Shown here: positions 1-64,000 of the stretch, in pieces
Layout: the number at the start of each line of letters is the position of its first letter
How positions within the stretch are numbered: position 1 is the first letter of the stretch
The notes under the pieces: generated by a model
What the model was told of the DNA's origin: nothing
Database searches by the model: none
The model's input: only the letters and a program-made list of their open reading frames with translations
From: a virus
Taxonomy: Duplodnaviria; Caudoviricetes
Length of the DNA stretch: 64,000 nt
IMG/VR virus record: IMGVR_UViG_2706795985_000001
Coordinates: 1 to 64,000 of that record
Direction: 5' to 3' (one strand)
Position numbers and translations under genes: made by a program

Positions 1-40
1 AAGTAAGTGTCGCACAAACCCTGATTTTCCAGAAGACAAA

Positions 41-66
41 AGAAAACCCTCACGAAGAGGGCTTGC
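41..66 (-). terminator. Rho-independent terminator (minus strand)
   Basis: Minus strand reads AAGCCCTC-loop-GAGGGTTTTCTT, downstream of the 92-655 ORF. Confidence 0.6.
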
Positions 67-91
67 TTATTTTTGGCGGGAGTTTGGCATC

Positions 92-655
92 TCATAGGGA
101 AAGAAGCCTTGCTGCTGTCGCAGCGGGGATAGCATACTTGTCAACGAGTGCTGCCATCTTCAGACGGATATAACCTTGGTAGTAGTCATTTGCAGCTTCA
201 GGGCTTGTAAACTTCCCCATAACGTGCTGGCGATTATCTACGTCCTTCGTCTGTACATACCATGTGTTGGTAGCTTTCTTTACTCCACACATTGGTATGG
301 TGTAACACTTGAGTAGTTGGTTCACTTGCTCGGGTACGAAGACGACTGTATCAGGTGAGTACACACTACCTCCGTCACAATCCTTGTCCATAGGCCAGTC
401 ATCAATACTATTCTCCGAATACCACTGTGCAAAGGCTTGAAAGTCATGCCACTGCTTGCACACGAACTTCCCCTTCCCGCTGTATTGTGCGTAAGCTTGG
501 TTACTTGGGTTGTAACACCTTGACATCATTGTAGCCCACCTTGAATATTCTTTGGTGGGTTTTCTATCTTTACTGACTTGCCACCCGCCACCTGAGTTAT
601 AACCGTATTTCAATTTAAAATTCCTCCAATATTTGACTGGTCTATCATAACACAC
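92..655 (-). CDS. HNH-family homing endonuclease (likely start TTG near 613)
   Basis: RWATMMSRCYNP...QWHDFQAF...DKD...VYSPDTVVFVP, same pattern as the other HNH-type ORFs here; GGAGG RBS precedes TTG. Confidence 0.7.
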   Translation of the reverse strand: MCYDRPVKYWRNFKLKYGYNSGGGWQVSKDRKPTKEYSRWATMMSRCYNPSNQAYAQYSGKGKFVCKQWHDFQAFAQWYSENSIDDWPMDKDCDGGSVYSPDTVVFVPEQVNQLLKCYTIPMCGVKKATNTWYVQTKDVDNRQHVMGKFTSPEAANDYYQGYIRLKMAALVDKYAIPAATAARLLSL

Positions 656-692
656 TGTGTGGGTTACTATATAGTTATATTTCCTACGGAAA

Positions 693-727
693 CTAAAAAG
701 CCCTCAATTAAGAGGGCTTTATTTTTG
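693..727. terminator. Bidirectional intrinsic terminator
   Basis: AAAAAGCCCTC-aattaa-GAGGGCTTTATTTTT. Confidence 0.7.
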
Positions 728-846
728 GCGGCGGGGGGTCAATTTGAGGGTGTAACATCAGACACCTTGACCCACTTACCTTCCGGGTCAATCGCCATCT
801 CTTCTGTCGCACCACACATCCACATTGTGCAGTCTCAATTGTCATA

Positions 847-1080
847 TCAGCTAATACGGAAAACCGCACTCCCTTGATTGTCCAATCCATGGAAGGTGAG
901 TTTCATCTTGTTTAGTGTATTGATCCACTGGAGGAATGTTGGTTCGTTGTTGCTGGTGTGTCTAACATGATCTGGTATAGGTAGAAGTATAAAGTCTCCC
1001 ACATCTCCAGCAACACACTCTTCGCCTAGTTCTATTACTACGTACATTAGGTCTCTCCTAGAATACACAGGATTGTGCAT
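847..1080 (-). CDS. Hypothetical protein
   Basis: 77-aa ORF downstream of the promoter at 1086-1113. Confidence 0.6.
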   Translation of the reverse strand: MHNPVYSRRDLMYVVIELGEECVAGDVGDFILLPIPDHVRHTSNNEPTFLQWINTLNKMKLTFHGLDNQGSAVFRIS

Positions 1081-1085
1081 ACTTT

Positions 1086-1113
1086 ATTTTAGCACGTTAG
1101 AAATGAGTGTCAA
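1086..1113 (-). promoter_or_regulatory. Sigma70-like promoter
   Basis: TTGACA-16 nt-TAAAAT on minus strand. Confidence 0.6.
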
Positions 1114-1123
1114 GAGTAGTACC

Positions 1124-2144
1124 TCAAGAGTAATACCTCAACCGAGATTGGGCATATCGAATGTTATCCTGCACATTGTTGTACTCTTCCTCTGACCTCA
1201 CTTCTATTGCAAATGATGTGTGAATCGTGACGTGTGAGAACTGCATACCTGCGATCTGCATACGCCACTCAGTATCATAGCAAGGAGCCACAACCCACTT
1301 GATCCTATCACTCTGGTCATGCCACTCAAAGACACGTTCCCTGAAGTGTCCTGTGTTGGTGCGTCTGAGAAATATTTCCACATCATTGTACAGATGTGCC
1401 CATGTTCCAAATAGTCTTAACTCTCTACTCATTTGTCTACTCCCATCTGACCCAAGCTGTACACTCACGGTCTTTATTCTTCTTGTCTTTGTAGTGTGCT
1501 GTACACACTGTGGCTTTATTCCCCATACGGTCTACAAACTCCTCAGTGATGAACTCTATAGAGTGAGTACTCTCAGCTTTCCATGGAGGGCTGTAAGGTA
1601 CTATCTTGCGTATGCCTATCATTTCATTTTCTCCACTGCTTGATCTCCTCCATCTTGACAGCAACGGCTACTCCAAAGATTATCAGGAAAAACAAAGAGA
1701 AGAATAGCCAAGCGGAGTATAACAGACTGCTGACAAGCAGTCCTACTGCTAATATCACCACAAGACAAGTTATAGCACCAGCTAAAAACTCTTTTAGTAC
1801 GCTCACTGATGCTTCAAATAATATTTTCATTATACCTCCTCAAGGCGTGCAATATTGATCCTCCTCCAATAGTTCGGACATTCTGATTGGTAGCAACCCT
1901 TAAAGCTATTGAACAATAGTCCAAACATTCCTCTAGGTTTCATTCCACTACCACAGAGAGGGCAAGGGTAGCCATTCACCCCCACTCGCATAGGTGGAGC
2001 TGCTGGGGTAGGCGGACGCTTTGCACCCTCAGTTGTATGAAAGTGGAATAGCTTTAAACTAAATAGCCTCTTCCATTCAAGGATTGTAAGCTCTGAGATA
2101 TTTTGGTCCCCAAGTAGGGTGTCCTTACGTTTCCAAAAAGACAA
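1124..2144 (-). CDS. Four tightly packed small hypothetical genes (1124-1468, 1437-1664, 1624-1830 membrane protein, 1830-2144 with CxxC)
   Basis: Overlapping start/stop codons, GGAG/GAGG RBSs; 1624-1830 has two hydrophobic stretches. Confidence 0.6.
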
Positions 2145-2281
2145 TACTCACTCTGGTTTCTCCCCTTTGATATATTTTTGCATCAGCACTTTATAATCAA
2201 GCACCTCTTCAGGGTGTGCATTCTTGTAAGCTGCAACCCACCAACCCCAACCACCTTCAGTGTTCTTACCCATTTTACCCA

Positions 2282-2569
2282 TTACAGACTCCTGTTTAAT
2301 AGCTTGTTCTGTTGAAAGGTTTTTAGCACACGTCCACTGATAGCGTCAGGGTGATCTTGAGAATGGTCAACGCCATTTACAAGGTAGGGCTCCCATTTCT
2401 CAGCCCACATCCCTGCATGGTTACGCAGGTGCATACCTAGATCATTGTGCATGCTGATCGTAGATGTACTGAGAAACCATTCTCTATCTTCCTCAGAGAA
2501 ATTCTCCCAGATGGATTCCATCAAAGAGTACGCACGCTCATAACTGGTTACTTTTTCCAATTGTAGCAC
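2282..2569 (-). CDS. Hypothetical protein
   Basis: 95-aa ORF behind TTGATT-17-TATAAT promoter (about 2594-2622). Confidence 0.6.
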   Translation of the reverse strand: MLQLEKVTSYERAYSLMESIWENFSEEDREWFLSTSTISMHNDLGMHLRNHAGMWAEKWEPYLVNGVDHSQDHPDAISGRVLKTFQQNKLLNRSL

Positions 2570-2645
2570 CCCTTAAAGCGTTGATGCCATAATTATAATG
2601 ATAATCCATAACATAATCAACATCAGAAAATCTTCATCGTTCATG

Positions 2646-3716
2646 TCATTCTCCCCAGTATGTCAATTCTTCATCAACTGCGTCTTTCGCACTGAAGGAG
2701 GGGTTTATCTCATCTTGCCAGCGGCCACTATTGTGCAGACTCTCTGCAAGGTCAACACAATCTTTCCACTCTGCCTGTGTAAATAGCCCAATATCGTACA
2801 TGTAGGCAATTGCGTCAGCAATCCACTCCTTCACTTGATCATTTTTCATACAACCCTCCCTCGGCTACAAATATCTGTTAGATTTTCATCACATAGGTCG
2901 TACAACTCTTGGGCAAGTCCCCTACTGACAGGGTACTTTCTTTCGTAGAGCTGGACCATCTTATGTGCTACGTTATTTTGACGTGTTGTCTTGCAACTGT
3001 TGATCACATCAACCACTTTCCAGTAGTCGCTCATTTGTCAAACCCCCTGTTAGATTCCAACTTTCAAGCTCATCCCACAATGTAAGGCTGAAAGTCTTGA
3101 CTGGCGTGATATAAGCCCGTGCGTATGCACGGATTTCCTCATTCATTGGGGCTTCAAACCAAGGGAGTGGTTCTTCCGCCCCGCAGGTAGGACACACTTC
3201 AGGTATTTTCATCTTTAAGTGTCCCTTTGATTTCAATTTGGCGTACTACGCCATTTTCCCTCGCGGCCACGTGCATCCTACCGGATGCGTCGAACTCAAC
3301 ATGGATGGATTCTAGCACCAGATCTTGGGTCTCTGCAAGCAGTCTCTTCAGCTGCTCAAGGTGCTTGTCATCAAGACTTTTCAAGCGACCACCTCCTCCC
3401 AAGGAACAGTGTTGATGTCAAACTCAGCCAGAGTGAACATCATCTCCACGGATTCACCAAGCTCATTATACACACTATAACTCACCATAGACTCAGAGTA
3501 CATAAACTCTGGGAACCAGACACTCCAAATCCTTGTGCGAATGCCATAAGGCACACCTACAGGGATATTGCTCAGGATTTGGTTGAACGCCAGCTCCTCA
3601 GACAGTACCATTGGCAAAGCAACTACATAAAAATTAATGCACTTTTGCTTCATTGGAAATGCCAAGCTGTAGTCAGCAACCATTCCGCCCGGACGGCAAG
3701 GGTAATCATTAAACAT
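2646..3716 (-). CDS. Run of small hypothetical genes (2646-2849, 2846-3034, 3009-3236, 3199-3402, 3381-3716)
   Basis: Translationally coupled ORFs with GGAGG RBSs. Confidence 0.6.
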
Positions 3717-3825
3717 TTTAACACTCCTCTTTATTTGATGTGGCTATCTTAACCCGTAATCACCAGACACGTCAACCACTTTTCTGCAGGCGAAGAAAAG
3801 GCGGGACAAGCCCGCCTAAAAGGTG

Positions 3826-4164
3826 TTACTCAGTTGATTGTGCAGCAGGAATGAATTCCGGCATAGGAAGCAAGGCTGCTGGATTTGTTGTTGGTACGGA
3901 AGGCCAGAGTTTTGCCTCTTCAATCAAGTATTCGCGCTGCTTTAACCTACCATGCCCACCATCTGCGTAGTACACGTGGTATTGTGTAACTACAGCTTTA
4001 TGATTACCCGGAGGTTCTTGTGCCACAGCTGCTTTGTAAGGAACCAAATCAGCACTGCCCCTCTCCGTAATGTCGATCCACTCATCCCTCAGGTAAGGAC
4101 CAGCTCCAGCGTTATCCAAAACGCCAACCCATGCGATGATATAAACCATCACTCTTTGTGTCAT
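3826..4164 (-). CDS. Hypothetical protein
   Basis: AGGAG RBS before ATG; hairpin with T-run downstream near 3795-3822. Confidence 0.6.
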   Translation of the reverse strand: MTQRVMVYIIAWVGVLDNAGAGPYLRDEWIDITERGSADLVPYKAAVAQEPPGNHKAVVTQYHVYYADGGHGRLKQREYLIEEAKLWPSVPTTNPAALLPMPEFIPAAQSTE

Positions 4165-4395
4165 GTGAATCTCCTAAAATGAGAGGTCAAAAGTTTCAAC
4201 CCCTTCAAGCCTATTGTACAGTAGTTTGTCGGCAACTGCAAGAAGATTATCAGCAATATCCTGTCTGTAACTCTGATAATCCAGCCAACCGTTTACTGCT
4301 TTTCTTATACAGGCTTCTCGGTTTTCCTGCCACATAGCGTGTGCTTGTTCTGTGTTCTGTAGTCCGCATCCATGCGGAATTCGCTTAATTTTCTC

Positions 4396-5034
4396 TTACC
4401 CATTTGGACTCCTGTATGATTGTTCTACAGCGTACTGTACCATATCTAGCAGGATATGTACACCACGATTGTAAGTTGCCCCCGTTACCCAGCGAGCTTC
4501 CTCAACCTTATCTAGCATATAGAGCTTGTCGTCATGGTCTAGCAGGTTGACGCCTTGGACGAACTGCTCACAAATATGCTCAAGACGCTTTGCGTACTCC
4601 TCACTCTGTTCAGCCTCGATCAGTGCTTCAAACATCAGTCAAAATCTCCTAAGTCTTTATGAATTGTGGTATCCCAGTGTACCACGTAGCCCTGCTTGGA
4701 TGGAAACCTTTCTTGCAAATCTTCTCTCGAAAACTCGTCAGCATCAAAGATTCCCACGATGCAGTCCCAACCCAGTTCAACACTGGTTACAACGTATACT
4801 TGGCTCACCATGTCATTGCTCCAGAGTAACTTTGCCTTGGAAGACAGAGTATTCATCAATAATCCACTGCTCGCCATACAAACCTGAATCGAGAGCAACG
4901 CCCGGAAACTCATCTCCCATAACAATACCCGTGCTCATTACAACATATGAAGGATCCTCCTTCCAATATAGGAGTGTGCCAGACACTACCTCTGGAACAG
5001 CTCTCGCATCAGTGTCAACAATCATTTTTGCCAT
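4396..5034 (-). CDS. Small hypothetical genes (4396-4635, about 4635-4808, 4813-5034)
   Basis: Coupled ORFs with RBSs. Confidence 0.5.
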
Positions 5035-5346
5035 TATTCACTCCTTATAATATTTGAAACACTCGACTTGGAAACTCCAAATCTTAGTGCTGTGCCTACA
5101 ACCCCATGGGTTGACGATCTTGGCACATAGTATGCCTTGATTTGCTCAATGATGGCGTTAGCCTTCTTGCGGCCAGCGAACGTGAAGTCACCTAGATGAT
5201 AAACTTCGTCAAATAAGCCTACACGGCTATTCCAGCGACGTACAATCTCTGCATCCTGTTCCTCATAGGTCCAAGGACGGTTGCAACACTCGATCACATT
5301 TTTTATGGCCGAAGTGTAAATCTGAGGTAAACCAAATATTACTCAT
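5034..5346 (-). pseudogene. Truncated calcineurin-like metallophosphoesterase fused to an HTH tail of endonuclease type
   Basis: MSNIWFTSDLHFGHK from ATG 5346; frameshift in a T6 run near 5299-5304; HLGDF present; GNH motif absent; reading switches near 5142 to IKAYYVPRSSTHG...FGVSKSSVSNII. Confidence 0.65.
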
Positions 5347-6011
5347 TTAAGACTCCTTGTTATAGAACCCTCTGAGAGTTCTTTTGAAATTTTCAAATGG
5401 CAGTTAGCCAGCACTTTAACTACGTCCTTGTCAAGACTTGGGTATTCAAAAATAATTCTCTCAACCTCTGATATCTTAGCTGACTGCCAAGCCTTGTGCG
5501 CTTTCAGTCTATCAGTAAACACCCCAAGATACTTCTTCTTACCATAAACCATAGCTTGAGCTATGTAAGGCTTCTCTCTTCCGTCTTCAAACTTCAGTCT
5601 TGTGCCCGGTATTGGTAAATGAACATTTTCCGAAAAGAAAGAGTTTACATCTGAAGGCACAAACCTGCAAGTTTTTTGAGAGTAGATATTTCCGTCTCCA
5701 AGAATATCTTTATCCAGCACGAGCCCAGACCATTCTTGCGGCTCCATCCACTTTTTAAAATTTGAGAATACAAGCCAATCTTGGCAAACTACGACCATCT
5801 CATAAGTAGGGTTGGCTTTAAGCGAGCTTACAGAGTAGCACCTACGTAACATCGAGTGCCACCTGTCAAAAATAGGGCACCTATCATCTCTGTTTTTAGG
5901 CTGAGTAATATAATCGGCATCATTTATACCAACACCGTAAATAAGCTTCCTTGAATTTTGTCTTATCATTTTATGGTCTCCATAAAAGAAGCCCTCCTTG
6001 TTGGAGGGCAT
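5343..6011 (-). CDS. HNH-family homing endonuclease
   Basis: YGVGINDADY...RWHSMLRRCY...WLVFSNFKKW...LDKDILG...YSQKTCRFV. Confidence 0.75.
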   Translation of the reverse strand: MPSNKEGFFYGDHKMIRQNSRKLIYGVGINDADYITQPKNRDDRCPIFDRWHSMLRRCYSVSSLKANPTYEMVVVCQDWLVFSNFKKWMEPQEWSGLVLDKDILGDGNIYSQKTCRFVPSDVNSFFSENVHLPIPGTRLKFEDGREKPYIAQAMVYGKKKYLGVFTDRLKAHKAWQSAKISEVERIIFEYPSLDKDVVKVLANCHLKISKELSEGSITRSLK

Positions 6012-6016
6012 TCAAA

Positions 6017-6466
6017 TTAAAGGCCGAGTAAGCCTTCAACAGTTTTGTTCAGTGGTCTGATCATTGGATCAAGTGTCATAACTTGTCCATGTTTACTGAC
6101 AGACAGCTTTACCCTTTTGACAAGCTTGGAAGCTTCTGCAAGCTTCACACCCAGAACGCTAAAGCCTTCCTTGACAGGTGTGCAGCTTGGCCAAGCAATG
6201 GAGTTTTCATCAATTGACCAGTCATCCAGTTTAAGGTTGTGCATCTTGCACGCTGTAGAAAAACTCAGGTAACGGTTCCCTTGGAAAACTTTCTGCTCGG
6301 TCACGAAACGACCCGGCCTACCTTCAGTATCTAGGTTGTACCCCAGTGCGTACATGAAGTTCAATACAGAACGAACCTGCACAACAGATGTATCCAGAAT
6401 CTCAAAATCTTTTTCTACAGTCATAACAGATGTATCCAGAATCTCAAAATCTTTTTCTACAGTCAT
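6017..6466 (-). CDS. Hypothetical protein (true start likely ATG 6466)
   Basis: AAGGGAG RBS before ATG 6466; upstream extension of the track ORF overlaps the HNH gene. Confidence 0.6.
   Translation of the reverse strand: MTVEKDFEILDTSVMTVEKDFEILDTSVVQVRSVLNFMYALGYNLDTEGRPGRFVTEQKVFQGNRYLSFSTACKMHNLKLDDWSIDENSIAWPSCTPVKEGFSVLGVKLAEASKLVKRVKLSVSKHGQVMTLDPMIRPLNKTVEGLLGL
6383..6466. repeat. Perfect 42-bp tandem duplication (MTVEKDFEILDTSV x2)
   Basis: 6383-6424 is identical to 6425-6466. Confidence 0.95.
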
Positions 6467-6476
6467 ATTTTCTCCC

Positions 6477-7031
6477 TTATTTACCATGTCTTTGAGAAAA
6501 GCCTTTTCCGGCTTCCCATTCTTTTCTAGCGGCCACTGCATCAGAAAACTCTGAGAAATACCCAATAGTCTTCTTTTCTTTATTGTGAGTCCCCGTAGCC
6601 ACCCACTTAGAATACCTAGAGTACCACCTGACGCCAACACAACCACTAGAATTTGTTTTGTACATGCGCTTATTATGCATATTTTCGGAGTGTGTTGCAA
6701 GAATTAAATTTTCAGGGTCATTATTCAATCCATTTCCGTCTTTGTGGTCTATAAAGCCATCTGGGTAGTTTCCGTGGAATATCGCCCATGAAGCGACGTG
6801 GGCCAAAACCTGATACCTAACTCCGCAATGTGTTATCCAGATGATTCTGTATAAATTCTTTGGCCCAAGTAAAGTCCCTGCCTCAGATTTTGAATACCTG
6901 CCATTAAATATGTTCATTCCTCTGGCATTCTTAAAATGGGATAGAGGTCGCTCCTTCCAGTAGAGAGTACTGCCCCTAAGGGCTAGACACTCTTTCAAGA
7001 CCTCAAATGGAGGGTAAGAACTTTCCATCAA
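6477..7031 (-). CDS. HNH endonuclease with AP2-like C-terminus
   Basis: AHVASWAIFHG...IDHKDGNGLNNDPENL...ENMHN...SGCVGVRW. Confidence 0.8.
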   Translation of the reverse strand: MMESSYPPFEVLKECLALRGSTLYWKERPLSHFKNARGMNIFNGRYSKSEAGTLLGPKNLYRIIWITHCGVRYQVLAHVASWAIFHGNYPDGFIDHKDGNGLNNDPENLILATHSENMHNKRMYKTNSSGCVGVRWYSRYSKWVATGTHNKEKKTIGYFSEFSDAVAARKEWEAGKGFSQRHGK

Positions 7032-8223
7032 CTACCTCCCCATCTCTAATTAACTTCCCGCAAGGAAATTGTGGTAGCAGCGTACCTTTATACCTTGTCT
7101 GGTAGTCTACTGTTAGATATTTACCAATGCGAGAACCTTTTTCATTTAATGCTTTAAGTCTATCTGTCAGGCTTCCCATTACCACTTGAAATGTAAGATC
7201 GTTAAGATCATTCTTACAAACGTAGACACCGTTACCCTGTTTATCAGCTACAACATCCAATATTTCAAATTCACTATCAACCATTTCTTTGAACTTTTGC
7301 AAATCTGCGGAACGTTTACCGCTCTCGTACAAGCCTTTGAAATTTCGAAGCATGGCTCCTTCAAAACCTTGAGCTACTGCAAATTTATGAAAAGTTTTCA
7401 TAGCCTCTTCATCAGCTAAGTAGCCATACTCAGTAATTTGAATAAGTGGTGATACTATCGTAATAGCACACAGCTCGTCAAGGTCTTTTACACGCTCTTC
7501 AAAGGTCTTGTCAGACACAACGTCGAAGATGTGGAATTCAAGCTGTGGACGCAACTCATGGATTCTTACAGCTTCCTCAAGTTCAGCATTCAGCTTGGCG
7601 TACTCAGGAGCGTCAGACAAATCAGTCAAACCGCTGACATACTTCTCCAGCTTACGCAGGGCTTTGTCAATCTCTTTTTGAGTGTCTGTACGCTTCACAG
7701 CGGACACGATATCCTGAAGCTCGTAGCCATGCTTATAAATCTCACCATCCCAGATGTCGCCATCCTGCATGTGAATGGTCAGGATAGCTTGCAGGTTTGG
7801 AAGGTCGTAAGCCTGAGATGTACGAGACTCGATCGTCACAACACCGTTTCGCTTCTTAGCCAGAGCACGAACACCGTCATACTTTATAGAGCCGTAGCAC
7901 GGATACTCGATGCGATGGCCTTGCTTGCGATAGTCAGCAGCCAGCATTGCAAGGATGTCAATCTCTTGCAGGTCGTCTTTGCTCTCGCGGTAGTTCTTGT
8001 CTTCCTGCTTCTTGATGCGAGCTTTGGCTTCGAAGACAGCTTGCTCAAAGGCGTTACGGCCTTGCTTGCCAGCACCAAAGTAGTCAGTCTTCTCGGTTTG
8101 CTTGCCACCTTCTTTGCCGTGGTTGATCACCAGATAAGCATCACCATTCAGACCATCCTTCACTTTGATAGTCCAAACCTTGAAGCCGCCATTTTTATTC
8201 AAACCCCCTAAAGTTTTAATCAT
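7003..8223 (-). CDS. lig: ATP-dependent DNA ligase
   Basis: Motif I KYDGVR, DGEIY, FHIFD, EGAMLR, C-terminal OB fold (LTVDYQ...PQFP). Confidence 0.9.
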   Translation of the reverse strand: MIKTLGGLNKNGGFKVWTIKVKDGLNGDAYLVINHGKEGGKQTEKTDYFGAGKQGRNAFEQAVFEAKARIKKQEDKNYRESKDDLQEIDILAMLAADYRKQGHRIEYPCYGSIKYDGVRALAKKRNGVVTIESRTSQAYDLPNLQAILTIHMQDGDIWDGEIYKHGYELQDIVSAVKRTDTQKEIDKALRKLEKYVSGLTDLSDAPEYAKLNAELEEAVRIHELRPQLEFHIFDVVSDKTFEERVKDLDELCAITIVSPLIQITEYGYLADEEAMKTFHKFAVAQGFEGAMLRNFKGLYESGKRSADLQKFKEMVDSEFEILDVVADKQGNGVYVCKNDLNDLTFQVVMGSLTDRLKALNEKGSRIGKYLTVDYQTRYKGTLLPQFPCGKLIRDGEVVDGKFLPSI

Positions 8224-8650
8224 TCGTCATCCGCCATTTCATTGATACGCTTTTGAAGTGCGTCTTCGTACTCATATGTCTCTGTACGAGTGTACATCGC
8301 ATTAAGGTCAATACTGTACACGTAGGCAAGCTCGTCGCCAAGGTCTTTTTCAACCAACTCAACAAATTCGTCAACGCTCTCCACTCTGTCATAGGTGAAG
8401 AGATAACCATCACCAGACTCAGTTTTCAGATAAACTGAAACGATTGTCACACTCATTCATCTCCCTCCTTCAATTCTTTAACATCGCCAACACGGCGAGA
8501 GCAGTAGCCATCACCCAGATCAATTGCTCCGTTACCAACACCGATAAAGGCTCTTGGTCGCACCATGTCTTCTGTGAGAGTCACTATAACACCAGTCTCG
8601 CCACATTGGAAGCGTCTTCCAACCCAAACATCACTTCTAAACAGGCTCAT
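8220..8650 (-). CDS. Two hypothetical genes (8220-8456, 8453-8650)
   Basis: 4-bp overlaps and RBSs. Confidence 0.6.
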
Positions 8651-9159
8651 ACTTTGTCCTCCTGAACAACTCGTTCTAAATGTCTCCCACGTTCGTCAAC
8701 ACCTTCCCAGCGTGCAAGGTAGGGAATCGAACCCCAGTCTGAGAAGGCCAGACGCTCCACCACCACGTTGTATTTCAACAGGTAGTTGATCCCGTCTACC
8801 TTACGGTACTTATCCCGATAAACGACACGCTTCACTCCGGCACGTACCAAGAGTTTAGAGCACTCAAGGCAAGGTGAGAGAGTAACATACATTGTCGCCC
8901 CTTTGGTTGAAAGTCCCTGTTCAAGGCATTTGCCCAGCGAGTTCAACTCGGCGTGTACAACCTCTGGGTTCCCGTCAGGTGAGAATTCCCATTGATTAGG
9001 CCCACCACTTGCATGCCCGTTGAATCCACCCGACACGATTCCTGACGCCAATACGAGAGCACAGCCCACATGCGTGCGGGGGCAATGAGACTCATTTGCG
9101 TAGGCTTCTGCCGTCGCCATATGCATTTGGTCATAACGATTTTTAACTCCCATACTCAC
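8647..9159 (-). CDS. dCMP deaminase
   Basis: SHCPRTHVGC...GFNG...HAELN...TLSPCLECSK zinc motifs. Confidence 0.9.
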   Translation of the reverse strand: MSMGVKNRYDQMHMATAEAYANESHCPRTHVGCALVLASGIVSGGFNGHASGGPNQWEFSPDGNPEVVHAELNSLGKCLEQGLSTKGATMYVTLSPCLECSKLLVRAGVKRVVYRDKYRKVDGINYLLKYNVVVERLAFSDWGSIPYLARWEGVDERGRHLERVVQEDKV

Positions 9160-9745
9160 TGTACCTCTTAATCAATAGTCTAGCAATCTTAGCATCTGTT
9201 TGCATCTCTGCCAGACGAAATGCAAGTTCTAATTTCCTAGCTAGCCAAGCTTTATTTGCATCATGGGGATTTTCAAATAATCCTAAGTGCTCACTTTTCT
9301 TTGTAAATGGGTTACTACACTTAGCTTGGAACTTTCCACACTGAGTGTGTAGCCAAACTCCAATCGGCCATTCACCCCTCGAAGCTGTGGATTCAGTTAA
9401 GAATGTGTTTACAAGTGGGCTCACAAACACACAAGTTTCAGGGCTATATACTTTGTTCCCCGGAACAAGAAGGTCTTTATCTAGCTGTTTGCCTTCCCAG
9501 TCTTGGGTTTCCATCCAAGCTTTGAAGTTTGAGAACACCAACCACTCATTGCAGACATACTTGTCTTTGTAGGTTGGTCGCCTATCTTTAGTATAGGCGG
9601 AGTAACCCCTCTCTATCATGCCTTTCCATGCTGAATAGAATGGGCACTTCCAATACTTACCATCAGCCCTGCTGGTCACTGGGTAGTCAGCATCATTGAT
9701 GCCAACACCACAAATCAGTTTAGCTTTTTTCATAAGACTCCCCAA
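9143..9745 (-). CDS. HNH-family homing endonuclease
   Basis: CGVGINDADY...WLVFSNFKAW...LDKDLL...YSPETCVFV; closely similar to 57806-58375. Confidence 0.8.
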   Translation of the reverse strand: MGSLMKKAKLICGVGINDADYPVTSRADGKYWKCPFYSAWKGMIERGYSAYTKDRRPTYKDKYVCNEWLVFSNFKAWMETQDWEGKQLDKDLLVPGNKVYSPETCVFVSPLVNTFLTESTASRGEWPIGVWLHTQCGKFQAKCSNPFTKKSEHLGLFENPHDANKAWLARKLELAFRLAEMQTDAKIARLLIKRYSEYGS

Positions 9746-10046
9746 ACACCGCTAGTCTTGAAGCCCAAGGCGAACCACACCTATTACAGCGCCTCTTCCC
9801 AAGATACTCAGTTTTAGGCCAATCGCAGTAACCACACAAGCCGTCATCTTGAATGAAACCCCATGGCGGCTCTTCGTAATCATCTTTGTCCTGCTCATCG
9901 CTAGTCAGGAAGAATACATCATCTGCCCAGTATATTTCCTGTAGAAATGGATAAACTCCATCCTCAATGTTGCCAAAGACTATATCACAATCTCCATTTT
10001 CTTCAATTAGAGAATTTAACTTCTTCACCAAGTTGCTGGCCTTCAT
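9720..10046 (-). CDS. Hypothetical protein with C-terminal CxxC pairs
   Basis: 108-aa ORF in operon. Confidence 0.6.
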   Translation of the reverse strand: MKASNLVKKLNSLIEENGDCDIVFGNIEDGVYPFLQEIYWADDVFFLTSDEQDKDDYEEPPWGFIQDDGLCGYCDWPKTEYLGKRRCNRCGSPWASRLAVFGESYEKS

Positions 10047-10057
10047 CGTTTTTGTCC

Positions 10058-10398
10058 TTACGGGTACGGGTTGAATGTGGTCTTCTTGGAAGACCTCTCT
10101 TGACGTTTTTTGTCCTTCCAGTTAGCCGTGTATTTTCTTTGTTCTCCAACTCTGAGCCAAAGCCTATCTATCAGCGCTTTTGCCCTTTCTTCGGTCTTGG
10201 GTTCATGTCCTCCAAAGAATTCTTTCAGCTGTTCTTCGTCTGCCCAGAAAACCTCTAGATCAACCTCGTTAAGCATCTGAATTGCTGGAGCCCATAAATA
10301 TGTCGACATGTTATACCACCAACAGAAAACCTCGGCTCTGTAGGTTTTTGTTACGACATCATCAACTGTAGTCTCTGTGCATCTGATCCTTGTCTTCA
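10058..10398 (-). CDS. Hypothetical protein (start likely MKTRIRC)
   Basis: RBS before ATG 10398. Confidence 0.55.
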
Positions 10399-10811
10399 TC
10401 GTTTTTGTCCTCTTCGTAAGAAACCCACTCTTCACCAAATAGTTCTCGACCTTTGGCATCGTACACGGCATGAGCTTCCTCAGCAGTCTTAAAACAACCC
10501 AAGTACAGTCGTTTTCCATTATGCCTAATTCTTGCTACATACCGATTACTGGTTAGGCAGATTACGGGGTATCCATTGAAATTTCGTTCTGAGGCAGGCT
10601 TATTTTGCTGTTGAGTCGAAGCCGTGGCCCATCTCAGTGGATACGCTTTGAACAGCCTGTTGTCTCCGATCTTTAAGGTTCCGGTCCTAAGATTAAGTAT
10701 CTTACCACAGACACACTCACATGACCATAAAACTTCTCTTGATTTATTTCTAAGGCCAGAGTCACCTAAAACAGTAAGGTGTGTGAACACTTGTCCTGTT
10801 AAGTCCTTAAC
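10362..10811 (-). pseudogene. HNH-AP2 endonuclease with apparent internal deletion of the catalytic core
   Basis: DLTGQVFTHLTVL...WSCECVCG N-terminus and LRWAT..QQQN/AP2 C-terminus, no DRID-type core between them. Confidence 0.55.
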
Positions 10812-10818
10812 TGCCAGA

Positions 10819-11085
10819 CTACCTCCTTGTCTGCCTTGTTGCCACCCCAAAGGCAGGCTTGCTGTCTTCACCTAGTGGTTTACCCTTCTGCAAGCGGCTT
10901 GCATTCACAGAGTATCTACCCTTTCCATACTCCTCGTCAACCCATTCCTGAGCCGTTGCACGTTTTGCTGTGTGAATGAAGATGTAATCACCCAAAGCAT
11001 TTTTGATGTAGAACGTAGCAGGCGGGATGAAGTCCCAACGTGAAAATTCTGCATAATCAACAACCGTTATTTTCTGCTTACTCAT
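10819..11085 (-). CDS. Hypothetical protein
   Basis: GGAGG RBS before ATG 11085. Confidence 0.6.
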   Translation of the reverse strand: MSKQKITVVDYAEFSRWDFIPPATFYIKNALGDYIFIHTAKRATAQEWVDEEYGKGRYSVNASRLQKGKPLGEDSKPAFGVATRQTRR

Positions 11086-11149
11086 AAAATCCTCCACTCT
11101 AATACAAGAAAACCTCTGCACCACAAGGATGCAGCTTACCACAGTTAAA

Positions 11150-11932
11150 TCACTTACGCACGTACTTTGGAGCGTTTTCAGAGATGTAGGCGAGACCCTT
11201 AGTAGTGATCTTCATCTGCTCAAAGGCGTGTGGACCTTCACTGCCTGGACGCAGGCCAGTCTTCACAACGAACAAACCCTGGTCGATCTTGGTGGAGTAT
11301 GGAATCAAGTCATTCGCCGGTGAGCGACGGAAGCACAGCTTCTCATCAACCAACCAGTGGCTAAGCTCACGCATGTTCATACGCAGCAAGCGTGATGCAG
11401 CCTGGATACCCAACGCTCCATCAGCTTCTACGAACTGATCGACAAACTCAACCTTTGGAGCGGCAATTACCAAGAGTTCTTTCTTCTGCTCAACCTCGAC
11501 AGCCAGTGCAACACTGCGTTCGTACTCCAAAGCCCAAGCACGTGCTGCCTCTGCTGGGTTTCCGAAGTTTGGCAGAGCTGGTGTCGCAATAGCCGCCAAC
11601 ACCTGTTCTTCCAACTCAGTCATCCGATCATACACAGCAGCAGAAATCGCTGGAGAGTAGGACATTGCCATGAGAGTGGCCTCACGCTTGGGGAAGATAT
11701 AAATTTCTCGTTCCCGTTTAGCGTTATTTACCTCGTAAAAAGCGGTTCCAATAAATTTTGGAGCTGCTTCACCGAGGGTGTCTGCCACCTTTTTCATGAA
11801 ACTGTCATGGCGAAGTTCCACATATTTCTTAGCCTGCCCGTTGGCAAACAGAGCAGCACGCTCCTTGTTGATCATGTCAACAATTTCCAGAGAGGTCATG
11901 GTTTGTACGGATTTGGTGGACACTTGAGTCAT
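11150..11932 (-). CDS. Rha-family regulator fused to KilA-C/ANT antirepressor domain
   Basis: TMTSLEIVDMIN...RHDSFMKKV...YSPAISAAVYDR...PNFGNPAEAARAWA...APKVEFVD...ITTKGL. Confidence 0.75.
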   Translation of the reverse strand: MTQVSTKSVQTMTSLEIVDMINKERAALFANGQAKKYVELRHDSFMKKVADTLGEAAPKFIGTAFYEVNNAKREREIYIFPKREATLMAMSYSPAISAAVYDRMTELEEQVLAAIATPALPNFGNPAEAARAWALEYERSVALAVEVEQKKELLVIAAPKVEFVDQFVEADGALGIQAASRLLRMNMRELSHWLVDEKLCFRRSPANDLIPYSTKIDQGLFVVKTGLRPGSEGPHAFEQMKITTKGLAYISENAPKYVRK

Positions 11933-11956
11933 TTTGAATCTCCTTTATAATAGACG

Positions 11957-11990
11957 AAAAAGTAGCCCGCTACCAGAGGCAACGGGCTAT
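11957..11990 (-). terminator. Intrinsic terminator
   Basis: TAGCCCG...CGGGCTA stem followed by TTTTT on minus strand. Confidence 0.55.
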
Positions 11991-12001
11991 GGGGGTGCAT
12001 C

Positions 12002-12619
12002 TTACACGGTGAACTCTGGTTCGTCAACTGCCAATTCATCCTCAGCAGCAGCCTTACGCAGAGCTTCTCGGTGTTCACTGAATGCCATCAGACGCTCAGC
12101 AAGCTCATCACCTTCAAAGTACATCTCACGACCATCAAGGACACGCTGAATCTCATCCTCAGACAGGAAACCTGCGTAGGTGAGTCGAACAAAACGTTCA
12201 ATCATCTTTGTGTTGTGCTTGACATTAGCTTCGATGTGTGGAGCCATACCTACGTAACCATAGCTACCCGTGTGGATCATGAACGAAGACATATCATCAA
12301 TCTCCCACTCCTCACAGGCCAAGGCAATCGCCGTCCCCATACTTGCACAGGTAGGCCCAATATAGGCAATCGTGTGGGCTGCTGTACGTTGTATTGCACG
12401 ACACAGCATGTGTCCTGTGTCAATGCTGCCACCCGGAGTGACAATATCAATTGTGATTAGGTCACGTTCCCCAGCTCCAGCAAAAAGCTGGAATTCATCA
12501 TCAAAGTCATCAACTTCTGTGATTATTCGGGCCAATCTCAGGTGGTACTCATTGGCGATGTGTTGGTTCACCATGATTCTGCTAGGCTTACCATGAATTT
12601 CACGAATTTCATCAGTCAT
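12002..12619 (-). CDS. ClpP/crotonase-fold serine protease
   Basis: IVTPGG...CASMG (catalytic Ser)...FMIH (catalytic His). Confidence 0.75.
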   Translation of the reverse strand: MTDEIREIHGKPSRIMVNQHIANEYHLRLARIITEVDDFDDEFQLFAGAGERDLITIDIVTPGGSIDTGHMLCRAIQRTAAHTIAYIGPTCASMGTAIALACEEWEIDDMSSFMIHTGSYGYVGMAPHIEANVKHNTKMIERFVRLTYAGFLSEDEIQRVLDGREMYFEGDELAERLMAFSEHREALRKAAAEDELAVDEPEFTV

Positions 12620-13346
12620 ATTTCACACCCTCCCTTTCTTTAGCTTGGACCATCTTTTTGCAAAGCCCTGACCTTACAATACTCTCACTGCCTGTCTTAA
12701 TTACTTTGATGTGCTCTTCCAGCTCTGGGTTTTTCTCTACAAAACTGCACAACCAATCAATACCATTCAACCCTTTAATATCAGACTGATTTGGGTCACC
12801 AATCAAGATCAATTTAGATCCAGTCTCCATACGGGTGAGCATGGTGTACAACTCATCTGGCATCATAGACTGGGCTTCGTCTATGATGAAGACTCCGCTG
12901 ACGCTGCGACCCCTTGCGTACTCAGGGGCCAATAGTTCTATGGTCCCTAAGCCAAGAGCGTTCTCATAGTAGCTCTTACCATAACGATTCCACAGCACCT
13001 CAAGGAGTGGCATAAGGTAAGGCTCAAATTTCTGTTGCAGTGTCGATGGCAGCATGCCAAGAGAACGCCCCATCGGAATAACAGCACGGGTGAGGGTGAT
13101 CTTATCATACACACCCTTTTTGAGCCAGTCTGATGCCTCACTCATAGCTAGGAAGGACTTTCCGCAGCCAGCAGGTGCGGAGAATGCAACAACGTCGTAA
13201 TTCTTCAAAGCATCTAAGAATTCCTTTTGTACCGAATTTTTAGGACTCACAGATGACTTAATTTCGTCAATGAATTTGTCTTTGACGGTGCGTACCTTAG
13301 TTACACCTTCTTTTTTATTAGCTCGTTGGGTATTAGACCTGCCCAT
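12612..13346 (-). CDS. phoH: PhoH-family ATPase
   Basis: APAGCGKS Walker A, LTRAV, RGRS, IIDEAQ, GDPNQSD. Confidence 0.92.
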   Translation of the reverse strand: MGRSNTQRANKKEGVTKVRTVKDKFIDEIKSSVSPKNSVQKEFLDALKNYDVVAFSAPAGCGKSFLAMSEASDWLKKGVYDKITLTRAVIPMGRSLGMLPSTLQQKFEPYLMPLLEVLWNRYGKSYYENALGLGTIELLAPEYARGRSVSGVFIIDEAQSMMPDELYTMLTRMETGSKLILIGDPNQSDIKGLNGIDWLCSFVEKNPELEEHIKVIKTGSESIVRSGLCKKMVQAKEREGVKYD

Positions 13347-13383
13347 ATAACCTCCTACAGTGATTTTGTAATTCTACCTGAAC

Positions 13384-13572
13384 TCAAGTCAGATAACAGG
13401 GTATCCACTCTGGAACCACATAGGCCCCTGAGTAGTGCGGGTGTTTTCTCAACCACTTGAGGCAGTAACACCTCTCCAACATTTTGATACACCTAATATA
13501 CTCTGGGGAGGTGGCTTTGACAACACCTCTAAGATCGTTAACGCCGACCCCTTTAATCAACAATCTCATCAC
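13384..13572 (-). pseudogene. N-terminal remnant of HNH-family endonuclease
   Basis: IKGVGVND...MLERCY...YSGAYVVPEW, then stops before the DKD motif. Confidence 0.6.
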
Positions 13573-13909
13573 CCCCCTCTTCGTCAGGAATCAGGACAGC
13601 AAGAATACGAATTCTTTCTTCTTCAACTGCATCACTCACTTGATGGCAAGCATTCACTACAGTGTTGAACTCCTCGCTCTTCATGATTTTGTCAACCCGC
13701 TTAACAGCTGCAAAGTCGGCACGCTCAAGGAAAGCCTGACCTACAATCTCTGTGTACTCATCAAGGTTGACCATCGATAGCAGCTCTTCAGCTACTTCAG
13801 ATGTCATTGTGAGACCTTGAGCGTGCAAAAGTGGGAACAAGTAGTTACTAAGATCGTTCTTTGCAAACTGGTGAAAGAATTCACGCTGTGCTTTAGTTAG
13901 TTTTGCCAT
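13553..13909 (-). CDS. Hypothetical protein
   Basis: AAGGAG RBS. Confidence 0.7.
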   Translation of the reverse strand: MAKLTKAQREFFHQFAKNDLSNYLFPLLHAQGLTMTSEVAEELLSMVNLDEYTEIVGQAFLERADFAAVKRVDKIMKSEEFNTVVNACHQVSDAVEEERIRILAVLIPDEEGGDEIVD

Positions 13910-13914
13910 TTTTA

Positions 13915-14355
13915 TTACTCCTTATCCAGTTCTTCTTTAGTTTCTTTAGTTTCTTCAGCCTTCAGCTCTTTCTTCTGAGCAGGTTTCTTGGCTGGAGTCT
14001 TTTCTTTGGTTGGTTCCTCTTTTACAAGTTCCAGTTCAATACTCTTAAGTCCCTTCTCGTCGAAGAAGTGATCACCACCTTCCTTGAAGGTGTAGCCAGC
14101 TTGCACATAGTTCTGTAGGAGCAACATAAACTCCATTGGGTCATAGTGCTCCACCTTGCCGTTAAACCCTTCAGCAACCTCCACAGCGCCTTCTGGCTTA
14201 TCAGCCTTGAACAGCCTGATCACGTTACCGTAACCGCTAAACTGTGGGTAGCCTTCAATAGTATTGCTTACGAAGTAGCCATCTGCCACACCTTCAGAAA
14301 CTTTCTTGACAAAAGTGATAGGACTGTGCTCAACTACATCAATGAAATCGGTCAT
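13915..14355 (-). CDS. Hypothetical protein (start MTDFIDVV)
   Basis: AGGAG RBS; charged low-complexity C-terminus. Confidence 0.7.
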   Translation of the reverse strand: MTDFIDVVEHSPITFVKKVSEGVADGYFVSNTIEGYPQFSGYGNVIRLFKADKPEGAVEVAEGFNGKVEHYDPMEFMLLLQNYVQAGYTFKEGGDHFFDEKGLKSIELELVKEEPTKEKTPAKKPAQKKELKAEETKETKEELDKE

Positions 14356-14387
14356 ACGGGAATCTCCTTGTGATTTGATAATTATTG

Positions 14388-14447
14388 ATATTACCACAAA
14401 ATATAATATTGTCAAGCATTGACTTATGGTGTTCTGGGTGGTAGGAT
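14388..14447. promoter_or_regulatory. Back-to-back sigma70-like promoters
   Basis: Minus: TTGACA(14415-10)-16-TAATAT; plus: TTGACT(14419-24)-17-TAGGAT(14442-47). Confidence 0.7.
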
Positions 14448-14460
14448 GTAAAAGCTGATG

Positions 14461-14747
14461 GAGAGATATGTCTGTAAACACTCACCGGCCATCAGGAACA
14501 CTGCCTATGAAGAGGAAGCTACTGGGCAAGCTGAGTTCTAATCTGGTTAAAGCGTAGCGACGACACCGTAAGGTGGAATGACCAGAGTCTGGTGAGTCTG
14601 AAAGATGACACACCTCCTGCCAATGCAGGCCGAATAGCGATCTCAATCTACATGAGAAGCTTGGAGATAGGACCAAGGTTAAGCCTTAGGCAGACACTGT
14701 TCTGTATGGCTTTCCTTGGGACGGTTCTATCTCCAAAACACGAAACT
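14461..14747 (+). ncRNA. Candidate structured ncRNA, copy A (paralog of 50739-51005)
   Basis: No credible ORF; 14-bp stem 14661-74/14723-36; GNRA hairpin; conserved blocks and covarying helices shared with copy B. Confidence 0.75.
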
Positions 14748-14788
14748 CATCTACATAAGATAAAACATAGTAAATCAAAGGATAATCA

Positions 14789-15355
14789 ATGAAATCTAAA
14801 ATACATGGTGTAGGTATTAATGACTGCACCTACGAGGCATACAAAGGTAAGAATTGTATCTGCCCATACTTCCATGCTTGGAAGGGTCTGCTGTCAAGAC
14901 ATATTGCAAAGGGCGTGCCCGTAGCCGAAGAGTGGTTAACATTCTCCACATTCAAAGGTTGGATGGAAACTCAAGATTGGGAAGGTAAAGAGCTTGACAA
15001 AGACTTACTGGGGCACTACACAATTGGATATACGCCTGCTACATGCTGCTTTCTCCCAAAGGAAGTGAATATCTTTATGCAAGACCGCAGGAAGTCAAAA
15101 TCTGGACTGCCTATCGGCGTCTCGATGAGTCGGCAGGGAAAGTTTAAGGCCTACGCAGACTCTTTTGGAGTCGGAAACTACTTAGGTACATTCAATACAA
15201 AAGAAGAAGCCCACAACTCTTGGAGACTCTTTAAAAACACCCATGCACACAAGCTAGCTGATAGGCTGGAGTCTGAGGGTTATTCCCAGATTGTGTGTAA
15301 TGGCTTAAGAACAAAATATAATGGAGAAAGCTATGAGCCGTTGCAGATGTTGTGA
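14789..15355 (+). CDS. HNH-family homing endonuclease
   Basis: HGVGINDC...WLTFSTFKGW...LDKDLL...YTPATCCFL. Confidence 0.8.
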   Translation: MKSKIHGVGINDCTYEAYKGKNCICPYFHAWKGLLSRHIAKGVPVAEEWLTFSTFKGWMETQDWEGKELDKDLLGHYTIGYTPATCCFLPKEVNIFMQDRRKSKSGLPIGVSMSRQGKFKAYADSFGVGNYLGTFNTKEEAHNSWRLFKNTHAHKLADRLESEGYSQIVCNGLRTKYNGESYEPLQML

Positions 15356-15530
15356 TGTACCGCTAACCAATAATGACACCCCCGGATGGAATAAACTCGC
15401 ACAAGTAGAAGAAGACTTTTGTAGTGTGTGCAGATTTTTAGTATACAACTCTTACACAGAACGAGAGTATGTATGCGGAAGATATCCAACCGACGGAGTT
15501 ACTGGTCCAACGCCAGTTAATGAAAATTAA
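15333..15530 (+). CDS. Small Cys-rich hypothetical protein
   Basis: MSRCRCCD...FCSVC; GGAG RBS. Confidence 0.6.
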   Translation: MSRCRCCDVPLTNNDTPGWNKLAQVEEDFCSVCRFLVYNSYTEREYVCGRYPTDGVTGPTPVNEN

Positions 15531-15684
15531 TTTCAATTGATACTTGACATATCCATTTACTGTGCTAGAATAACAGTATAGGAAATGAAAGATTTCCGAA
15601 AATCTTACGTGAGTGGGGCATACCTGTTTCCTCCTCCTTTCGGGTAGTAAGTCTACCACTCACAACTAAACATGAGGTATAGCA

Positions 15685-16005
15685 ATGGAACAAAAGAATA
15701 AAGGTGGTCGTCCAACAAAGGCTGAGGTAGCTGCACGTGGGGTGACAAAGACAGAATTTGAGATAGGTCTAAAAATCCTCAAAAAGATTTATGGACAATC
15801 GCTTGACAAGATGATCGAAATAAGCGACGATGAGTCCATTCCAGCCAAAGAACGTTTCCGTATGAAACAAGTATTGGTTGACATGTACACGAATCTGATC
15901 AAAGCCGATGTGGCATTGAAGATTCAACTGGCGAAGGGAACTACAGAAGAACCGGATGAGCAGACGGATAAACCGTTGGCCCCAGTCTTCAATTTTGCCA
16001 AGTAA
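15685..16005 (+). CDS. Hypothetical protein, possible terminase small subunit
   Basis: KGGRPTK N-terminus, helical; promoter TTGACA(15544)-16-TAGAAT upstream; function inferred from motif and position only. Confidence 0.45.
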   Translation: MEQKNKGGRPTKAEVAARGVTKTEFEIGLKILKKIYGQSLDKMIEISDDESIPAKERFRMKQVLVDMYTNLIKADVALKIQLAKGTTEEPDEQTDKPLAPVFNFAK

Positions 16006-16010
16006 TACAA

Positions 16011-16105
16011 GGCTTGGTAAGCCGAGATGGCCTAGCGGCAGCGGTCTTGAAAACCGAGGGTTCACGGAAGTGGACGTGTGAGTTCGAGTCTCACCCAATC
16101 CGCCA
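16011..16105 (+). tRNA. tRNA-Ser(TGA)
   Basis: Anticodon loop CTTGAAA, long variable arm, GTTCGAG T-loop, CCA. Confidence 0.85.
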
Positions 16106-16111
16106 AACAAA

Positions 16112-16188
16112 TGGCCTTTAGCATAATTGGTTAATGCAATCAACTCATAATTGATAAGATACGAGTTCAAGTCTCGTGGGGCCAACCA
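16112..16188 (+). tRNA. tRNA-Met/Ile2(CAT)
   Basis: ATCAA-CTCATAA-TTGAT arm, GTTCAAG, CCA. Confidence 0.85.
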
Positions 16189-16193
16189 AATAC

Positions 16194-16267
16194 GGACTGC
16201 CAGAGCGTCTGGCACAGTGAGATAATATCAACAACTTTCAGGGTTGTAATCCTTGAGCAGTCCACCA
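16194..16267 (+). pseudogene. Degenerate tRNA-like element
   Basis: Perfect acceptor GGACTGC/GCAGTCC plus ACCA, T-arm CAGGG-TTGTAAT-CCTTG, no canonical anticodon loop. Confidence 0.55.
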
Positions 16268-16273
16268 AACATA

Positions 16274-16565
16274 TCTGAGGAAGTCAAGCGCCTTGGTGTG
16301 AGATGAGTAACCAACTGCTCATCGGAGAACATAGCAGACTCGAAAGAGGACTCCAGACAGCCAGTGAAATGGTCGAGCCTTAGTGCGGTAATGGTTAATT
16401 TGCTATTTTGACGCTCAGACGGCAGCGGCTTATAAGTGCCGTCTTCGAATATGGTAACGTATTGATGCACTTGGTATAACGGTAACTCCTGTATTGGCCC
16501 TCCTCAGGAGTGCTGGAGTATTAAAGACATTAATACGGGCAAAGGACCACTCAACCCTTTGCTCC
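16274..16565 (+). ncRNA. Unassigned structured non-coding region within the tRNA cluster
   Basis: Closing helix TCTGAG..GTCAA / TTGAC.CTCAGA and several 6-9-bp hairpins. Confidence 0.5.
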
Positions 16566-16575
16566 TTTTAATCTA

Positions 16576-16653
16576 GGGTCGGTGTTTGGTAATCGGCAAC
16601 CGTCTGGCCTCCAAAGCCATGAGTTCTCTGTTCGAATCGGAGTCGGCCCGCCA
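16576..16653 (+). tRNA. tRNA-Trp(CCA)
   Basis: TGGC-CTCCAAA-GCCA, GTTCGAAT, CCA. Confidence 0.85.
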
Positions 16654-16758
16654 ACTATGTTCTGTGTAGTCTTGTAGGCTTACAGACGCAACAAGAGGGA
16701 GAGGATGTGTTGCCATCGCTCAGAGTCTCTTAGGAGCCTGAGAACCCCTCACTAATTT

Positions 16759-16835
16759 ATCTCCATAGCTCAACTGGACAGAGCAAGGGTTTTCTACACC
16801 CAAGGTTGAGGGTTCGAATCCTTCTGGGGATACCA
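16759..16835 (+). tRNA. tRNA-Arg(TCT)
   Basis: GGGT-TTTCTAC-ACCC, GGTTCGAATCC, CCA. Confidence 0.88.
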
Positions 16836-16924
16836 AATGTGTAAATAGTTTTAAATAAACGCTTGACAGAACATATTTGTCGTGTTTAAATACTAATATG
16901 AATCAAACACAAAGGAGAAACAAG

Positions 16925-17050
16925 ATGGCTAAACGTCCGTATGATGCAACTAAAGAACATGCTCCGGTTGACAAGACTCGCTTGAAAGACAGCAAAGGTC
17001 GTCACCCGAACAAGAATAAAGATACCAAACACCCAGTGTCTGGTAAGTGA
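16925..17050 (+). CDS. 41-aa basic small protein (not in ORF track)
   Basis: AAGGAG RBS, TTGACA at 16863 upstream, MAKRPYDATKEH...VSGK. Confidence 0.6.
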   Translation: MAKRPYDATKEHAPVDKTRLKDSKGRHPNKNKDTKHPVSGK

Positions 17051-17469
17051 CGAAACACTGTAAAGTCTGCGACGAGGTGAAACCTCAGTCTGAGTTCAAT
17101 AAGAACAAGGTTAAGTCTGATGGACTACAGACAAGGTGTCGTGAGTGCCAGAAGGCACAAAACAATAGTGGTTACATCACAAATCAGAATCGTAGAAACT
17201 CCATCAAGGCTAGAAATACTGAGGTGAAAGACTACAACAGGAAGTTGATGAGAAGGTTCAAAGCATTCTTAGGATGTTTGATCTGCCGTGAGAAGGAGCC
17301 TGTTGCTCTTGACCTGCATCACACTGATCCATCTGGCAAAGATGCGAACCCAAGCAGCTTGTTAACGTACTCCACAAACACGTTAAAAGCAGAGATTAGA
17401 AAATGTATAGTACTCTGCTCAAACTGTCATAGAAAATTTCATGCAGGTTTAATAGTTTTGCCGGAATAG
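17047..17469 (+). CDS. HNH endonuclease with N-terminal zinc ribbon, in tRNA cluster
   Basis: CKVC...CREC; CLIC...DLHH...CIVLCSNCHRKFH. Confidence 0.8.
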   Translation: MTKHCKVCDEVKPQSEFNKNKVKSDGLQTRCRECQKAQNNSGYITNQNRRNSIKARNTEVKDYNRKLMRRFKAFLGCLICREKEPVALDLHHTDPSGKDANPSSLLTYSTNTLKAEIRKCIVLCSNCHRKFHAGLIVLPE

Positions 17470-17535
17470 CACAATTGGTAGTGCAGTCGCCTTGTAAGCG
17501 AAAGGTTGAGGGTTCAAGTCCTTTTTTCGGCACCA
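17460..17535 (+). tRNA. tRNA-Thr(TGT)
   Basis: TCGC-CTTGTAA-GCGA, GGTTCAAGTCC, CCA. Confidence 0.9.
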
Positions 17536-17548
17536 AATTTAGATTTAT

Positions 17549-17625
17549 AGTGATGTGGCTCGATTGGATAGGCACCACCCTACGAAGGTGTTACAGGCAG
17601 GGTTCGAATCCGTAAATGGGCACCA
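17549..17625 (+). pseudogene. Pseudo-tRNA-Arg(ACG) with unpaired acceptor stem
   Basis: CACC-CTACGAA-GGTG arm, GGTTCGAATCC and CCA present, but 5' and 3' acceptor strands are not complementary. Confidence 0.6.
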
Positions 17626-17724
17626 AATTTGACAGCACTAACGCCTTATGGTATTGTCTGTCAATTAGCTAGGCTTGGCTTGTCAGGTAGAAGCCCGTTT
17701 TTCCAAAACCTGATACAAATTTAA

Positions 17725-17799
17725 AGTCGCTTGGCCGATTGGATTAGGCAAAGGTCCACGAAGCCTGCTAGAGTGGTTCGACTCCACTAGTTACTACCA
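17725..17799 (+). tRNA. tRNA-Arg(ACG), atypical (C33, one acceptor mismatch)
   Basis: Loop CCACGAA, AGTGG-TTCGACT-CCACT, CCA. Confidence 0.65.
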
Positions 17800-17805
17800 A
17801 ACAAT

Positions 17806-17879
17806 TGCCGGATACTTCAAAAATAGAACGTGGAGCTGATAACTCTAAAACGAAGGAGCGTTACCTTCTCTGGCGACCA
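17806..17879 (+). tRNA. tRNA-Ile(GAT) with non-canonical T-loop
   Basis: Acceptor TGCCGGA/TCTGGCG, TGGAG-CTGATAA-CTCTA, T-arm GAAGG-AGCGTTA-CCTTC, CCA. Confidence 0.65.
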
Positions 17880-17885
17880 AATAAT

Positions 17886-17967
17886 AGCGAGACGGCTTAG
17901 ACTGTCTGGGGATGTCACCGGGTTCATATCCCGATGCTTATGGGTTCGATTCCCAGTCTCGCTTCCA
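17886..17967 (+). tRNA. tRNA-Met(CAT), initiator-like
   Basis: CGGG-TTCATAT-CCCG (three G-C pairs), GGTTCGATTCC, CCA. Confidence 0.75.
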
Positions 17968-18031
17968 AACACAGACGACTGACCCAACCATAAATAGCCA
18001 CGTGCTATCAAAGCAGTCTGTCTTGTCAGAT

Positions 18032-18059
18032 AACCCTCCTTGTGAGGGTTTTCTCGTTT
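18032..18059 (+). terminator. Terminator of tRNA cluster
   Basis: AACCCTC-cttgt-GAGGGTTTTCTCGTTT. Confidence 0.7.
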
Positions 18060-18090
18060 CTGTCTGAGCCACTTTTATAAGGAACTGACT

Positions 18091-18360
18091 ATGGCTGACA
18101 CACTACCCGATGTAACCCTAAACTCAGGTTGGAATGACCTGTATCAGATAACTGGAATAGCGGCAGGCTCAGCGTTACTCCTCAAAAATAAATCTTCAGC
18201 ACCTATCCTTATTGTGATTGCCCCTATAGCTCCCGGACCTAGCTTCACAGGAGGTTGGGACATTTCAGCCTCAGACTGGGCCGTTGCTTCAGGAGTTCCA
18301 AGCGGCAGTAAGGTTTGGGCTAAAGGTGCTGGAAGAATCTTAGTGCAGGTGGACGAATGA
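18091..18360 (+). CDS. Hypothetical (likely virion) protein
   Basis: AAGGA RBS, beta-rich 89 aa. Confidence 0.7.
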   Translation: MADTLPDVTLNSGWNDLYQITGIAAGSALLLKNKSSAPILIVIAPIAPGPSFTGGWDISASDWAVASGVPSGSKVWAKGAGRILVQVDE

Positions 18361-19202
18361 GCATAAGAAAAGAGAGGAAGGTTACAGGTAATGGATTGGC
18401 TGATTGGTCAACGATCACAAATAAGCCCTCGTCTTTCCCACCTATGCAGCACCCTCATCCCATGAATGATGTAGACGGCCTAATGGGCTGGGTCGATTCT
18501 ATAGAAGCATCAATGCCTGAAAAACTTAGCCAGCTTGTTGATGATATAGGGTTCATGAGGGTATCTGATGGTGTTGATTACTCATCTATCAAAAACACTC
18601 CAAGTCAATTCTCAGGTAAGTACCAAGACATAACTGGTACTCCAGTTCTAGCTCCTGTGGCTTCGTCTGGGAGCTACAATGATCTAACCAACAAGCCAGC
18701 CATACCAACACTCCCAAGCCTCTCCACAGTAGCTCTCAGTGGGTTGTACTCTGATCTTGTGGGTAAGCCAGTAATAAGCTACCCAGTGACATCTGTAAAC
18801 TCAAAGACAGGCACAGTGGTTTTGTCTAGTTCGGATGTTGGAGCAGCCCCGTTAGCTCACACTCATAGCATAGCAAACATCACAGGGCTTCAAGCTACCT
18901 TAGATGGTAAGGCAAACTCTTCCTCGGTAAAGAGACAAGAAACCTTCTCAGGTTTGACAGATTCCTCTGGAAACTACACTGTAGTATTCTCCACGCCATT
19001 CAGCACAGCTCCTAATATTCAGGTTCAGTTGGTCAATGCTGTTCACAATGCGTCTGCTAGAGTTTCCTCTATAAGTGCTAATGGCTTTACTATCAGCGCC
19101 GGATTAAGGGCTTCACTTGTAGTGTTGAACCTAAATGTCTTAGGAGTTGAAGTGACCCCAACGGCAAATCTATCAATTGATGTTCTTGTCACATCAAAAT
19201 AA
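18357..19202 (+). CDS. Fibre-like virion protein
   Basis: Repeated W/Y..I/L..KP motifs, VTSVNSKTG, HTHSIANITGLQATLDGK. Confidence 0.65.
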   Translation: MSIRKERKVTGNGLADWSTITNKPSSFPPMQHPHPMNDVDGLMGWVDSIEASMPEKLSQLVDDIGFMRVSDGVDYSSIKNTPSQFSGKYQDITGTPVLAPVASSGSYNDLTNKPAIPTLPSLSTVALSGLYSDLVGKPVISYPVTSVNSKTGTVVLSSSDVGAAPLAHTHSIANITGLQATLDGKANSSSVKRQETFSGLTDSSGNYTVVFSTPFSTAPNIQVQLVNAVHNASARVSSISANGFTISAGLRASLVVLNLNVLGVEVTPTANLSIDVLVTSK

Positions 19203-19463
19203 TTAAAGGATAACACCATTAGTCTAACACCAAACGAAATGTTGAAAGTTCTGGCGTCTGTCGGTCTTGAGGGCGTCATTGCCAGTGGCTGCTATTACTG
19301 CAACAGCCACAGAAGTAAAAATTCGTGTGTCAGTGTACGGAAGTCAGAACGTACCAATGAAGGGTACAGTGAGAATAAGCCAGCTTGGGGTAATTGTATC
19401 TTAAACTGAGATGAATTATTTATAGAGGTATTGATAAATATTTCAATTAATGTATGCAAATGC

Positions 19464-19491
19464 TTGACAACTAGGAATTTCGTTGTACAAT
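19464..19491 (+). promoter_or_regulatory. Sigma70-like promoter for terL operon; UUCG hairpin in leader (about 19528-19551)
   Basis: TTGACA-16-TACAAT. Confidence 0.7.
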
Positions 19492-19579
19492 AACATACAT
19501 AGGGAGCAATTCCCTAACTTGAAAAACAGGGATGTCCCTTCGGGGACGCCCTATTCACTATTTAAAATGAGGACAGGCA

Positions 19580-22112
19580 ATGGCTGACGATATGGTCTTT
19601 GACTTGGACCCTAACGTTATCGGGCCAAAGTCTAAAAAGCAGTATGACTTCATGCACAGCGAGGCTGATATTACCGTTTTCGGTGGAGCAGCTGGGGCAG
19701 GCAAGAGTTACCTAGGAGTTATGGATTTCCTGAAACACATTCAATACCCAAAATTCAGGGGTTGTATGGTAAGACGTACAACTCCACAGCTGAAAGGTCC
19801 GGGCGGTCTACAAGAGAAAGCCGAAGAACTTTTCAGATTGATTGATCCAAAAGTAAGATGGCGTGATAAAGAACACCACTTTGCATTCTCCAACGGGGCT
19901 AAGATTTATCTCCGTCACTTCGAAAATCCAAAAGACACTGAGAACTTTCAAGGTTGGGAAGTAAACCACTTTCTAGTCGATGAAGGCCAGCAGTTTGAAG
20001 AGATGATGGTGGAATACCTGACATCTCGTATGCGTAACCCTAAGTGTCCTGAAGTAAAACCCCACATGAAGATCACCTGTAACCCTGACTATGGATCTTT
20101 CCTTCGTCACTGGTTAGAATGGTGGCTTGATCCTGACACAGGAATTCCTATTCCTGAACGTGACAGCAAGATCAGGTACTTCCTAAAGCTTGATGGTAAG
20201 ATGGTTTGGGGTGATACAAAAGAGGAGTTAATCGAGAAGTATGGTAAGCCGCATCTAGCTGCAGATCATCAGAACCAAGTTAAACCCCTCAGCTTTAAAT
20301 TCATTGCAGCTAACGTTAATTAATAGCGTCCTTATACAGAAATGTATATTGAAAACCTTGTTAACTCAGGGGATATCCTAACGTAGAGTCGAGGACAATC
20401 CTGAGCGAAGCTCAGAGCATTCTGAGAACGTGCAACGACTATCGAAACCGCAGAGAAATCTGAAAGGGAGTAGAGTAGGGTCAAGTGACTCGAAAAGCAA
20501 GGCATCCTAACCCAAGGGAAGGATGATGATATAGTCTGGTCTGCATGGAAACATGCAGCAGTTCATAAGAGAACGAGGCACGCCTAACGAGCGTAGCTTG
20601 AACACAACGATATGACAACCCCGTCCTATGTAACGCACAGCCCGAATATGTTGGCTGGCTTGAAGGTCTTGGTAGAGTTGAAAAAGAACGCCTGCTTTAC
20701 GGAAGCTGGCTAGCACGTGCTGAAGGCACAGGCTATTTTAAATCACAATGGTGCAACATGGTTACTCAACGCGACATAGCCTCTGTTAAGCGTGTTCGTG
20801 CATGGGATATCAGCGGCTCCGTTCCTTCTGAAACCAATCGTAACCCTGACTGGACTGCTGGCGTCTTAATGAGCCGTAGTAAGCTTGGGACTTATACAGT
20901 TGAAGATGTTGTCAGAGATCGTAAGCGTCATGGCGGCGTCTTTGAACTAATACTTGAAACTGCTAGGCACGATGGTGATGATGTTCAAATTATCATTCCT
21001 TGCGACCCCGGTGCTGCTGGTAAAGCTTATGCTGCACAGTTAATCCGTGACCTTGCCGATCAAGGTTTCTACGCAAGAATGAAACAAACTAACAAGTCAA
21101 AAGTTACTCGATTTGCCCCCTTTGCAGCCATTGCTGAAGCTGGTAGTGTTGAGATTATTGAGTCAGACTGGACCAAGGACTACCTTCTAGAGCTTGAACG
21201 TTTTGATGGTAGCAAGAATATTAAAGACGATTAACAAACTGGTTGTCTATAAACTCATTGAATTCGGTGAACACCTCCAGCAAATGTTGTAGGCAATACC
21301 GAGCCAAGCCCACGAAGTGGGAAGGTGTAACGACTATTATGTAGCCCTCAAGTGAGGTCGAAGCAGTGAGCAACGGAGACGTTGAAGAGATAGTCTACTC
21401 TGCATAGTGATATGCAGCACTCATAATTTATAGGAGAATTTCTATGGAAAAGTATATTTCTAATGGTGGACATGAATTTGTAATTCTAAGTCAACAAGGC
21501 AAAAATTGTGTAATCCAGTTCACTAACACTGGTTGGGTACGCAAGGCTAATATCGACAACATTAAGGCTGGCAAGGTTAAAGATTTATTTGAACCTTCTG
21601 TCTACGGTGTTGGTTACTACGGAGAATTTGAAAAGAACTCCTATTGGAAGCAGGCAAAACAACTCTGGCAGAATATGCACAAGCGTTGCTATTGTGAGAA
21701 AGACTTGAAAGGTTACTTTGGAGAGGCTTTCGTATCCAGAGACTGGCACTGTTTTTCAAACTTCCTTAGTGATATTAGTAAACTCAAAAACTTTGATCTA
21801 TGGCTTAAAGGCCAAAATGGTGAGAGTTTAAAGTATAACCTTGACAAAGATTTATTGATTGCTGGTTGTAAAGTCTACAGCAAAGAAACTTGCCAATTTG
21901 TAAGTGAGTCTGAAAATAAAGCAGATGGAGCTACAAGGGGCAAGCCATATACCAAGAAAACAAGAGTGGCTAAGGAGTAACGACCCTTGGTTAATATATT
22001 GCAGGTCGATGCAACATCAGACGCTTTCCACGCTTTGTCATCTGAGCAGTATCTTCCAGACTTCTCAGTTCCAACAATGACTCAATCCAATCCATTTGCA
22101 TTTTACAGATAA
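19580..22112 (+). CDS. terL: Terminase large subunit, spliced: 19580-20316 + 20610-21231 + 22002-22112 (489 aa)
   Basis: GGAAGAGKS Walker A, LVDEG Walker B; splicing restores ANVYDNP and KDD|QVDATSDAF nuclease motif. Confidence 0.92.
20317..20609 (+). mobile_element. Group I intron terL-I1 (293 nt, no ORF)
   Basis: P1 ACGU/GCGU with U.G at 5' splice site; GACAATCCTGAGCGAAG, CAACGACTATC, GATATAGTC cores; terminal G20609; joined frame open. Confidence 0.92.
21232..22001 (+). mobile_element. Group I intron terL-I2 (770 nt) carrying an endonuclease ORF
   Basis: P1 GACGAU/GUUGUC; AATACCGAGCCAAG, TAACGACTA, GAGATAGTC; terminal G22001. Confidence 0.92.
21444..21980 (+). CDS. Intron-encoded HNH-type homing endonuclease
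   Basis: VYGVGY...WQNMHKRCY...WHCFSNF...LDKDLL...YSKETCQFV; AGGAG RBS. Confidence 0.85.
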   Translation: MEKYISNGGHEFVILSQQGKNCVIQFTNTGWVRKANIDNIKAGKVKDLFEPSVYGVGYYGEFEKNSYWKQAKQLWQNMHKRCYCEKDLKGYFGEAFVSRDWHCFSNFLSDISKLKNFDLWLKGQNGESLKYNLDKDLLIAGCKVYSKETCQFVSESENKADGATRGKPYTKKTRVAKE

Positions 22113-22120
22113 GGACAATC

Positions 22121-23986
22121 ATGGCCAAGAGAACAAAGATTGAAAAAGTTGCCACTCCGATGCCCCGTCTTCGTCTAGGTGAGATTGGTAGTGTTGGCCT
22201 AAAACAGTATGGCGGCCATGTTGCAGAAGAGCAACGTAGGGAACTTCAGTTTCCAGAGGCTTGCAGAACATTCCGTACAATGGCACAAGATGCCACGATC
22301 AAGTCAGCCATCTCTCTAGTAGAAATGATGATCAGTCGAGTTGACTGGACAATCAACCTTGGTGTTGGACCAGATGCAGCTATGAAGGCCCGTGGTGAAT
22401 TCCTTGAATCTGTAATCCATGATATGGATCATAGCTTTGATGACTTCATCAGAGAAGTGACCAGCATGTACACTTATGGATTTTCTGTTCATGAGAAAGT
22501 TTACCGTCGCAGAACATTTGAAGCTGGGTCTTCCTACAATGACAACAAGATAGGCATCAAGAAGCTACCTGTTCGCTCTCAGGACACGATCTCTCGCTGG
22601 GTATACAGTGATGACGGTAGAGACCTTATAGGTCTAGAACAGAACCTAGCGGGCATTCAGGGCGGAGACAGGTACGCCAACATGGTCAACCTCTCTTCTA
22701 ATGGGATCATTCAGATTCCTAGAAAGAAGTTTATGCTATTTCGTGTAGATGCTAAGCGTGACAACCCTGAGGGTAACAGTCCTCTACGTGGTTGCTATAA
22801 TGCTTGGCTATTCCGTAGGCAGATTGAAGAACAAGAAGCCATTGGTGTTACGCGTTGACTTTAGTCACACACCACTAACAAAAGTGAATAGCGCCTTCAG
22901 TTAGAAATGACTGTCGAATAAATCTCTTAATTGCTGGAAACTCCTTAGAGCCTTGAATACCGAAGTGTGACAATTTCAAGGATTGGACAATCAGCAGCGA
23001 AGCGCATGTGCCCTCCTGAATAACTCAGTAAGGAGTAAGACATATGATAAAATACCCAGAATCAAGAAACACTGGGTACATGCGAACGTTCAACGACTAT
23101 CCCGCAAGGGAGTAGGGCCAAGTGGCTCGAAATAGAGGTCATCCTACTAATGAGGATGGTGATATAGTCTGGTCTTATGTGAGAGCATAAGCAGTAGGTT
23201 TCTGGCATAGAGCTTACGGGTAGTGTCTAACGAGCACTATTGAACAACACGGATATGAACGGTATGCCAACTTTGTATCTTCCTCCACGCTATATGAGCG
23301 AGGATGCTTCTGATAGTGAGAAGGCAATCTTTGAATACTATAAGAACGTCATTCGTAACATCCAAATGAATGAGCAATCTGGTCTTATCTTGCCACAAGC
23401 ATTTGACCCAGAAAGCCGTCAACCACTCTTCAAGTTTGAACTGACTTCCACGCAAGGTGGGAAGATGTATGACACAGACGTAATCATCAAACGCTGGGAT
23501 AACAAAATCCTACAAGTTTTGTTTGCTGATATGTTGAAGATGGGTCAGGACCAAGTTGGATCTTACTCGCTGGCCGGGGCAAAAACAAATATTATGGCGA
23601 TGGCTATTGAAGCCCGTCTTAAAGAGATTCAAGACACCCTCAACAACGATTTGATTCCACAATTGTTTGCACTTAATGGGGAAACCCTGACAGCCAAACA
23701 ACTGCCTAAACTGCAGTATGGTGATCTTGACGAAGTTGACTTGGATGAATTCTCTAAAGCAATCCAACGTATGGGTAGTGTTGGTGCTCTTGAACTTGAC
23801 CGTCCTATGGCGAACAAGATTCGTGAAAGCATTAAAGTTGTGCCTAAGAAAGACGACGAACCAGTTGACAAAGAAGAGATCATGGGAGGCGACAGCCAAG
23901 CAGGTGACGGAATGGCAGCAGGCGGTGGTAATGGTGCTTCGAGTAATGCCTCATCAAGAGACAACGCTGCTGCCAATAACGCATAG
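22121..23986 (+). CDS. Portal protein, spliced: 22121-22855 + 23252-23986 (489 aa)
   Basis: Follows terL; NPEGNSPLRG...EAIGVTR|DMNGMP...QVGSYSL; frames join exactly. Confidence 0.9.
22856..23251 (+). mobile_element. Group I intron in portal gene (396 nt, no ORF)
   Basis: AATTGCTGGAAACTCC, GACAATCAGCAGCGAAG, GTTCAACGACTA, GATATAGTC; terminal G23251. Confidence 0.92.
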
Positions 23987-23994
23987 GAGTTAAT

Positions 23995-24444
23995 ATGACA
24001 CTAGTTGAAGCAATTGCTGATCTGATTGAGAAACACTTCGGGGGTTCGAAAGAATCTCCAGAGGCTGTAGAAGTTACCAAAGCTTTAGATGTTGAGGACC
24101 GTAAGGCCCTTTTCGTCGTACTTGAACCTGACTGTGTTGACCTCCATGGAGACACCTACACACTTAGGGAAGTCGAGAAAGCCTGCGACAACTTCAACGA
24201 ACATTGCCGTGTTGCGAACATGTTCCACCAAGTAGAAACAAAAGAAGCTACTATCGTTCAATCATTTACTTCCCCTGCAACCTTTACCACTGATACTGGT
24301 GTTGAAATTCAGAAAGGTACTTGGTTGCAATGGTGGCAGTTTCCTGAAACAGAGATTGGCGAGGCATTGTGGCAAGGCGTTAAATCTGGCGAATTCACTG
24401 GAGTATCCATTGGAGCACTTGCTATCGCAGAGGACTTAGAATGA
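23995..24444 (+). CDS. Prohead protease (XkdF-like)
   Basis: VLEPDCVDLHGD...NMFH...GTW...FTGVSIG; position after portal. Confidence 0.75.
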   Translation: MTLVEAIADLIEKHFGGSKESPEAVEVTKALDVEDRKALFVVLEPDCVDLHGDTYTLREVEKACDNFNEHCRVANMFHQVETKEATIVQSFTSPATFTTDTGVEIQKGTWLQWWQFPETEIGEALWQGVKSGEFTGVSIGALAIAEDLE

Positions 24445-25355
24445 CTATCAAAGCAAAACGTCGTCTTAGTGATATTAGCTTTACTCATGAAGGTGCACAT
24501 GTTGCCCTAGTGAGTAAAGGACAAGGTGGTGCAGCTAATGGCTATACTACACTAGTAACTAAGGCCACAGACAAGATCGAAAAAGAGTTTATCGACAAAG
24601 CTACCAAGGTAACTGTCGAACTACAATTTCCTGAATTCCTTCGTAAGTTCTTCGGAATGTACTGGGACGATGCAGAAGTTCTTTCTGTAGCGATGGGTTA
24701 TGGACGTACAGAGTATGAAGATGCAGACGTTAAAGACTGGATTGACCAGAAGGTTGAATCTATCAGCATCCTAAAATCTGTATACCGTGCCCCAGACTTG
24801 GAGAAGGCGCTCGCTGACCTTACTCCAGAACAATCTGTAGCTATCTTGAAAGACCAAGAGATGCTAGAAAAAGCTCTGGAGAATCTGCCAGAACAAACCA
24901 AAATTAAACATGAGGACACTCCCTTGGAAACAATTCTAAAATCTGCACACATCGAAGCTCTGGCTGACGCCGTTGCCGTAGAAAAAGCTGCTAGCTCTAA
25001 AGCTGTAGTTGAAATTCAAAAAGCCCTTGACGCTCAGGCTGTAGTTCTAAAAGCTGCTCAAGACCAACTTGCTGTTTACGAAGCTGTTGCAGCCACCGCA
25101 AAAGTAGAAGCTCGCAAAGCTGCTGTTGTAGACGCTAAAGTTCCTGCTGATAAAGTTGAATCTGTTCTCAAGTCTCTTGAGTCCCTGAGCGACGAAGCTT
25201 TCACATCGACAGTTGAAACAATGAAGTCCTTGGCTTCTGTTGTAGATAACTCTGACATGATGCAAGAAGCTGGCGTAGCTGGTTCAGGTGCTGAATCTCA
25301 GAAAGAAATTGACCGCACTACTGAAATTCTTAAAGCCCGTTACGGTTCTAAGTAA
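24441..25355 (+). CDS. Scaffolding protein
   Basis: HVALV..QGGAANG N-terminus, Ala/Lys/Glu-rich helical C-terminus; position. Confidence 0.65.
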   Translation: MTIKAKRRLSDISFTHEGAHVALVSKGQGGAANGYTTLVTKATDKIEKEFIDKATKVTVELQFPEFLRKFFGMYWDDAEVLSVAMGYGRTEYEDADVKDWIDQKVESISILKSVYRAPDLEKALADLTPEQSVAILKDQEMLEKALENLPEQTKIKHEDTPLETILKSAHIEALADAVAVEKAASSKAVVEIQKALDAQAVVLKAAQDQLAVYEAVAATAKVEARKAAVVDAKVPADKVESVLKSLESLSDEAFTSTVETMKSLASVVDNSDMMQEAGVAGSGAESQKEIDRTTEILKARYGSK

Positions 25356-25380
25356 TTAACCCCCTATAGGAGATTTACAA

Positions 25381-25767
25381 ATGGCACAATACGCTGCTGA
25401 TGTACAACGTCTAAGTAACTGGCTGGTATATGAAGAAGAGCCTGCTTCGGGTGTAACCCGTGAAGTTCTTCTGAAGTCTGCTGTCGACGCAACTATCACA
25501 GGTTCTGTACTAGACAGCACTGGTAAGCTGGTTGTAGCTGATACTCTGGCTGACGCAACATACATTCTTATTGACGACCTGACTCGTCCTGCTGCTGCTG
25601 AATACCCTCGCGTATTGGTGTTGGCACGTGGTCACGCTAAAGTTGGTAAGAAAGCTCTGATCTTTGGTTCTGATGTAACAACTGATACACAGAAACAAAC
25701 TGCTTTTGACAAGCTGGCAACGAAGAACATCTTCGCTGTTGATCAACTTACCTACAACAACATCTAA
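25381..25767 (+). CDS. Head decoration protein
   Basis: 128 aa directly before MCP; VLARGHAKV. Confidence 0.65.
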   Translation: MAQYAADVQRLSNWLVYEEEPASGVTREVLLKSAVDATITGSVLDSTGKLVVADTLADATYILIDDLTRPAAAEYPRVLVLARGHAKVGKKALIFGSDVTTDTQKQTAFDKLATKNIFAVDQLTYNNI

Positions 25768-25777
25768 GGAGGACTAA

Positions 25778-26839
25778 ATGTCTAACCAAGTACAACTGGC
25801 TAAGCAAGCTGTCCGTAGTTACGCTAACAACAACTACGAGTACACCGACCTGTCTGCCCCACTGATGATTATCCCTAATGACTGGTTCCTAGGAACTCAG
25901 CTGGGAATCTTCGGAATGGACACAACAAACCAAGAAACTATCACCATCGAAGAAATCAAGACTGGTTACGGCCTGATCAAAGATGTTCATCGTGGTGCTC
26001 GTCACACTGTGATCAGTGATCCTACTCGTAAAACGCATGCATTTGCGATTCCTCACTTCACTCTCGATGCTTCTATCACTCCACGTGATATCCAAGGTAA
26101 GCGTGCATTTGGTGTTGACCAGCTGGAAACAATGGCTGCTGTCCGTGCTCGTAAACTGGAAGTGATTCGTAAGTCTTGGGCTGCAACTCACGAAGCAGCT
26201 ATCTGGCACACAATCCGTACTGGTACTGCTTACGCTCCTAACGGAAACGTAACTTACGACTGGTACACTGAGTTTGGTGCTCAACGTAAAGTTGTAGACT
26301 TCGAGCTGAATACTGCTACAACAGATATCATCGCTAAGACTGAAGAAGTTTTTGCTTCGATCCAAGACAACGCCCTAGACGGTACAATCCGTTCTGACGT
26401 TTGGGCTGTAGCTTCTCCAGAGTTCTTCTCTAAGCTGATCTCTCACCCAACAATGAAAGCTCTGTGGCTGGCTTACCAACAGTCTCCACAAATCCTTCGT
26501 GACCGTCTGCAAGCCCGTGGCTACGATGCCCGTTACCGTGAATTCACTATCGGTAATATCACATACATCGAAAACCGTGGTATTGATCCAACAGGCGCTC
26601 GCCACATCCCAGCTGGTGATGCTTACTTCTTCCCAGCAGATGTTGGTGATGGCTTCAACTTTGTGCAGTACTTTGGACCAGCAGATCACTTTGACTACGT
26701 TAACACCCAAGGTCAAGAGCTCTACGCTTTTGAATACGGAGATAACCGTGGACAGATGATCGAAATCCAAACTGAATCCAACTTCCTGAACGTGCTTCGC
26801 CGTCCACAGTTGATCGTAAGAGGCACTGTTGGTGCCTAA
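25778..26839 (+). CDS. Major capsid protein
   Basis: 353 aa, strong codon bias, FAIPHF...QTESNFLNVLRRP. Confidence 0.9.
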   Translation: MSNQVQLAKQAVRSYANNNYEYTDLSAPLMIIPNDWFLGTQLGIFGMDTTNQETITIEEIKTGYGLIKDVHRGARHTVISDPTRKTHAFAIPHFTLDASITPRDIQGKRAFGVDQLETMAAVRARKLEVIRKSWAATHEAAIWHTIRTGTAYAPNGNVTYDWYTEFGAQRKVVDFELNTATTDIIAKTEEVFASIQDNALDGTIRSDVWAVASPEFFSKLISHPTMKALWLAYQQSPQILRDRLQARGYDARYREFTIGNITYIENRGIDPTGARHIPAGDAYFFPADVGDGFNFVQYFGPADHFDYVNTQGQELYAFEYGDNRGQMIEIQTESNFLNVLRRPQLIVRGTVGA

Positions 26840-26848
26840 TTAGAATTA

Positions 26849-26878
26849 GGGCGAGCGGTTTTGCTCGCCCTTTTCTTT
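26849..26878 (+). terminator. Terminator after MCP
   Basis: GGGCGAGC-loop-GCTCGCCCTTTTCTTT. Confidence 0.85.
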
Positions 26879-26895
26879 GCTTAGGAGACTACAAA

Positions 26896-27378
26896 ATGTC
26901 TTACTCTGGATCGCCAAGTACTAGTGCCACTGACCGAGTTCGTTTGAACGTAGGTGATATCTGGCCTGATATGGAATGGCTTCACGATGAAGATTATCAG
27001 TATTTCATCGACAAGAACAACGGAAATGAGAATCGAGCTACTCTAGACGCAGCCCGTGCCTTATTATTCGCACTCTCTCGTTTCACACGTGAGCGTACAG
27101 GAGACATTGAGGTTTATGGTGGAGACATCTTCTCCAACTACCTTAAAGCTCTACAACTGATCCTTAAAGACCCTAACATCGCAATCAGTTTGGCTATCCC
27201 CTACGCTGGAGGTATCAGCAGAGAGGATATGCATGAAAACAGAGTCAATTTTGATAACAACAGTGTACTTGTTGCTACTGAACGTTCCTACCTGAAACTG
27301 GGATGTGGGAGTTGGCAGTATAACTACGATGCACTTAATTGTCAAACGGCAGGTGGTGGTCATGGGCTTCAGTTTTAA
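26896..27378 (+). CDS. Head-tail adaptor
   Basis: DRVRLNVGD...L.DEDY; position. Confidence 0.6.
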   Translation: MSYSGSPSTSATDRVRLNVGDIWPDMEWLHDEDYQYFIDKNNGNENRATLDAARALLFALSRFTRERTGDIEVYGGDIFSNYLKALQLILKDPNIAISLAIPYAGGISREDMHENRVNFDNNSVLVATERSYLKLGCGSWQYNYDALNCQTAGGGHGLQF

Positions 27379-27829
27379 ATTTGAAAGCAAGATACCAGCC
27401 CTTGTAAAAAGGCTGGACAAATTAAATGGTATGGAAGTCGAAGTTGGTTTCTTTGAAGAGGACAGATATGGTCCTGAGAATCACAATTTGCCTGTAGCCA
27501 CAGTGGCTGCTTATAACGAGTTCGGTACTAGGTTCAACCCACAAAGACCCTTTATGTCTGATACATTCTCAGAGAATATGAACCAGTTGTTCATTGCGAG
27601 AGGTATGAGGTCAGTGTTCAATGATGTTCTGAAGGGAAGCTCAGCGAGCGTTAGATTGCTTAACAGCCTAGGCAGGTTAACTGGCGAGCTTATGCAAATT
27701 AGCATACAGCAATACGCCGCAGCAGGCGGTAACTCTTCTGCAACTATCAAGTTAAAAGGTGGCAGAGACACACCACTTATAGATACTGGCAAGATGATTG
27801 AGTCTGTCAGATTCCATGTCCACAGATAA
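27362..27829 (+). CDS. Neck/tail completion protein (start likely ATG 27362)
   Basis: VEVGFF...AAYNEFG...RPFM...PLIDTGKM. Confidence 0.65.
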   Translation: MGFSFKFESKIPALVKRLDKLNGMEVEVGFFEEDRYGPENHNLPVATVAAYNEFGTRFNPQRPFMSDTFSENMNQLFIARGMRSVFNDVLKGSSASVRLLNSLGRLTGELMQISIQQYAAAGGNSSATIKLKGGRDTPLIDTGKMIESVRFHVHR

Positions 27830-27839
27830 GGAGTAATAT

Positions 27840-28208
27840 ATGCTAAATCCTCCGTTACTCCTGACTGGCAGAGTAAAACTACAAGTTATCAGACGAGAGT
27901 CAGAGACTATTGTTAGAGGCCGTCCAGTTGACGGTTTGGAAAGTGTTGTTGAGGTTGTGTGCAATGTACAGCCTATCCTTAAATCAACTGACACTTCGAT
28001 GCTACCCGAAGCTGACCGTTCCAAAGCTGCAATTAAAGTATACACAAATGGTGCAGCACTAAGGCAGAGAAAGGAAGGAGTTGGGGGTTGGGCAGCAGAT
28101 AGATTCTATTGGCAACAAGAGTTATATGAGGTATTAAAAGTAATAAACTACGACATAGGAATTTTGTCGCACTACAAGGCGATTTGCTTTAGGGTGGAGT
28201 TGACATGA
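27840..28208 (+). CDS. Head closure protein
   Basis: NVQP...LPE...KVYT...ADRF; position. Confidence 0.6.
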   Translation: MLNPPLLLTGRVKLQVIRRESETIVRGRPVDGLESVVEVVCNVQPILKSTDTSMLPEADRSKAAIKVYTNGAALRQRKEGVGGWAADRFYWQQELYEVLKVINYDIGILSHYKAICFRVELT

Positions 28209-28960
28209 TTAACATTGGAGATACTTTTGGGTATTTAACTGTAACTTCAAGCATACCAAGAGAGTTGCAAAGATATACAAAATCTGGGGCAAAGAATGGT
28301 AAGAGAGTTTTCTACGAATGTGCTTGTAGGTGTGGCAAAGCCTTGGAAGTTGATATCTGTAACCTTAGGCTTGGAGGTAGCTGTGGATGTTTGAGGACCG
28401 AGAATGCCCAAATCACCAAAAAGGCTAAGTATGATTTGTCTGGTATGTCCTTCGGAAGGCTGACAGTTTTAAAGAGGGTTGAGCCTAAATCTAAGATGTG
28501 GTTATGCAGGTGCTCTTGTAAAAACCACGTAGAAGTACAAGGTGCGAGATTGTCATCTGGCGATGTGTCAAGTTGTGGCTGCCTAGCAAGAGAGACTAGC
28601 AAGTATAACGGTGAAGCCACCGGGCGTAAATTTAGAGCTTTAGCTAATTTACCTCTAGACCAAAAAATAACAACAGATAACGAAGAGCAGCGTAAGTTGT
28701 TCAAGCCACTTTCAAAAGAAGTCCTCTTACGTGATGATTTTACCTGTTCTTGGTGCTCTAAGATTGGCGGGAATTTGAATGTACACCATATCGAGCTGTG
28801 GTCTGTAAAACCTGATCGCAGGTTCGATAGGACAAATTTGGTGACATTGTGCAAACCTTGTCACCTGACTGTACACAAGAATAACTTCCATGGAGAGCCT
28901 GACCCAATAATGAGTATCCTCCTTGAAGGCTACGCCAAGTACATGGAGGAGTTAACCTGA
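28205..28960 (+). CDS. Free-standing HNH endonuclease
   Basis: Two C.C.CG...SCGC modules; RDDFTCSWC...NVHHI...NLVTLCKPCH..VH. Confidence 0.85.
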   Translation: MINIGDTFGYLTVTSSIPRELQRYTKSGAKNGKRVFYECACRCGKALEVDICNLRLGGSCGCLRTENAQITKKAKYDLSGMSFGRLTVLKRVEPKSKMWLCRCSCKNHVEVQGARLSSGDVSSCGCLARETSKYNGEATGRKFRALANLPLDQKITTDNEEQRKLFKPLSKEVLLRDDFTCSWCSKIGGNLNVHHIELWSVKPDRRFDRTNLVTLCKPCHLTVHKNNFHGEPDPIMSILLEGYAKYMEELT

Positions 28961-29529
28961 TGAATATCTATCAAGATCTAGAAGATTGCCTATACAACAT
29001 CGTTGAAGCTCTCCATCCCGACTGGAAAATATTGTTTGCTTATACCAATGCTGCTGAACCAGTGAATCCTTATCTGGTTATAGACGTTAGGAAGCTAATT
29101 CCTATTGGCAGAGAGTACAGCTCAACCCCAACTTTTGGTGAAGATGGTTTTAGGTTAACTCAGACCACTATACAAGACCATGAAGCAACGGTCAGATTCG
29201 AGTTTATTGGAAAATATAATGACCAGACTTCTGTATCTGAGATGGCACAGTTGTTACAGATTGAATTGAGATCTGCCACTGGTTACGAGTTACAATCTAT
29301 TAACAGGCTTTCCCTATACAACTTGTCTACACTTCGTAGACTTCCCCTACCAAGGGAAACTGACATGTACATGATCTACCAGTTGGATTGTGTATTTGCC
29401 TACGCTGCTGTCCTAAAGACAGAACAAGACTACACACTTGGTCTAGATATTAATGGAGTGTATCACGATGCTAACCAGCCTCCTGATTATACAATTAAGA
29501 CTCACCTTGAAATAACCCCTACTAACTAG
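28960..29529 (+). CDS. Tail terminator/completion protein
   Basis: Position before sheath; 189 aa. Confidence 0.6.
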   Translation: MNIYQDLEDCLYNIVEALHPDWKILFAYTNAAEPVNPYLVIDVRKLIPIGREYSSTPTFGEDGFRLTQTTIQDHEATVRFEFIGKYNDQTSVSEMAQLLQIELRSATGYELQSINRLSLYNLSTLRRLPLPRETDMYMIYQLDCVFAYAAVLKTEQDYTLGLDINGVYHDANQPPDYTIKTHLEITPTN

Positions 29530-29540
29530 GAGAATAACGT

Positions 29541-31099
29541 ATGACCGTTCTTACGGATATCATCGAAATTAACATCAGTAGAGAAACTGCTGCTGTTGCT
29601 CAAACAAACTTCAACGTACCTCTGTTCATTTCTGCACACACAAAATTTGCAGAGAGAGCGCGTTCTTACACAAGCCTTCCAGCTGTTGCTAATGATTTTG
29701 ATCCTACAGACTCGGCATACATTGCTGCACAGAAGTTATTCAGCCAAACATTGACTCCGTCTAGAATTGTTATCGGACGTAGACTAGTGCCAAGCTCTAC
29801 TGTAAGCGTCAGCACTGCCGGGGCAGGGACTTACACTGTCACCATCAATGACATACCTTTTGCTTTTGTAGCTACTTCGTCGAACACTTCGATTCAAATC
29901 GCCACAGGACTTAAAGCTTCATATGACGTTACCCCTGTAGCAGGAGTCACTGTCACTGATAAGCTTGACGGAACGCTCACTGTAGCTTCTACAGTCGGGT
30001 ATTCCCTAGAGGTTTCTACAAATCTTAACCAAGCAAACTCGCCTTCTACAGAGTCTTGGGTAACTTCTGTTAACTCTGTAACAACAGTTGATAACTCTTG
30101 GTACGTGCTGACAATTGAATCTCATGCTGAGGCTGACGTTCTTGCAGTGGCTGCTCAAGTGGAAGGTATGAAGAAAGTTTTCGGAACCTCTTCTCAGTCT
30201 ACTGATGTTAAGACTACTTCTACAACAGATACATTCTCAAAGTTGAAAGCTTTGGGCTATCAACGCACTTTCGGTGTCTACTCTGCCACTGCAGATAGTG
30301 AATACCCAGAAGTAGCTTGGGTAGGATACCAGCTAAAAGAACAGCCCGGTTCTAACACATGGGCTTATAAGTCTCTTTCTGGTGTAACTGTAAGCTCACT
30401 GAGCCCAACAGAATCTACCAACGTGTTAAACAAATCTGCATCTACTTATGAAACTGTTGGTGGTCTGAACAGTACAATTGGTGCTAAGATGTTTGGTGGT
30501 GAATGGATCGACGTTATTATCTTTGTTGACTGGCTGGAACAGCGTATGAAAGAACGTCTGTGGAACCGTATGGCCAACAGCAAGAAAATTCCTTACACAG
30601 CAGCAGGCGCTGCAATCATCGAAGCTGAGATCCGTGCTCAGTTGAATGATGGTATTCGTGTAGGTGGTTTGGCTAACAGCCCAGCTCCAACTGTGTCTGT
30701 ACCAGATGTTCTTACCTTGTCCACAAACCTACGTGCTCAACGTGATTGAAGGTATCACCTTTTTCAAGCTAGACTAGCCGGTGCGATACATTTTGTGAAG
30801 ATATCAGGAACCGTTAATTAAAAGTGGCGGCTTTGTGGTGTGAACTACATCGAATAACTTATCTAATTCGGGGGATATCCTAACGTAGAGTCGAGGACAA
30901 TCCTGAGCGAAGCTCAGAGCATTCTGAGAACGTGCAACGACTATCCCGCAAGGGAGTAGGGCCAAGTGGCTCGAAATGGTAAGGGGCTTCCAATTTAAGG
31001 AAGTTCGTGATATAGTCTATTCTGCATGGAAACATGCAGCAGTTCATAAGAGAACGAGTGTTGTCTAACGAGCAACGTTGAATGTAAAGAACAGTATAA
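29541..31099 (+). CDS. Tail sheath protein, spliced 29541-30814 + 31090-31099 (427 codons; in-frame TGA at 30747 in this assembly)
   Basis: Sheath-like sequence (W.YK.LSGV, WIDVIIFVDWL); conserved-looking end QARLAGAIHFVKISGTV|TV lies in the same frame past the TGA. Confidence 0.85.
30815..31089 (+). mobile_element. Group I intron in sheath gene (275 nt, no ORF)
   Basis: P1 CCGU/GCGG; core blocks identical to terL-I1 and portal introns; terminal G31089; splicing gives GT|A ACA GTA TAA. Confidence 0.88.
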
Positions 31100-31112
31100 T
31101 TACGGAGACAGT

Positions 31113-31829
31113 ATGATAAATTACCTGTACAAGATTACTAACAAAGTTAATGGCAAGACTTACATTGGTATAACCAGAGACCCAGACTCAAGGAGAAAGC
31201 AACACCTTGTGTGGAAGCGTCAGTCTTCAAACTCTATTCTAAAACTCGCTATTGATAAGTATGGAAAAGATGCCTTTGAATTTGAGATTCTTGTTGCAGG
31301 TGATTTATCTTACATAAAAGATTTAGAGATTAAAGCTATTTTAGCCTATGACTCTCTAGCTGGCATTGGACATGGCTACAATATCCACTCAGGTGGTGGT
31401 CATAATAATGGCGGCGAACAAATAAAGTATCGTTCCGACGATAAACCAGTCTGCGCCTTTGGTTTCTGGTTTCCCAACGCCCGCACTGCCATCAAGTCTA
31501 TTGGCATTAACAAGAAGACTCTGTATGCCCGTAGGGCAGCGGGAACTCTACACCTTGAAGCTAGACCACTTAAAGCTATCGAACGCCCAAAGCGAGGCTC
31601 TGAGGAAGACACAGCTAATAGGTCAGCCTCTATGAAAGGTAAAAACTCTGGAGAGCGTAATGGTATGTTCGGAAGAAAGAATCCTTCACGCCACAGAGCA
31701 GTTACAGTGGAAGGTGTGCAGTACGAGTCAATCTCTGATGCAGTCAATAACACCGAATACACAAAATCTCAAATCGAAAAACGTCTAGCCAAAGGTGTAG
31801 ACGGATTCTCATACACACAGAGGAATTAA
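31113..31829 (+). CDS. Free-standing GIY-YIG homing endonuclease
   Basis: YLYKITNKVNGKTYIGIT...R.KQH...E...GYNI; helical DNA-binding C-terminus. Confidence 0.88.
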   Translation: MINYLYKITNKVNGKTYIGITRDPDSRRKQHLVWKRQSSNSILKLAIDKYGKDAFEFEILVAGDLSYIKDLEIKAILAYDSLAGIGHGYNIHSGGGHNNGGEQIKYRSDDKPVCAFGFWFPNARTAIKSIGINKKTLYARRAAGTLHLEARPLKAIERPKRGSEEDTANRSASMKGKNSGERNGMFGRKNPSRHRAVTVEGVQYESISDAVNNTEYTKSQIEKRLAKGVDGFSYTQRN

Positions 31830-31833
31830 AAAT

Positions 31834-32358
31834 ATGAGCACACAAAGGCTCGCAACTTTTGCGCCCAACGACGTGAGTGTCATTATCACGCAGTCGAGCA
31901 CAGGCATTGCCCACATTATCAGTGGCTACTCTGAGGAGTCCATCGTAAATATCGAATGGACAAGCCCTCGCTACGCACTTTACACTGGTGCTGACAACAC
32001 AGGTACACGTGTCTACAACGCAAGTAACTCTGCTACGTTGACAGTAAGCCTACAGCAAACATCTGCTTCTAACGATGTCCTGTCTCAGTTGTTTAACAAC
32101 GACGGACGTAACTCTGATGGACTTTTCTCTGTACAAGTAAAAGACGCCAGCGGTCGTTCTATCTACTTCTCTGATGATGCTTATATCGGTGTTCGTCCTA
32201 ATGCTGGTTTTGGTAACAGTATGATGACACGTGATTGGGTTATTCAGGCATTCAACCTTGATGGCTACGCAGGTGGTAACGCAATTGTAACCCCAGAAGA
32301 TCAGGCTACTATCGAAACTCTCGGTGGAAATCTGGCTGCTAAGTGGCTACAACAGTAA
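31834..32358 (+). CDS. Tail tube protein
   Basis: TFAPNDVSVII...GYSEESIV...TVSLQQTS.SND; follows sheath. Confidence 0.75.
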   Translation: MSTQRLATFAPNDVSVIITQSSTGIAHIISGYSEESIVNIEWTSPRYALYTGADNTGTRVYNASNSATLTVSLQQTSASNDVLSQLFNNDGRNSDGLFSVQVKDASGRSIYFSDDAYIGVRPNAGFGNSMMTRDWVIQAFNLDGYAGGNAIVTPEDQATIETLGGNLAAKWLQQ

Positions 32359-32368
32359 TACATTCGTT

Positions 32369-32408
32369 AGGGGCTTCCATTTAACTGTGGGAGCCCCTTT
32401 CTTTTTCT
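32369..32408 (+). terminator. Terminator after tube gene
   Basis: GGGGCTTCCA...TGGGAGCCCCTTTCTTTTT. Confidence 0.8.
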
Positions 32409-32423
32409 CTGGGGGCATAAAAA

Positions 32424-32927
32424 ATGGCAGGACTACTAAACTACTCTCCAAACGATGTGACAATTACCATTGCTGGTCTGTACTCTGTGACAGGCTTTGC
32501 TGAAGGAACCTTTGTACGCATCACTAAAGACACTCAACAAGTGACAACCACACGTGCAATGGATGGTACAATGTCCCGTATTAAATCCCCTGACACTGGC
32601 TGGAAAGTGGAAATCACTTTGGCACAGTCGTCCAGCGGTAACGACATTCTCTCCACTCTCTGGAACGCAGACAAAGTTACAGGGATGGGCAAATTCCCAC
32701 TGTTCATCAAAGATGGAAGTGGTAGCACAATGTTCATGGCAGCCACAGCTTGGATTGAAGAGATTCCTGAAATCACCTTCTCCAGCCAAATGGAAACTCG
32801 TACATGGAGATTCGCAGCAACAGATGTGATAGTCAACATCGGAGGGAACGACAGCAATGACCTAACGTCCATTCTTGGGTTGAGTTCTTCTGTGCTACCT
32901 GCGTTGCAGACTTTCCAAATAATTTAA
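32424..32927 (+). CDS. Tube-like tail protein paralog
   Basis: YSPNDVTITI...ITLAQSSSGND...IKDGSG. Confidence 0.65.
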   Translation: MAGLLNYSPNDVTITIAGLYSVTGFAEGTFVRITKDTQQVTTTRAMDGTMSRIKSPDTGWKVEITLAQSSSGNDILSTLWNADKVTGMGKFPLFIKDGSGSTMFMAATAWIEEIPEITFSSQMETRTWRFAATDVIVNIGGNDSNDLTSILGLSSSVLPALQTFQII

Positions 32928-32936
32928 GGAGTATAT

Positions 32937-33470
32937 ATGTCTGGCAGTGTATTGACTTATGACCCAAGCAGTGTTACCATTATTGTTTGCGGGTACGTAA
33001 TACCCGGAGTTGTCAGCATCAACCTTCAGTGGAAATCTGAAGTGTTTACCCTACAACGTGGGATCAGGGGTTCACACACCCGTGTGTATAACAATGATAG
33101 GCAAGCAACTCTTGTCCTTGAGCTGCTACCCACTTCTATCGCAAACGATGTATTCACAAGCATTGTCCTACAAGACGCTGCTAACCACTCGGGTTTGTTG
33201 GAGGTCAGCTTGAAGGATACATCTGGTACATCCAGATTTACCACAACAAATGCTTACATACGTAGTTTCCCTGACCTCAGCTTCAACGCTGAAGGTATCA
33301 CTACACGCAAGTGGGAAATCGAAGTACTATCGTTCGTGACTGGCTCTGGTAATGTTGGAGGTAACGCCTCTAATGGTATCGACATCTCGGACATTCTCTC
33401 TGGAGCTTTATCTTCTGCCAAAGGGCTTGTGTCTGATAGTTTGAGTGCTGCTTCAGACTACTTTACTTAA
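32937..33470 (+). CDS. Tube-like tail protein paralog
   Basis: YDPSSVTII...LELLPTSIAND...LKDTSG. Confidence 0.65.
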   Translation: MSGSVLTYDPSSVTIIVCGYVIPGVVSINLQWKSEVFTLQRGIRGSHTRVYNNDRQATLVLELLPTSIANDVFTSIVLQDAANHSGLLEVSLKDTSGTSRFTTTNAYIRSFPDLSFNAEGITTRKWEIEVLSFVTGSGNVGGNASNGIDISDILSGALSSAKGLVSDSLSAASDYFT

Positions 33471-33478
33471 GGAGTCAT

Positions 33479-33829
33479 ATGAAGATTTGGTTTGTTTATA
33501 AAACCACTAACAATATCAGTGGTGGAGGAAGGTTTGAGTATCAAACTAAAGAAGAGTCCAGACAGAAAATGAGAAAGCCTAAAAGCCCTGAGCACAGGGC
33601 TGCTATTTCTGCGGGTAAGCTTGGAAAGAAGCTTTCGGATTCTCATAAGGCTGCCGTATCCGCTGGAAGATTAGGCTTAGTACATTCTGAAGAAACAAAG
33701 TTGAAAATGAGTAACACAAGATCAAATAATATCCATGAGACTGTGGAATGCCCACATTGTGGTAAAACTGGAGGTGCACCGGCAATCGGTCAGTGGCACT
33801 TTAATAATTGTAAACATAGGAGTGAATAA
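33479..33829 (+). pseudogene. GIY-YIG endonuclease lacking its catalytic domain (NUMOD3-type repeats retained)
   Basis: FVYKTTNNI joined directly to SGGG; SPEHRAAIS/SDSHKAAVS/SEETKLKMS repeats; CPHCG. Confidence 0.7.
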
Positions 33830-33832
33830 ATT

Positions 33833-34195
33833 ATGCCGATAAAACAGAAAGAAGTTACAATCAAAGATGAAACCTACCTGTTGACTCAACTTCCGGGTAT
33901 GACTGGACTTAAGCTTGGTAAACAGCTTATCAAGACTCTAGGCCCATCCTTTGCAGTATTGCAGGGTGAAGGTGGAGGCATTAGTGCTGCCCTCAACATC
34001 CTATTTGAAAATCTAGATGACAATGCTGAAGCGTTGGTAATTGCCCTGGCTAGTTCAGCTTCCAAAGGAAGTATGGCTATCAACTTCAACTCTGAGTTTG
34101 CTGGTGAATACGACAAGCTATTCCTCTTAGTTAAAGAAATTGTGGAGTTTAACTACGGATCGGTTTTTCAGATGCTAGGTTCAGACGTACTGTAA
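33833..34195 (+). CDS. Tail assembly chaperone
   Basis: Two ORFs before TMP; G GTT TTT near 3' end. Confidence 0.7.
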   Translation: MPIKQKEVTIKDETYLLTQLPGMTGLKLGKQLIKTLGPSFAVLQGEGGGISAALNILFENLDDNAEALVIALASSASKGSMAINFNSEFAGEYDKLFLLVKEIVEFNYGSVFQMLGSDVL

Positions 34196-34440
34196 ACCCA
34201 AACAGTGCTGAACCTCAGATGGTCCATCCTAGGCTTAAGAAAGTTCAGGATGGGTATACTCAAGACTGGGAGATCTTTAGAATCGTAACAAGCGATATAA
34301 GGGGTTTGCCTACCTACCTTGAGTTGGACACTATCTGCAACGTAGAGGACATTTACAATATACTGGAGATGCTTGACGCTAAATTCGAGATGGACGAAGT
34401 GGCAAGGCTCCAAGCTCAAGCGGCTCAGAATAATCGATAA
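34162..34440 (+). CDS. Chaperone extension, -1 frame open from GGTTTTT (34162-68)
   Basis: No stop from the slippery site through the 34219-34440 ORF. Confidence 0.55.
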   Translation, partial: GFSDARFRRTVNPNSAEPQMVHPRLKKVQDGYTQDWEIFRIVTSDIRGLPTYLELDTICNVEDIYNILEMLDAKFEMDEVARLQAQAAQNNR

Positions 34441-34450
34441 GGATTGAAAA

Positions 34451-36862
34451 ATGGCTTTGACCGAGGAAATTGCTCGCCTGACGGGTACGTTGAAGTTCAA
34501 CGTTGAAGCCCGACCACTGGTAGCGTTTGAGAAGAGACTCAATGGTGTGCTTGGCATGCTTAGAGAGCTGTCAACGCTGGCCAACAAGAAGTTTACAGTG
34601 AAGGTTGCTCTTGATAGCATATCTCTGCGTTCCCAGATTGAGAAGGCGACAAGGACTAAGATCAGCCTTACAAATGTTGATATCTCTCAAGAAGCCCTGA
34701 CTCGTCAGGGACATCGAATTCAAGAGTATCTTGACAAGACAACAATCAACCTGAGAAACGTTAAGTTTGATGTTGCACAGCTAGTAGAGCAGAAGCGCTT
34801 CATCAGAACCATGATTGGTCAGATGAGCTTAGTCTTACCTATAAAGATGAACCTAACTGGCTTTGAAGCTAGGCTAAGAGCTGCAACAAGAAAAGCCTCT
34901 AGAGAGAATCCTGTTCATCTGAAGGTTGAAGTTGACACTAGACAGCTATTGACCAAGCTGAGATGGGCTTTGAGAAAAGCCAGCCGTGCTGCCGGTAAAC
35001 TAAAGATCAGAGTTGCAGACCCACAGGTAAGGTTGAAAGTTGATAAGCAACACCTTATTGATGAGATCAAAGCAGCGCTCGCTTCCAGTGAGTTTAGAAT
35101 TCGTATCAATGCACGTGATGAAGATCTGAGAAGAGACTCTAGAAGACGTGGCAGCAGAGACGGGGGAAGGGGTAGTGCAGAGCGTGGCCTTGGAGCACTT
35201 GGAGGTTTCGCCAGAGGAGCTATACCGGGCCTAGGAGCGATGTTTGCCTTCGACCGCATGAACGAGATCAACCAGAGGGTTACGGCTGCTACAAACAGCT
35301 TAGAGGCTGTATCTAAGAATGATGCCAACTTCAAGTCTAACCAAGGCTTCCTTCAAAACATCACACATGAGATGGGTCTTAACTTCAGGGACGTTGCACC
35401 ACAGTTCTCCAGCATTTTCCAAGCTGCTGGTAGTTCTATTGGTGTGAAGGGTACTCAGGACATGTTCCGTGGTATCATGCAGTTTGGTACTGTCCATGGT
35501 CTTGACAAAGAGGCTATGAAAGGTTCCATGGTTGCACTCAGCCAAATGTTCGGTAAGGATAAGATTCAATCTGAAGAAGCCCGTCAACAGTTTGCTGAAC
35601 GTATGCCTAATGGTATGGCTTTGCTAGCTCAAGCTGCTCAAAAGTCAGGGCTAACAAAGAACGGCACTGTTGCTGAGTTTGGCGACTTAATGCAAAAAGG
35701 TAAAGCTGACCCTAAGAAGATTCTTCCAGAACTTGGGAGATTGATGAAGGAAGCTTCTGAGCGTAACAATGCCTACGAGAAGTCTCTTCAGACTACACGT
35801 GTGGCTCAGGGTAGAATGAACACAGCGTTTGAAGACTCTGTGATTATATTCTCAAAAGGTGGTTTTGATAAAGGCATGGCAAGCTTTTTCAACAGCCTAA
35901 CTGACAGCATGGAAAGAGCTAAGCCTCTAACTGAAGCTCTTGGTGGGGCTTTTGAGATGCTGGTTAGGCCAGTCAATGCTTTGATAAGAATCATTGGAGC
36001 TTTAGGTGAAAACTGGGGTAAGTTTGCAGACAGTTTAGGTGTTTCCAAGAAAGCTCTTGCAACGTTGGCCTCAGCAGTTGCCATTTTTATGTTGCCATTT
36101 GGTGGGTTCATTGCTGCAATTGGCATTGCTGCTCTAGCTCTGGATGACTTTCTGACCTACATGGCAGGCGGTAAAAGCGTGTTTGGAGATTGGGTCAAGA
36201 AAACTGAAGGTGCTCAAGAGAAGGTTGACAATGTAACGTTTGCTGTTGATGGACTTAAAGCCGCTTGGAAAGACTTCAAAGAGTCCCTGAGCGGAGCAGG
36301 TGAGAACCCATTCAAAGATTGGAAGTTGGACGACCTACTTCTATCTGGACTTGAAGACATCAAAACACTTGTTGATGAAATCGCCTCCACATTGAGAATG
36401 TTCACCAAGCTTAAGAATGGCGATTTCAAAGGTGCGGCGGCAGAGTTTGGAATGGGCGGCAGTAGTACCAACGTCGAGCCAGTTGAGAAGCCTGGTTGGT
36501 GGGTTGATCTTCCGGGTAAATTTCAGAACCTTCTTGCTGATCAATACCAAAAGACTTACCCGTCTCTACAACAAGCCGGACGTATACCACAGCCAGCAAC
36601 AGCAGCAGACGCTTACAACAGTCGCACCCTTACTGCAAGCGAGATACCCGGAGTTGTGGCCAGCGCTATGGCTGAGCAAGCAGATAAGTCTGCTGTTGGC
36701 AAAGCTACGACAATTGAAGTTACTGTACCAATCACTGTACAAGGCATGATGGCAGCTGGAGATTTGACTACACTGGTTGCTGAGCCTATGAAACAGGCCG
36801 CTGAAGATGCTTTCAGACAAGCCCTAGGAACAGCCAGAGCACAGCAAGCAGAGAGACAATAA
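34451..36862 (+). CDS. Tape measure protein
   Basis: 803 aa helical; QMFGKDKIQSEEARQQFAERMP tape-measure motif. Confidence 0.88.
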   Translation: MALTEEIARLTGTLKFNVEARPLVAFEKRLNGVLGMLRELSTLANKKFTVKVALDSISLRSQIEKATRTKISLTNVDISQEALTRQGHRIQEYLDKTTINLRNVKFDVAQLVEQKRFIRTMIGQMSLVLPIKMNLTGFEARLRAATRKASRENPVHLKVEVDTRQLLTKLRWALRKASRAAGKLKIRVADPQVRLKVDKQHLIDEIKAALASSEFRIRINARDEDLRRDSRRRGSRDGGRGSAERGLGALGGFARGAIPGLGAMFAFDRMNEINQRVTAATNSLEAVSKNDANFKSNQGFLQNITHEMGLNFRDVAPQFSSIFQAAGSSIGVKGTQDMFRGIMQFGTVHGLDKEAMKGSMVALSQMFGKDKIQSEEARQQFAERMPNGMALLAQAAQKSGLTKNGTVAEFGDLMQKGKADPKKILPELGRLMKEASERNNAYEKSLQTTRVAQGRMNTAFEDSVIIFSKGGFDKGMASFFNSLTDSMERAKPLTEALGGAFEMLVRPVNALIRIIGALGENWGKFADSLGVSKKALATLASAVAIFMLPFGGFIAAIGIAALALDDFLTYMAGGKSVFGDWVKKTEGAQEKVDNVTFAVDGLKAAWKDFKESLSGAGENPFKDWKLDDLLLSGLEDIKTLVDEIASTLRMFTKLKNGDFKGAAAEFGMGGSSTNVEPVEKPGWWVDLPGKFQNLLADQYQKTYPSLQQAGRIPQPATAADAYNSRTLTASEIPGVVASAMAEQADKSAVGKATTIEVTVPITVQGMMAAGDLTTLVAEPMKQAAEDAFRQALGTARAQQAERQ

Positions 36863-36969
36863 TGACACAAACTGGCCCAATAACTTGCAGTTACTTTGCC
36901 CGAGTTGTAACCTCTCTAAGGGTTCTCTAATGCCCTTGGATTGGGCTTGTAAAACTAAGGAGATTTAAA

Positions 36970-38085
36970 ATGTCCATTGTAATTAGAAGAAAAAACGGGG
37001 ACGTGTTGTGGTTTGACGCAATCACTGAGTATGGCTTGACCTACCAGTCAAGCGTAACCAAACACCCTGTCGCCACAGGTGGTTACGTATCAGACCACAC
37101 CACAAATGAAAACCTCATCATAAACATCAATGCTGTGCTCACTGACGCCGACTTCAATATAAATCGACCTCAGAATCTAGGGAAACTCTCCACATTTGAT
37201 TCGGGTAGCGTTAGTGTTGATGATAGAGGCTTATATAAACCTGTTAATAAGCAATACACCACAAACAGTGGCAGTATCACTCCTGTAAAAATTGAATCTA
37301 TAGGCAGCATAAACAGATTGCTGCCTGAGGTTATCGCACAGTTTACAAAGGACAGTATACCCGTAGCCACTGTCACTCCCCAGAGTAGGGCTAAAACAGC
37401 TAGAGCTGTTAAGCGTGAGTTGATCAGTATGAGAAACAACAGAGAGGAGTTTCAAGTATTAGAACTCCTTGATGATTTTGTTATTGAGAGCTACGGCCCT
37501 TGCATATTTACAAACTTATCCTTTAAAGAGGACTCTACAACTGGGGAAGGTGTTTACCCAAGTATGACTATAGAGGAAGTTACTTTCACTAATTTGGAAG
37601 AAATCAGTGTGAAAGTAAAGACTTCTAATAAAGGTAGAAAGTCTGGTGCTGCGAAAGATAAGCTGTTAGAAACACCACCTGACAACGCACCAAGAACTTA
37701 CACTAAAATGTCTAGCAGCGCTGCTGCCTCATAAGGAGTTTTAATGGCCAGTACAGTATATGTTGAAATGCCATTGTACTCAGATCTTAAATACAGGTAT
37801 GCCACTTCCTTACAAGGTATAAGCTGGCAGTTAACTTTCTATTGGAACTCTAGATGTTCTCAATGGCACATGGACCTGAGGCAAGAAGACCAGACACCTG
37901 TATTACTAGGATATGCCTTGGTCCCTCAGTATCCAATGTGTGTTGATTATAACTTGGAAGATTACGGCCTCACTGGGTATTTTCTACTGCTTCCAATAAA
38001 CTCCACAATAGGGAGTAAAATCACAGAAGAGTCAAGCATCATGCCTGAGTTCTTTAAACTTTATTACGTCTACAATACGGAGTGA
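36970..38085 (+). CDS. Two baseplate/tail-tip proteins (36970-37734, 37744-38085)
   Basis: VTKHPVATG motif; LTFYWNSR; position after TMP. Confidence 0.65.
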
Positions 38086-39014
38086 AAAATATGGCTCAGA
38101 AGGATAAAGTTTTTTCTTTGAGGGTAGGAGATTATAAGTCAGGCAACGGGCTGCTTATTGAAAACCCTCGCAGCGATGGCGCTGGAAATAAAGTAGGCAA
38201 CCCTTGGCAGATCACATTCGATGTGTCTAAGAGTGCAGACAACAAACGTAACAACGGTAATTCGGCAGCCATAGAGATATACAACCTATCCGACTCCCAG
38301 ATTCAACTCCTAGAAAGTGACTACCTCGAAGTTGAATTCTCTGTTGGCTACAAGGAGTCAGGTGCACAGCTGCTTGTCCTTGGTAATGTCACAGAGCATT
38401 CCACAGTAAAAAGTGGTAATGATTACGTAACACAACTCAGGATCGGAGAGGGCTACACTGACCTGAATCACCAGCAACTAGCAAAATTGGTAAGCCCCGG
38501 AAAAACTGTTGGTGACGTGCTTGAAGAGATCAGATCTCAGATGCCCGGTGTGTCCCGTGGTGCTTACACAGGTACAAACCTCAATAACCCAATTGTGTTT
38601 GGTTGGCGTCTGAAAGGAAGCCCTAGAGAGATGCTTATGAAGCTTTGCGAAGCACACAACCTTGAGTACAATATCAACTCGGGCGTTTTGAATATCTCTG
38701 GGGAGAATGGATTACTGAGTAAAGACACAGTGCTCGCCCCAGTCATTAACTCAAAAACTGGTCTTATCGACTTGCCTTTTCACACATCTGAAACAGGACG
38801 TAAGCCTAAGAAAGGCACGAAAAGGAGAAGAGGTGTTCAGTTCAAGGCACTTCTTAACACTGACATTGTTCCCGGTAAAATTGTGAAGCTTGAGTCTAAG
38901 TGGATTACAGGATTTTACAGAGTAAATACAGCTAGGTTCTCTGGGGATCTAAGGGGTAACGATTGGTACGTAGAATGTTTCTGTTCTGAAATTGAAGCGG
39001 CGGACCTGATATGA
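38082..39014 (+). CDS. Baseplate hub protein
   Basis: ITFDVSKS...IEIYNL...SVGY...LRIGEG. Confidence 0.7.
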   Translation: MKNMAQKDKVFSLRVGDYKSGNGLLIENPRSDGAGNKVGNPWQITFDVSKSADNKRNNGNSAAIEIYNLSDSQIQLLESDYLEVEFSVGYKESGAQLLVLGNVTEHSTVKSGNDYVTQLRIGEGYTDLNHQQLAKLVSPGKTVGDVLEEIRSQMPGVSRGAYTGTNLNNPIVFGWRLKGSPREMLMKLCEAHNLEYNINSGVLNISGENGLLSKDTVLAPVINSKTGLIDLPFHTSETGRKPKKGTKRRRGVQFKALLNTDIVPGKIVKLESKWITGFYRVNTARFSGDLRGNDWYVECFCSEIEAADLI

Positions 39015-39772
39015 TATTCGAAGATCTCATGGATGTTGTCAGGACACAATTTAAGATTGACATGTCAGAAATTCACACAGCTATACCTTGTAAAGTTGTG
39101 AATGTATACCAAGATAACCAGTCTCAGAAAGTGGATGTATTGCCTTCTGTTAACAACCTTTTAAAGGATGGCAGTGGTGAGCCCGGTATGGAAATACTAG
39201 GTGTCCCTGTAATCTTTCCGGGCAGCCAATCTACTCTGATAAGCTTCCCAATTAATGTTGGTGATACAGTGTTTTGTATCTTTTCTCAGAGATCCATGGA
39301 TAACTTCAAAATAGGAAGTGGTGAGCCTACGACAGCTAATGATTACAGAAAGTTCTCTGACCAAGATGCTGTCGCCATTCCCGGACTTTTCCCTTTTGGA
39401 AAGAGTTTGAATAGACCGCAGATTCGTAAATACCCACATGACAGTAACAGAGACTTATGCATAGCACATAATATTGCTTCAGGCACTGAGGTGAATATCA
39501 TACTAAAACAAAATGGTGGCTTGATCATAAATACTGAGCAAGATGTCACTGTCAACTGTAAAACAGGTGTAATGAATGCGACTGAGTCCTACTCAATAAA
39601 AACACCGATACTTAACATTAACGCACAAACAACCAACTGGATTGGTAATATCACTCATATGGGTAACTACACTATGACTGGTCAAGCTCGATTCAACGGC
39701 AGACTATTTGACACTCACATCCACTCAGGCGTTACAGCTGGCAATGGTACTTCTGGTCCTGTGGCTGGTTAA
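39011..39772 (+). CDS. Baseplate central spike
   Basis: IHTAIP.KVV OB domain; C-terminal HIH metal-binding tip. Confidence 0.8.
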   Translation: MIFEDLMDVVRTQFKIDMSEIHTAIPCKVVNVYQDNQSQKVDVLPSVNNLLKDGSGEPGMEILGVPVIFPGSQSTLISFPINVGDTVFCIFSQRSMDNFKIGSGEPTTANDYRKFSDQDAVAIPGLFPFGKSLNRPQIRKYPHDSNRDLCIAHNIASGTEVNIILKQNGGLIINTEQDVTVNCKTGVMNATESYSIKTPILNINAQTTNWIGNITHMGNYTMTGQARFNGRLFDTHIHSGVTAGNGTSGPVAG

Positions 39773-39780
39773 GGAGATTT

Positions 39781-40146
39781 ATGGACTTACTTTTAGATGA
39801 TAAAACTGGAGATTTGATTTTCAAAAATGGGACTTGTCCTGTTACTCAACTGCAAGCTGATGTAGTGGCCCAGCGTCTGCGTATTACACTTTACACCTTC
39901 TATGGTGAGTGGTTCTTGAATACTGATGTTGGTGTACCCTACATTCAACAAGTGTTTGCTAAGGTAACTAAAAAGAGTACCGTAGATTTGATATTTCAGG
40001 GTTTGATTTCTGCAGATCCGGGCGTCATAGAAATCCTCAAATTCAGCTCCACAGTAAGTGCCAGTCGTGGTTACTCAATGACATTCACTGTGAGAGTTTC
40101 TGATAACACATCTTCATTACCTATAACTCTAACCATAGGAGGTTAA
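39781..40146 (+). CDS. Baseplate wedge (gp25-like)
   Basis: QRLRITL..FYGEWFLNTDVGVPY. Confidence 0.75.
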   Translation: MDLLLDDKTGDLIFKNGTCPVTQLQADVVAQRLRITLYTFYGEWFLNTDVGVPYIQQVFAKVTKKSTVDLIFQGLISADPGVIEILKFSSTVSASRGYSMTFTVRVSDNTSSLPITLTIGG

Positions 40147-40148
40147 CC

Positions 40149-41606
40149 ATGGCTGGATTATCCCGTCAAGGTCTAGAAATTAAAACGTTGGATGACGTTT
40201 TAACAGACTACAAAACAAATGCTGCATCCATCTTTTCTGATCTAGTACCTGCTGGTGATAAGGTTGATGTGACAGACAACTCTGCGCTAGGGAGGATGAT
40301 CGGAGTGATAGCTCCAGCTGAAGCTGACCTCTGGGAAGCCATACAGCAGGTGTTTGATAGCTTTAATCCAACAACCGCCATAGGCATAGCCCTAGACAAC
40401 GTAATAGCCTTGAGCGGCATCACAAGGCTCCCTGCTCAGTCTACAAGGGCTCAGGTCATCTTGGAGGGAGATCTTAACACTATTGTCAGCTCACCTCAAG
40501 GTAAAGCATACAGCTCCACCACTCAACGTGTCTTTAGTATTCTCAACCCAGTTACACTGAATCTGATGAAAGCCTCTGGCATTGGTGTCTACCCTTCTAC
40601 AGTAGCAGCTAACACTGACTATAAGTTTAGCTACAGCACAGACAGTGTGAATTTCATCACAGTGACTTATACTACGCCAGCTTCAGGTGTAACCGCAAAT
40701 ACCATAATGAATGGTCTTCAACAAAAAGTTCAAGATTCGCTCTCAAGCACCTTTACAACTTACCAGTCTAATGGTAGACTGTATATTAAGAGAACCGATC
40801 CTTTCCAGATAGCTGACTATTCTGTCAGTCTGAATCTTCAAGTTCAAAAAGTCCAAAAGCTGGGGATTGCTGTAGACGATGTCGCTGGTGTCTTTCCTCA
40901 AAAGGCTTTGGCCATCGACACGATATCCGTGCCCATCTCTGGCTGGGATTCTATCTCAAACCCAGTCTCCGCCACCACAGGAAGGCTGACTGAAAAGGAT
41001 GAAGAGTTGAGGGAGAGATTCAGAAATAGCAAGTTTGTGCAGTCTCAGAATATCTTAGAAGGTATATTGGATGCCATACTAAACGTAGATGGAGTGACTG
41101 ATGCAGTTGTGTATGAAAATGACACTGCTGTTGTTGATATAAACGGTCTGCCCGGACACAGCTTTTTACCTATTGTGCTTGGCGGGTTGCCTTCAGATGT
41201 TGCAGATGCCATTTGGCAGAATAAGCCTACTGGCATACCATCGATAGGAAATACAACAGTTCAGGTTGCTGACAGTCAGGGTATATTGCACAATATCTCC
41301 TATCAACAACCAGCAAAAATTCCTGTCTACATAAACATGTCTATTAGTGACCTTGGCTCTATGCCGGGAGATGCAGCTGCCCAGATTAAACAAAATCTAG
41401 CAAACTACTCCACCTCTAATCTCTTTATTAGTGATGATGTGATTTACTCTCGTCTATACACGCCAATCAACAGTGTGGGGGGTTTTGCTGTAAACTCTCT
41501 TACAATAGGCACCGCGCCTAATCCAACTGGGATGTCAAATATACCTATTGCTTTTAATCAGTATGCTTCCATCTCTCCAGAAAATGTCACAGTGACCTTA
41601 GTTTAA
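40149..41606 (+). CDS. Baseplate J-like protein
   Basis: A.GIALD..IAL.GITR...EKDEELRER. Confidence 0.8.
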   Translation: MAGLSRQGLEIKTLDDVLTDYKTNAASIFSDLVPAGDKVDVTDNSALGRMIGVIAPAEADLWEAIQQVFDSFNPTTAIGIALDNVIALSGITRLPAQSTRAQVILEGDLNTIVSSPQGKAYSSTTQRVFSILNPVTLNLMKASGIGVYPSTVAANTDYKFSYSTDSVNFITVTYTTPASGVTANTIMNGLQQKVQDSLSSTFTTYQSNGRLYIKRTDPFQIADYSVSLNLQVQKVQKLGIAVDDVAGVFPQKALAIDTISVPISGWDSISNPVSATTGRLTEKDEELRERFRNSKFVQSQNILEGILDAILNVDGVTDAVVYENDTAVVDINGLPGHSFLPIVLGGLPSDVADAIWQNKPTGIPSIGNTTVQVADSQGILHNISYQQPAKIPVYINMSISDLGSMPGDAAAQIKQNLANYSTSNLFISDDVIYSRLYTPINSVGGFAVNSLTIGTAPNPTGMSNIPIAFNQYASISPENVTVTLV

Positions 41607-41618
41607 CAGGAGACCTAA

Positions 41619-42353
41619 ATGTCTGAACTGAACCCTTTTGTAGAGAATGAGTTTCTGAATGTAGCACGTTCCCGTGTCACAGAGCAGTTTAAGAACAAAC
41701 GTAATTACGATAAGTATCTTCAGTTGCTGCTATCCGGTAAGATAGACTTGCAGAAAGTGGTTAAAGACACTATGCAGCTAAGATCTCTGGATACAGCTAC
41801 AGGTGCTCAGCTGGATACAATTGGGGAGATTGTTGGACGTCCCAGGGGTACGGTAACTTCTGATATATTCTATTACTTCGGTTTTGAGGGTAGTAAGAAC
41901 GGTCTGCCATTCTCCTCTACTACGGACGCCACAGTAGGCGGACAATGGTATTCTATTGATGCACCTTTAGGAGTAAGCCGACCACCATCTGACGATGAAT
42001 ACAGAATCATCCTAAAATCCAAAATCATAAAAAACAGGACTCTGGCAACACCTGAGGATGTAATTACAGCTTACAAGTTTTTATTTGGTGCATCAAAAGT
42101 TACCATTGAAGAGCGTTCTCCAGCTGAAGTTCGAATAGGCATAGGAAAAATTCTAAACAACGTAGAACGTGGTTTGTTATTCGACTTAGGCGGTGCTGGC
42201 CAACTGCTCCCAAAACCAGCAGGCGTGCATTACACATACACGGAATTCCAAGCAGACAGAGTTTTTGCTACAGAGGGATTCCCCGGTGCAATGGGTACAG
42301 GTGATCTTAATGACACCTCCGTTGGCGGATTCCTCTCAAACCTAATAACATAA
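41619..42353 (+). CDS. Baseplate wedge protein
   Basis: TATGAQLDTIGEIVGRPR...SDDEYR..LKSKI. Confidence 0.75.
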   Translation: MSELNPFVENEFLNVARSRVTEQFKNKRNYDKYLQLLLSGKIDLQKVVKDTMQLRSLDTATGAQLDTIGEIVGRPRGTVTSDIFYYFGFEGSKNGLPFSSTTDATVGGQWYSIDAPLGVSRPPSDDEYRIILKSKIIKNRTLATPEDVITAYKFLFGASKVTIEERSPAEVRIGIGKILNNVERGLLFDLGGAGQLLPKPAGVHYTYTEFQADRVFATEGFPGAMGTGDLNDTSVGGFLSNLIT

Positions 42354-42362
42354 GGAACAAAC

Positions 42363-44447
42363 ATGGACTTGATTAAATACGATATGACGAATATCTGGGC
42401 AGTGGCCGGGGACGTTGTTGCCCCTGAAGTCGCCAAAATTCGTCAAGGTTGGGGTGTAGAGGTTGTTCCTCGTCAATGGTGGAACTGGTTCGAAAATCGC
42501 CAAGACAACAACATTGCCTACATACTACAAAAAGGTATCCCTGAGTGGGATTCCACAACTGAGTACATCATTAATAAGAGCTATGTGCAGAGGAACGGTA
42601 TCACTTACAAATGTACCCAAACTGGCACAAACTCTGACCCAGTTAGCTTGGTGGGTTGGGTTAAAGCTTTTGTGGAATCTACGCCTTACCTGGAAAAGGT
42701 TAAGAACACTCAGCTAGTAAATTCCAGCATTCCAGCGATTAACTCGTCTGGTGACGCATCTTACGCACTGTATGGAGAAGTGGGCCTACAATCTCTGGTT
42801 GCAAGTACACAGCTTCAGGGTAGAAATGCAATTCAAGCACAACAAGCCAGCTCTAATTTATCCGCCTTGTCTGGTGTAACTGCCTCTACAAACGGTCTGC
42901 CATACTTTACCAGCACTACTGCCATGGGGATTGCGACTCTTACATCGTTTGGTAGAAGTTTTATTTCTGCAAACGATAGTGCAAGTGCTAGGTCACTATT
43001 AGGTCTGGGCTCTTCTGCCACTTTGAATGTTGGGACTACAGCCAACACTGTTGTAGCGGGAGACGACCCTAGGATTACAGGTGCTATGCAGAGGGGCAAC
43101 AACCTTGCAGATCTGCTCAACATAGGGTCAGCACGTGCTAATCTGGGCCTTGGTACTGCTGCAGTGCAGAATATAACAACAACGCCAACTGACACAACTG
43201 GCGGAAGACTACTAAAGGTTGGTGACTTTGGCATTGGTGCTATCTCTGGTATCAGTGTTCCTGATGCTAACGCTATTTCTGCCACTGGTGTCTATGCTAT
43301 ACAAAACAACACAACCAACTTACCTTCAGGTGTTGGCGCTGGTGGCACAATTTTCAATCAAATCTGGGACTCCAACTCTTCTCAACAAATACTGGTGTTC
43401 GGTAGCAAGCTTTGGATTAGAACTAAAGCAACCTCTTGGGGGAATTGGCAAGAAGTTTATACAACTAGCAACAGCAACGCCCTAGCAAGTCAGGTTCAAG
43501 CTAGCCTGCAGCCAGCACTAGATCTAAAGGTTAACAGATCTGGAGATGCAATGACTGGATCTTTGACATTGCCTAGCATGGAAATTGGTTCTGGCAGCCA
43601 ACAAGGCTATATAGACTTCCACTCTTCCAACACCAATAATGATTACGATTCTAGAATTGTCTCTAGTCTTGGTAACTCTACCACTGGTCAGGGTGCCCTT
43701 AACTACATTGCAGCCGGGGGTCACTATTTTACGGGCTTGATTAACGGGACAGCAACTGTTGCACAAAGCCTGACAGGTAATATTGGTATAGGTCAGGTCA
43801 ACTCACTGCAGGCTCAGCTGGACGGTAAGATGTCTGTCTCTGGTGGTGGGAACCCAGCGTTTAGTTCTAGCAAATTTTCTGGTCCATGGTCTGGTACGGG
43901 CGGTGCTGCGGGAATACAAGGTCTTAACGTTGGTTGGAACTCAGGCGAAGCTAGTGGTTTCTCTGGAGAAGCTAACTTCGTGTGTAACCGTGGTAGCGGT
44001 ACTGGTGGCTTTACTTTTAGATGTATTAATGCTAATAACACCTCCGGCGGCCCAGTAACAACCATTAGCTACGATGGCTCCATGTACGTACCGGGTAGGC
44101 TCACATCGGCAGGTGATGTTCACGTGGGCGGGAGTTTTATAGACACCAGTGGTGATATAAATGGATCAAGGTGGGGAGGTTATCTAAGTAACTACCTGTC
44201 CTCATTTTACTTGACCATTGGAAACTTAGCAAACAATATAGCTCAAATGGGCACTGGTGGTATAGGAACTTACGCATTTTTGGTTAACACGTCAGGCTCC
44301 ACTGTTGCAGCAGGTCAAAATCTATCTTCAGGCTTAAGCTATGCCTCTACCACTAGTAATGGTGGCGCGTCTACCAATGGTGGTACTTGGAGAGCCATGG
44401 GCTTTGGTGTAAATAATGGTGCAACCCTCTGGCTTCGTGTAGCTTGA
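42363..44447 (+). CDS. Tail fibre 1
   Basis: P.RQWWNW...QKGIPEWD N-terminus; GYIDFH; Gly/Ser-rich C-terminus. Confidence 0.85.
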   Translation: MDLIKYDMTNIWAVAGDVVAPEVAKIRQGWGVEVVPRQWWNWFENRQDNNIAYILQKGIPEWDSTTEYIINKSYVQRNGITYKCTQTGTNSDPVSLVGWVKAFVESTPYLEKVKNTQLVNSSIPAINSSGDASYALYGEVGLQSLVASTQLQGRNAIQAQQASSNLSALSGVTASTNGLPYFTSTTAMGIATLTSFGRSFISANDSASARSLLGLGSSATLNVGTTANTVVAGDDPRITGAMQRGNNLADLLNIGSARANLGLGTAAVQNITTTPTDTTGGRLLKVGDFGIGAISGISVPDANAISATGVYAIQNNTTNLPSGVGAGGTIFNQIWDSNSSQQILVFGSKLWIRTKATSWGNWQEVYTTSNSNALASQVQASLQPALDLKVNRSGDAMTGSLTLPSMEIGSGSQQGYIDFHSSNTNNDYDSRIVSSLGNSTTGQGALNYIAAGGHYFTGLINGTATVAQSLTGNIGIGQVNSLQAQLDGKMSVSGGGNPAFSSSKFSGPWSGTGGAAGIQGLNVGWNSGEASGFSGEANFVCNRGSGTGGFTFRCINANNTSGGPVTTISYDGSMYVPGRLTSAGDVHVGGSFIDTSGDINGSRWGGYLSNYLSSFYLTIGNLANNIAQMGTGGIGTYAFLVNTSGSTVAAGQNLSSGLSYASTTSNGGASTNGGTWRAMGFGVNNGATLWLRVA

Positions 44448-44450
44448 TAA

Positions 44451-44882
44451 TTGGAGAACATAATGGCAAGAGCAAAGAAAACTATGGAAGCTGCTACTTC
44501 AGCTTCCAGTGAGGTTAAAAAATCGCAACCCTACCTTAAAACTTTTGACAAAGGTTTGACTGTAGTTTCAGTTGTTGAAGGCAGCTGTAAGTTTCTAAAA
44601 GATGGTAGCATCGATATGAGAATTAAAATGTCTCATATAGAAGAAGAGATACCTTTCTGTGCACAGCCTACAGATGTACATGAACATGGGCGATGGCTAT
44701 TTGAACAAGCATCAAGTGGAGCTTTTGGTAAAGTTCTGCCATATGAAAGAAGTTTGCCTACGGTTGTAGATCTTCAGGAAGAGCTTGATAAGATATGGCC
44801 AGATATAGTTCTGGGTCTCGCAACAGAGGAAGAACTGTCTTTAGCTAGATCCTTGAGAATTCAAATTAAGGCTATGTCCTAA
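44451..44882 (+). CDS. Tail fibre assembly chaperone
   Basis: IPFCAQPTDVHEHGRWLF....GAFG; follows fibre. Confidence 0.65.
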   Translation: MENIMARAKKTMEAATSASSEVKKSQPYLKTFDKGLTVVSVVEGSCKFLKDGSIDMRIKMSHIEEEIPFCAQPTDVHEHGRWLFEQASSGAFGKVLPYERSLPTVVDLQEELDKIWPDIVLGLATEEELSLARSLRIQIKAMS

Positions 44883-44906
44883 TGACTAGAACAGAGGAAA
44901 CAATAA

Positions 44907-46379
44907 ATGCCTAATATAACAAAACCTGCTGGCCTCAGCAATATATGGGCTAATGGTGGGACAAAGATAGACCCCGGTGCTTCTAAAGTCAATATAGGTT
45001 GGGTAGTTCAACTTCCACCTTATGAGTACCAGAACTGGGTTGATAACAGACAGGATAGAGCCATTGCACACTTCAGTCAACATGGTATCCCTGAATGGGA
45101 TGACGGGACTGAGTACCAAGGTCTACTAAGCTACACACAAGGTAGTAACGGGATCATCTACAAGTGTATTCAAACCAACACAAACAAAGACCCATCCAAC
45201 ACGTTGAACGGCCAATACTGGGCTGTCGCTTTCGAAACCTACGGAAGTGTTGCTGCTGTTCAAGCACAACTTAACGCACACATCACCAACTACCAAACTC
45301 TGTCTGGAGTTGGAAACCCTGCTGCTGCCCGTGCTAACTTGTCTGTCTACTCCAAGTCAGAGTCTGATGCAAGGTTTGCAAGCCTGAATGGTAACCCTGC
45401 TCAAGTGTTTGCCGTTGGTGTCGCAACTCAACCTGAACATGCTGTACGCCTCGGACAAGTAGCTTCCCTGTTGACACAGGCTACAGAATCTAACTCTGGT
45501 GTTGTTCGTCTCGCTACAATTGGCGTAACTGAGCAGGGTACAGATGATAGCACAGCACTCACCCCGCTGAAAGCTAGTACAGTCTATCTTAAAAAATCTG
45601 GAAACTTGGCAGGTTTACCCAATGTTGCGGCTGCAAGAAGCAACTTAGGACTTGGGTCTATGGCAACACAAAATGTAGGCTCTTTCCTGCAAGCTGGTAA
45701 CAACCTAGCCGAGATTCTTAATGTGGGTGTTGCTAGAAATAACTTAGGTTTAAGTACCACTGCCACTCAGCCGGAGACCTACTTCCTAAGATCAGGTCTA
45801 AATCTAACTGATCTTACTAATGTGGGGCAGGCTAGAAACTCACTGGGTCTCACACAGACAGCCACATGGCCTCTGGGCGACCTCATGCAGAAGGGTGAGA
45901 ACCTTGCTGGTCTGACAAGCTTACCAACAGCTAGAGCTAATCTTGGTCTTGGATCAGCTGCACTATCCAATTCGGGCGATTTTTTGCTAAAAGGTAATAA
46001 CCTTGCTGATCTTACTAACAGCCAAGATGCGAGGAACAACCTAGGCTTAGGCAACCTGTCAGTTCTCAATGTATTTGGATTGGGCGGTGCAAACCTAGAC
46101 TTTACCAAATCCCTTGGTGGCTCAGGTGATGGTTACTTTAGGATCAATGACATAGTTGTGAACTACGGAAGATTCTCTGTAGGTGCACGTGGGGCTAGAG
46201 TTAATGTAACTTTCAGTCTAAGAACCTCTAGCACTCTTTTCGCAGGAGTTCTTCCTGATAATGCTGCAACTGATCAAATGGGCACATCCGCTGTAACAAA
46301 TGTTGGTATGTCAATTGGCACCGGTGCAAGCGATGGTTTCAACAGAACTGGTTACTGGTTTCAAGTAGGCACTGCTTAA
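44907..46379 (+). CDS. Tail fibre 2 with about five GxNLA.L.N...AR.NLGL repeats
   Basis: N-terminus paralogous to fibre 1; ATESNSGVVRLAT; repeats visible in translation. Confidence 0.85.
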   Translation: MPNITKPAGLSNIWANGGTKIDPGASKVNIGWVVQLPPYEYQNWVDNRQDRAIAHFSQHGIPEWDDGTEYQGLLSYTQGSNGIIYKCIQTNTNKDPSNTLNGQYWAVAFETYGSVAAVQAQLNAHITNYQTLSGVGNPAAARANLSVYSKSESDARFASLNGNPAQVFAVGVATQPEHAVRLGQVASLLTQATESNSGVVRLATIGVTEQGTDDSTALTPLKASTVYLKKSGNLAGLPNVAAARSNLGLGSMATQNVGSFLQAGNNLAEILNVGVARNNLGLSTTATQPETYFLRSGLNLTDLTNVGQARNSLGLTQTATWPLGDLMQKGENLAGLTSLPTARANLGLGSAALSNSGDFLLKGNNLADLTNSQDARNNLGLGNLSVLNVFGLGGANLDFTKSLGGSGDGYFRINDIVVNYGRFSVGARGARVNVTFSLRTSSTLFAGVLPDNAATDQMGTSAVTNVGMSIGTGASDGFNRTGYWFQVGTA

Positions 46380-46388
46380 GGAGCTTAT

Positions 46389-46952
46389 ATGTTAAGTGAA
46401 AAATCTTTTGTGGAGGCAGCTGCTAGTCTTGGCTGCGAAGTGGCAGCTATCAAGGCAATTGCCTCTGTCGAGACTAAGGGCAGTGCATGGATCACCCCCG
46501 GAGTCCCCCAGATCCTCTATGAACGTCACATCATGGCTAGGCTACTCAAGGCTAAGGGTGTGCCCATTGCGGGCCTCCCAAGCGATCTGGTGAACACCAC
46601 GCCGGGGGGTTATGGTAAATTCTCGGAGCAACATGGAAAGCTGGACAGAGCTGTGAAGATTGACAGGGAATGTGCTTTGCAGTCTTGTTCTTGGGGGATG
46701 TTCCAGCTGATGGGATTCAACTATAAGTTGTGTGGGTACGCCACAGTTCAAGCATTTGTAAATGCTATGTACAAAAGTGAAGACGAACAGTTAAATGCTT
46801 TTGTAGGTTTCATTAAGAGTAATCTACAACTTAATGATGCATTGAAATCTAAAGACTGGGCAACTGTTGCCAGACTTTACAATGGTGCTGATTATAAGAT
46901 AAACAGCTACGACCAGAAGCTGGCAGTGGCTTACGAATCCAACAAGCGATAA
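46389..46952 (+). CDS. Endolysin, N-acetylmuramidase (DUF3380-type)
   Basis: AIASVET...ILYERH...SWGMFQLMGFN...YNG. Confidence 0.88.
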   Translation: MLSEKSFVEAAASLGCEVAAIKAIASVETKGSAWITPGVPQILYERHIMARLLKAKGVPIAGLPSDLVNTTPGGYGKFSEQHGKLDRAVKIDRECALQSCSWGMFQLMGFNYKLCGYATVQAFVNAMYKSEDEQLNAFVGFIKSNLQLNDALKSKDWATVARLYNGADYKINSYDQKLAVAYESNKR

Positions 46953-46962
46953 AAGAGGATTT

Positions 46963-47214
46963 ATGAAAAAGAAAACAAAGTCTAGAACTTCAATTATTTT
47001 AGGTTTCTTTGTTGTACTCTTTCTTGCCCTCGACCCTCTTATGATGCTTTGGCAGTCTGTGCTACCAGCCGGTAGTTATGCTGCCATTGCCACATTCCTA
47101 GCCGTTATACGAACTGGCCTAAACTACTACATGACAACAACATCAAGTATTGAGGAAGACCAACAAGAAGCTGAGGAAAAAGGAGAAGAGGTTAAGGAAG
47201 ATACTATAGTCTAA
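46963..47214 (+). CDS. Putative holin
   Basis: Two hydrophobic segments, basic N-terminus, acidic tail; follows endolysin. Confidence 0.6.
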   Translation: MKKKTKSRTSIILGFFVVLFLALDPLMMLWQSVLPAGSYAAIATFLAVIRTGLNYYMTTTSSIEEDQQEAEEKGEEVKEDTIV

Positions 47215-47229
47215 TTACTGGAGTACTAA

Positions 47230-47655
47230 ATGAATTACATTACAGGAATACTGTTGGCCATTGCCATACTTTGTGGGGGCCTTGCCCACTATGAACATAG
47301 GCAAGTAAAAGAGCTTACATTGGAAGTAAGTACTTATAAAAGTGCAGCAGAACTCAACCTTAAGGCTAAAGAAGAAGCTGATGCTTCTTGTATAGTCACA
47401 GTTGACTCTCTAAACCACTACTACAAGGAGCAAGCTAAGATTGATGAGTCCCAGACAACCACTGGTACAGCTGTCAACTCACTACCCACACTGACTATCA
47501 AGGATAAAGCTAATGCAGCTCCTAAGAAGCCTCAGACCCCTTCTGAGACAAATCGCTACAGTGATGATGATCGTCTCAGCCCTGACACTATGCGGTTGCT
47601 CGACGAAGCCTACTGTTACGGTGACAAAGACGGTTGTTCTACAACCACCAAGTGA
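47230..47655 (+). CDS. i-spanin (Rz-like) 1
   Basis: N-terminal TM helix, coiled coil, C-terminal Cys. Confidence 0.7.
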   Translation: MNYITGILLAIAILCGGLAHYEHRQVKELTLEVSTYKSAAELNLKAKEEADASCIVTVDSLNHYYKEQAKIDESQTTTGTAVNSLPTLTIKDKANAAPKKPQTPSETNRYSDDDRLSPDTMRLLDEAYCYGDKDGCSTTTK

Positions 47656-47824
47656 ATACCTAACCCTTTGTAAGCCAGAGAAAGTTAAAGAAGACACTGT
47701 TCGTGCATTAGCACATGGTTATGTGGTCAACACGTACGAAGTGTGGAAGTGCAACTCCCGACTAGAATCTTTAAAACTATGGCTTGAGGAACAGGAGAAG
47801 ATATATGGAGATTCTAAAAAGTAA
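47513..47824 (+). CDS. o-spanin (Rz1-like lipoprotein) 1
   Basis: Overlaps i-spanin 3' end; lipobox LTLCG-C; CNSRLE. Confidence 0.7.
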   Translation: MQLLRSLRPLLRQIATVMMIVSALTLCGCSTKPTVTVTKTVVLQPPSEYLTLCKPEKVKEDTVRALAHGYVVNTYEVWKCNSRLESLKLWLEEQEKIYGDSKK

Positions 47825-48242
47825 GTCCTCTATTCTACTATTTACGATGGCAGTTATATACTTCGTAGCTGTAGGGTACTATGCAATAATGCTTCAATCT
47901 AGAATTAACCAAAGGGATGTGACAATTGCCATGTGGCAAGATAAAGCCCAACACTACGAAGTTGCCTATAATGATAGTGTCAGCTCTTGTGCATTGGCCA
48001 CATCGAAGTTCTTACAGGAAGAGTCCTTGAAAAAGGAACTCAAAGTTAAAAATTCTCAGATAAAAGTACAAGAGAGACTAAAAGATATTGTATACTCTGA
48101 GGTAAAACCAAATGATAAACCGATTAAAGTTGCTACTCCTATCGACACTGTTGATCCTAACATTATACGGATGCTCAACGCACCAGTCTGTGCAGAAGAG
48201 CCCTCCAAGTGTCCGGGTGATTCCAAAGGAACTAGTAAATAA
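47805..48242 (+). CDS. i-spanin (Rz-like) 2
   Basis: AGGAG RBS, TM helix, same SC and RML..C...C layout as copy 1. Confidence 0.6.
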   Translation: MEILKSKSSILLFTMAVIYFVAVGYYAIMLQSRINQRDVTIAMWQDKAQHYEVAYNDSVSSCALATSKFLQEESLKKELKVKNSQIKVQERLKDIVYSEVKPNDKPIKVATPIDTVDPNIIRMLNAPVCAEEPSKCPGDSKGTSK

Positions 48243-48402
48243 AGCCAACCTAACACCAATTCAAAAGAATACTAGTAAGAGTATACAAGACGCCTATAAG
48301 CACAATACTAATGAGGCGTTGAAGTGTAACCAGAGTTTAGAAGATATTCAGAACTGGTATAAAATGCAAGAGGGAGATGTTAAAGATGACCGGAGCAAAT
48401 GA
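48112..48402 (+). CDS. o-spanin (Rz1-like lipoprotein) 2
   Basis: Overlap in another frame; lipobox LTLYG-C; CNQSLE. Confidence 0.6.
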   Translation: MINRLKLLLLSTLLILTLYGCSTHQSVQKSPPSVRVIPKELVNKANLTPIQKNTSKSIQDAYKHNTNEALKCNQSLEDIQNWYKMQEGDVKDDRSK

Positions 48403-49018
48403 CATGATCAAGAGCGTTCTTAGCTATGTAGCAGGTGCTCTGCTAATGATCTGTATGGGCGTGGTAGGATACCAACAATCCCAAATTAGTAAACTAGATG
48501 ATAGACTGTATACACTTCAAGCTACTACTGTCACGGAAGACAAGCTTAATACGGCTGTAAACAGACTTAGTGCTGAAATGGATACAAAGATTATCAGCAT
48601 TCGTAACGAACAGCAAATAACAAACAAATGGCTTGAGCGTGTAATGGACAAGTTGGAAGACAGAAGCAGCCCTACCAAGAGATGAGGTAGTCTTATGACA
48701 AGAAGTACGGAATGGCCTTGGATGGCCGCAGTTGGAAGTCTTCTTGCCGCACTCCTTTTTTGTATATGTCTACTGGCCTTCCCTACCTATAATAACAAAA
48801 CAGGTCAACTTGAACTAGAAGTAGCCAAGCAAGATTATCAAAGACAGTTATCCGCAATTGATAGGAAGTACGAGACAAAGATCAACAATTTGCAAGAGCA
48901 GATCACCAGCCTACAGTTCATCTCTAACAAGAGGTATGACCTGCTGGATGAGGACGTGAAAAGGATTAAACGTGAGATTGATGACCTACAAGAAAGACTG
49001 AAAGCCCGTACTCGTTAG
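48377..49018 (+). CDS. Two TM plus coiled-coil proteins (48377-48685, 48695-49018)
   Basis: Single N-terminal hydrophobic helix followed by heptads. Confidence 0.65.
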
Positions 49019-49032
49019 AGTCGGGCTTTTTT
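49001..49032 (+). terminator. Terminator ending late operon
   Basis: AAAGCCCG...CGGGCTTTTTT. Confidence 0.75.
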
Positions 49033-49166
49033 GTTGTCTACCGTTTAATAGCCCTATTAACTCCACCCAGTGGTGTTGTGGGTCTTTATGTATATACTGA
49101 CCATATTATCTCCGTCATTAAATAGTTAATGCTAATGACCAGTATATATACCTTAAGTATAGAAAG

Positions 49167-50318
49167 TCAATCCTCTAAGATTAGATATCGGTTTGAGATT
49201 ACCTTGAAAGAGAAATCCCTTGTCGTGCTTTTATAAACGTAACCCTCACGAAACTTGCCGTTCAGTCCACTTGGGCCATCAGCCCTAATGAGTGCCGTTG
49301 CCACAGTTGGTGTGGGCAATGGCCCTGTATAGTTCACAGGTACATGTCTCACCCCTTGATCAGTGCAGAACTTGATGCGTTCGGCAGGAAGCATGTAACG
49401 TTGTTCGTCAATCAAGAACACATCGTAGCAGAAGAATGTGTTCTCTTCCAAACCCTCAAAGTTTTTCTGAATCGAAGGACCACACATCTCACCCTGAATA
49501 GCGAGGTTACGACCATCACGACGAATCGCTTCAATCAAACCAGCATCAGTAGCCATCTGTGTGAAGGCGTTGTCGTCCTTCTTGATTACACGTTCCCACT
49601 TCGCAGCGCGTAGACCACGATTCCGCACATGGTCAACGAAGCGAGAAAGAGTAGAAAGGAAACTACGCTTTTCGTCTTCCATCCGAAAGCCCACGTTACG
49701 GCTAGCCACACCAGCCACGCCGTCATGAACAAACGCAGTAAGAGAGCTTCCATCAAGCTTGAAAGATTCCTCAAATTCTTCTCCATCGGCAACAGCCTTC
49801 AAGTATAGGTTAGTGATGTTTTGCACGCGAGTCTGGTCAGTCTTCGGGATGAACTTCGGGAAGCCCAATGCAGAAGTGCCAGTCTTGACGCCCATGCCAC
49901 CAGCGTTGTTCATGCTGGCTTCTTCAGCCTTCTCGTACTTGACAACGCCAAGAACTTTGGTCATATCGTCACCAACCTGACCATTGAAGCCGGTTTCAGT
50001 CAGTGGGATCATGTAACCCTGCGAGAGTTGCTTACGCAGTTTCATGGTCTTGACACGTGCATGAATACGGCCATCAATGTTGTGGAGCAGTTTAGAACTC
50101 CAGTTGGCAGCATCAGCAAAGTAAGGGCGTTCTGTATCAAGAAGGGAGTCCACTTCAAAGAATACAGCCTTTGTAGCCATAGGCTCATAAAGACCCTTCT
50201 GAACAACAACCTGCCAGCCGCCAACGATGGCCAGCTCGATCCTATCGGCTCCAGCAATCTCATGAAGGCTATCAATCAAAACAACTCTTGCCAATTTACG
50301 CTCACTCATTTTTATCAC
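49167..50318 (-). CDS. RNA ligase (DRB0094-type)
   Basis: IAGADRIEL N-terminal domain; PKTDQTRVQN; KLDGSS; QGEM; EGYVYK; FKVIS. Confidence 0.85.
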   Translation of the reverse strand: MIKMSERKLARVVLIDSLHEIAGADRIELAIVGGWQVVVQKGLYEPMATKAVFFEVDSLLDTERPYFADAANWSSKLLHNIDGRIHARVKTMKLRKQLSQGYMIPLTETGFNGQVGDDMTKVLGVVKYEKAEEASMNNAGGMGVKTGTSALGFPKFIPKTDQTRVQNITNLYLKAVADGEEFEESFKLDGSSLTAFVHDGVAGVASRNVGFRMEDEKRSFLSTLSRFVDHVRNRGLRAAKWERVIKKDDNAFTQMATDAGLIEAIRRDGRNLAIQGEMCGPSIQKNFEGLEENTFFCYDVFLIDEQRYMLPAERIKFCTDQGVRHVPVNYTGPLPTPTVATALIRADGPSGLNGKFREGYVYKSTTRDFSFKVISNRYLILED

Positions 50319-50325
50319 TCCCTTC

Positions 50326-50646
50326 TCAGTTGTTGATTGTCACATTACCAGTAACGTTAAGTGTGATGTTTGCTGGCAGTTGCCGAGAGTCCATGACAAG
50401 TGAAGGCTGGCCATCTGCACAAATGTTCTGCATGCACCCCAGACCAGCTGGTGCCTGAGTCTCAGGGCTTGGAAACATCTCCTCAAGAAAGTTCTTAAGC
50501 TTGGTAACATCCTCATCGGTCAGTTCGATGCTTGTGCTGTTGTTTATAACTACGTACAACGCATCGCCCTCAATTTCAAAAGATGCGAAGTCGTTATATT
50601 GGTCAGCAAGTTTCAAGATCTTTTGGCTCATTTTTGTTTCCTCCAT
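50326..50646 (-). CDS. Hypothetical protein
   Basis: GGAGG RBS; promoter upstream. Confidence 0.65.
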   Translation of the reverse strand: MEETKMSQKILKLADQYNDFASFEIEGDALYVVINNSTSIELTDEDVTKLKNFLEEMFPSPETQAPAGLGCMQNICADGQPSLVMDSRQLPANITLNVTGNVTINN

Positions 50647-50664
50647 TTGTGTTTGATCTCGCTC

Positions 50665-50725
50665 AGTCTACAGGATCAAGAAACCTTGTCAACAGGCTTG
50701 ACAGAAATATTTTCCATGGTAGACT
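50665..50725. promoter_or_regulatory. Back-to-back sigma70-like promoters
   Basis: Minus TTGACA(about 50692-87)-16-TAGACT; plus TTGACA(50698)-16-TAGACT(50720-25). Confidence 0.65.
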
Positions 50726-50738
50726 TAACCACATCGCA

Positions 50739-51005
50739 GAGAGATATGTCGAGCTAACGCTTCCCTCACCGTCCTGCGGGTGTACCGTCCTATGAAGAGT
50801 TTGCTGCTGGGACAGCTGAGGTTGAATGAGAGAACAGCGCAGTGATGACCCTTTATAGGGGAAGGCTCTCAATCTATAGCGTCCCATGACGCCGACTTGC
50901 GATCTGAGTTTTGGATAGCTTAGGAGATAGACCACAAGGCACGTCTTAGGCTGTTAACTCAGTATGGCGAGCCTTGGGATAGGTTTATCTCGACAATACG
51001 AAACT
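50739..51005 (+). ncRNA. Candidate structured ncRNA, copy B (paralog of 14461-14747)
   Basis: Shares GAGAGATATGTC, CCTATGAAGAG, GCTGAG, GCGATCT, GTATGGC, CGAAACT in order; covarying stems. Confidence 0.75.
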
Positions 51006-51024
51006 GGTTTTGGATAGGGGCAAT

Positions 51025-51165
51025 ATGAACGAAATTATCTACAGAGCTACAAACATCGCCAACGGAAAGTCCTATATAGGAAAGACAGTGGCAGGTCTTG
51101 ATAAGAGGCGAAGACAACATGAACGGAACTCCAAAAGAGCAGTCCAATGGGCGAAGGAGCAATGA
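51025..51165 (+). pseudogene. 46-aa N-terminal GIY-YIG endonuclease fragment (not in ORF track)
   Basis: IIYRATNIANGKSYIGKT...RRRQH, then stop. Confidence 0.75.
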
Positions 51166-51966
51166 TGATTGAGTGGGTTGACAATTGGGGTAAATACCGT
51201 GAAGAAAGAGACAGCCGAAATGAGTACAGAGATTGTGTTGTAGTTTCCTTCTGTGAGGTGTGGAGAGCGCCTTATGATGCTGCCCACAGGCATATACGTA
51301 AAATGTTCGGTCGTAAGAACCGACAAGGAACTAATACAGCCAATTGTAGGGATGCTGTGGCAAGGTGTCCTAAAACAAAGATGGCTAAGGAGGAGTGGAG
51401 TAAAGGGGAGAGACCAACCATAGCTCAGTTTTGTAAAAATCATCCTGAGGGACGTTATTGGGTATTTGTAAGTGGTCATGCACTTGCCGTTATTGATGGA
51501 ATCGTGTACGATCATAAACACGGACCACGGCGTAGAGTTGCTTTTGCATTCAGGGTTTACGTATGAAGTTTTTGTTGTGCTTAGTGTTGTTTTCTGTTAC
51601 CATGTTCGGCTCAATGTTTGTGGTCAGAACAAACCACTTCGATGACCAGAAAATGGCTTGCATTAGAGTTGATGGTAATGGTAAAGTTCTCTACAGCAAA
51701 ATGGGGCTTCCTATTGGATATGAGTGTATGAGGCTACACCTTGTTTTAAAGTATAGGAATGGAGGCTACAAATGAACAACGAACTGATGGCGGCATTCAA
51801 AGCTCTGCGTGTTAGCGAGCGCTCTGCGGTGTTGCAAGACTTAGGCTACAACATGCATCCAGCGGTTCATGAGACTGGCAATGAGTTTGCTGTACGTGTG
51901 CTACGTCAGATTTCATGTGACGGAGCTATCCGTGAACTTGAGAACTCCATGCGGAGGTTTCAATAG
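51162..51966 (+). CDS. Three hypothetical genes (about 51162-51566, 51563-51775, 51772-51966)
   Basis: 4-bp overlaps and RBSs. Confidence 0.6.
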
Positions 51967-52324
51967 TGGAACATAAATTTGAGTGGAGTCCACCTGCATT
52001 GAACATTGACCCTTGGGCGCGTACAGACTTTCTGGTGGCTGAGCCAAAGGTTGTGGCATTTGACTACGACGAGACAATCAGCGACAGTGAGAGTACATGG
52101 CTTGCAGTTATGCTTTTGCTTGAGAAGCAGGGTTACCACTGTATCGTCTGTACATGGAGGACTCCAACAACCTATCCAGAAGATTTACAATTTCTGGTTG
52201 ACAGGGGTTTCAAGGTGTACTACACTTCTGGTCAAGCAAAACGAACATACATGGAAAAGCAAGGTGTGAAGGTCGCCATCTGGATTGACACAACCCTTTC
52301 GCTATTCTGAACAACGCCAATTAG
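51966..52324 (+). CDS. HAD-family phosphatase-like protein (probable 1-bp deletion near 52290)
   Basis: VAFDYDETI motif I, CTWR motif II; adding one base restores WIDDNPFAI. Confidence 0.65.
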
Positions 52325-52332
52325 GAGGCCAT

Positions 52333-52683
52333 ATGTACGGTGCAATTCATCTGAGTCAATTGCTGGAACTGGGCGACCAGAATCTCACACGTGAGTTCTT
52401 TGGGTATCACGGCTGGCGTATCCTGCCGCTGGACGCTGCACCGGCTGACAAGTTTGTCGCTGAGATGGTGTTCAAACGTCTTGACGATGTGATGTTTCCC
52501 GGCCATACTGTGGCACACGGCTTGATCTACAACGACTCTCGCGGTATCTTCCGTGATGGTGAGCCTGTACGCACTTCGACTGTGAAGCAGATCGTTGAGA
52601 TTGACGGCGATCTTTACATCGAAACACGCAACACCATGTACAAGGTGATCAACCGAGACGATGTTGAGACACCAAACGTGTAA
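52333..52683 (+). CDS. Hypothetical protein
   Basis: AGGAGG RBS; G.IYND.RG.FRDG..VRTS. Confidence 0.7.
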   Translation: MYGAIHLSQLLELGDQNLTREFFGYHGWRILPLDAAPADKFVAEMVFKRLDDVMFPGHTVAHGLIYNDSRGIFRDGEPVRTSTVKQIVEIDGDLYIETRNTMYKVINRDDVETPNV

Positions 52684-52691
52684 AATAGTTG

Positions 52692-52720
52692 TTGACAGGT
52701 CGTAAGACCCCTGTTACACT
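52692..52720 (+). promoter_or_regulatory. Sigma70-like promoter
   Basis: TTGACA-17-TACACT. Confidence 0.75.
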
Positions 52721-52752
52721 TACCAAATCAAATATCAAAGGAGAGAAACAAA

Positions 52753-53370
52753 ATGGCACAGATTTCCATTACCCGCGCTTTGGCTGAAGTAAAATCCCTG
52801 AACGACCGTATCGAGAAAGCCACTCGACAAGCCGTATTCGTTACAGTGACTGTTGGTGGCAAGACTACCAATGGTCAAGACCTTCAGACGGCTACCAACC
52901 AGTTGAAGGCAAGCTTGCAATCGGTTCAAGACCTGATCGCTCGTCGTCAAGCAGTTAAGACTGCAATCATCCGTTCGAATGCTGTGGCTACTGTCACCAT
53001 CAACGGCAAGACTCTGACCGTGGCTGAGGCCATCGAGCGTAAGGGTTCCATCGACAAAGAGCGTGCTCTGATGTCCGTCCTGCAAACTCAACTGGGTCAA
53101 GTACGATCTGTTGTGGAACGTAACAACGTTCAAATGCAAGGCCGTATCGACACCATGCTTCAAGCTGCTGTTGGTAAGGAACGCAAGGCTACCGAGGAAG
53201 AGCTAGAGGCCATCAGCAAGCCCTACACTGCTTCGAACGTAACCGCTCCACTTGACCCTAACGGGCTGGAAGCTGTGATCCTGAAGATGGAAGCTGATAT
53301 CAACGGTTTCTTGTTTGAGGTTGACTTCGCTCTGTCTGAGGCTAACGCCAAGACCTTGATTGAAGCCTAA
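52753..53370 (+). CDS. Coiled-coil protein of unknown function
   Basis: AGGAGAG RBS, strong codon bias, all-helical; SITRALAEVK...LTVAEAIERK...DFALSEANA. Confidence 0.85.
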   Translation: MAQISITRALAEVKSLNDRIEKATRQAVFVTVTVGGKTTNGQDLQTATNQLKASLQSVQDLIARRQAVKTAIIRSNAVATVTINGKTLTVAEAIERKGSIDKERALMSVLQTQLGQVRSVVERNNVQMQGRIDTMLQAAVGKERKATEEELEAISKPYTASNVTAPLDPNGLEAVILKMEADINGFLFEVDFALSEANAKTLIEA

Positions 53371-53735
53371 CAGCTTTCGGTCTAACGTAAAAGTTTTCTC
53401 ATGCTGCGACGAATTGCCTAAATTCACGCAACCCATTCCTTGGGGGTATATCCGGGGAGCCTATTTTAGAATAGCCTAATGGCTAATCCAAAGACTAGTG
53501 AATATTCTCATTCGCATATGATCGCCTCCGTTTTGAGGAGGCTGTATTGACTACGTTCAAAGATCAAATAGGAAAGCTGCAAAGCTAAAAGATGAAGGGC
53601 CTTCGAGCCATATAAACCTTTTAAAGATTTAACCAGTATCGATACAAAGCTTCTCCAAATCTTGGATACATGTTGAGACGTATCTGTGTGACGGACGCTG
53701 GCAATGCTACCGAGCTGTCGTGGGCATGAGACCCA
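53370..53735 (+). ncRNA. Candidate structured RNA / long 3' UTR
   Basis: No ORF; ends pair (53370-81 with 53709-18); internal hairpins; AAAG-repeat tract. Confidence 0.55.
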
Positions 53736-53739
53736 ATTA

Positions 53740-53768
53740 AAACCCTGCCCTAACTGGCGGGGTTTTTT
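53740..53768 (+). terminator. Intrinsic terminator
   Basis: AACCCTGCC-loop-GGCGGGGTTTTTT. Confidence 0.8.
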
Positions 53769-53780
53769 CACATCTGGGGC

Positions 53781-53808
53781 TTGACAAAGGTAGAGACTGG
53801 TGTAGAAT
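53781..53808 (+). promoter_or_regulatory. Sigma70-like promoter
   Basis: TTGACA-16-TAGAAT. Confidence 0.7.
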
Positions 53809-53835
53809 TCGCTCATACAAACAGGAGAGACAAAA

Positions 53836-54841
53836 ATGAAATTCGAAGGCAAGCTTGAGATAGGTGGTTTGGCTATGATCATTGGTTGTACCAAACCTGA
53901 AAACAACTGGATCATCGGCAAGATCGTGAAGATTGAGATGTTCACATCTGTTGGAGATAACTTGACTTGGCTGTACCCATCGGCTGCGGCCACTGGCACA
54001 GTCATAGAAGATACGCCAGAGATTGCAATTTGTTCTGGCCTATCCACCAACAATACTACAAATATGGGGCACCCAATTCTCAAGAATCACGTAAAAATCG
54101 GAAAGAAATATCTGATGCCTCTACCACCTCTGGAAGAGGAAGAGCTGGTAGAGGAACGTGAACTGGAGATGTTCCATTGATCACAGAAGGTCATATCCTC
54201 AACATGGTGAATGAGCTTGAGAAGCGTGTACAGGCTCGGGATAACACATACTCTGTAAGAGTTCAAGCCCAGATGCACATCCAAGGTCCAATATACATAA
54301 TCTCTATTGAAAATGCCACAAGCATAGACCAGTATGAGGTTGACTCCAGCACTCATCAATGGATTCGAAGGTTAGAGGTTTATGAACAGCAAGATTAGAA
54401 ACCCCTTGGCTGGACCCAATAGACGTGTTAACCTCCCCAAGGTTGAACGTGATCGTACAAAGTACCGTCGCAAACGTAAACACAAAAGGAGTGACAATAA
54501 TGAGTAAGTTGCAAGCACCAATCGCAAATGGCAACATCTTGATGGTGAACTTCCCGCACATGCCAATGCTGCACGACTTCATCATCCACGCACAAATCAC
54601 ACAATACAGCGTGACTCAGGCTGAGGAAGGTGTTATGCTCTCGATCCCTATCACAGAGGCACTTGAGAATCACTCTACAGGTTTGGTTCACGGTGCAAGA
54701 GCGCGTGCAAAGGCCGCTGAGAAGCCTGACCCTAAACCCCCAACAGGAGGTGGAAGCCCAGATGGGACTCCTCCGGGCGGTGGAACACCGGGTACGCCCG
54801 TTATTGAGACTTACACATTCACGGAGGCAAAGGCAGCATGA
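53836..54841 (+). CDS. Hypothetical genes (53836-54180, 54177-54398, about 54500-54841 with Pro/Gly tail)
   Basis: RBSs and coupled starts. Confidence 0.6.
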
Positions 54842-55001
54842 GTGTTTCATTGCTTGTTTTGATAAACCATACAGATAAGGTAACTTCTCAAGTGGTTAAG
54901 TTTTCATCTAGGACAGAAGCTGTACAAGCAAAGGTCGCAATAGAGGAAGATTTTCGTAAAAGTGTGTGGGCTGTTCGGATAACAATATTGGAGGGGACTG
55001 C

Positions 55002-57803
55002 TTGACAAGTCTGGAGATAGCAAAGAAGTACGGGATAGACCTATATACCTACGGTAAGGTTGCATGCCCTAAATGCGAGAGTAAGGGTATGGACAGGTCA
55101 GGTGATAATTTAATGGTCTACGGTACAGATGATGTAGGTCGTCACAGGGGCGCGCATTGTTGGGGTGGTTGTGGTGGTTTTACCATACCGTCTGAAGAGT
55201 ATCTAGAAGAAAACGGTGTTACAGAAGAAAAGGAGTACAACGTAGTGGGTGCTGAGTTTAACGATGAGATTCACAAGAAGATGAAAGAGGTGACTACCAC
55301 AGACTCTAAGGGTTATCGTGGTATTCGTAAAGACACTACAGCAGCTTTTGGTGTTCGACATGAAGTGAACACACAGACAGGCGAGATTGCTGTCCAATAC
55401 TACCCTTGCACTATGGAAAGTGCAGACAATGATCATGGATTTATTCTCACTGGTTACAAAAAGCGTACACTGCCTAAGACTTTTGGCGGCGCACTTGGTG
55501 AGACTGGCAAGGAATGTCAGCTGTTTGGTCAGTTCAAGTTTATACGTGATCGAGGCAAATACTGCCTGATTGTTGGTGGTGAGATTGACCAACTGTCCGC
55601 CTACCAGATGCTCGCAGACTACCAGAAAGGTAAAGGCTATGAAGCTTTCCCTGTCGTATCACCAACCATCGGTGAGACTGGCTGTGAGAAACAGATTGTA
55701 GGCCAGTACGAGTGGTTTAACCGATTCGAGCGTATTATCGTCTGTATGGACAACGACGCAGCGGGTAGAGAAGCTTCTGAGAAAGTTTGCAAGGCATTGC
55801 CTAAGGGTAAAGCTTTCATTATGGAAATGGGCTTGAAAGACCCTAACGAGTATTTGAAGGCTAATAAGGAACGTGAGTTCATTTCAGCATTCTACAATGC
55901 AGCTCCCTACACTCCAAGTGGTATTGTTGGTAGTGGTAGTTTGATGAAGCTTATGAAGGCAGCGGCAGTGACACCTAAGATACCACTCCCACCATTTATG
56001 CACAAAGTGCAGAAGATGATGGCTGGTGGTATTATGCTCAAGACTATTACAAACTTAGGTAGTGCTTCTGGTTGTGTAGATAAGGACACTGAATATCTAA
56101 CTCCCCAAGGTTGGAAAAAGTTTGATGAGTATGTTGTTGGTGACCTCGTTGCCCAGTACCATAAAGATGGCCAGATGACCTTTGTAGAGCCTTTGGAGTA
56201 TGTTAAAAAGCCTTGCGGAGTCATGACTCATTTCAGCAACCGCTCCACTGATCAAGTGCTGTCAGACGAGCATCGGTTTGTATACTACTCTCAGGCCAAG
56301 GGTGGTAAGGTTCATATCAAACCTTTTGCGGAAGTGAGAGAATTACATGAGAGAAATGTGACAGGGTTTCGTGGTCATATTGCCACTACGTTCGAGTATA
56401 GCGGGAAGGGTATTGATTTCAGCGAGGGCGAGCTTCGCCTGCAAGTTGCTGTAATGGCTGACGGCCGGATTGTCAAAGAGGGTAAGGACAACTATACTCA
56501 AATGCGCTTCAATAAAGAGCGTAAGTATCTTAGACTTATCGACATGGTTAAGAAGTTTAAATTGAGTTATGATGACAAGGGTCTTGGAGAAGATGGATAC
56601 TACCAAGTTATTGTATGGCCAAAAACTCAGGACAAGGCTTATTCTGAGGAGTTTTACAACGCAACACAGGAACAGCTTCAAATTATCTGTGATGAAGTTA
56701 TGCACTGGGATGGCTATCTTGAAAATCAGGTATATACTTCCTGCCGTAAAGGTGATGTAGACTTCCTCCAGTTCGCTTATGCGGCCTGCGACAAGCGGGC
56801 GGTGGTTGGTGAAGATAAACGTACTGGTAAGTACAAAGGAGGTTACTGCGGAGTTCTAAGTGTCAACAAGGCTAGCCATAGCCAGCGTGTCTCTATTCGC
56901 AGTGTGGGGGGCAGAGATAAGACTGAGATGAAGGAGTACAAAACCCTTGACGGCTTTAAATACTGCTTCATGGTTGAGACTGGTATGCTTGTTCTTCGCC
57001 GTAACGGTCGAATCTTCATCACTGGTAATACTGGTAAGTCAACAATCGTTGACGAGTGCGTTTATCACTGGATTTATCACAGCCCACACAAACCGGGAGT
57101 CCTCTCACTTGAAAGTGACTGTGCCCAGTACGGAAACAAGATGTTGTCTCGTCGTCTGGGACTTAAGCTTGATTTGATTGAAGATGACCAGTATAAGATC
57201 GATCTTTTGAATAGTGCTGAGGTTGAAGAGGCAGCTCAGGATTTGTTCTTCCTGCCAGATGGCAGTCACCGCTGGCACTTGGTTGAGGAGCGTGACGGTT
57301 CTATTGAAGATATCAAAGAGAAGATCATGCAACTGATCGTTGCTTGTGAGTGTAAGGTGATTATCATTGACCCACTTCAAGATATCCTTGATGGTATGAG
57401 CAATGAAGAGCAAGCCGTGTTCATGAAGTGGCTAAAAGGCACAGTGAAGAGCCATGATGTGTCCTTCATTTTGATTAACCACGTTCGTAAGAGTGCAAAT
57501 GGTGGCAAGCAAAACTCCGCAGGTGCTGATCTGTTCGAAGAAGACTTTGCTGGTAGTTCGGCAATATTTAAATCAGCAGCCTGTAATCTGCTGTTTACTC
57601 GTAATAAAGAAGCGGAAAATGAGGTAGAGCGTAACATAACAAAAATGAAAGTAACTAAGCTGCGTTGGACTGGCAACACAAGCCCAGATGCAGGACGCTA
57701 CTACTATGATAATAAGACACACACTTTGTGGGACTTGGACGACTATCTTGATAGAAATCCAACTGTAAAGGCTGAGTATCTGGCCAGTCAGCAGGAGGAG
57801 TAG
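55002..57803 (+). CDS. T7 gp4-like primase-helicase with intein (likely TTG start 55002)
   Basis: Zn-ribbon CPKC, TOPRIM GGEID...DND, Walker A GSASG|TGKS, IIIDP, LINHVRK. Confidence 0.9.
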   Translation: MTSLEIAKKYGIDLYTYGKVACPKCESKGMDRSGDNLMVYGTDDVGRHRGAHCWGGCGGFTIPSEEYLEENGVTEEKEYNVVGAEFNDEIHKKMKEVTTTDSKGYRGIRKDTTAAFGVRHEVNTQTGEIAVQYYPCTMESADNDHGFILTGYKKRTLPKTFGGALGETGKECQLFGQFKFIRDRGKYCLIVGGEIDQLSAYQMLADYQKGKGYEAFPVVSPTIGETGCEKQIVGQYEWFNRFERIIVCMDNDAAGREASEKVCKALPKGKAFIMEMGLKDPNEYLKANKEREFISAFYNAAPYTPSGIVGSGSLMKLMKAAAVTPKIPLPPFMHKVQKMMAGGIMLKTITNLGSASGCVDKDTEYLTPQGWKKFDEYVVGDLVAQYHKDGQMTFVEPLEYVKKPCGVMTHFSNRSTDQVLSDEHRFVYYSQAKGGKVHIKPFAEVRELHERNVTGFRGHIATTFEYSGKGIDFSEGELRLQVAVMADGRIVKEGKDNYTQMRFNKERKYLRLIDMVKKFKLSYDDKGLGEDGYYQVIVWPKTQDKAYSEEFYNATQEQLQIICDEVMHWDGYLENQVYTSCRKGDVDFLQFAYAACDKRAVVGEDKRTGKYKGGYCGVLSVNKASHSQRVSIRSVGGRDKTEMKEYKTLDGFKYCFMVETGMLVLRRNGRIFITGNTGKSTIVDECVYHWIYHSPHKPGVLSLESDCAQYGNKMLSRRLGLKLDLIEDDQYKIDLLNSAEVEEAAQDLFFLPDGSHRWHLVEERDGSIEDIKEKIMQLIVACECKVIIIDPLQDILDGMSNEEQAVFMKWLKGTVKSHDVSFILINHVRKSANGGKQNSAGADLFEEDFAGSSAIFKSAACNLLFTRNKEAENEVERNITKMKVTKLRWTGNTSPDAGRYYYDNKTHTLWDLDDYLDRNPTVKAEYLASQQEE
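56073..57029 (+). mobile_element. Intein in helicase P-loop (319 aa, LAGLIDADG-like core)
   Basis: CVDKDTEYLT start, SDEHRF block B, AVMADG/VMHWDG, ITGN|T end. Confidence 0.92.
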
Positions 57804-57805
57804 CT

Positions 57806-58375
57806 TTGAGATTAGTGTTCGGTGTTGGTATAAATGATGCCGACTATGTAGTGCAACCCAATGTGGATGGCAAGCAGGTCGCTTGCCAGTATTACACAAG
57901 GTGGAAAGATATGCTGAGACGTTGCTATGATAAAGTTAGAATGGCAAAGTATCCAACATATTCTGATTGTACAATTTGTGCTGAGTGGCTTGTCTTTTCT
58001 AATTTTAAGTCTTGGATGGAGCTACAAAATTGGAAGGGTAACCACTTGGACAAAGACCTGCTTGTTGCAGGCAATAAAATGTACAGTCCTGAAACTTGTG
58101 TGTTTGTGAGCCCACTTGTAAACACATTTCTTTTAGAGAGTGATTCCATACGTGGTGAGTACCCTATAGGAGTTACTTTCTCTAAGAAAGCCTCAAAATA
58201 CTCGGCAGAGTGTAAGAACTTGGGAGGTAAACGTATTTGGATTGGGTACTACTTTACACCTGAAGAAGCCTCATTTGCATACCGTGAAGTTAAATACAAG
58301 CTAGCTCTACAACTTGCAGCTATTCAGCCAGACCCCAGAGTTTCAAGGGCTTTGATTGAGAGGTATAAAATCTGA
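57806..58375 (+). CDS. HNH-family homing endonuclease between helicase and polymerase
   Basis: FGVGINDADY...RWKDMLRRCY...LDKDLL...YSPETCVFV. Confidence 0.82.
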   Translation: MRLVFGVGINDADYVVQPNVDGKQVACQYYTRWKDMLRRCYDKVRMAKYPTYSDCTICAEWLVFSNFKSWMELQNWKGNHLDKDLLVAGNKMYSPETCVFVSPLVNTFLLESDSIRGEYPIGVTFSKKASKYSAECKNLGGKRIWIGYYFTPEEASFAYREVKYKLALQLAAIQPDPRVSRALIERYKI

Positions 58376-58433
58376 TTGACTATTGGGGTCATGCTTAGGT
58401 ATGATCCCTTCTGTCGTTTTAAAGGAGAGCAGG

Positions 58434-61400
58434 ATGAAGCAGATTACAAACTGGAAGCAGGCAAGCATTGCTGACTTCGAAGCAGACGGGCTTCTTGATA
58501 CAGTTACAAAGATGCACGTAATGAGCTATCAGATTCGCGAGATGAACGGGGATCTATCTAAGGTTTTTACCATTCGACGCGACCACAAGAACTACAAAGA
58601 ACGTGTTGCTAAATTCTTCCAGTATCATATCGACAGGGGTATTCCCGTTGTTATGCACAACGGTATCGGGTACGACGTTCGTATGGTTGAGGAGATTCTG
58701 GAGATTGACCTATCAGGTTTGATGGTTGTTGATACATTAGCTTTGTCATGGTATCTATCGCCTGATCGACACCAGCATGGTCTGGATAGTTTCTTTGAGG
58801 ACTACGGTATTGCCAAGCCTGCTATTGCACACTGGGAACAACAAGAGGGTGAAACCCTTGAAGAGTTTCTTGACACTATGGAACATCGTTGCTCTGAGGA
58901 CGTTAAGATCAACACAGCTTTGTGGGAAGACCACATGGCACGTCTGGTAGACATGTACACAACTGCTCAGGGCTTGATTGACAATGGGCAAGAGATTAAG
59001 GACAAGCGTGGAGATGTTGAGAAGGTTATCAACGTTGGTGGTACTCGCATCTCGCCTGACGAGTGGATTCCCATTGACGATATGATTGGTCGTACTGTCG
59101 ATTCAGCTATTGACTCCATTCTGACGTTCCTGATGTTCAAGATGGACTGTGCCTGCCTGCAAGAGAAGACTCGCTGGGAATTGGATGTTGAACATGTCCG
59201 AAATTCTCTTGAGAAGCTTGAAGAGATTGTACTGGCAGCACGCACCGGCTTATCAGAAGTTATGCCAGTGGTGCCTAAATATGTCAAGAAGACAGAGCCA
59301 AAGATTGACCCATTCAAGAAAAATGGTGAGAGGACCGCACATTGGATCAAATGGGATGAGACCATGCGGAAGTTGGAAGATGGTGAGAAAGACCCTGAGT
59401 CTGGTGCACCACTGGTCTACATCGACCCTGATGATTTACCTCTAGAGGGTAAGCAGGTTTACCGTGTATGGAATAAGAATGAAGAACCAAATCCCGGTAG
59501 TCCAGTTCAAGTAAAGGACTTCCTGTTCAGCAAGGGTTGGGTGCCACAGTCATTTAAGTACGAGAAGGACGAAGTAGCTTTCAATGCGTGGATCGCCAGC
59601 AAGCCCCAAGGTAAGGCAAATCACCAGCAATGGGAACGTTGGAAAAACGCCAGACCAGAAGAACGTGCAATACCTCAAATCTCGGTTGGTGGTGATGACG
59701 GTAAAGAGCTGTGCCACTCTCTGATTGATCTGGCTGAAGAGGTCCCTGCGATTAAGGTTTATGCTGACTACAAGGTGGCTGAAAACCGTCGTAACGTGCT
59801 TCTGGGGTTCTTCAGAGACATGGAAGATGGGAAGTGGTTGAAGGCTCGTATTGGTGGTTTCACTAACACCCTTAGAGTTAAACACCGTGAGCTGGTAAAC
59901 CTTCCGGGCGTTGACAAGCCTTATGGCTATGATATCCGAGGTGGGTTAATTTCAGGATTCAAAAAGATTCTTGCTGGGTCGGACATGTCTTCTCTTGAAG
60001 ATCGTGTGAAGCACCACTTCATGCTGCCGCATGACCCTGAGTATGTTAAGACCATGCAAGCTGATGGTTTTGACCCTCACATTCTGATGGCACTCACGGC
60101 TGGGATGATTTCTCAAGCTGAGTTTGAAGCGTTCATGGCTGACCCGAAAGGTAGTCACCCGCCGCACGTTAAGAAAGGTCGTAAGGACGGCAAGACTTGT
60201 TTGCCAGTTGACAGTACAGAAGTCTTGACACGTCGAGGGTGGCTGCTTGGCAGCGAGGTGGGTATTGGAGACTATGTTATGTCTTTGGGCACTGAGACAA
60301 ATACGCTTGAGTGGTGTAGAGTTACAGACACCCTGTTGTTTAAGGGCCAGAAGACGGTTGTTATGAAAAACAATAACTGGGAACTAGAGTCAACCCCAGA
60401 TCACAAATGGGTTGTAGATAGGACCACAGGCAGAGGGTCTACACGAAGAGTCGTACGGGAGTGGGTGTCTACTGAAAAGCTGAATAAGGCTATGAATATT
60501 GTCACAACGGCAGCTTATGTTGGAGGCACTTCCGGCGTCACTGTTGCACAAGCTCGTGTTGTTGGTTGGATGCTGGCGGACGGCAGTCTGTCTGTCTCCC
60601 CGTTGACTTGTAAAACGTCTCAAGGTTTGTCCGGACACAAGCAAGCCGTACGGATGACAATCGCCCAGGCTAAGTTTTACGAGGAGGTAAAGGAAGATAT
60701 CGAAGCTGTTGGTTTGGACTACTCAGAGTACAAGAATTCCTGCAATGTGCCTGTGTTCCAGTTTAAATCCAACAGTGCGCGTGACTTCCTAAAGGACGTA
60801 GGGCTGCCACTGGAGGGCAAGCATAAAATTGACTACAGCCTGTGGGTCTCTGGGCTTAGCAGGGAGGCTTTGTCTGGATTCTACGATGCGTTTTGGAGGG
60901 CTGACGGAAATACTGCTTCGCCCGATAAAACTTACAAAACAAGCATTGTCTACCAAAATTCAGGTAATATTGCAGACGCTGTGCAGTTGGTAAGCATTCT
61001 TTTGGGTAAAAACACATTTAAGAAGTTTAATAAAAAAGGTTATGGAGTGGTAAGGTCACAAGACCGTAGTAGTGTGACAATGCAACGAGTAGAGAAGACA
61101 GAGGGAAGGGTTGTAGATGTTTTCTGCTTGACAACTGAGAACACTAGTTTCTTGATCCGACAGAATGGGTTTGTGACAATCACTGGCAACTGTAACTATG
61201 CTTCCGTGTACAATGCGGGTGCTGCTAAGATTGCACAGGCAGCAGGCCAGAGTCTAGCTACAGGTGAGAAGCTGCACAAGGCGTACTGGGAGCTAAACTG
61301 GTCTGTAAAAGCCATTGCTGAAGAGCAGGTGGTGTTTAAGGATAGTCGTGGTGACAAGTGGCTGATCAACCCTATCAACGGGTTCTGCTACAGCCTGCGT

Positions 61401-61688
61401 AAAGAGTCTGATCGATTCTCCACACTGGCACAGGGAACCGGTTCATATTTCTTTGACATGTGGGTTGATAACATTCTGAATGCAATGCAAGCTCAGTTTG
61501 GTCGTAAGACTTTGACAGGTAGCTTCCATGACGAATCCTGATCCGGCGCACGTGTTGGTCAGTGGCACCGGGCTGACTCACCTCAGATCATTACCGACGC
61601 TGTTGAGAAGGTGAACAAGGATTTCAACCTTCGCCGTAAGCTTGGGTGCCAAACACAATTTGGCAGGTGTTACGCCGAAATCCATTGA
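58434..61688 (+). CDS. Family A DNA polymerase with intein; in-frame TGA at 61539 in this assembly
   Basis: Exo DFEADG/HNGIGYD; motif A DMSSLE; motif B K|..NYASVY; motif C HDE; C-terminus LRRKLGCQTQFGRCYAEIH in same frame after the stop. Confidence 0.88.
60198..61190 (+). mobile_element. Intein in polymerase motif B (331 aa, LAGLIDADG-like core)
   Basis: CLPVDSTEVLT, STPDHKW, WMLADG/FWRADG, DVFC...ITGN|C. Confidence 0.93.
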
Positions 61689-61690
61689 TT

Positions 61691-61709
61691 GGGGGGGGGG
61701 GGGTGGGGG
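61691..61709 (+). repeat. G13-T-G5 homopolymer tract
   Basis: Directly visible. Confidence 0.9.
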
Positions 61710-61834
61710 TGTTATGCGTAAGGTCGTATGTTGGATTTTCGGACACCAGTTAAAAAGAAACAAAGATGGATTGGGGGTACACGTGCGTCTCTTGTGGTGC
61801 AGAGAAAATAATTAGTCCCATTGTGAGATAGGGG

Positions 61835-61863
61835 TTGACAACGGACAAGGATGTCTCTACAAT
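61835..61863 (+). promoter_or_regulatory. Sigma70-like promoter
   Basis: TTGACA-17-TACAAT. Confidence 0.75.
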
Positions 61864-61894
61864 TCACCTCATCAAACATAACGGAGGAAACACA

Positions 61895-62790
61895 ATGACT
61901 CAGCGTAACGAACCAACTGTTGGCAATGCCACTGCGGCTTTCGACTTCACTGGTATGTTCTCCAGCAAGAAGGGCAAAACCCCTGAGCAACAGATGAACG
62001 ATGCTCTGGCTGGCTTCACTCAGGCTCAAGCCAATCTGGAAACTGCCCAAGCGGCAATCGCCAGTCAAAAGGCTGACCACGAAGCTGAAATCGAGAAGCG
62101 TCAAAAGCTTCTGGCAACCGCTGAAGAATCGCACTCCCGTCTGGAGCGAATCAAAGGCCGCTTTGTAGACCTGCTGGCGTGAACCAGTACCGCGTCATCA
62201 AGAAAGACTTCTACCACATGTACGCTCTGGGAGAAATCATAGAGCGTTGCAGTTCTTCTGAAATCATGGGCACGTTTATCTACGTGAACAAGAAAGGCAT
62301 TCAGCAACGCCTGATGGACGATCAGGTTGAACTAGTGGTTGACACGAACGAAGAAGCGTTGTAAGATACGCATTCAATACACGCATTGAATATACGAAGG
62401 AGGATTCAAATGGCTACAGTTTCTAAAGGTGTTGTTGTCAAGGTTCGTACTGCCAAGAAATACGAGCACGCATTCAAACCGGGCACTCTCGCTACTTCTG
62501 AGGGTGAGGACTTCGGCCCTCATCACCGTGGCCTCTGGTCGCTCTTCCGTAACGAAGAAGGCGAAACACAGTATCTGCTTCCTGAGCACTACGATCTGGT
62601 TGAAGCGGCTGATAAGGTTTCAGACGAAACCCTGCCAAACAAGGTTATCTACGGCGTCCTGAACGCTGAAGATGAAATCTACGCATCCACTGCTGATCGT
62701 GATTTTGCACGTGAAATGAAGGCTGCACTCGGCGGTAAACGTAAAGGTATTCGCATCTTCCAATACGCCGCTGTTAAAGAAATCCGCTGA
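61895..62790 (+). CDS. Three hypothetical genes (61895-62182 coiled coil, 62179-62364, about 62410-62790)
   Basis: GGAGG/AGGA RBSs, strong codon bias. Confidence 0.65.
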
Positions 62791-62865
62791 TCTGATCAAT
62801 CAGCGTTAACTGAGGTCAAGTGGCCTCACACTGCCCAATAATGGGTCTTAAGATAGGAGATATAA

Positions 62866-63867
62866 ATGACAGGTTTTACATTTGTAACAACAACTACCAC
62901 CCAAACCGCTGGTGGTCAAAAGCGCGAAGTTGACTGGGATGGCTTGAATGGCCACGTCATTGAAATGGCAAAGACCCAAGACAAAGCGCGTTCTATACCG
63001 GGCGTAATTTCGGGTATCATCGACCTCGGTGAGCAAAACCTTGACGACGCTGAACAAGTGTTCGTTGGTGATGCCGCTGCTGAAGCTGCCGCAATCGCTG
63101 AAAAGCCTGCGACCTACTTCAAAGATGGTTTCGATGACAAGGGTAAGCCTTGCCGTCTGAAATGCTGGCCTCAGAAACCAGTGCAACAAATGGCAGTTAC
63201 CATTGACTTCCCGCAAGTGATGGTTGACAAGGGCAAGTATTTCGGTAACAGCAACCCGCTACCTCTGCGTCTGTTGCTGAACCGTGAGTTCACTCTGCCG
63301 GGTGACAAGACCAAAATCGTTGCATCGCCATACAACATTCGTGAAACCAAACACGATCTGGGTGGTGGTAAAACAACTTGGGCTTTCGCCAAGAACAACG
63401 GACTGCACAAACTGGCTGACGCCTGTGGCCTGCTTGACGCCAACGGTCTTTTCACTAAGAACCGCATCGGTGAATTGCTGGGTAAAGTTGCACAGTTCCA
63501 GTTCCAAGTGTTCATGAAGCCGGGTAAAACCGCTGGCACTTCATACTTCACTGAAGTAGTTAAGCTGGTTGGTATGGTTCCAGAAGGCGTTCCACTGCCT
63601 GAAGCTCCAGAAGGTACTCTGTACGGTGTGAACCTGTACGCTGCTAACGATGCAGAAGCTGTGAAGCAACTGCGTGTGTGCATCAAGAACCACATCATGA
63701 GAGCAAACAATTATGAAGGCTCTATCCTGAAAGGTGAGCTGGAAGCGTTGGAGGGTGGTAAGACCCAAGCTGCACCGCAAGAGGCTGCAAAGCCTGTGAC
63801 TGGCATTGCTCCGAGTGCTCCAGTGGGTGGCGATGACAGTTTCGATGACTCGGACGCTCCTTTTTGA
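62866..63867 (+). CDS. Putative ssDNA-binding/recombination protein
   Basis: Replication cluster, highly expressed codon usage, acidic tail DDSFDDSDAPF ending in Phe. Confidence 0.5.
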   Translation: MTGFTFVTTTTTQTAGGQKREVDWDGLNGHVIEMAKTQDKARSIPGVISGIIDLGEQNLDDAEQVFVGDAAAEAAAIAEKPATYFKDGFDDKGKPCRLKCWPQKPVQQMAVTIDFPQVMVDKGKYFGNSNPLPLRLLLNREFTLPGDKTKIVASPYNIRETKHDLGGGKTTWAFAKNNGLHKLADACGLLDANGLFTKNRIGELLGKVAQFQFQVFMKPGKTAGTSYFTEVVKLVGMVPEGVPLPEAPEGTLYGVNLYAANDAEAVKQLRVCIKNHIMRANNYEGSILKGELEALEGGKTQAAPQEAAKPVTGIAPSAPVGGDDSFDDSDAPF

Positions 63868-64000
63868 TCTGTAGGGAATGTGGGGCTGAAAAGCCCCATA
63901 CAGACTTCTATGAATCAAATAAGTCAAGATGCAAGGATTGTGTAAAAGCATCCGTAAGGCTTAGAAGAAAGGAAAACCCGGCTGTACAAGAGTATGATAG
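63864..64000 (+). CDS. Partial zinc-ribbon protein (CREC...CKDC), possibly a nuclease
   Basis: TTG overlaps upstream stop; N-terminus resembles 17047 ORF; runs off window. Confidence 0.5.
   Translation, partial: MICRECGAEKPHTDFYESNKSRCKDCVKASVRLRRKENPAVQEYD

Follow-up and report, generated by a model that had tools for sequence, protein, structure and literature searches.

The DNA between a sigma-70 promoter and an HNH endonuclease gene in this phage genome holds a non-coding block whose product raises a simple question: is it the RNA partner of the neighbouring nuclease, or an RNA with a task of its own? The window, i.e. the whole stretch of 64,000 nt that was analysed, comprises the first 64 kb of a virus record of 90.5 kb. 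Both RNA loci in it are 99.7% identical to those of the Pseudomonas phage vB_PsyM_KIL2 (Flaumdravirus), and the window is that of a KIL-like Pseudomonas myovirus. The two blocks of the preliminary description were both found, with their shared motifs aligning in the order described, and were designated copy A and its paralog copy B (Table 1). Each copy starts 7-10 nt past a sigma-70 promoter, that of copy A being where it had been predicted, with a divergent promoter alongside, and both are located at points where the gene strand switches. The folding of copy A was better than that of all 100 shuffled sequences (z -3.1), and for copy B the comparison with shuffles gave a z of -2.0.

Table 1. 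Positions of the RNA copies, their predicted parts and the neighbouring features in the window
Feature	Position	Strand	Remark
Divergent partner promoter of copy A	14388-14415	-	
Copy A promoter, sigma-70 type	14419-14447	+	Same layout in relatives
RNA copy A, P1 to self-target end	14455-14759	+	~305 nt; predicted ends
5' module: helix P1 around conserved GAGAUAUGUC (14463-72) and CUCACCG (14481-87)	14455-14495	+	
P2 (14503-06/14524-27), GAAGA loop, pseudoknot, conserved CUGA (14531-34)	14503-14558	+	
P3 around P4 (14564-75)	14542-14586	+	
P5 hairpin, NCAU loop	14616-14629	+	
Terminal arm P6/P7/P8	14663-14734	+	
Putative guide segment S1'	14535-14538	+	Same sense as 14724-27
Putative guide segment GNNR'	14559-14562	+	Same sense as 14720-23, bulged from terminal stem
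Putative guide segment S2'	14587-14589	+	Same sense as 14729-31
Putative guide segment S3' and conserved spacer with extra A	14630-14645	+	Same sense as about 14735-48
Putative free guide R1, 11 nt	14646-14656	+	Same sense as 14749-59
Predicted target: template strand, last 40 bp of element	14720-14759	-	From sequence comparison
AT-rich tract (80% AT) and ribosome binding site	14760-14789	+	Directly past target
Free-standing HNH homing-type endonuclease	14789-15355	+	Lineage-specific insertion, outside RNA system
Small Zn-ribbon gene	15321-15530	+	Normally directly behind copy A in relatives
Copy B promoter, sigma-70 type	50698-50725	+	
RNA copy B	50732-51017	+	Paralog of copy A
Putative copy B guides	50820-23, 50844-47, 50872-74, 50893-50907; R1 50908-18	+	
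Predicted copy B target	50978-51017		
Truncated GIY-YIG endonuclease stub, ~46 aa	51026-51165	+	Lineage-specific

A covariance-model search of Rfam 15, which includes HEARO, ROOL, GOLLD, group I and II introns, RNase P, tmRNA and riboswitches, gave nothing at the gathering score for either copy, and with permissive filters only chance matches were obtained at the two loci. Rfam did find tRNAs and four group I introns in the window, all of them away from the RNA copies, and ARAGORN reported nothing at the RNA element. No description of the RNA was found in a literature search; an anonymous entry is possible in the supplements of the PAK_P4 transcriptome paper or in those of a catalogue of viral structured RNAs (PMC10690425). 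The record of phage PAK_P4 annotates one small RNA 2.5 kb off, the RNA site itself being unannotated. The initial view of a structured RNA outside the assigned families, with a paralog, was thus borne out, and we concluded that the folded RNA is real, apparently undescribed, and common to many bacterial viruses.

BLAST found copy A in 178 phage records. To collect homologs, viral, metagenome and genome collections were scanned with a sequence pattern and the hits were filtered with a profile, which yielded ~130 real loci, some 90 of them non-redundant; a second pattern added ten loci with a diverged 5' module, giving a total of about 140 homologs. Since the search was driven by patterns, the family is probably larger. 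The homologs range in size from 270 to 310 nt and are of two types. The long type occurs in Pakpunavirus, Otagovirus, Flaumdravirus and kin with two copies per genome, copy A preceding the tRNA and structural region and copy B the DNA-metabolism region. The short type occurs as a single copy in marine and freshwater phages of 35-50 kb, including seven Vibrio isolates. Matches in bacterial genomes are few, and those inspected sit amid phage-type genes. In a tree the B copies, that of PAK_P4 included, form one lineage, which indicates that the A/B duplication is old. Phage PAK_P3 has no RNA anywhere in its genome, although the genes flanking site A are conserved. A recent mobile element was considered and, despite this empty syntenic site, rejected, because the tree gives old A and B lineages.

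Several observations concern the margins of the family. In the very diverged members L253, L054, L212 and L210 only the 5' module is recognisable; L253 apparently lacks a self-guide and has a terminator-like hairpin at its end. Upstream of P1, at a distance of ~20-60 nt, five short-type members (L218, L231, L257, L292, L331) carry an additional small hairpin with a UUCUCCGA-like loop; a TTAAA motif precedes this hairpin, which may represent an extended 5' end or a promoter specific to the phage. In L024, L068, L081 and L309 a long stem with a ~60-nt loop and a U-tract end, resembling a terminator, lies 10-130 nt upstream of P1, and no sigma-70 promoter was found between this stem and the RNA.

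The gene at 14789 had been taken for an HNH nuclease, and its 188-aa product indeed matches phrog_953 (9e-70). It had further been stated that each copy sits 5' of a nuclease gene; this holds in the KIL-like genome, with copy B followed by a stub only, and fails in ten annotated close relatives, none of which has a nuclease behind copy A or B. Judged by gene order, the HNH gene is inserted between the RNA and the usual Zn-ribbon gene. Across the homologs different genes follow the RNA (Zn-ribbon protein, DUF4326, helicase, methylase, terminase), and when these were tabulated, nuclease genes of several unrelated homing-type families were found in about 1/6 of the contexts, so that a general nuclease link was not upheld. 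That a minority of homologs carry nucleases of unrelated families suggests that a conserved site was invaded repeatedly; the nuclease gene next to the RNA appears incidental, selfish genes having landed behind it. That the RNA is a nuclease-associated, HEARO/omega-RNA-like partner of the HNH protein is in our view extremely improbable: nuclease genes do follow both copies in the window and a minority of homologs, but the close relatives do without them, the families are unrelated, that of copy B is a remnant, and the 188-aa protein is an ordinary homing HNH enzyme related to another one in the window. Likeness to HEARO/omega-RNA-IscB, a structured RNA 5' of an HNH gene, is confined to the KIL-like genome, and there is no Rfam match, no protein of IscB size and no linkage across homologs. 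The genome is rich in homing endonucleases. Its four group I introns (at 20307, 21195, 22876 and 30806) are situated within or next to the terminase, portal and tail-sheath genes (19580-23191 and 29541-31829), with HNH and GIY-YIG homing endonuclease genes near them.

In an alignment of 40 long-type sequences, two-sided changes were observed in P1, P2, the P2-loop pseudoknot, P3, P4, P5 and P8, far exceeding those in shuffled and slid controls. The covarying helices proposed earlier that correspond to P3, P4 and P5 were confirmed, with 6/6, 3/4 and 5/5 pairs changing on both sides. The proposed terminal stem is backed by mutual information and is out of register in the 40-sequence alignment (51% paired). 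Two other elements were discarded. The ACTCA/TGAGT helix has only three invariant pairs, which are broken in diverged members, and the base after CUGA tracks the 3' end of the RNA, not this pairing. The suggested pseudoknot AGAA/TTCT versus CTGAGTT/AACTCAG is absent; the actual one pairs 14518-22 with 14554-58, and 5/5 of its pairs covary. The 5' module is variable in distant members, and the short type retains P2-P4, with two loops forming a kissing contact. The P5 loop likely docks on GUAUGGC (14704-10), because both are kept or lost together among the sequences compared. In copy B of phiPsa374 (59,850-60,110), P5 is lost and GUAUGGC altered together, and the self-guide is retained.

The feature that sets this RNA apart, which the preliminary description had overlooked, is found in its last ~40 nt, which are a same-sense mosaic of five segments scattered in the 5' fold (4+4+3+~6+11 nt). 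Their order at the 3' end is GNNR, S1, S2, S3, spacer and 11-mer; within the fold, their counterparts precede P4 and follow CUGA, P3 and P5. The guide sequence is unconstrained among phages, yet it is matched inside every copy. Identity of R1/R2 (R1 and its match in the target) is 0.95-0.98 at positions 3-8 and 0.61-0.85 at the edges, falling to background from position 12, so the matching ends after 11 nt; between members it is 0.25-0.42. These pairs were taken at >=7/9 matches, which inflates the identity; 33 of the 36 distinct 6-nt cores are identical, and an unanchored search recovered the same pairs in most full-length members. For the other guide segments the self identity is 0.64-0.99 versus a cross identity of 0.44-0.70, and mutual information revealed further same-letter columns. 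The self-match also holds in the later-found JG004 B, SYP, phiPsa374 B, Vibrio 1.108.O and ten marine copies. In L036 and L263 a short insertion past R1 holds a third partial copy of the spacer and repeat.

Most mismatches are guide G/target A, which would be G-T wobbles if the guide paired with the minus strand of the target; wobble-compatible mismatches were 51:11 inside versus 94:54 outside the matched region (Fisher p=0.009, relatedness ignored), and 10:1 in the core (relatedness likewise ignored). No complement of GNNR, S3 or the 11-mer was found within the RNA, nor any complement of the 11-mer R1 elsewhere in the genome. S1' would form 51 Watson-Crick and 1 GU pairs with the template, versus 45 Watson-Crick pairs, 3 GU pairs and 4 mismatches with its cage inside the RNA. 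Taken together, the same-sense match, the mismatch bias and the absence of RNA complements suggest that the RNA most likely forms an R-loop in cis, its partner being the template strand from which its own 3' end is copied; we have considerable confidence in this reading. In L024, L039 and L068 the RNA-like strand carries G-runs after the AT-rich tract downstream of the target; these would favour extension of an R-loop.

We regard it as rather improbable that the segments instead pair with another complementary strand, such as an antisense RNA or an RNA-templated product, or are merely homogenised by mutation, the RNA being an ordinary sRNA or scaffold. PAK_P4 makes many antisense RNAs (PMC5563952), S1 and S2 are also explicable by alternative pairing with the terminal stem, and the directional mismatch bias is modest once base composition is allowed for. 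On the other hand, slippage cannot account for the dispersal and the fixed bulges of the five segments; moreover, a full antisense RNA would pair with the 3' end directly and would not need a mosaic, and the genome holds no separate complement. A rolling reverse-transcription template of the DRT2 kind was rejected, as the mismatch bias is opposite and no reverse transcriptase is present among the annotated neighbours.

GNNR and S1 adjoin each other in the target, and the segments that match them are far apart in the RNA, both next to its most conserved bases. This arrangement, and a 5' motif resembling the J8/7-P7 strand of group I introns, would fit a ribozyme that nicks or joins the captured minus strand between 14723 and 14724, with the invariant core placed around the GNNR'-to-S1' crossing like exon-binding sites flanking a splice site. 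We hold such a ribozyme to be improbable: there is neither a group I or II core nor an Rfam score, distant members differ in the 5' motif, and the A and B copies are old vertical lineages, which give no sign of recent mobility. The likeness to group I introns is limited to that one 10-nt motif; no other core element is present, and the RNA is intergenic in all annotated relatives, interrupting no gene. A permuted group I intron was rejected for the same reason, the single resembling motif being itself variable.

If the RNA is anchored to its own template, what could it do? The balance tips slightly towards an RNA-only device, in which a five-part reprogrammable guide would capture ~30 bp of its own template by a strand swap during transcription, and the resulting R-loop would control the host polymerase, in the manner of a promoter or antiterminator made of RNA, or cut or prime the DNA. 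As to its function, we tentatively favour, at somewhat less than an even chance, a cis-acting leader RNA whose split self-guide switches on or sustains transcription of the downstream operon. The host RNA polymerase would make the leader RNA, which would fold a split guide for the template strand at its own 3' end; the 5' strand of the terminal arm (14663-73) could cage S1' and S2' until the 3' strand is made. As the polymerase crosses the last 40 bp, the nascent 3' strand would zip onto the terminal stem and free the guides. At the trailing edge of the bubble these would then hybridise to the template strand, giving a discontinuous RNA-DNA hybrid of ~30 bp and displacing the coding strand. 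Between the end of the terminal stem and the 11-mer lie 12-18 nt, approximately the length hidden by the polymerase, and the caged segments would therefore be freed as the template emerges. Such a strand swap would be energy-neutral and coupled to transcription. The segments do not exceed about one helical turn, as a loop-held guide acting on closed DNA would require, and the 11-nt ceiling would suit one helical turn and the polymerase hybrid alike. The anchored RNA might then hold the elongation complex while the conserved core modifies the polymerase for read-through, as lambda Q and HK022 put do; or it might hold the bubble open beside the AT-rich tract, where polymerase would reload. Either way, no protein activator would be required to switch the operon. 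Strand-displacement loops made by peptide nucleic acid, which act as promoters, and RNA-guided sigma factors offer analogies.

The genomic position of the element is consistent with a leader. It heads long co-oriented gene arrays in KIL and five small phages, and a ribosome site and start codon lie <=80 nt downstream in 50 of 60 cases, mostly with no intervening promoter. Promoters are not enriched downstream of the RNA. In Vibrio 1.108.O the order is promoter, RNA, strong terminator and terminase, following the nin region, and no promoter match was found after the terminator. In 5 genomes, of which two are incomplete, neither PF06530 nor PF03589 detected a Q protein, while the positive controls did give matches. 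The slot occupied by Q in lambda corresponds in Vibrio 1.108.O to a 675-bp unannotated gap with hairpins after ninG (30,681-31,356; L398:2683-3356). Other findings argue against a transcriptional role. Few strong intrinsic terminators were found behind the RNA (2 in 104 kb); additional sigma-70 promoters follow both copies in the KIL and PAK phages; and PAK_P3 has a similar transcription programme without the RNA. An RNA anchored to its own gene is also hard to square with one riding on the polymerase.

The opposite effect on transcription, attenuation, would arise if invasion by the guide stripped the nascent 3' end from its 9-11 bp hybrid and released the ~300-nt RNA, with read-through only when a phage factor intervened. 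The 11-nt limit equals the length of the polymerase hybrid, reported as 11 nt (PMC9378689), and some marine members have a terminal stem with a U-rich tail. We consider an attenuator highly improbable, since downstream genes usually have no promoter of their own (6/70 versus a background of 4%) and no conserved candidate for an activator lies next to the RNA.

The same self-targeted R-loop could instead serve as a replication origin, which we judge unlikely on the whole and yet the most serious alternative to the leader. In ColE1 RNA II a G-tract pairs with a C-tract. By analogy, the persistent hybrid would be cut within or after R1 by RNase H or a phage 5' nuclease, and the 3' end would prime rightward synthesis; anchoring of a same-sense tract to the template strand is the ColE1 mechanism, with its R-loop and RNase H step (PMC5935869). 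The 30 nt past the target are AT-rich (+0.13 versus +0.04 in other pre-RBS windows, p=1e-11), the genome reaches its GC-skew minimum at 14304, beside copy A, helicase genes adjoin the RNA in several marine phages, and KIL encodes a T7-like primase-helicase and polymerase. In PAK_P3, no other part of the genome is as AT-rich as the empty syntenic site. There, at 84,286-84,417 (L526:2287-2418), an 83% AT palindromic tract and a G-rich hairpin lie where relatives carry the RNA, and the hairpin recurs at about 62,627; the tract and hairpin are possibly an origin or a substitute element. The skew minimum, however, coincides with the gene-strand switch, which explains the skew, and both GC skew and four-fold-site skew are confounded as tests of an origin. 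Moreover, the skew at four-fold sites shows no origin gradient, no inflection accompanies the RNA where it is not located at a strand switch, an O-like initiator and a primase-helicase are encoded at another locus in Vibrio 1.108.O, and a ribosome site directly follows the RNA in most members.

Comparison with known systems does not place the RNA in an existing class. It resembles ColE1/pMB1 RNA II in being a promoter-driven structured RNA that, by comparative evidence, would hybridise in cis to its own template strand through same-sense sequence, close to the 3' part of the transcript. Whereas RNA II uses a single G-tract and becomes a primer by anchoring, the phage RNA has five dispersed, sequence-free guides over ~40 nt, no antisense RNA I (no Rfam RNAI match) and a gene that follows at once; no ColE1 sequence similarity was found, and a plasmid search with one marine member gave no match. 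Short loop-held guides of up to about one turn, of which some share the sense of the DNA that they specify, are also a feature of the IS110 bridge RNA and IS1111 seekRNA. Unlike these, the phage RNA has no adjacent recombinase, would read one strand only and would target its own 3' end; it shows no insertion-sequence behaviour and no conserved neighbour gene, and its A and B lineages are old. Like HK022 putL/putR, which occur where no protein antiterminator has been detected (PMC9378689), it comes as two related, promoter-proximal cis RNAs per genome that stand first in long operons. The put RNAs are ~70 nt with two stems, bind the beta-prime zinc domain and have no known template pairing, whereas the phage RNA is 270-310 nt, contains a pseudoknot and a self-guide, and lacks the two-stem fold. 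The lambda pR'-qut-tR' region occupies the same slot, between the nin region and terminase, as the RNA of Vibrio 1.108.O and several marine phages; here, in contrast to lambda late control, no Q was found, the element is an RNA structure, and in other phages it heads an early/middle operon. The phage RNA would capture its template like ColE1 RNA II and sits like put or qut, and fits none of the classes compared.

To our knowledge, every natural system of RNA-guided DNA targeting depends on a protein (Cas, IscB/TnpB, IS110). The comparative signal described here points to an RNA that would read DNA unaided through a split, sequence-free guide and that, if true, would represent a natural RNA-only DNA-targeting module. 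The RNA is present in therapy-relevant phages, with over 120 Pakpunavirus records, and we know of no explanation for the transcription timing and origin of phages of this type. Judged from its sequence and position, the RNA probably switches on the genes that follow it or starts DNA copying. Should its task be to activate transcription or prime replication, the RNA may be reprogrammable; a DNA-cutting activity would make it a new ribozyme class.

Follow-up and report, generated by a model that had tools for sequence, protein, structure and literature searches.

The end of a tail sheath gene in a Pseudomonas phage genome raises the question of whether a group I intron that contains no ORF can be mobile through a homing endonuclease gene that stands on its own just downstream. 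The locus lies in a stretch of 64,000 nucleotides of viral DNA (IMGVR_UViG_2706795985_000001:1-64000), hereafter the window, and the studied region is 98.9% identical to Pseudomonas phage vB_PsyM_KIL2 (Flaumdravirus). In the 90,552-bp virus genome, group I introns interrupt terL (twice), the portal gene and the sheath gene, and a fifth lies outside the window. Five tRNAs are also present in the window, a likeness to the KIL1/KIL3 subgroup. The features discussed below are collected in Table 1.

Table 1. Features at the sheath/tube boundary, numbered from the first nucleotide of the window
Feature	Position	Strand	Detail or basis
Tail sheath exon 1 (DUF3383 family)	29541..30814	+	1274 nt; Pfam PF11863, 5.8e-29
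In-frame TGA inside exon 1	30747..30749	+	alignment with KIL2
Last 57 nt of exon 1, substitution cluster	30758..30814	+	mostly synonymous
P1 helix	30811..30830	+	Rfam alignment; exon CCGU, intron UA, internal guide UGGCGG
Group I intron without ORF	30815..31089	+	275 nt; Rfam RF00028
Sheath exon 2, coding part	31090..31099	+	A ACA GTA TAA; completes Val425, then Thr, Val, stop
TTACGG, retained start of native hairpin 3' arm	31100..31105	+	left junction of endonuclease cassette
Free-standing GIY-YIG homing endonuclease gene	31113..31829	+	238 aa; Pfam, PHROG and 1MK0 matches
Tail tube gene (KPP10_Orf10/DUF3277)	31834..32358	+	Pfam

The sheath intron and its splice junction

The element that interrupts the sheath gene is a group I intron, as confirmed by a full-length RF00028 match, a U-G pair in P1, a terminal G and restoration of the sheath ORF. 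The Rfam match (30806-31039) covers the whole model (1-253) and scores 71.9 bits (gathering score, 50), with E = 2.7e-16. At the 5' splice site the last exon base, U30814, makes a U-G wobble with G30827 in P1 (CCGU^UA with UGGCGG, where ^ marks the splice site), and the last base of the intron, G31089, is the omega-G. The fold contains P7.1/P7.2-like hairpins, which are IA2-like, and ends in a 50-nt 3' tail that bears a hairpin. An in-frame TAA occurs at 30819-30821, 5 nt into the intron. The + strand of 30815-31089 contains no ORF as large as an endonuclease gene, in keeping with an earlier note on this DNA that had described the intron as ORF-less. The intron is 100% identical in KIL2.

Comparison with intron-less relatives places both ends of the intron. 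BLAST homology to the Otagovirus phage 16Q breaks exactly at 30814, where exon 1 ends ...ISGTV, with GT of Val425, and exon 2 is homologous to AACCGTTTAA of intron-less alleles. The sheath genes of 16Q, VCM and phiPsa374 (Otagovirus) lack the intron, measure 1284 nt and end GGAACTGTAACCGTTTAA followed by TTACGG; the predicted joined exons of the window (29541-30814 and 31090-31099) also total 1284 nt, encode GTVTV* and end GGAACCGT joined to AACAGTATAA, again followed by TTACGG. The restored sheath equals the intron-less Otagovirus and Pakpunavirus genes in length and C-terminus, and, among 33 related loci tabulated, 30 have a sheath that ends in GTVTV*, down to an identity of 44%. The earlier note had proposed the same junction, from 30814 to 31090, with a GTVTV stop and a last exon of 10 nt, and the intron-less orthologues of 1284 nt agree with it. 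Splicing in vivo is predicted from these correspondences.

The first intron of terL (terL-I1) is a close paralogue of the sheath intron, tail included. Its tail after the Rfam core is 51 nt long, against 50 nt in the sheath intron, and its 3' splice site was confirmed by comparison with the intron-less terL of 16Q. In its P1, ACGU^UA pairs with UAGCGU, so that an exon change from A to C is matched by a guide change from U to G in the sheath P1. Splicing after G31039 or G31042, where the Rfam model ends, predicts the C-termini GTVSS*, GTVS* or GTV+QFIRERVLSNEQR*; both sites were rejected because of the GTVTV+TTACGG match to intron-less alleles, the conserved gene length and the terL-I1 tail. 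A 3' splice site beyond the endonuclease gene, in the manner of the second terL intron (terL-I2), which holds an HNH ORF at 21444-21980, was ruled out by the position of exon 2 ahead of the endonuclease gene. We also considered transposition of the intron between similar exon contexts, terL AACGT^ATATGAC and sheath ACCGT^AACAGTA; the two have only CGT^A and a Val codon in common, which is too little for such an argument.

The sheath gene of the window carries one irregularity upstream of the intron. Relative to KIL2, GT is missing near 30742 (-2) and TT is added near 30761 (+2), and the sheath ORF as written stops 65 nt ahead of the 5' splice site, whereas the KIL2 translation is open through this region (...RAQRVIEGITFQARLAGAIHFVKISGTV). 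The TGA is either a sequence error or the mark of a defective allele, and the sheath encoded by the window record may therefore be non-functional.

The endonuclease gene and the stop-codon hairpin

The ORF that follows the sheath gene matches Pfam PF01541 (GIY-YIG) at 31.8 bits, against a cut-off of 22.6, and PHROGs 314, 7168 and 5123, each of which is labelled 'homing endonuclease'. Its alignment to the I-TevI catalytic domain (1MK0; E = 2.8e-5) runs gap-free from residues 4-91 to residues 4-91. Residues Y6, Y17, R27, H31 and N90 are aligned to 1MK0, and the Glu was assigned to E72 by eye, the HMMER alignment being offset there. A match to Pfam SegE_GIY-YIG falls under the cut-off (24.3 against 25 bits). 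The catalytic domain thus looks intact, and the earlier note's report of an intact GIY-YIG gene 14 nt past the sheath stop holds, with 13 nt between the stop and the ATG; the 3' splice site lies 23 nt from the gene. Activity of the enzyme and its cut position are predicted from these alignments and from the comparisons below. A GGAG stands ahead of the gene at 31103-31106. The KIL2 annotation would put a promoter for the endonuclease inside the intron tail, which a promoter scan did not support. A dependence of endonuclease translation on splicing, through unmasking of its ribosome-binding site, was likewise rejected: the folds before and after splicing both leave that site accessible.

Homologues of the KIL endonuclease, at 52-58% identity, occupy the sheath/tube boundary in at least seven other lineages, all of them without a sheath intron. 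They include 15 of 124 Pakpunavirus records (PAK_P4, JG004 and PaZq-1 among them), the P. fluorescens phage Y1-MI, and the IMG/VR loci L022, L031, L039, L046 and L047; the L039 copy is a remnant of 58 aa, and the sheaths of L046 and L047 have just 44% identity. The Pakpunavirus sheath/tube insertion is also stated in PMC12846349. The existence of phages with the nuclease and without the intron means that pairing of the two is not obligatory. Both elements together were found only in the window and KIL2, which represent one lineage, and the co-occurrence of intron and endonuclease gene therefore carries no statistical weight. Surveys of sheath and endonuclease loci at the same site recovered no intron without an endonuclease gene, and no further sheath-intron allele was recovered by an IMG/VR pattern scan, two metagenome pattern scans or the locus surveys. 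The sole metagenome pattern match (L060) was an AT-rich chance match with no Rfam hit.

Alleles that lack the nuclease reveal what the insertions disrupt. In them, the sheath stop codon sits in the loop of a 7-10-bp hairpin, for example GTAACCG-TTTAATTA-CGGTTAC, GACCGTC-TAAG-GACGGTC or TTACTGTC-TAAG-GACAGTAA, and the hairpin has a dG between -10 and -13 kcal/mol. Covariation links the non-coding 3' arm to synonymous positions in the 5' arm: pairing holds in 88.8% of hairpin cells, against 30-55% in slid controls, with compensatory changes in three pairs. The hairpin is gone from the sheath end in all six of the nuclease-bearing alleles compared.

The cassette junctions, of at least four types, all fall inside this hairpin, within about 12 nt of the sheath stop codon. 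In KIL the junction comes directly after TAATTACGG, and homology to nuclease-less alleles stops after TTACGG (31100-31105). In Pakpunavirus, homology breaks in the last sense codon of the sheath: the nuclease-bearing PAK_P4 and the nuclease-less HJ01 are 100% identical up to the last sheath codon and otherwise identical on both sides. In the short-form lineages (Y1-MI, L022, L031 and L039), the ATG of the endonuclease gene and a recoded sheath stop overlap (ACAGTCTGATG), and the end of the endonuclease ORF is a relic of the native terminus and hairpin (e.g. ...GNVTV* TCACGGTTAC), so that copies of the last ~4 sheath codons flank the cassette on both sides. Insertion in end codons of the sheath gene affects the 3' end in Y1-MI, L022 and L031; in KIL2 it affects the 5' end. 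The 3' end of the KIL endonuclease gene looked similar to the native hairpin in one alignment, but the similarity proved spurious; KGVDGF is a conserved C-terminal endonuclease motif that is also present in PAK_P4.

The intron insertion site, GT^AAC, lies in the 5' arm of the same hairpin, 10 nt ahead of the end of the stop codon; the cassette junction is 16 nt away. Intron and nuclease family thus appear to converge on one conserved site of ~25 bp, which is the hallmark of collaborative homing and which these comparisons support in part.

Candidate co-mobility and its alternatives

Sequence divergence is concentrated on both sides of the intron and endonuclease gene. In KIL exon 1, identity to 16Q drops from 93% over 240 nt to 75% over the final 57 nt (Fisher p = 4e-4), and no sampled lineage is more than 75% identical to these 57 nt. 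On the far side, identity to 16Q is 75% over the initial 60 nt of the tube gene and 91% beyond (p = 2e-3). The changes in these flanks are mostly synonymous and are matched by no sampled lineage, while the 16 nt between intron and cassette hold just two changes. Between the window and KIL2 there are zero substitutions from ~30609 to 31827, an interval that takes in the intron and nearly all of the endonuclease gene. The tube 5' end (~50-60 nt) is hypervariable, with 19 differences between the window and KIL2 in nt 1-48. A gradient is visible in Pakpunavirus as well, where the nuclease-bearing PaZq-1 and the nuclease-less PAK_P1 have sheath-side identities of 1.0, 1.0, 0.92, 0.90 and 0.82 toward the junction and 100% identity on the tube side. 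In KIL, such diverged flanks are what inheritance of the block by gene conversion would be expected to leave. Alternatively, the recoding may come from an unsampled divergent donor, or from the action of other nucleases of the nuclease-rich tail module.

With moderate confidence, we favour the view that the ORF-less intron hitch-hikes with the neighbouring endonuclease by collaborative, or trans, homing. Two selfish elements would share one conserved ~25-bp site at the end of the sheath gene in a KIL-like P. syringae phage. The intron splits the codon for Val425, and its predicted self-splicing from 30814 to 31090 would restore GTVTV; the cassette of the I-TevI-like GIY-YIG endonuclease, whose family habitually resides at the sheath/tube boundary, begins 16 nt past the intron. 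During co-infection the endonuclease may break the nuclease-less sheath terminus of a relative, at the stop-codon hairpin, and repair from the KIL allele would then copy the endonuclease gene. The intron, 23 nt from that gene, would be inside the conversion tract and would be copied too. The phage's own genome would be protected mainly because insertion of the cassette destroys the hairpin and hence the target; the intron may add to this protection and would not be required for it. From the arrangement and the flanking divergence, we infer that the intron and the endonuclease gene would be co-mobile.

We advance a more specific form of this proposal tentatively, considering it rather less probable than not. 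The stop-codon hairpin would be a shared homing site, and the endonuclease would cut within ~15 bp of the intron site and drag the intron along. Endonuclease genes would insert within the first or last few sheath codons, carrying a recoded spare terminus with them. The KIL locus would then be a natural intermediate on the way to a mobile intron, and the first such case to involve a GIY-YIG enzyme and a virion structural gene.

The alternative that survives best, which we regard as unlikely and yet worth serious consideration, is that the intron and the endonuclease gene are independent neighbours that share a hot spot without cooperating. The nuclease would be inactive or would cut elsewhere, for instance at the tube 5' end, and the intron would be an immobile passenger kept only by splicing. 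The structural-module genes are indeed rich in nuclease genes and introns: there are five introns per 90.5 kb, an HNH gene lies at 28205-28960 and a NUMOD3 ORF at 33479-33829, and terL-I2 has its HNH ORF inside. The tube 5' end is hypervariable even when the window is set against KIL2, a pattern with which a tube-side cut site would agree as well, and the remnant in L039 indicates that the endonuclease family decays at this site. The specificity of the KIL enzyme could differ from that of its relatives, given that they are only 52-58% identical. However, a 16-nt spacing is unlikely by chance (~1% by our own estimate, with 90 kb containing five introns and some five free-standing nuclease genes), and the catalytic residues of the endonuclease are intact. 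Moreover, any active nuclease with a cut site a few hundred bp away or closer would still carry the intron along by co-conversion.

The earlier note had combined two proposals: that the endonuclease cuts intron-less sheath alleles near their 3' end, and that the intron confers immunity. The first gains from the family of nucleases at the same site, the diverged flanks and the conversion gradient. The second is weakened, and we think it improbable that the intron is the immunity determinant of the KIL allele. In its strict form, this explanation holds that the endonuclease site spans the intron insertion point, that the intron renders the KIL allele immune and that an intron-deleted KIL allele would be cut. 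GIY-YIG sites, as known from I-TevI, are 30-40 bp long, and the insertion site, 16 nt from the junction, is within reach of such a site. Left of the cassette, KIL has also kept a larger part of the native sequence than the other lineages with the nuclease, with its native-like TAA and TTACGG, and removal of the intron would leave ~24 nt of near-native target contiguous. Against this stand the nuclease-bearing lineages, at least seven in number, that manage without the intron. Since PAK_P4, one of them, is 100% identical to the nuclease-less HJ01 up to the last sheath codon, an intron is unnecessary for self-immunity, and in this intron-less, nuclease-bearing phage immunity must come from insertion of the cassette itself. 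In addition, the heavily recoded exon flanks of KIL could confer immunity with no need of the intron.

Turnover of endonuclease genes, an alternative raised in PMC10448857, seems quite improbable here. The sheath intron would formerly have had an endonuclease gene of its own, since lost, and the GIY-YIG gene would be an unrelated resident or a later arrival. Sister introns do bear a nuclease ORF (the HNH ORF of terL-I2), and there are apparent start remnants in P6 of the portal intron and of the intron at 72262. The sheath intron, however, has no ORF remnant and a short P6, its 3' tail is common to terL-I1, and the surveys found no relative with an ORF-bearing sheath intron. Finally, it is very improbable that the intron does not splice and that unspliced mRNA stops at the TAA at 30819-30821 to give a sheath that ends in GTVN and is perhaps tolerated: the in-frame stop lies 5 nt into the intron and the KIL2 annotation ends the ORF there, but GTVTV* is conserved in 30 of 33 lineages, down to sheaths of 44% identity, and the locus has kept its full ribozyme core, a compensated P1 and an exon 2 of exactly 10 nt.

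Comparison with known homing systems

Collaborative homing is defined by the convergence of a nuclease and an intron on the same short conserved site (PMC3984707, PMC10448857). Described cases include the psbA intron of cyanophage S-PM2 with F-CphI, T7-like phages of the T3/phiI type, the ICP1 terminase intron with a T5orf172 endonuclease gene, and T4 mobE with the I-TevIII intron (PMC3984707, PMC10448857, PMC2790892). The KIL locus resembles these systems in having an ORF-less intron and an adjacent free-standing endonuclease gene at one short conserved site, and it is likely to be a new, unannotated example of a collaborative-homing-like arrangement, as judged by its organization. It differs in several respects. 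The nuclease is of the GIY-YIG type, unlike F-CphI (Endo VII-like) and mobE (HNH); the host gene is that for the tail sheath, with the intron 10 nt before the gene end; and the nuclease family is widespread at the site without any intron.

The endonuclease gene also invites comparison with the intron-less homing of the Seg GIY-YIG enzymes of T4-like phages. In both, an I-TevI-like GIY-YIG gene lies between conserved genes with a patchy distribution (15/124 Pakpunavirus records), and both display localised flank divergence and conversion gradients. Unlike Seg genes, several of the sheath cassettes sit inside the last sheath codons and carry a recoded duplication of the terminus, and the SegE match of the KIL enzyme is below the cut-off. 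The intron, for its part, shares a group I core, P7.1/P7.2-type hairpins and an early in-frame stop with the IA2 introns of T4 (td/nrdB/sunY), Twort and Kayvirus, and is 68-80% identical in DNA sequence to Staphylococcus phage introns over much of its length. Unlike those IA2 phage introns, it has no ORF, lies in a tail-sheath gene and belongs to a family of mosaic paralogues in one genome (two in terL and one each in portal and sheath, with a fifth past the window).

If confirmed, the locus would offer a tractable, lab-culturable example of collaborative homing, in KIL phages that grow on P. syringae pv. porri. Natural controls already exist, with the endonuclease only in Pakpunavirus and Y1-MI and with neither element in Otagovirus. 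They would allow a direct test of whether a neighbouring nuclease gives an ORF-less intron mobility or immunity, a matter that bears on the origins of mobile introns.

The paper that describes the KIL phages makes no mention of introns or endonucleases, and there is a gain to be made in annotation. The KIL2 annotation ends the sheath ORF at the stop codon of the intron, which makes it a mis-called, truncated gene, and it places 'promoters' inside the sheath intron.

Endonuclease genes and junctions around sheath and tube

The HNH ORF at the sheath 5' end of Pseudomonas phage vB_PsyM_KIL2, the close relative of the window, is fused in frame to the native ATGACCGTTCTTACGGATATCATCGAA, and the remainder of the sheath gene is preceded by a recoded copy, ATAACTGTCCTAACCGATATCATCGAA, in which ATA replaces ATG. 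This junction mirrors the terminal-duplication junctions at the sheath 3' end of Y1-MI, L022 and L031, which carry a GIY-YIG gene at the sheath/tube boundary and no sheath intron. The window lacks this HNH gene and has one at 28205-28960 instead. Downstream, the NUMOD3 ORF that follows the tube paralogues looks like an endonuclease degraded at its N-terminus; an annotated homing endonuclease occupies the equivalent position in Y1-MI.

Between the window and KIL2, 19 positions differ in tube-gene nt 1-48, although the two share 100% identity in the adjoining endonuclease gene and intron. The tube 5' end is a recombination boundary or a hypervariable patch, directly abutting the endonuclease gene's 3' end.

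Where no nuclease gene separates sheath and tube, the non-coding 3' arm of a hairpin around the sheath stop codon covaries with wobble positions in the final sheath codons. In nuclease-bearing phages this hairpin is gone, or has moved 3' of the endonuclease gene. A role in the stability or the processing of mRNA is possible, as is one in coupling of sheath and tube.

Coordinates of features at the sheath and tube genes and in other introns
Feature	Location	Remarks
HNH gene	L001:1750-2540 (KIL2)	inserted within first 9 sheath codons
HNH gene	window 28205-28960	
Sheath gene, GenBank	L001:2747-4048 (KIL2)	
Sheath gene	L007:1649-2936 (JG004)	
In-frame TGA	window 30747-30749	in patch 30738-30770
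Hairpin, sheath stop codon in loop	L002:3770-3800; L014:723-753; equivalents in other nuclease-less loci	conserved
Tube gene, first 48 nt	window 31834-31881	
116-aa ORF, NUMOD3 repeats	window 33479-33829	after third tube paralogue; PHROG 314/655 'homing endonuclease'
Homing endonuclease	L006:3543-4127 (Y1-MI)	
terL intron 2	window 21195-22000	HNH ORF 21444-21980 after ribozyme core; PHROG 2081, 3e-57
Portal intron	window 22876-23191	
72262 intron	L013:1480-1920	

Other introns of the same genome

The second terL intron, which is followed by a short exon 3, contains an HNH ORF, and therefore ORF-bearing and ORF-less introns coexist in this genome. P6 of the portal and 72262 introns holds SD+ATG stretches, GGAGTAAGACATATGATAAAAT and GGAGGACAGTATGAGAAAAT, that look like GGAGACAGTATGATAAAT at the beginning of the free-standing GIY-YIG gene. 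These stretches could be what is left of related endonuclease genes within introns, or the likeness could be due to chance.

Sheath reading frames and public annotation

The sheath ORF of the window contains an in-frame TGA. Relative to KIL2, GT is missing after CAACGT and a T-run 20 nt further on has an extra TT, leaving eight codons out of frame (RD*RYHLF versus RVIEGITF in KIL2). Either the sequence is in error here or the allele is defective.

GenBank lists the KIL2 sheath as a 'hypothetical protein' with an internal start and an end at the TAA of the intron; the intron itself is unannotated, and two 'promoter' features lie inside or across it. The annotated JG004 sheath is 177 nt shorter than that of PAK_P4 and is matched by tblastn in two separate segments, which suggests a frameshift near the sheath 3' end in the JG004 record.

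What the first reader, a model, noticed from the sequence alone, without database searches (positions are those of the whole stretch)
52692..53768. Self-contained unit: promoter, 205-aa coiled-coil gene, ~350-nt closed RNA domain, terminator
Seen: TTGACA-17-TACACT promoter, strong RBS, all-helical protein, then about 370 nt with no plus-strand ORF in a genome where genes usually overlap. The domain's ends pair (ACAGCT-tt-CGGT 53370-81 with ACCGAGCTGT 53709-18). It encloses hairpins (TGCG/CGCA with GAATT/AATTC, ACCC/GGGT, CTATT/AATAG, GCCTCC/GGAGGC, GATAC/GTATC) and a periodic tract TTCAAAGATCAAATAGGAAAGCTGCAAAGCTAAAAG, followed by a terminator. Inference: a protein plus cognate structured RNA (RNP, toxin-antitoxin-like pair or scaffold).
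Basis: partly seen in the sequence, partly recalled or inferred. Interest (0 to 1): 0.78.

Follow-up and report, generated by a model that had tools for sequence, protein, structure and literature searches.

The report
Phage protein gene with knotted repeat RNA
Right behind a small, mostly helical protein gene, this Pseudomonas phage makes a real 329-base non-coding RNA that folds into a double knot and displays a row of 7-base repeats. The same uncatalogued gene-plus-RNA pair sits unannotated in phage T5, many other large phages and some bacterial chromosomes, and its job is unknown.

Summary
The unit is real: sigma-70 promoter (52692-52720), 205-aa gene (52753-53370), 329-nt RNA (53400-53728), terminator (53740-53769). 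Nanopore cDNA contigs from two studies span exactly 52727-53749.

The RNA is conserved in 41 phage records of the genera Otagovirus and Flaumdravirus. Its fold has closing helix P1, long-range helices P2 and P3, helix Py crossing them, and a second knot in hairpin H1. In 28 sequences 97% of cells pair, and 11 pairs changed on both sides against 5.0±1.1 in shuffles. Eleven Clostridia-genome copies show the same fold.

Its 5' arm is an indel absent from most relatives.

The protein (phrog_1491, mislabelled "tail fiber") occurs in 739 phage records. Its predicted fold resembles the uncharacterised protein DIP1984 (PDB 3kdq). Every relative checked carries the RNA downstream, often in a tRNA cluster. 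No Rfam family or paper matches.

Best reading: a dedicated protein-RNA particle, with protomers bound along the repeats. Binding is inferred, not shown. It resembles VIPR (Viral Interference Programmable Repeat, a phage repeat-RNA system) and TRAP only by analogy.

This scan found the same pair before on other DNA (T5-like, gut and Bacillus-type phages).

The parts
52692..52720 (+). Sigma-70-type promoter TTGACA-17-(TG)TACACT; transcription start at about 52727
   Evidence: Consensus scan, 10 of 12 matches with TG. cDNA contigs of two studies begin at 52727, one with an adaptor at that end.
52740..52745 (+). Ribosome-binding site GGAGAG
   Evidence: Read from the sequence; 7 nt upstream of the ATG at 52753.
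52753..53370 (+). 205-aa gene, phrog_1491 family (labelled 'tail fiber protein' in databases; DIP1984-like helical fold)
   Evidence: ORF. PHROG E 1.4e-73. 2155 clusters at 50% identity. AF2 pLDDT 96.4. Best solved fold is 3kdq: Foldseek E 0.011, VIA Z 10.1 over 151 of 152 residues.
53371..53399 (+).
   Evidence: Absent from 13 of the 19 aligned sequences.
53400..53728 (+). Whole structured RNA (329 nt), from the P1 5' strand to the P1 3' strand
   Evidence: Alignments A1 and A3. RNAalifold. Pair counts: 97.3% paired, 11 double-sided pairs against 5.0±1.1, 0 of 500 shuffles. No Rfam match at E<=10.
53400..53411 (+). P1 5' strand; pairs with 53716-53728
   Evidence: 12 pairs, 99.4% paired, 3 with changes on both sides.
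53413..53418 (+). P2 5' strand AUUGCC; pairs with GGCAAU at 53700-53705
   Evidence: 100% paired. One compensatory C-G to U-A change, in L029.
53424..53429 (+). P3 5' strand UCACGC; pairs with GUGUGA at 53686-53691. This is a pseudoknot with Py.
   Evidence: 100% paired; 3 of 6 pairs changed on both sides (AU/UA/CG; CG/UA).
53431..53459 (+). ACCC (53431-34) pairs with GGGU in the loop of hairpin H1 (53436-43 with 53452-59), forming a second pseudoknot
   Evidence: H1: 2 pairs with double-sided changes. ACCC/GGGU: 100% paired, one C-G to G-C change in L025. The same arrangement (CCC / GGGUUAU loop) occurs in Clostridia copies.
53462..53543 (+).
   Evidence: Mean column identity 0.31 and 48% gaps. 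Different hairpins occupy the same place in relatives.
53544..53595 (+). Conserved GYAUUGAC motif and repeat array: about six units of 7 (one of 8) nt with core U-Y-A-A-A-G
   Evidence: Mean identity 0.88 and no gaps. No covarying helix was found there. Period 7 is clear across the family.
53596..53660 (+). Optional hairpin (53596-53611), then a conserved A-rich stretch with further AAAG units that ends in CCAAAUC
   Evidence: Identity 0.22 and 0.82 respectively. AAAUC before Py is shared by all clades.
53661..53714 (+). 3' knot. Py 5' strand CUUGG (53661-65), hairpin Hx (53668-83), P3 3' strand, P2 3' strand, and Py 3' strand CCGAG (53710-14) followed by CUG.
   Evidence: In the window's clade Py is 100% paired, with G-C to A-U changes and an inserted pair in UNO-G1W1. 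Across 27 non-Otago tails RNAalifold finds Py alone, with 4 of 5 pairs covarying; one pair shows all four Watson-Crick types.
53716..53728 (+). P1 3' strand
   Evidence: See P1.
53740..53769 (+). Intrinsic terminator (stem of 7-10 pairs, loop CUAACU, U-run)
   Evidence: Read from the sequence. Scan. Conserved position with compensating stems in relatives. cDNA contigs end at 53749.

Best explanation
This is a two-part module made early in infection: one transcript from a host-type promoter carries the 205-aa gene and then a 329-nt non-coding RNA. The RNA's two ends are clamped by helix P1. Two further 5'-proximal strands (P2, P3) reach across 270 nt to pair inside the loop closed by helix Py, and a second small knot locks hairpin H1. 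This compact knotted base holds out a long, mostly unpaired loop. The loop carries about six (up to about ten in relatives) 7-nt units with a fixed U-Y-A-A-A-G core. I propose that several copies of the neighbouring DIP1984-like helical protein bind side by side on these units, one or two units per protomer. That would give a stable ribonucleoprotein particle whose ends are protected by the knot. Its cellular target is unknown. Its frequent position inside phage tRNA clusters or beside RNA ligase points to translation, RNA repair or counter-defence.

Shown: the transcript, the fold, the repeats, and strict gene-RNA synteny across very distant phages and some bacteria.

Inferred: protein-RNA binding, stoichiometry and function.
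For: - Synteny: the gene family is in 739 phage records. The 370-480-nt gene-free gap follows it in P. gessardii phage 254, T5, Bcp1 and PVP-SE1. The signature (closing helix, AAAUC + Py ... Py' + GCUG) was found automatically in 72 of 75 non-identical downstream regions and by eye in 21 of 21 bacterial loci.
- Fold: covariation in two independent clades and for Py across 27 diverse tails. Many G-U pairs would be A-C on the other strand, so the + strand RNA is the functional form.
- Expression: cDNA contigs 52727-53749 in two studies.
- Repeats: period 7 across the family. The tract is 88% conserved while neighbouring hairpins are 22-31% conserved, and no covarying helix lies in it. This fits a single-stranded binding platform.
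- The repeat core differs by clade along with the protein: UYAAAG, UUAAUG, UCAAYG, UUAUAG.
- The repeat number varies, which fits open-ended rather than ring binding.
- Invariant basic and polar residues (K14, R65, K69, S75, N76, K97) lie on the long helices.
Against: - No direct evidence of binding.
- The protein has no recognisable RNA-binding domain.
- Synteny could reflect co-transcription or a shared regulon rather than contact.
- Clade-specific repeat cores travel with phylogeny, so they do not prove co-evolution.
- In the window itself the periodicity is weak.
- An alternative 5' hairpin that excludes P1b, P2 and P3 is also conserved, so the fold may be dynamic.
Confidence: 0.55

Rival explanations
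1. The RNA acts on its own as a decoy or sponge for a host or defence factor. Candidates are an RNA-binding protein, an anticodon nuclease or a tRNA: the AAA and AAG units are lysine codons followed by a purine. The upstream protein is merely co-expressed.
For: The RNA sits in or next to tRNA clusters in many phages and next to RNA ligase in phage 254. It carries multiple identical short motifs, like sponge RNAs. In PVP-SE1 a terminator-like hairpin lies between gene and RNA, which suggests separate expression there.
Against: Gene-RNA adjacency is near-universal across Gram-negative and Gram-positive hosts. That is hard to explain if a host factor is the only partner. The repeat core changes with the protein clade, not obviously with the host.
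Confidence: 0.2
2. The element is a cis-acting 3' UTR. It stabilises the upstream mRNA against 3' exonucleases or mediates feedback control of it.
For: In this clade gene and RNA are on one transcript with no promoter between them. The knotted 3' domain plus terminator would block exonucleases.
Against: 329 nt with two pseudoknots and a conserved repeat array is far more than stabilisation needs. In other phages the RNA lies in tRNA operons, where processing would separate it from the mRNA. Closure of 5' and 3' ends by P1 is typical of a stand-alone RNA.
Confidence: 0.1
3. It is a VIPR-like programmable guide. The variable positions between the fixed repeat cores read a nucleic-acid target in a non-contiguous code, with the helical protein playing the role of Vipr, the VIPR system's RNA-binding protein.
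For: It has alternating fixed and variable positions: the base after AAAG in unit 1 shows all four letters among close relatives. It has a repeat tract plus a pseudoknotted conserved domain, as in vrRNA, the repeat RNA of VIPR. It is phage-encoded.
Against: The tract is among the most conserved parts (0.88) and nearly invariant in 27 T5-like phages, so it is not hypervariable. There is only one RNA per genome and at most 2 free bases per unit. No antisense match longer than 12 nt exists in the phage's own genome. The protein is not a RAMP, the RRM-core fold family to which Vipr belongs.
Confidence: 0.05
4. It is a type III toxin-antitoxin-like pair: a protein toxin neutralised by its repeat RNA.
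For: A protein gene adjoins a repeat RNA in a self-contained unit. Phages are known to carry or mimic such RNAs.
Against: The order is protein then RNA, not RNA-terminator-toxin. The repeats are 7 nt, not about 36 nt. No endoribonuclease fold or family hit was found. The pair is present in strictly lytic phages as a conserved core-like gene.
Confidence: 0.04
5. It is a DNA-level element (replication origin, iterons or a packaging site) and not an RNA.
For: It has short direct repeats and lies upstream of the primase/helicase block in this phage.
Against: Compensatory changes keep pairs over 270-320 nt, with many G-U pairs that work only on the + strand as RNA. The 7-nt period does not match DNA helical phasing. 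The region is transcribed from promoter to terminator. Its genomic position differs between phage families, while adjacency to the protein gene is kept.
Confidence: 0.03

Closest known systems
VIPR systems (Vipr protein + vrRNA), bioRxiv 10.64898/2026.04.26.720920 and 10.64898/2026.04.26.720927
   Same: Phage-encoded. A small protein gene is flanked by a non-coding RNA made of short tandem units with fixed and variable positions. The tract is joined to a conserved pseudoknotted domain. In VIPR the protein oligomerises along the repeats (and the abstracts).
   Different: Vipr is a RAMP (RRM core, G-loop, thumb), whereas this protein is a helical DIP1984-like bundle. vrRNA is about 100 nt with a 5-nt YNNGG unit and hypervariable NN, and often comes in arrays. 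Here there is one RNA of 330 nt per genome, with a 7-nt UYAAAG unit, a conserved tract and closure by P1. There is no vap accessory gene. This is analogy only.
TRAP with the trp leader, and HutP with the hut leader (Bacillus); from my own knowledge
   Same: An oligomeric protein reads evenly spaced short RNA motifs: GAG/UAG every 5-6 nt for TRAP, and UAG every 7 nt for HutP.
   Different: Those are cis-regulatory leaders of host operons with ring-shaped beta-rich proteins and a fixed repeat number. Here there is a stand-alone knotted RNA, a variable repeat number, and an unrelated helical protein.
GOLLD and ROOL large 'ornate' RNAs (Rfam)
   Same: Large, complex, phage- or prophage-associated RNAs of unknown function, often next to tRNA genes.
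   Different: There is no sequence or structure match (Rfam scans). Those RNAs are larger and, to my knowledge, have no dedicated partner gene and no heptad array.
DIP1984 protein of Corynebacterium diphtheriae (PDB 3kdq); Pfam DUF6847 (PF20935)
   Same: It is the best structural match of the predicted protein (Foldseek probability 1.0, E 0.011; VIA Z 10.1, 151 of 152 residues). Two of 62 family members touch PF20935 at E 0.004.
   Different: It is 152 aa against 205 aa, with 13-19% identity (by aligner) and rmsd 6.6 Å. Z is below the level that is safe for helical bundles. Its function is unknown, so it explains nothing.
Type III toxin-antitoxin systems (ToxIN)
   Same: A protein plus a tandem-repeat RNA in one small unit, linked with phages.
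   Different: See the toxin-antitoxin rival explanation: the order, repeat length and protein fold all differ.

Membership tests
VIPR | Vipr protein is a RAMP (RRM core, G-loop, thumb) | tested here: not met
   The AF2 model (pLDDT 96.4) is a bundle of long helices with short strands. Its best folds are 3kdq and other helical bundles.
VIPR | RNA of 9-16 five-nt YNNGG units with hypervariable NN | tested here: not met
   The period is 7 and the core is UYAAAG. The tract is 88% conserved.
VIPR | Conserved structured tail with a pseudoknot next to the repeats | tested here: met
   The P2/P3-Py pseudoknot is supported by covariation. This is a resemblance of design only.
Heptad-repeat knotted RNA that follows phrog_1491 genes (uncatalogued; seen in T5, Bcp1, PVP-SE1, Clostridia) | Lies directly downstream of a phrog_1491 homologue, on the same strand | tested here: met
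Heptad-repeat knotted RNA that follows phrog_1491 genes (uncatalogued; seen in T5, Bcp1, PVP-SE1, Clostridia) | P1 closes the ends; CGAA follows the P1 5' strand; AAAUC + Py ... Py' + (G)CUG + P1 3' strand | tested here: met
   Window: CGACGAA, CCAAAUC-CUUGG ... CCGAG-CUG-UCGU. The same order is seen in all clades.
Heptad-repeat knotted RNA that follows phrog_1491 genes (uncatalogued; seen in T5, Bcp1, PVP-SE1, Clostridia) | A 5' strand pairs into the Py loop (pseudoknot), and a CCC/GGG knot forms in hairpin H1 | tested here: met
   Covariation in the window's clade and independently in the Clostridia clade. For other clades only single-sequence complementarity is available, and it is not above shuffles.
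Heptad-repeat knotted RNA that follows phrog_1491 genes (uncatalogued; seen in T5, Bcp1, PVP-SE1, Clostridia) | Statistical homology of the RNA to non-Otago members | tested here: inconclusive
   A covariance model of the 3' tail built without Otago sequences hits Otago tails full-length at the right place, but only at E 0.008-0.3. The window scores 10.3 bits at E 0.3.
RAGATH-27 (Rfam RF03100) | Match to the 86-position model at or near the gathering score (76.1 bits) | tested here: not met
   No hit in the window RNA at E<=10. No hit at the locus in the window's own genome, T5, Bcp1, L066 or L076, nor in 40 further loci.
GOLLD / ROOL / tmRNA / RNase P / group I intron (Rfam models) | Covariance-model match | tested here: not met
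   Aragorn finds no tmRNA here. The four group I introns of the window lie elsewhere.
Type III toxin-antitoxin | Endoribonuclease toxin preceded by an array of roughly 34-36-nt repeats | tested here: not met
   No nuclease family or fold. The RNA lies downstream and has 7-nt units.
DIP1984 / DUF6847 (PF20935) | Pfam model above the gathering score | tested here: not met
   The window protein gets no Pfam hit at E<0.08. Two of 62 relatives hit at E 0.004. Fold similarity to 3kdq is moderate.

The most novel reading that the evidence does not exclude
The heptad array is a recognition code. A filament of DIP1984-like protomers fixes the UYAAAG cores and exposes the one or two free bases of each unit to read a gapped nucleic-acid target. 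That would be a second, independently invented tandem-repeat RNA-guided system beside VIPR, built on an unrelated helical protein and present in classic phages such as T5.
Probability: 0.06. Interest if true: 0.95.

Novelty: categorically new. Interest (0 to 1): 0.8.

Why it matters
Phage T5 and its relatives, Bastille-type Bacillus phages, Lactococcus 949-type phages and Pseudomonas syringae biocontrol phages all carry this pair. In all of them the RNA is unannotated and the protein is mislabelled "tail fiber". A conserved 300-400-nt double-knotted RNA with a dedicated partner protein, spread across phages of Gram-negative and Gram-positive hosts, points to a basic and still unknown activity of large virulent phages. 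That activity probably lies at the interface with translation, tRNA biology or inter-virus conflict. The module is small, self-contained and expressed from a host-type promoter, so the question can be tested directly in T5 with E. coli. Two practical gains follow at once: the "tail fiber" annotation of phrog_1491 can be corrected, and an RNA family can be added to Rfam.

Tried and rejected
- Rfam at gathering and permissive thresholds gave nothing at the RNA. This covered the window and about 64 related loci.
- Aragorn found no tRNA or tmRNA here.
- Pfam, NCBIfam and PDB sequence searches of the protein gave only chance-level hits.
- A covariance model of the 3' tail built from non-Otago members was too weak to prove homology statistically.
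- I tested the pseudoknot in other clades by the longest complementary run. Shuffled loops do as well (median P 0.66), so my hand-picked pairings in T5, PVP-SE1 and others count only as leads.
- A search of the phage's own genome found no antisense match longer than 12 nt, which is chance level.
- The search for related loci with the diverse protein alignment failed for lack of a conserved stretch.
- Literature searches gave no paper on this pair. The terms were T5 non-coding RNA, DIP1984, DUF6847, phrog_1491, ONT-cappable-seq in P. syringae phage, and tandem-repeat RNPs.
- I considered RNase P, tmRNA and group I intron readings. I dropped them on topology, missing signature sequences and the lack of model hits.
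- The minus-strand 191-aa ORF (53508-54083) and the small ORFs annotated in some relatives are inconsistent between genomes. I rejected them.
Full report
**What the window is.** The window comes from a 90.5-kb virus record. Across this locus it is 98.9% identical to Pseudomonas syringae phage vB_PsyM_KIL2, genus Flaumdravirus. The stretch lies in the early region, about 1.6 kb upstream of the primase/helicase gene.

**Checking the observation.**
- The promoter TTGACA-17-TACACT, with a TG just upstream of the -10 box, is at 52692-52720.
- A GGAGAG ribosome-binding site lies 7 nt before the ATG at 52753, and the ORF ends at 53370.
- The next gene starts at 53836 behind its own TTGACA-16-TAGAAT promoter at 53781-53808.
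- Between them there is no credible ORF, and a terminator sits at 53740-53769.
- Public Nanopore cDNA runs from two different studies each hold a contig covering exactly 52727-53749. That is from 7 nt after the -10 box into the terminator stem.
- One contig carries 24 extra letters at the 52727 end. From my own knowledge these are the ONT strand-switching primer, which marks an RNA 5' end.
- These are contigs from a close relative: 16-18 differences, all in the variable part. They show presence and boundaries, not abundance or processing.

So the "self-contained unit" is real.

**The RNA is a conserved folded molecule.**
- The intergenic region is conserved at 72-98% in 41 Otagovirus and Flaumdravirus records, although annotators placed inconsistent small ORFs there or none.
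- The alignment shows near-invariant 5' and 3' blocks around inserts of changing length.
- RNAalifold and a scan for covarying column pairs found the helices below.
- RNA position 1 corresponds to window 53400.

| Helix | RNA positions | Note |
|---|---|---|
| P1 | 1-12 with 317-329 | closes the two ends |
| P2 | 14-19 with 301-306 | long-range |
| P3 | 25-30 with 287-292 | long-range |
| H1 | 37-44 with 53-60 | hairpin |
| ACCC/GGGU | 32-35 with 45-48 | pairs into the H1 loop |
| Py | 262-266 with 311-315 | crosses P2 and P3 |

The fold therefore has two pseudoknots.

On 28 distinct sequences the support is strong:
- 97.3% of cells pair.
- 11 pairs changed on both sides, against 5.0±1.1 in shuffles (0 of 500 reach it) and 0-4 when the partners are slid.
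- P1, P2, P3, H1, Py and the small knot each have at least one compensatory change.
- UNO-G1W1 has even inserted a matching A and U into Py.
- Frequent G-U pairs would be A-C on the other strand, so the + strand RNA is the functional form.

The proposed closure (53370-81 with 53709-18) is not the conserved one. Its 5' arm lies in an 18-nt indel that 13 of 19 aligned sequences lack. Its 3' arm belongs to Py and P1. The TGCG/CGCA plus GAATT/AATTC hairpin is conserved, with two double-sided changes, but it excludes P1b, P2 and P3. It may be a folding intermediate or a switch.

**The protein.**
- It is phrog_1491, labelled "tail fiber protein". That label is carried into many records with nothing here to support it.
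- It has no Pfam, NCBIfam or PDB sequence relative.
- The family is large and very uniform in length: 2155 clusters at 50% identity, about 205 aa. It is present in 739 phage records.
- These include T5-like phages, Bastille-type Bacillus phages, PVP-SE1-like phages, Vibrio, Klebsiella and Erwinia jumbo phages, and Lactococcus 949-type phages.
- AlphaFold2 with 62 sequences gives a confident model (pLDDT 96.4) of long helices with short strands.
- The best solved match in two independent searches is 3kdq, the uncharacterised DIP1984 protein of C. diphtheriae (Foldseek E 0.011; VIA Z 10.1 over 151 of 152 residues). That is moderate for a helical bundle.

**The pair is a widespread module.**
- In all four distant annotated phages I opened, the homologue is followed by a gene-free gap of 370-480 nt. 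These were P. gessardii phage 254, T5 ORF080, Bcp1 and PVP-SE1 gp83.
- Their sequences show the same plan. A long closing helix joins the two ends, and CGAA follows its 5' strand. A row of A-rich 7-nt units comes next, then AAAUC + helix Py, and finally Py' + GCUG + the closing strand.
- An automatic finder recovered this signature in 72 of 75 non-identical downstream regions. The other three show it by eye.
- Twenty-one loci in bacterial genomes (Clostridia, Exiguobacterium and others) have it too, by eye.
- On 27 tails from outside the window's clade, RNAalifold finds Py alone, with 4 of 5 pairs covarying.
- Eleven Clostridia copies, aligned on their own, support P1, P3, the CCC/GGG knot, H1 and Py. 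There, 94.5% of cells pair and 12 pairs changed on both sides, against 5.8±1.3 (0 of 500).
- Their 5' domain even shares CCUAAAUU and the GGGUUAU loop with the window.

Caveats on homology:
- A tail-only covariance model built without Otago sequences finds Otago tails only at E 0.008-0.3.
- My hand-picked pseudoknot pairings in single sequences of other clades are no better than shuffles.
- Homology of the window RNA to the T5-type RNAs therefore rests on synteny plus shared anatomy, not on a significant model score.

**The repeats.**
- Period 7 is clear in relatives: lag-7 identity 0.57-0.68 against a shuffle maximum of about 0.5. It is borderline in the window, at 0.44 against 0.46.
- The window has about six units, one of them 8 nt long.
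- The tract is 88% conserved, while the flanking hairpins are 22-31% conserved. It holds no covarying helix.
- The fixed core differs by clade:

| Clade | Repeat core |
|---|---|
| Window, T5, PVP-SE1, Bcp1 | UYAAAG |
| Clostridia | UUAAUG |
| Exiguobacterium | UCAAYG |
| 949-type Lactococcus phages | UUAUAG |

- The unit number also varies, from about 5 to about 10.

**Context.** In many phages the pair lies inside or beside the tRNA cluster. In phage 254 it lies before RNA ligase. In this window the tRNAs are 35 kb away, and an RNA ligase gene lies about 2 kb upstream on the other strand. The genome holds one copy of the RNA.

**What it most likely is.**
- I read it as a dedicated protein-RNA particle: a knotted base that protects both ends and displays a single-stranded array on which several protomers sit.
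- From general geometry, seven stacked nucleotides span about 20-23 Å, close to the width of a helical bundle. This is inference.
- Binding, stoichiometry and function are not shown.
- Rivals are listed separately with odds: an autonomous decoy or sponge, a 3' UTR stabiliser, a VIPR-like guide, a type III toxin-antitoxin pair, and a DNA element.

**Comparison with known systems.**
Vipr is a RAMP protein, and vrRNAs are about 100 nt with 5-nt YNNGG units and hypervariable NN.
- The present protein, unit length, motif and conservation pattern all differ, so this is analogy and not membership.
- TRAP and HutP are functional analogies taken from my own knowledge.
- A 2026 survey of periodic intergenic arrays reports 5-, 18- and 60-79-nt classes. 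It also reports a 7-nt class from Patescibacteriota without a partner protein, which is not this family.
- I found no paper on DIP1984, DUF6847 or phrog_1491 in this sense.

**Verdict.** The interpretation "protein plus cognate RNA" holds genetically. The structure model needed correcting, and the mechanism remains inferred. The same pair has already been noted by this scan in other genomes.

Noticed in passing
window 53405-53430: A local 5' hairpin (UGCG/CGCA plus GAAUU/AAUUC) is conserved in all 28 relatives, with two double-sided changes. It cannot coexist with P1b, P2 and P3, which are also conserved. It may be a co-transcriptional folding intermediate or a conformational switch.
   Followed up: partly
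window 53544-53551 (KIL2 record 54196-54224): The invariant GYAUUGAC just before the repeat array is annotated as a promoter -35 box in the KIL2 record. The consensus scan finds no promoter there, and no conserved -10 box follows. It looks like an RNA-level motif.
   Followed up: partly
window 20307-20558, 21195-21417, 22876-23191, 30806-31039: Four group I introns score above the Rfam gathering score in one 64-kb window.
   Followed up: no
window 16011-17876: A tRNA cluster: Ser, Met, Arg, Thr and Arg by Aragorn. Rfam adds a weak tRNA hit at 17806-17876 (34 bits) that Aragorn does not call.
   Followed up: no
window 54966-57803: The primase/helicase ORF is 945 aa here, while relatives are annotated at about 600-640 aa or as two joined pieces (KIL2). 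This fits an inserted intein, as another first-reader note says.
   Followed up: no
window 51010-51165: A short ORF with a GIY-YIG-like start (NIANGKSYIGKT; KIL2 'putative endonuclease', 46 aa). It looks like a homing-endonuclease remnant.
   Followed up: no
L071 845-932 and L072 842-929: In two IMG/VR phages a skipping-rope RNA (RF02924, 61-63 bits) lies about 270 nt upstream of the phrog_1491 gene. The module can therefore neighbour another orphan phage RNA.
   Followed up: no
L016 1-221 (phage Pyxpy01): The 74-aa gene upstream of the module is annotated 'SsrA-binding protein SmpB' in that record. It is too short for SmpB, and I did not check it.
   Followed up: no
L101-L117, just downstream of the RNA: In the Clostridia genome copies the RNA is followed by a gene whose N-terminus I read, from my own knowledge, as a helix-turn-helix regulator (N-terminus ...LRLRK..GLSVK.LQ.YFGF..PQAIYKWQWG). 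This suggests a prophage or mobile-element setting.
   Followed up: no
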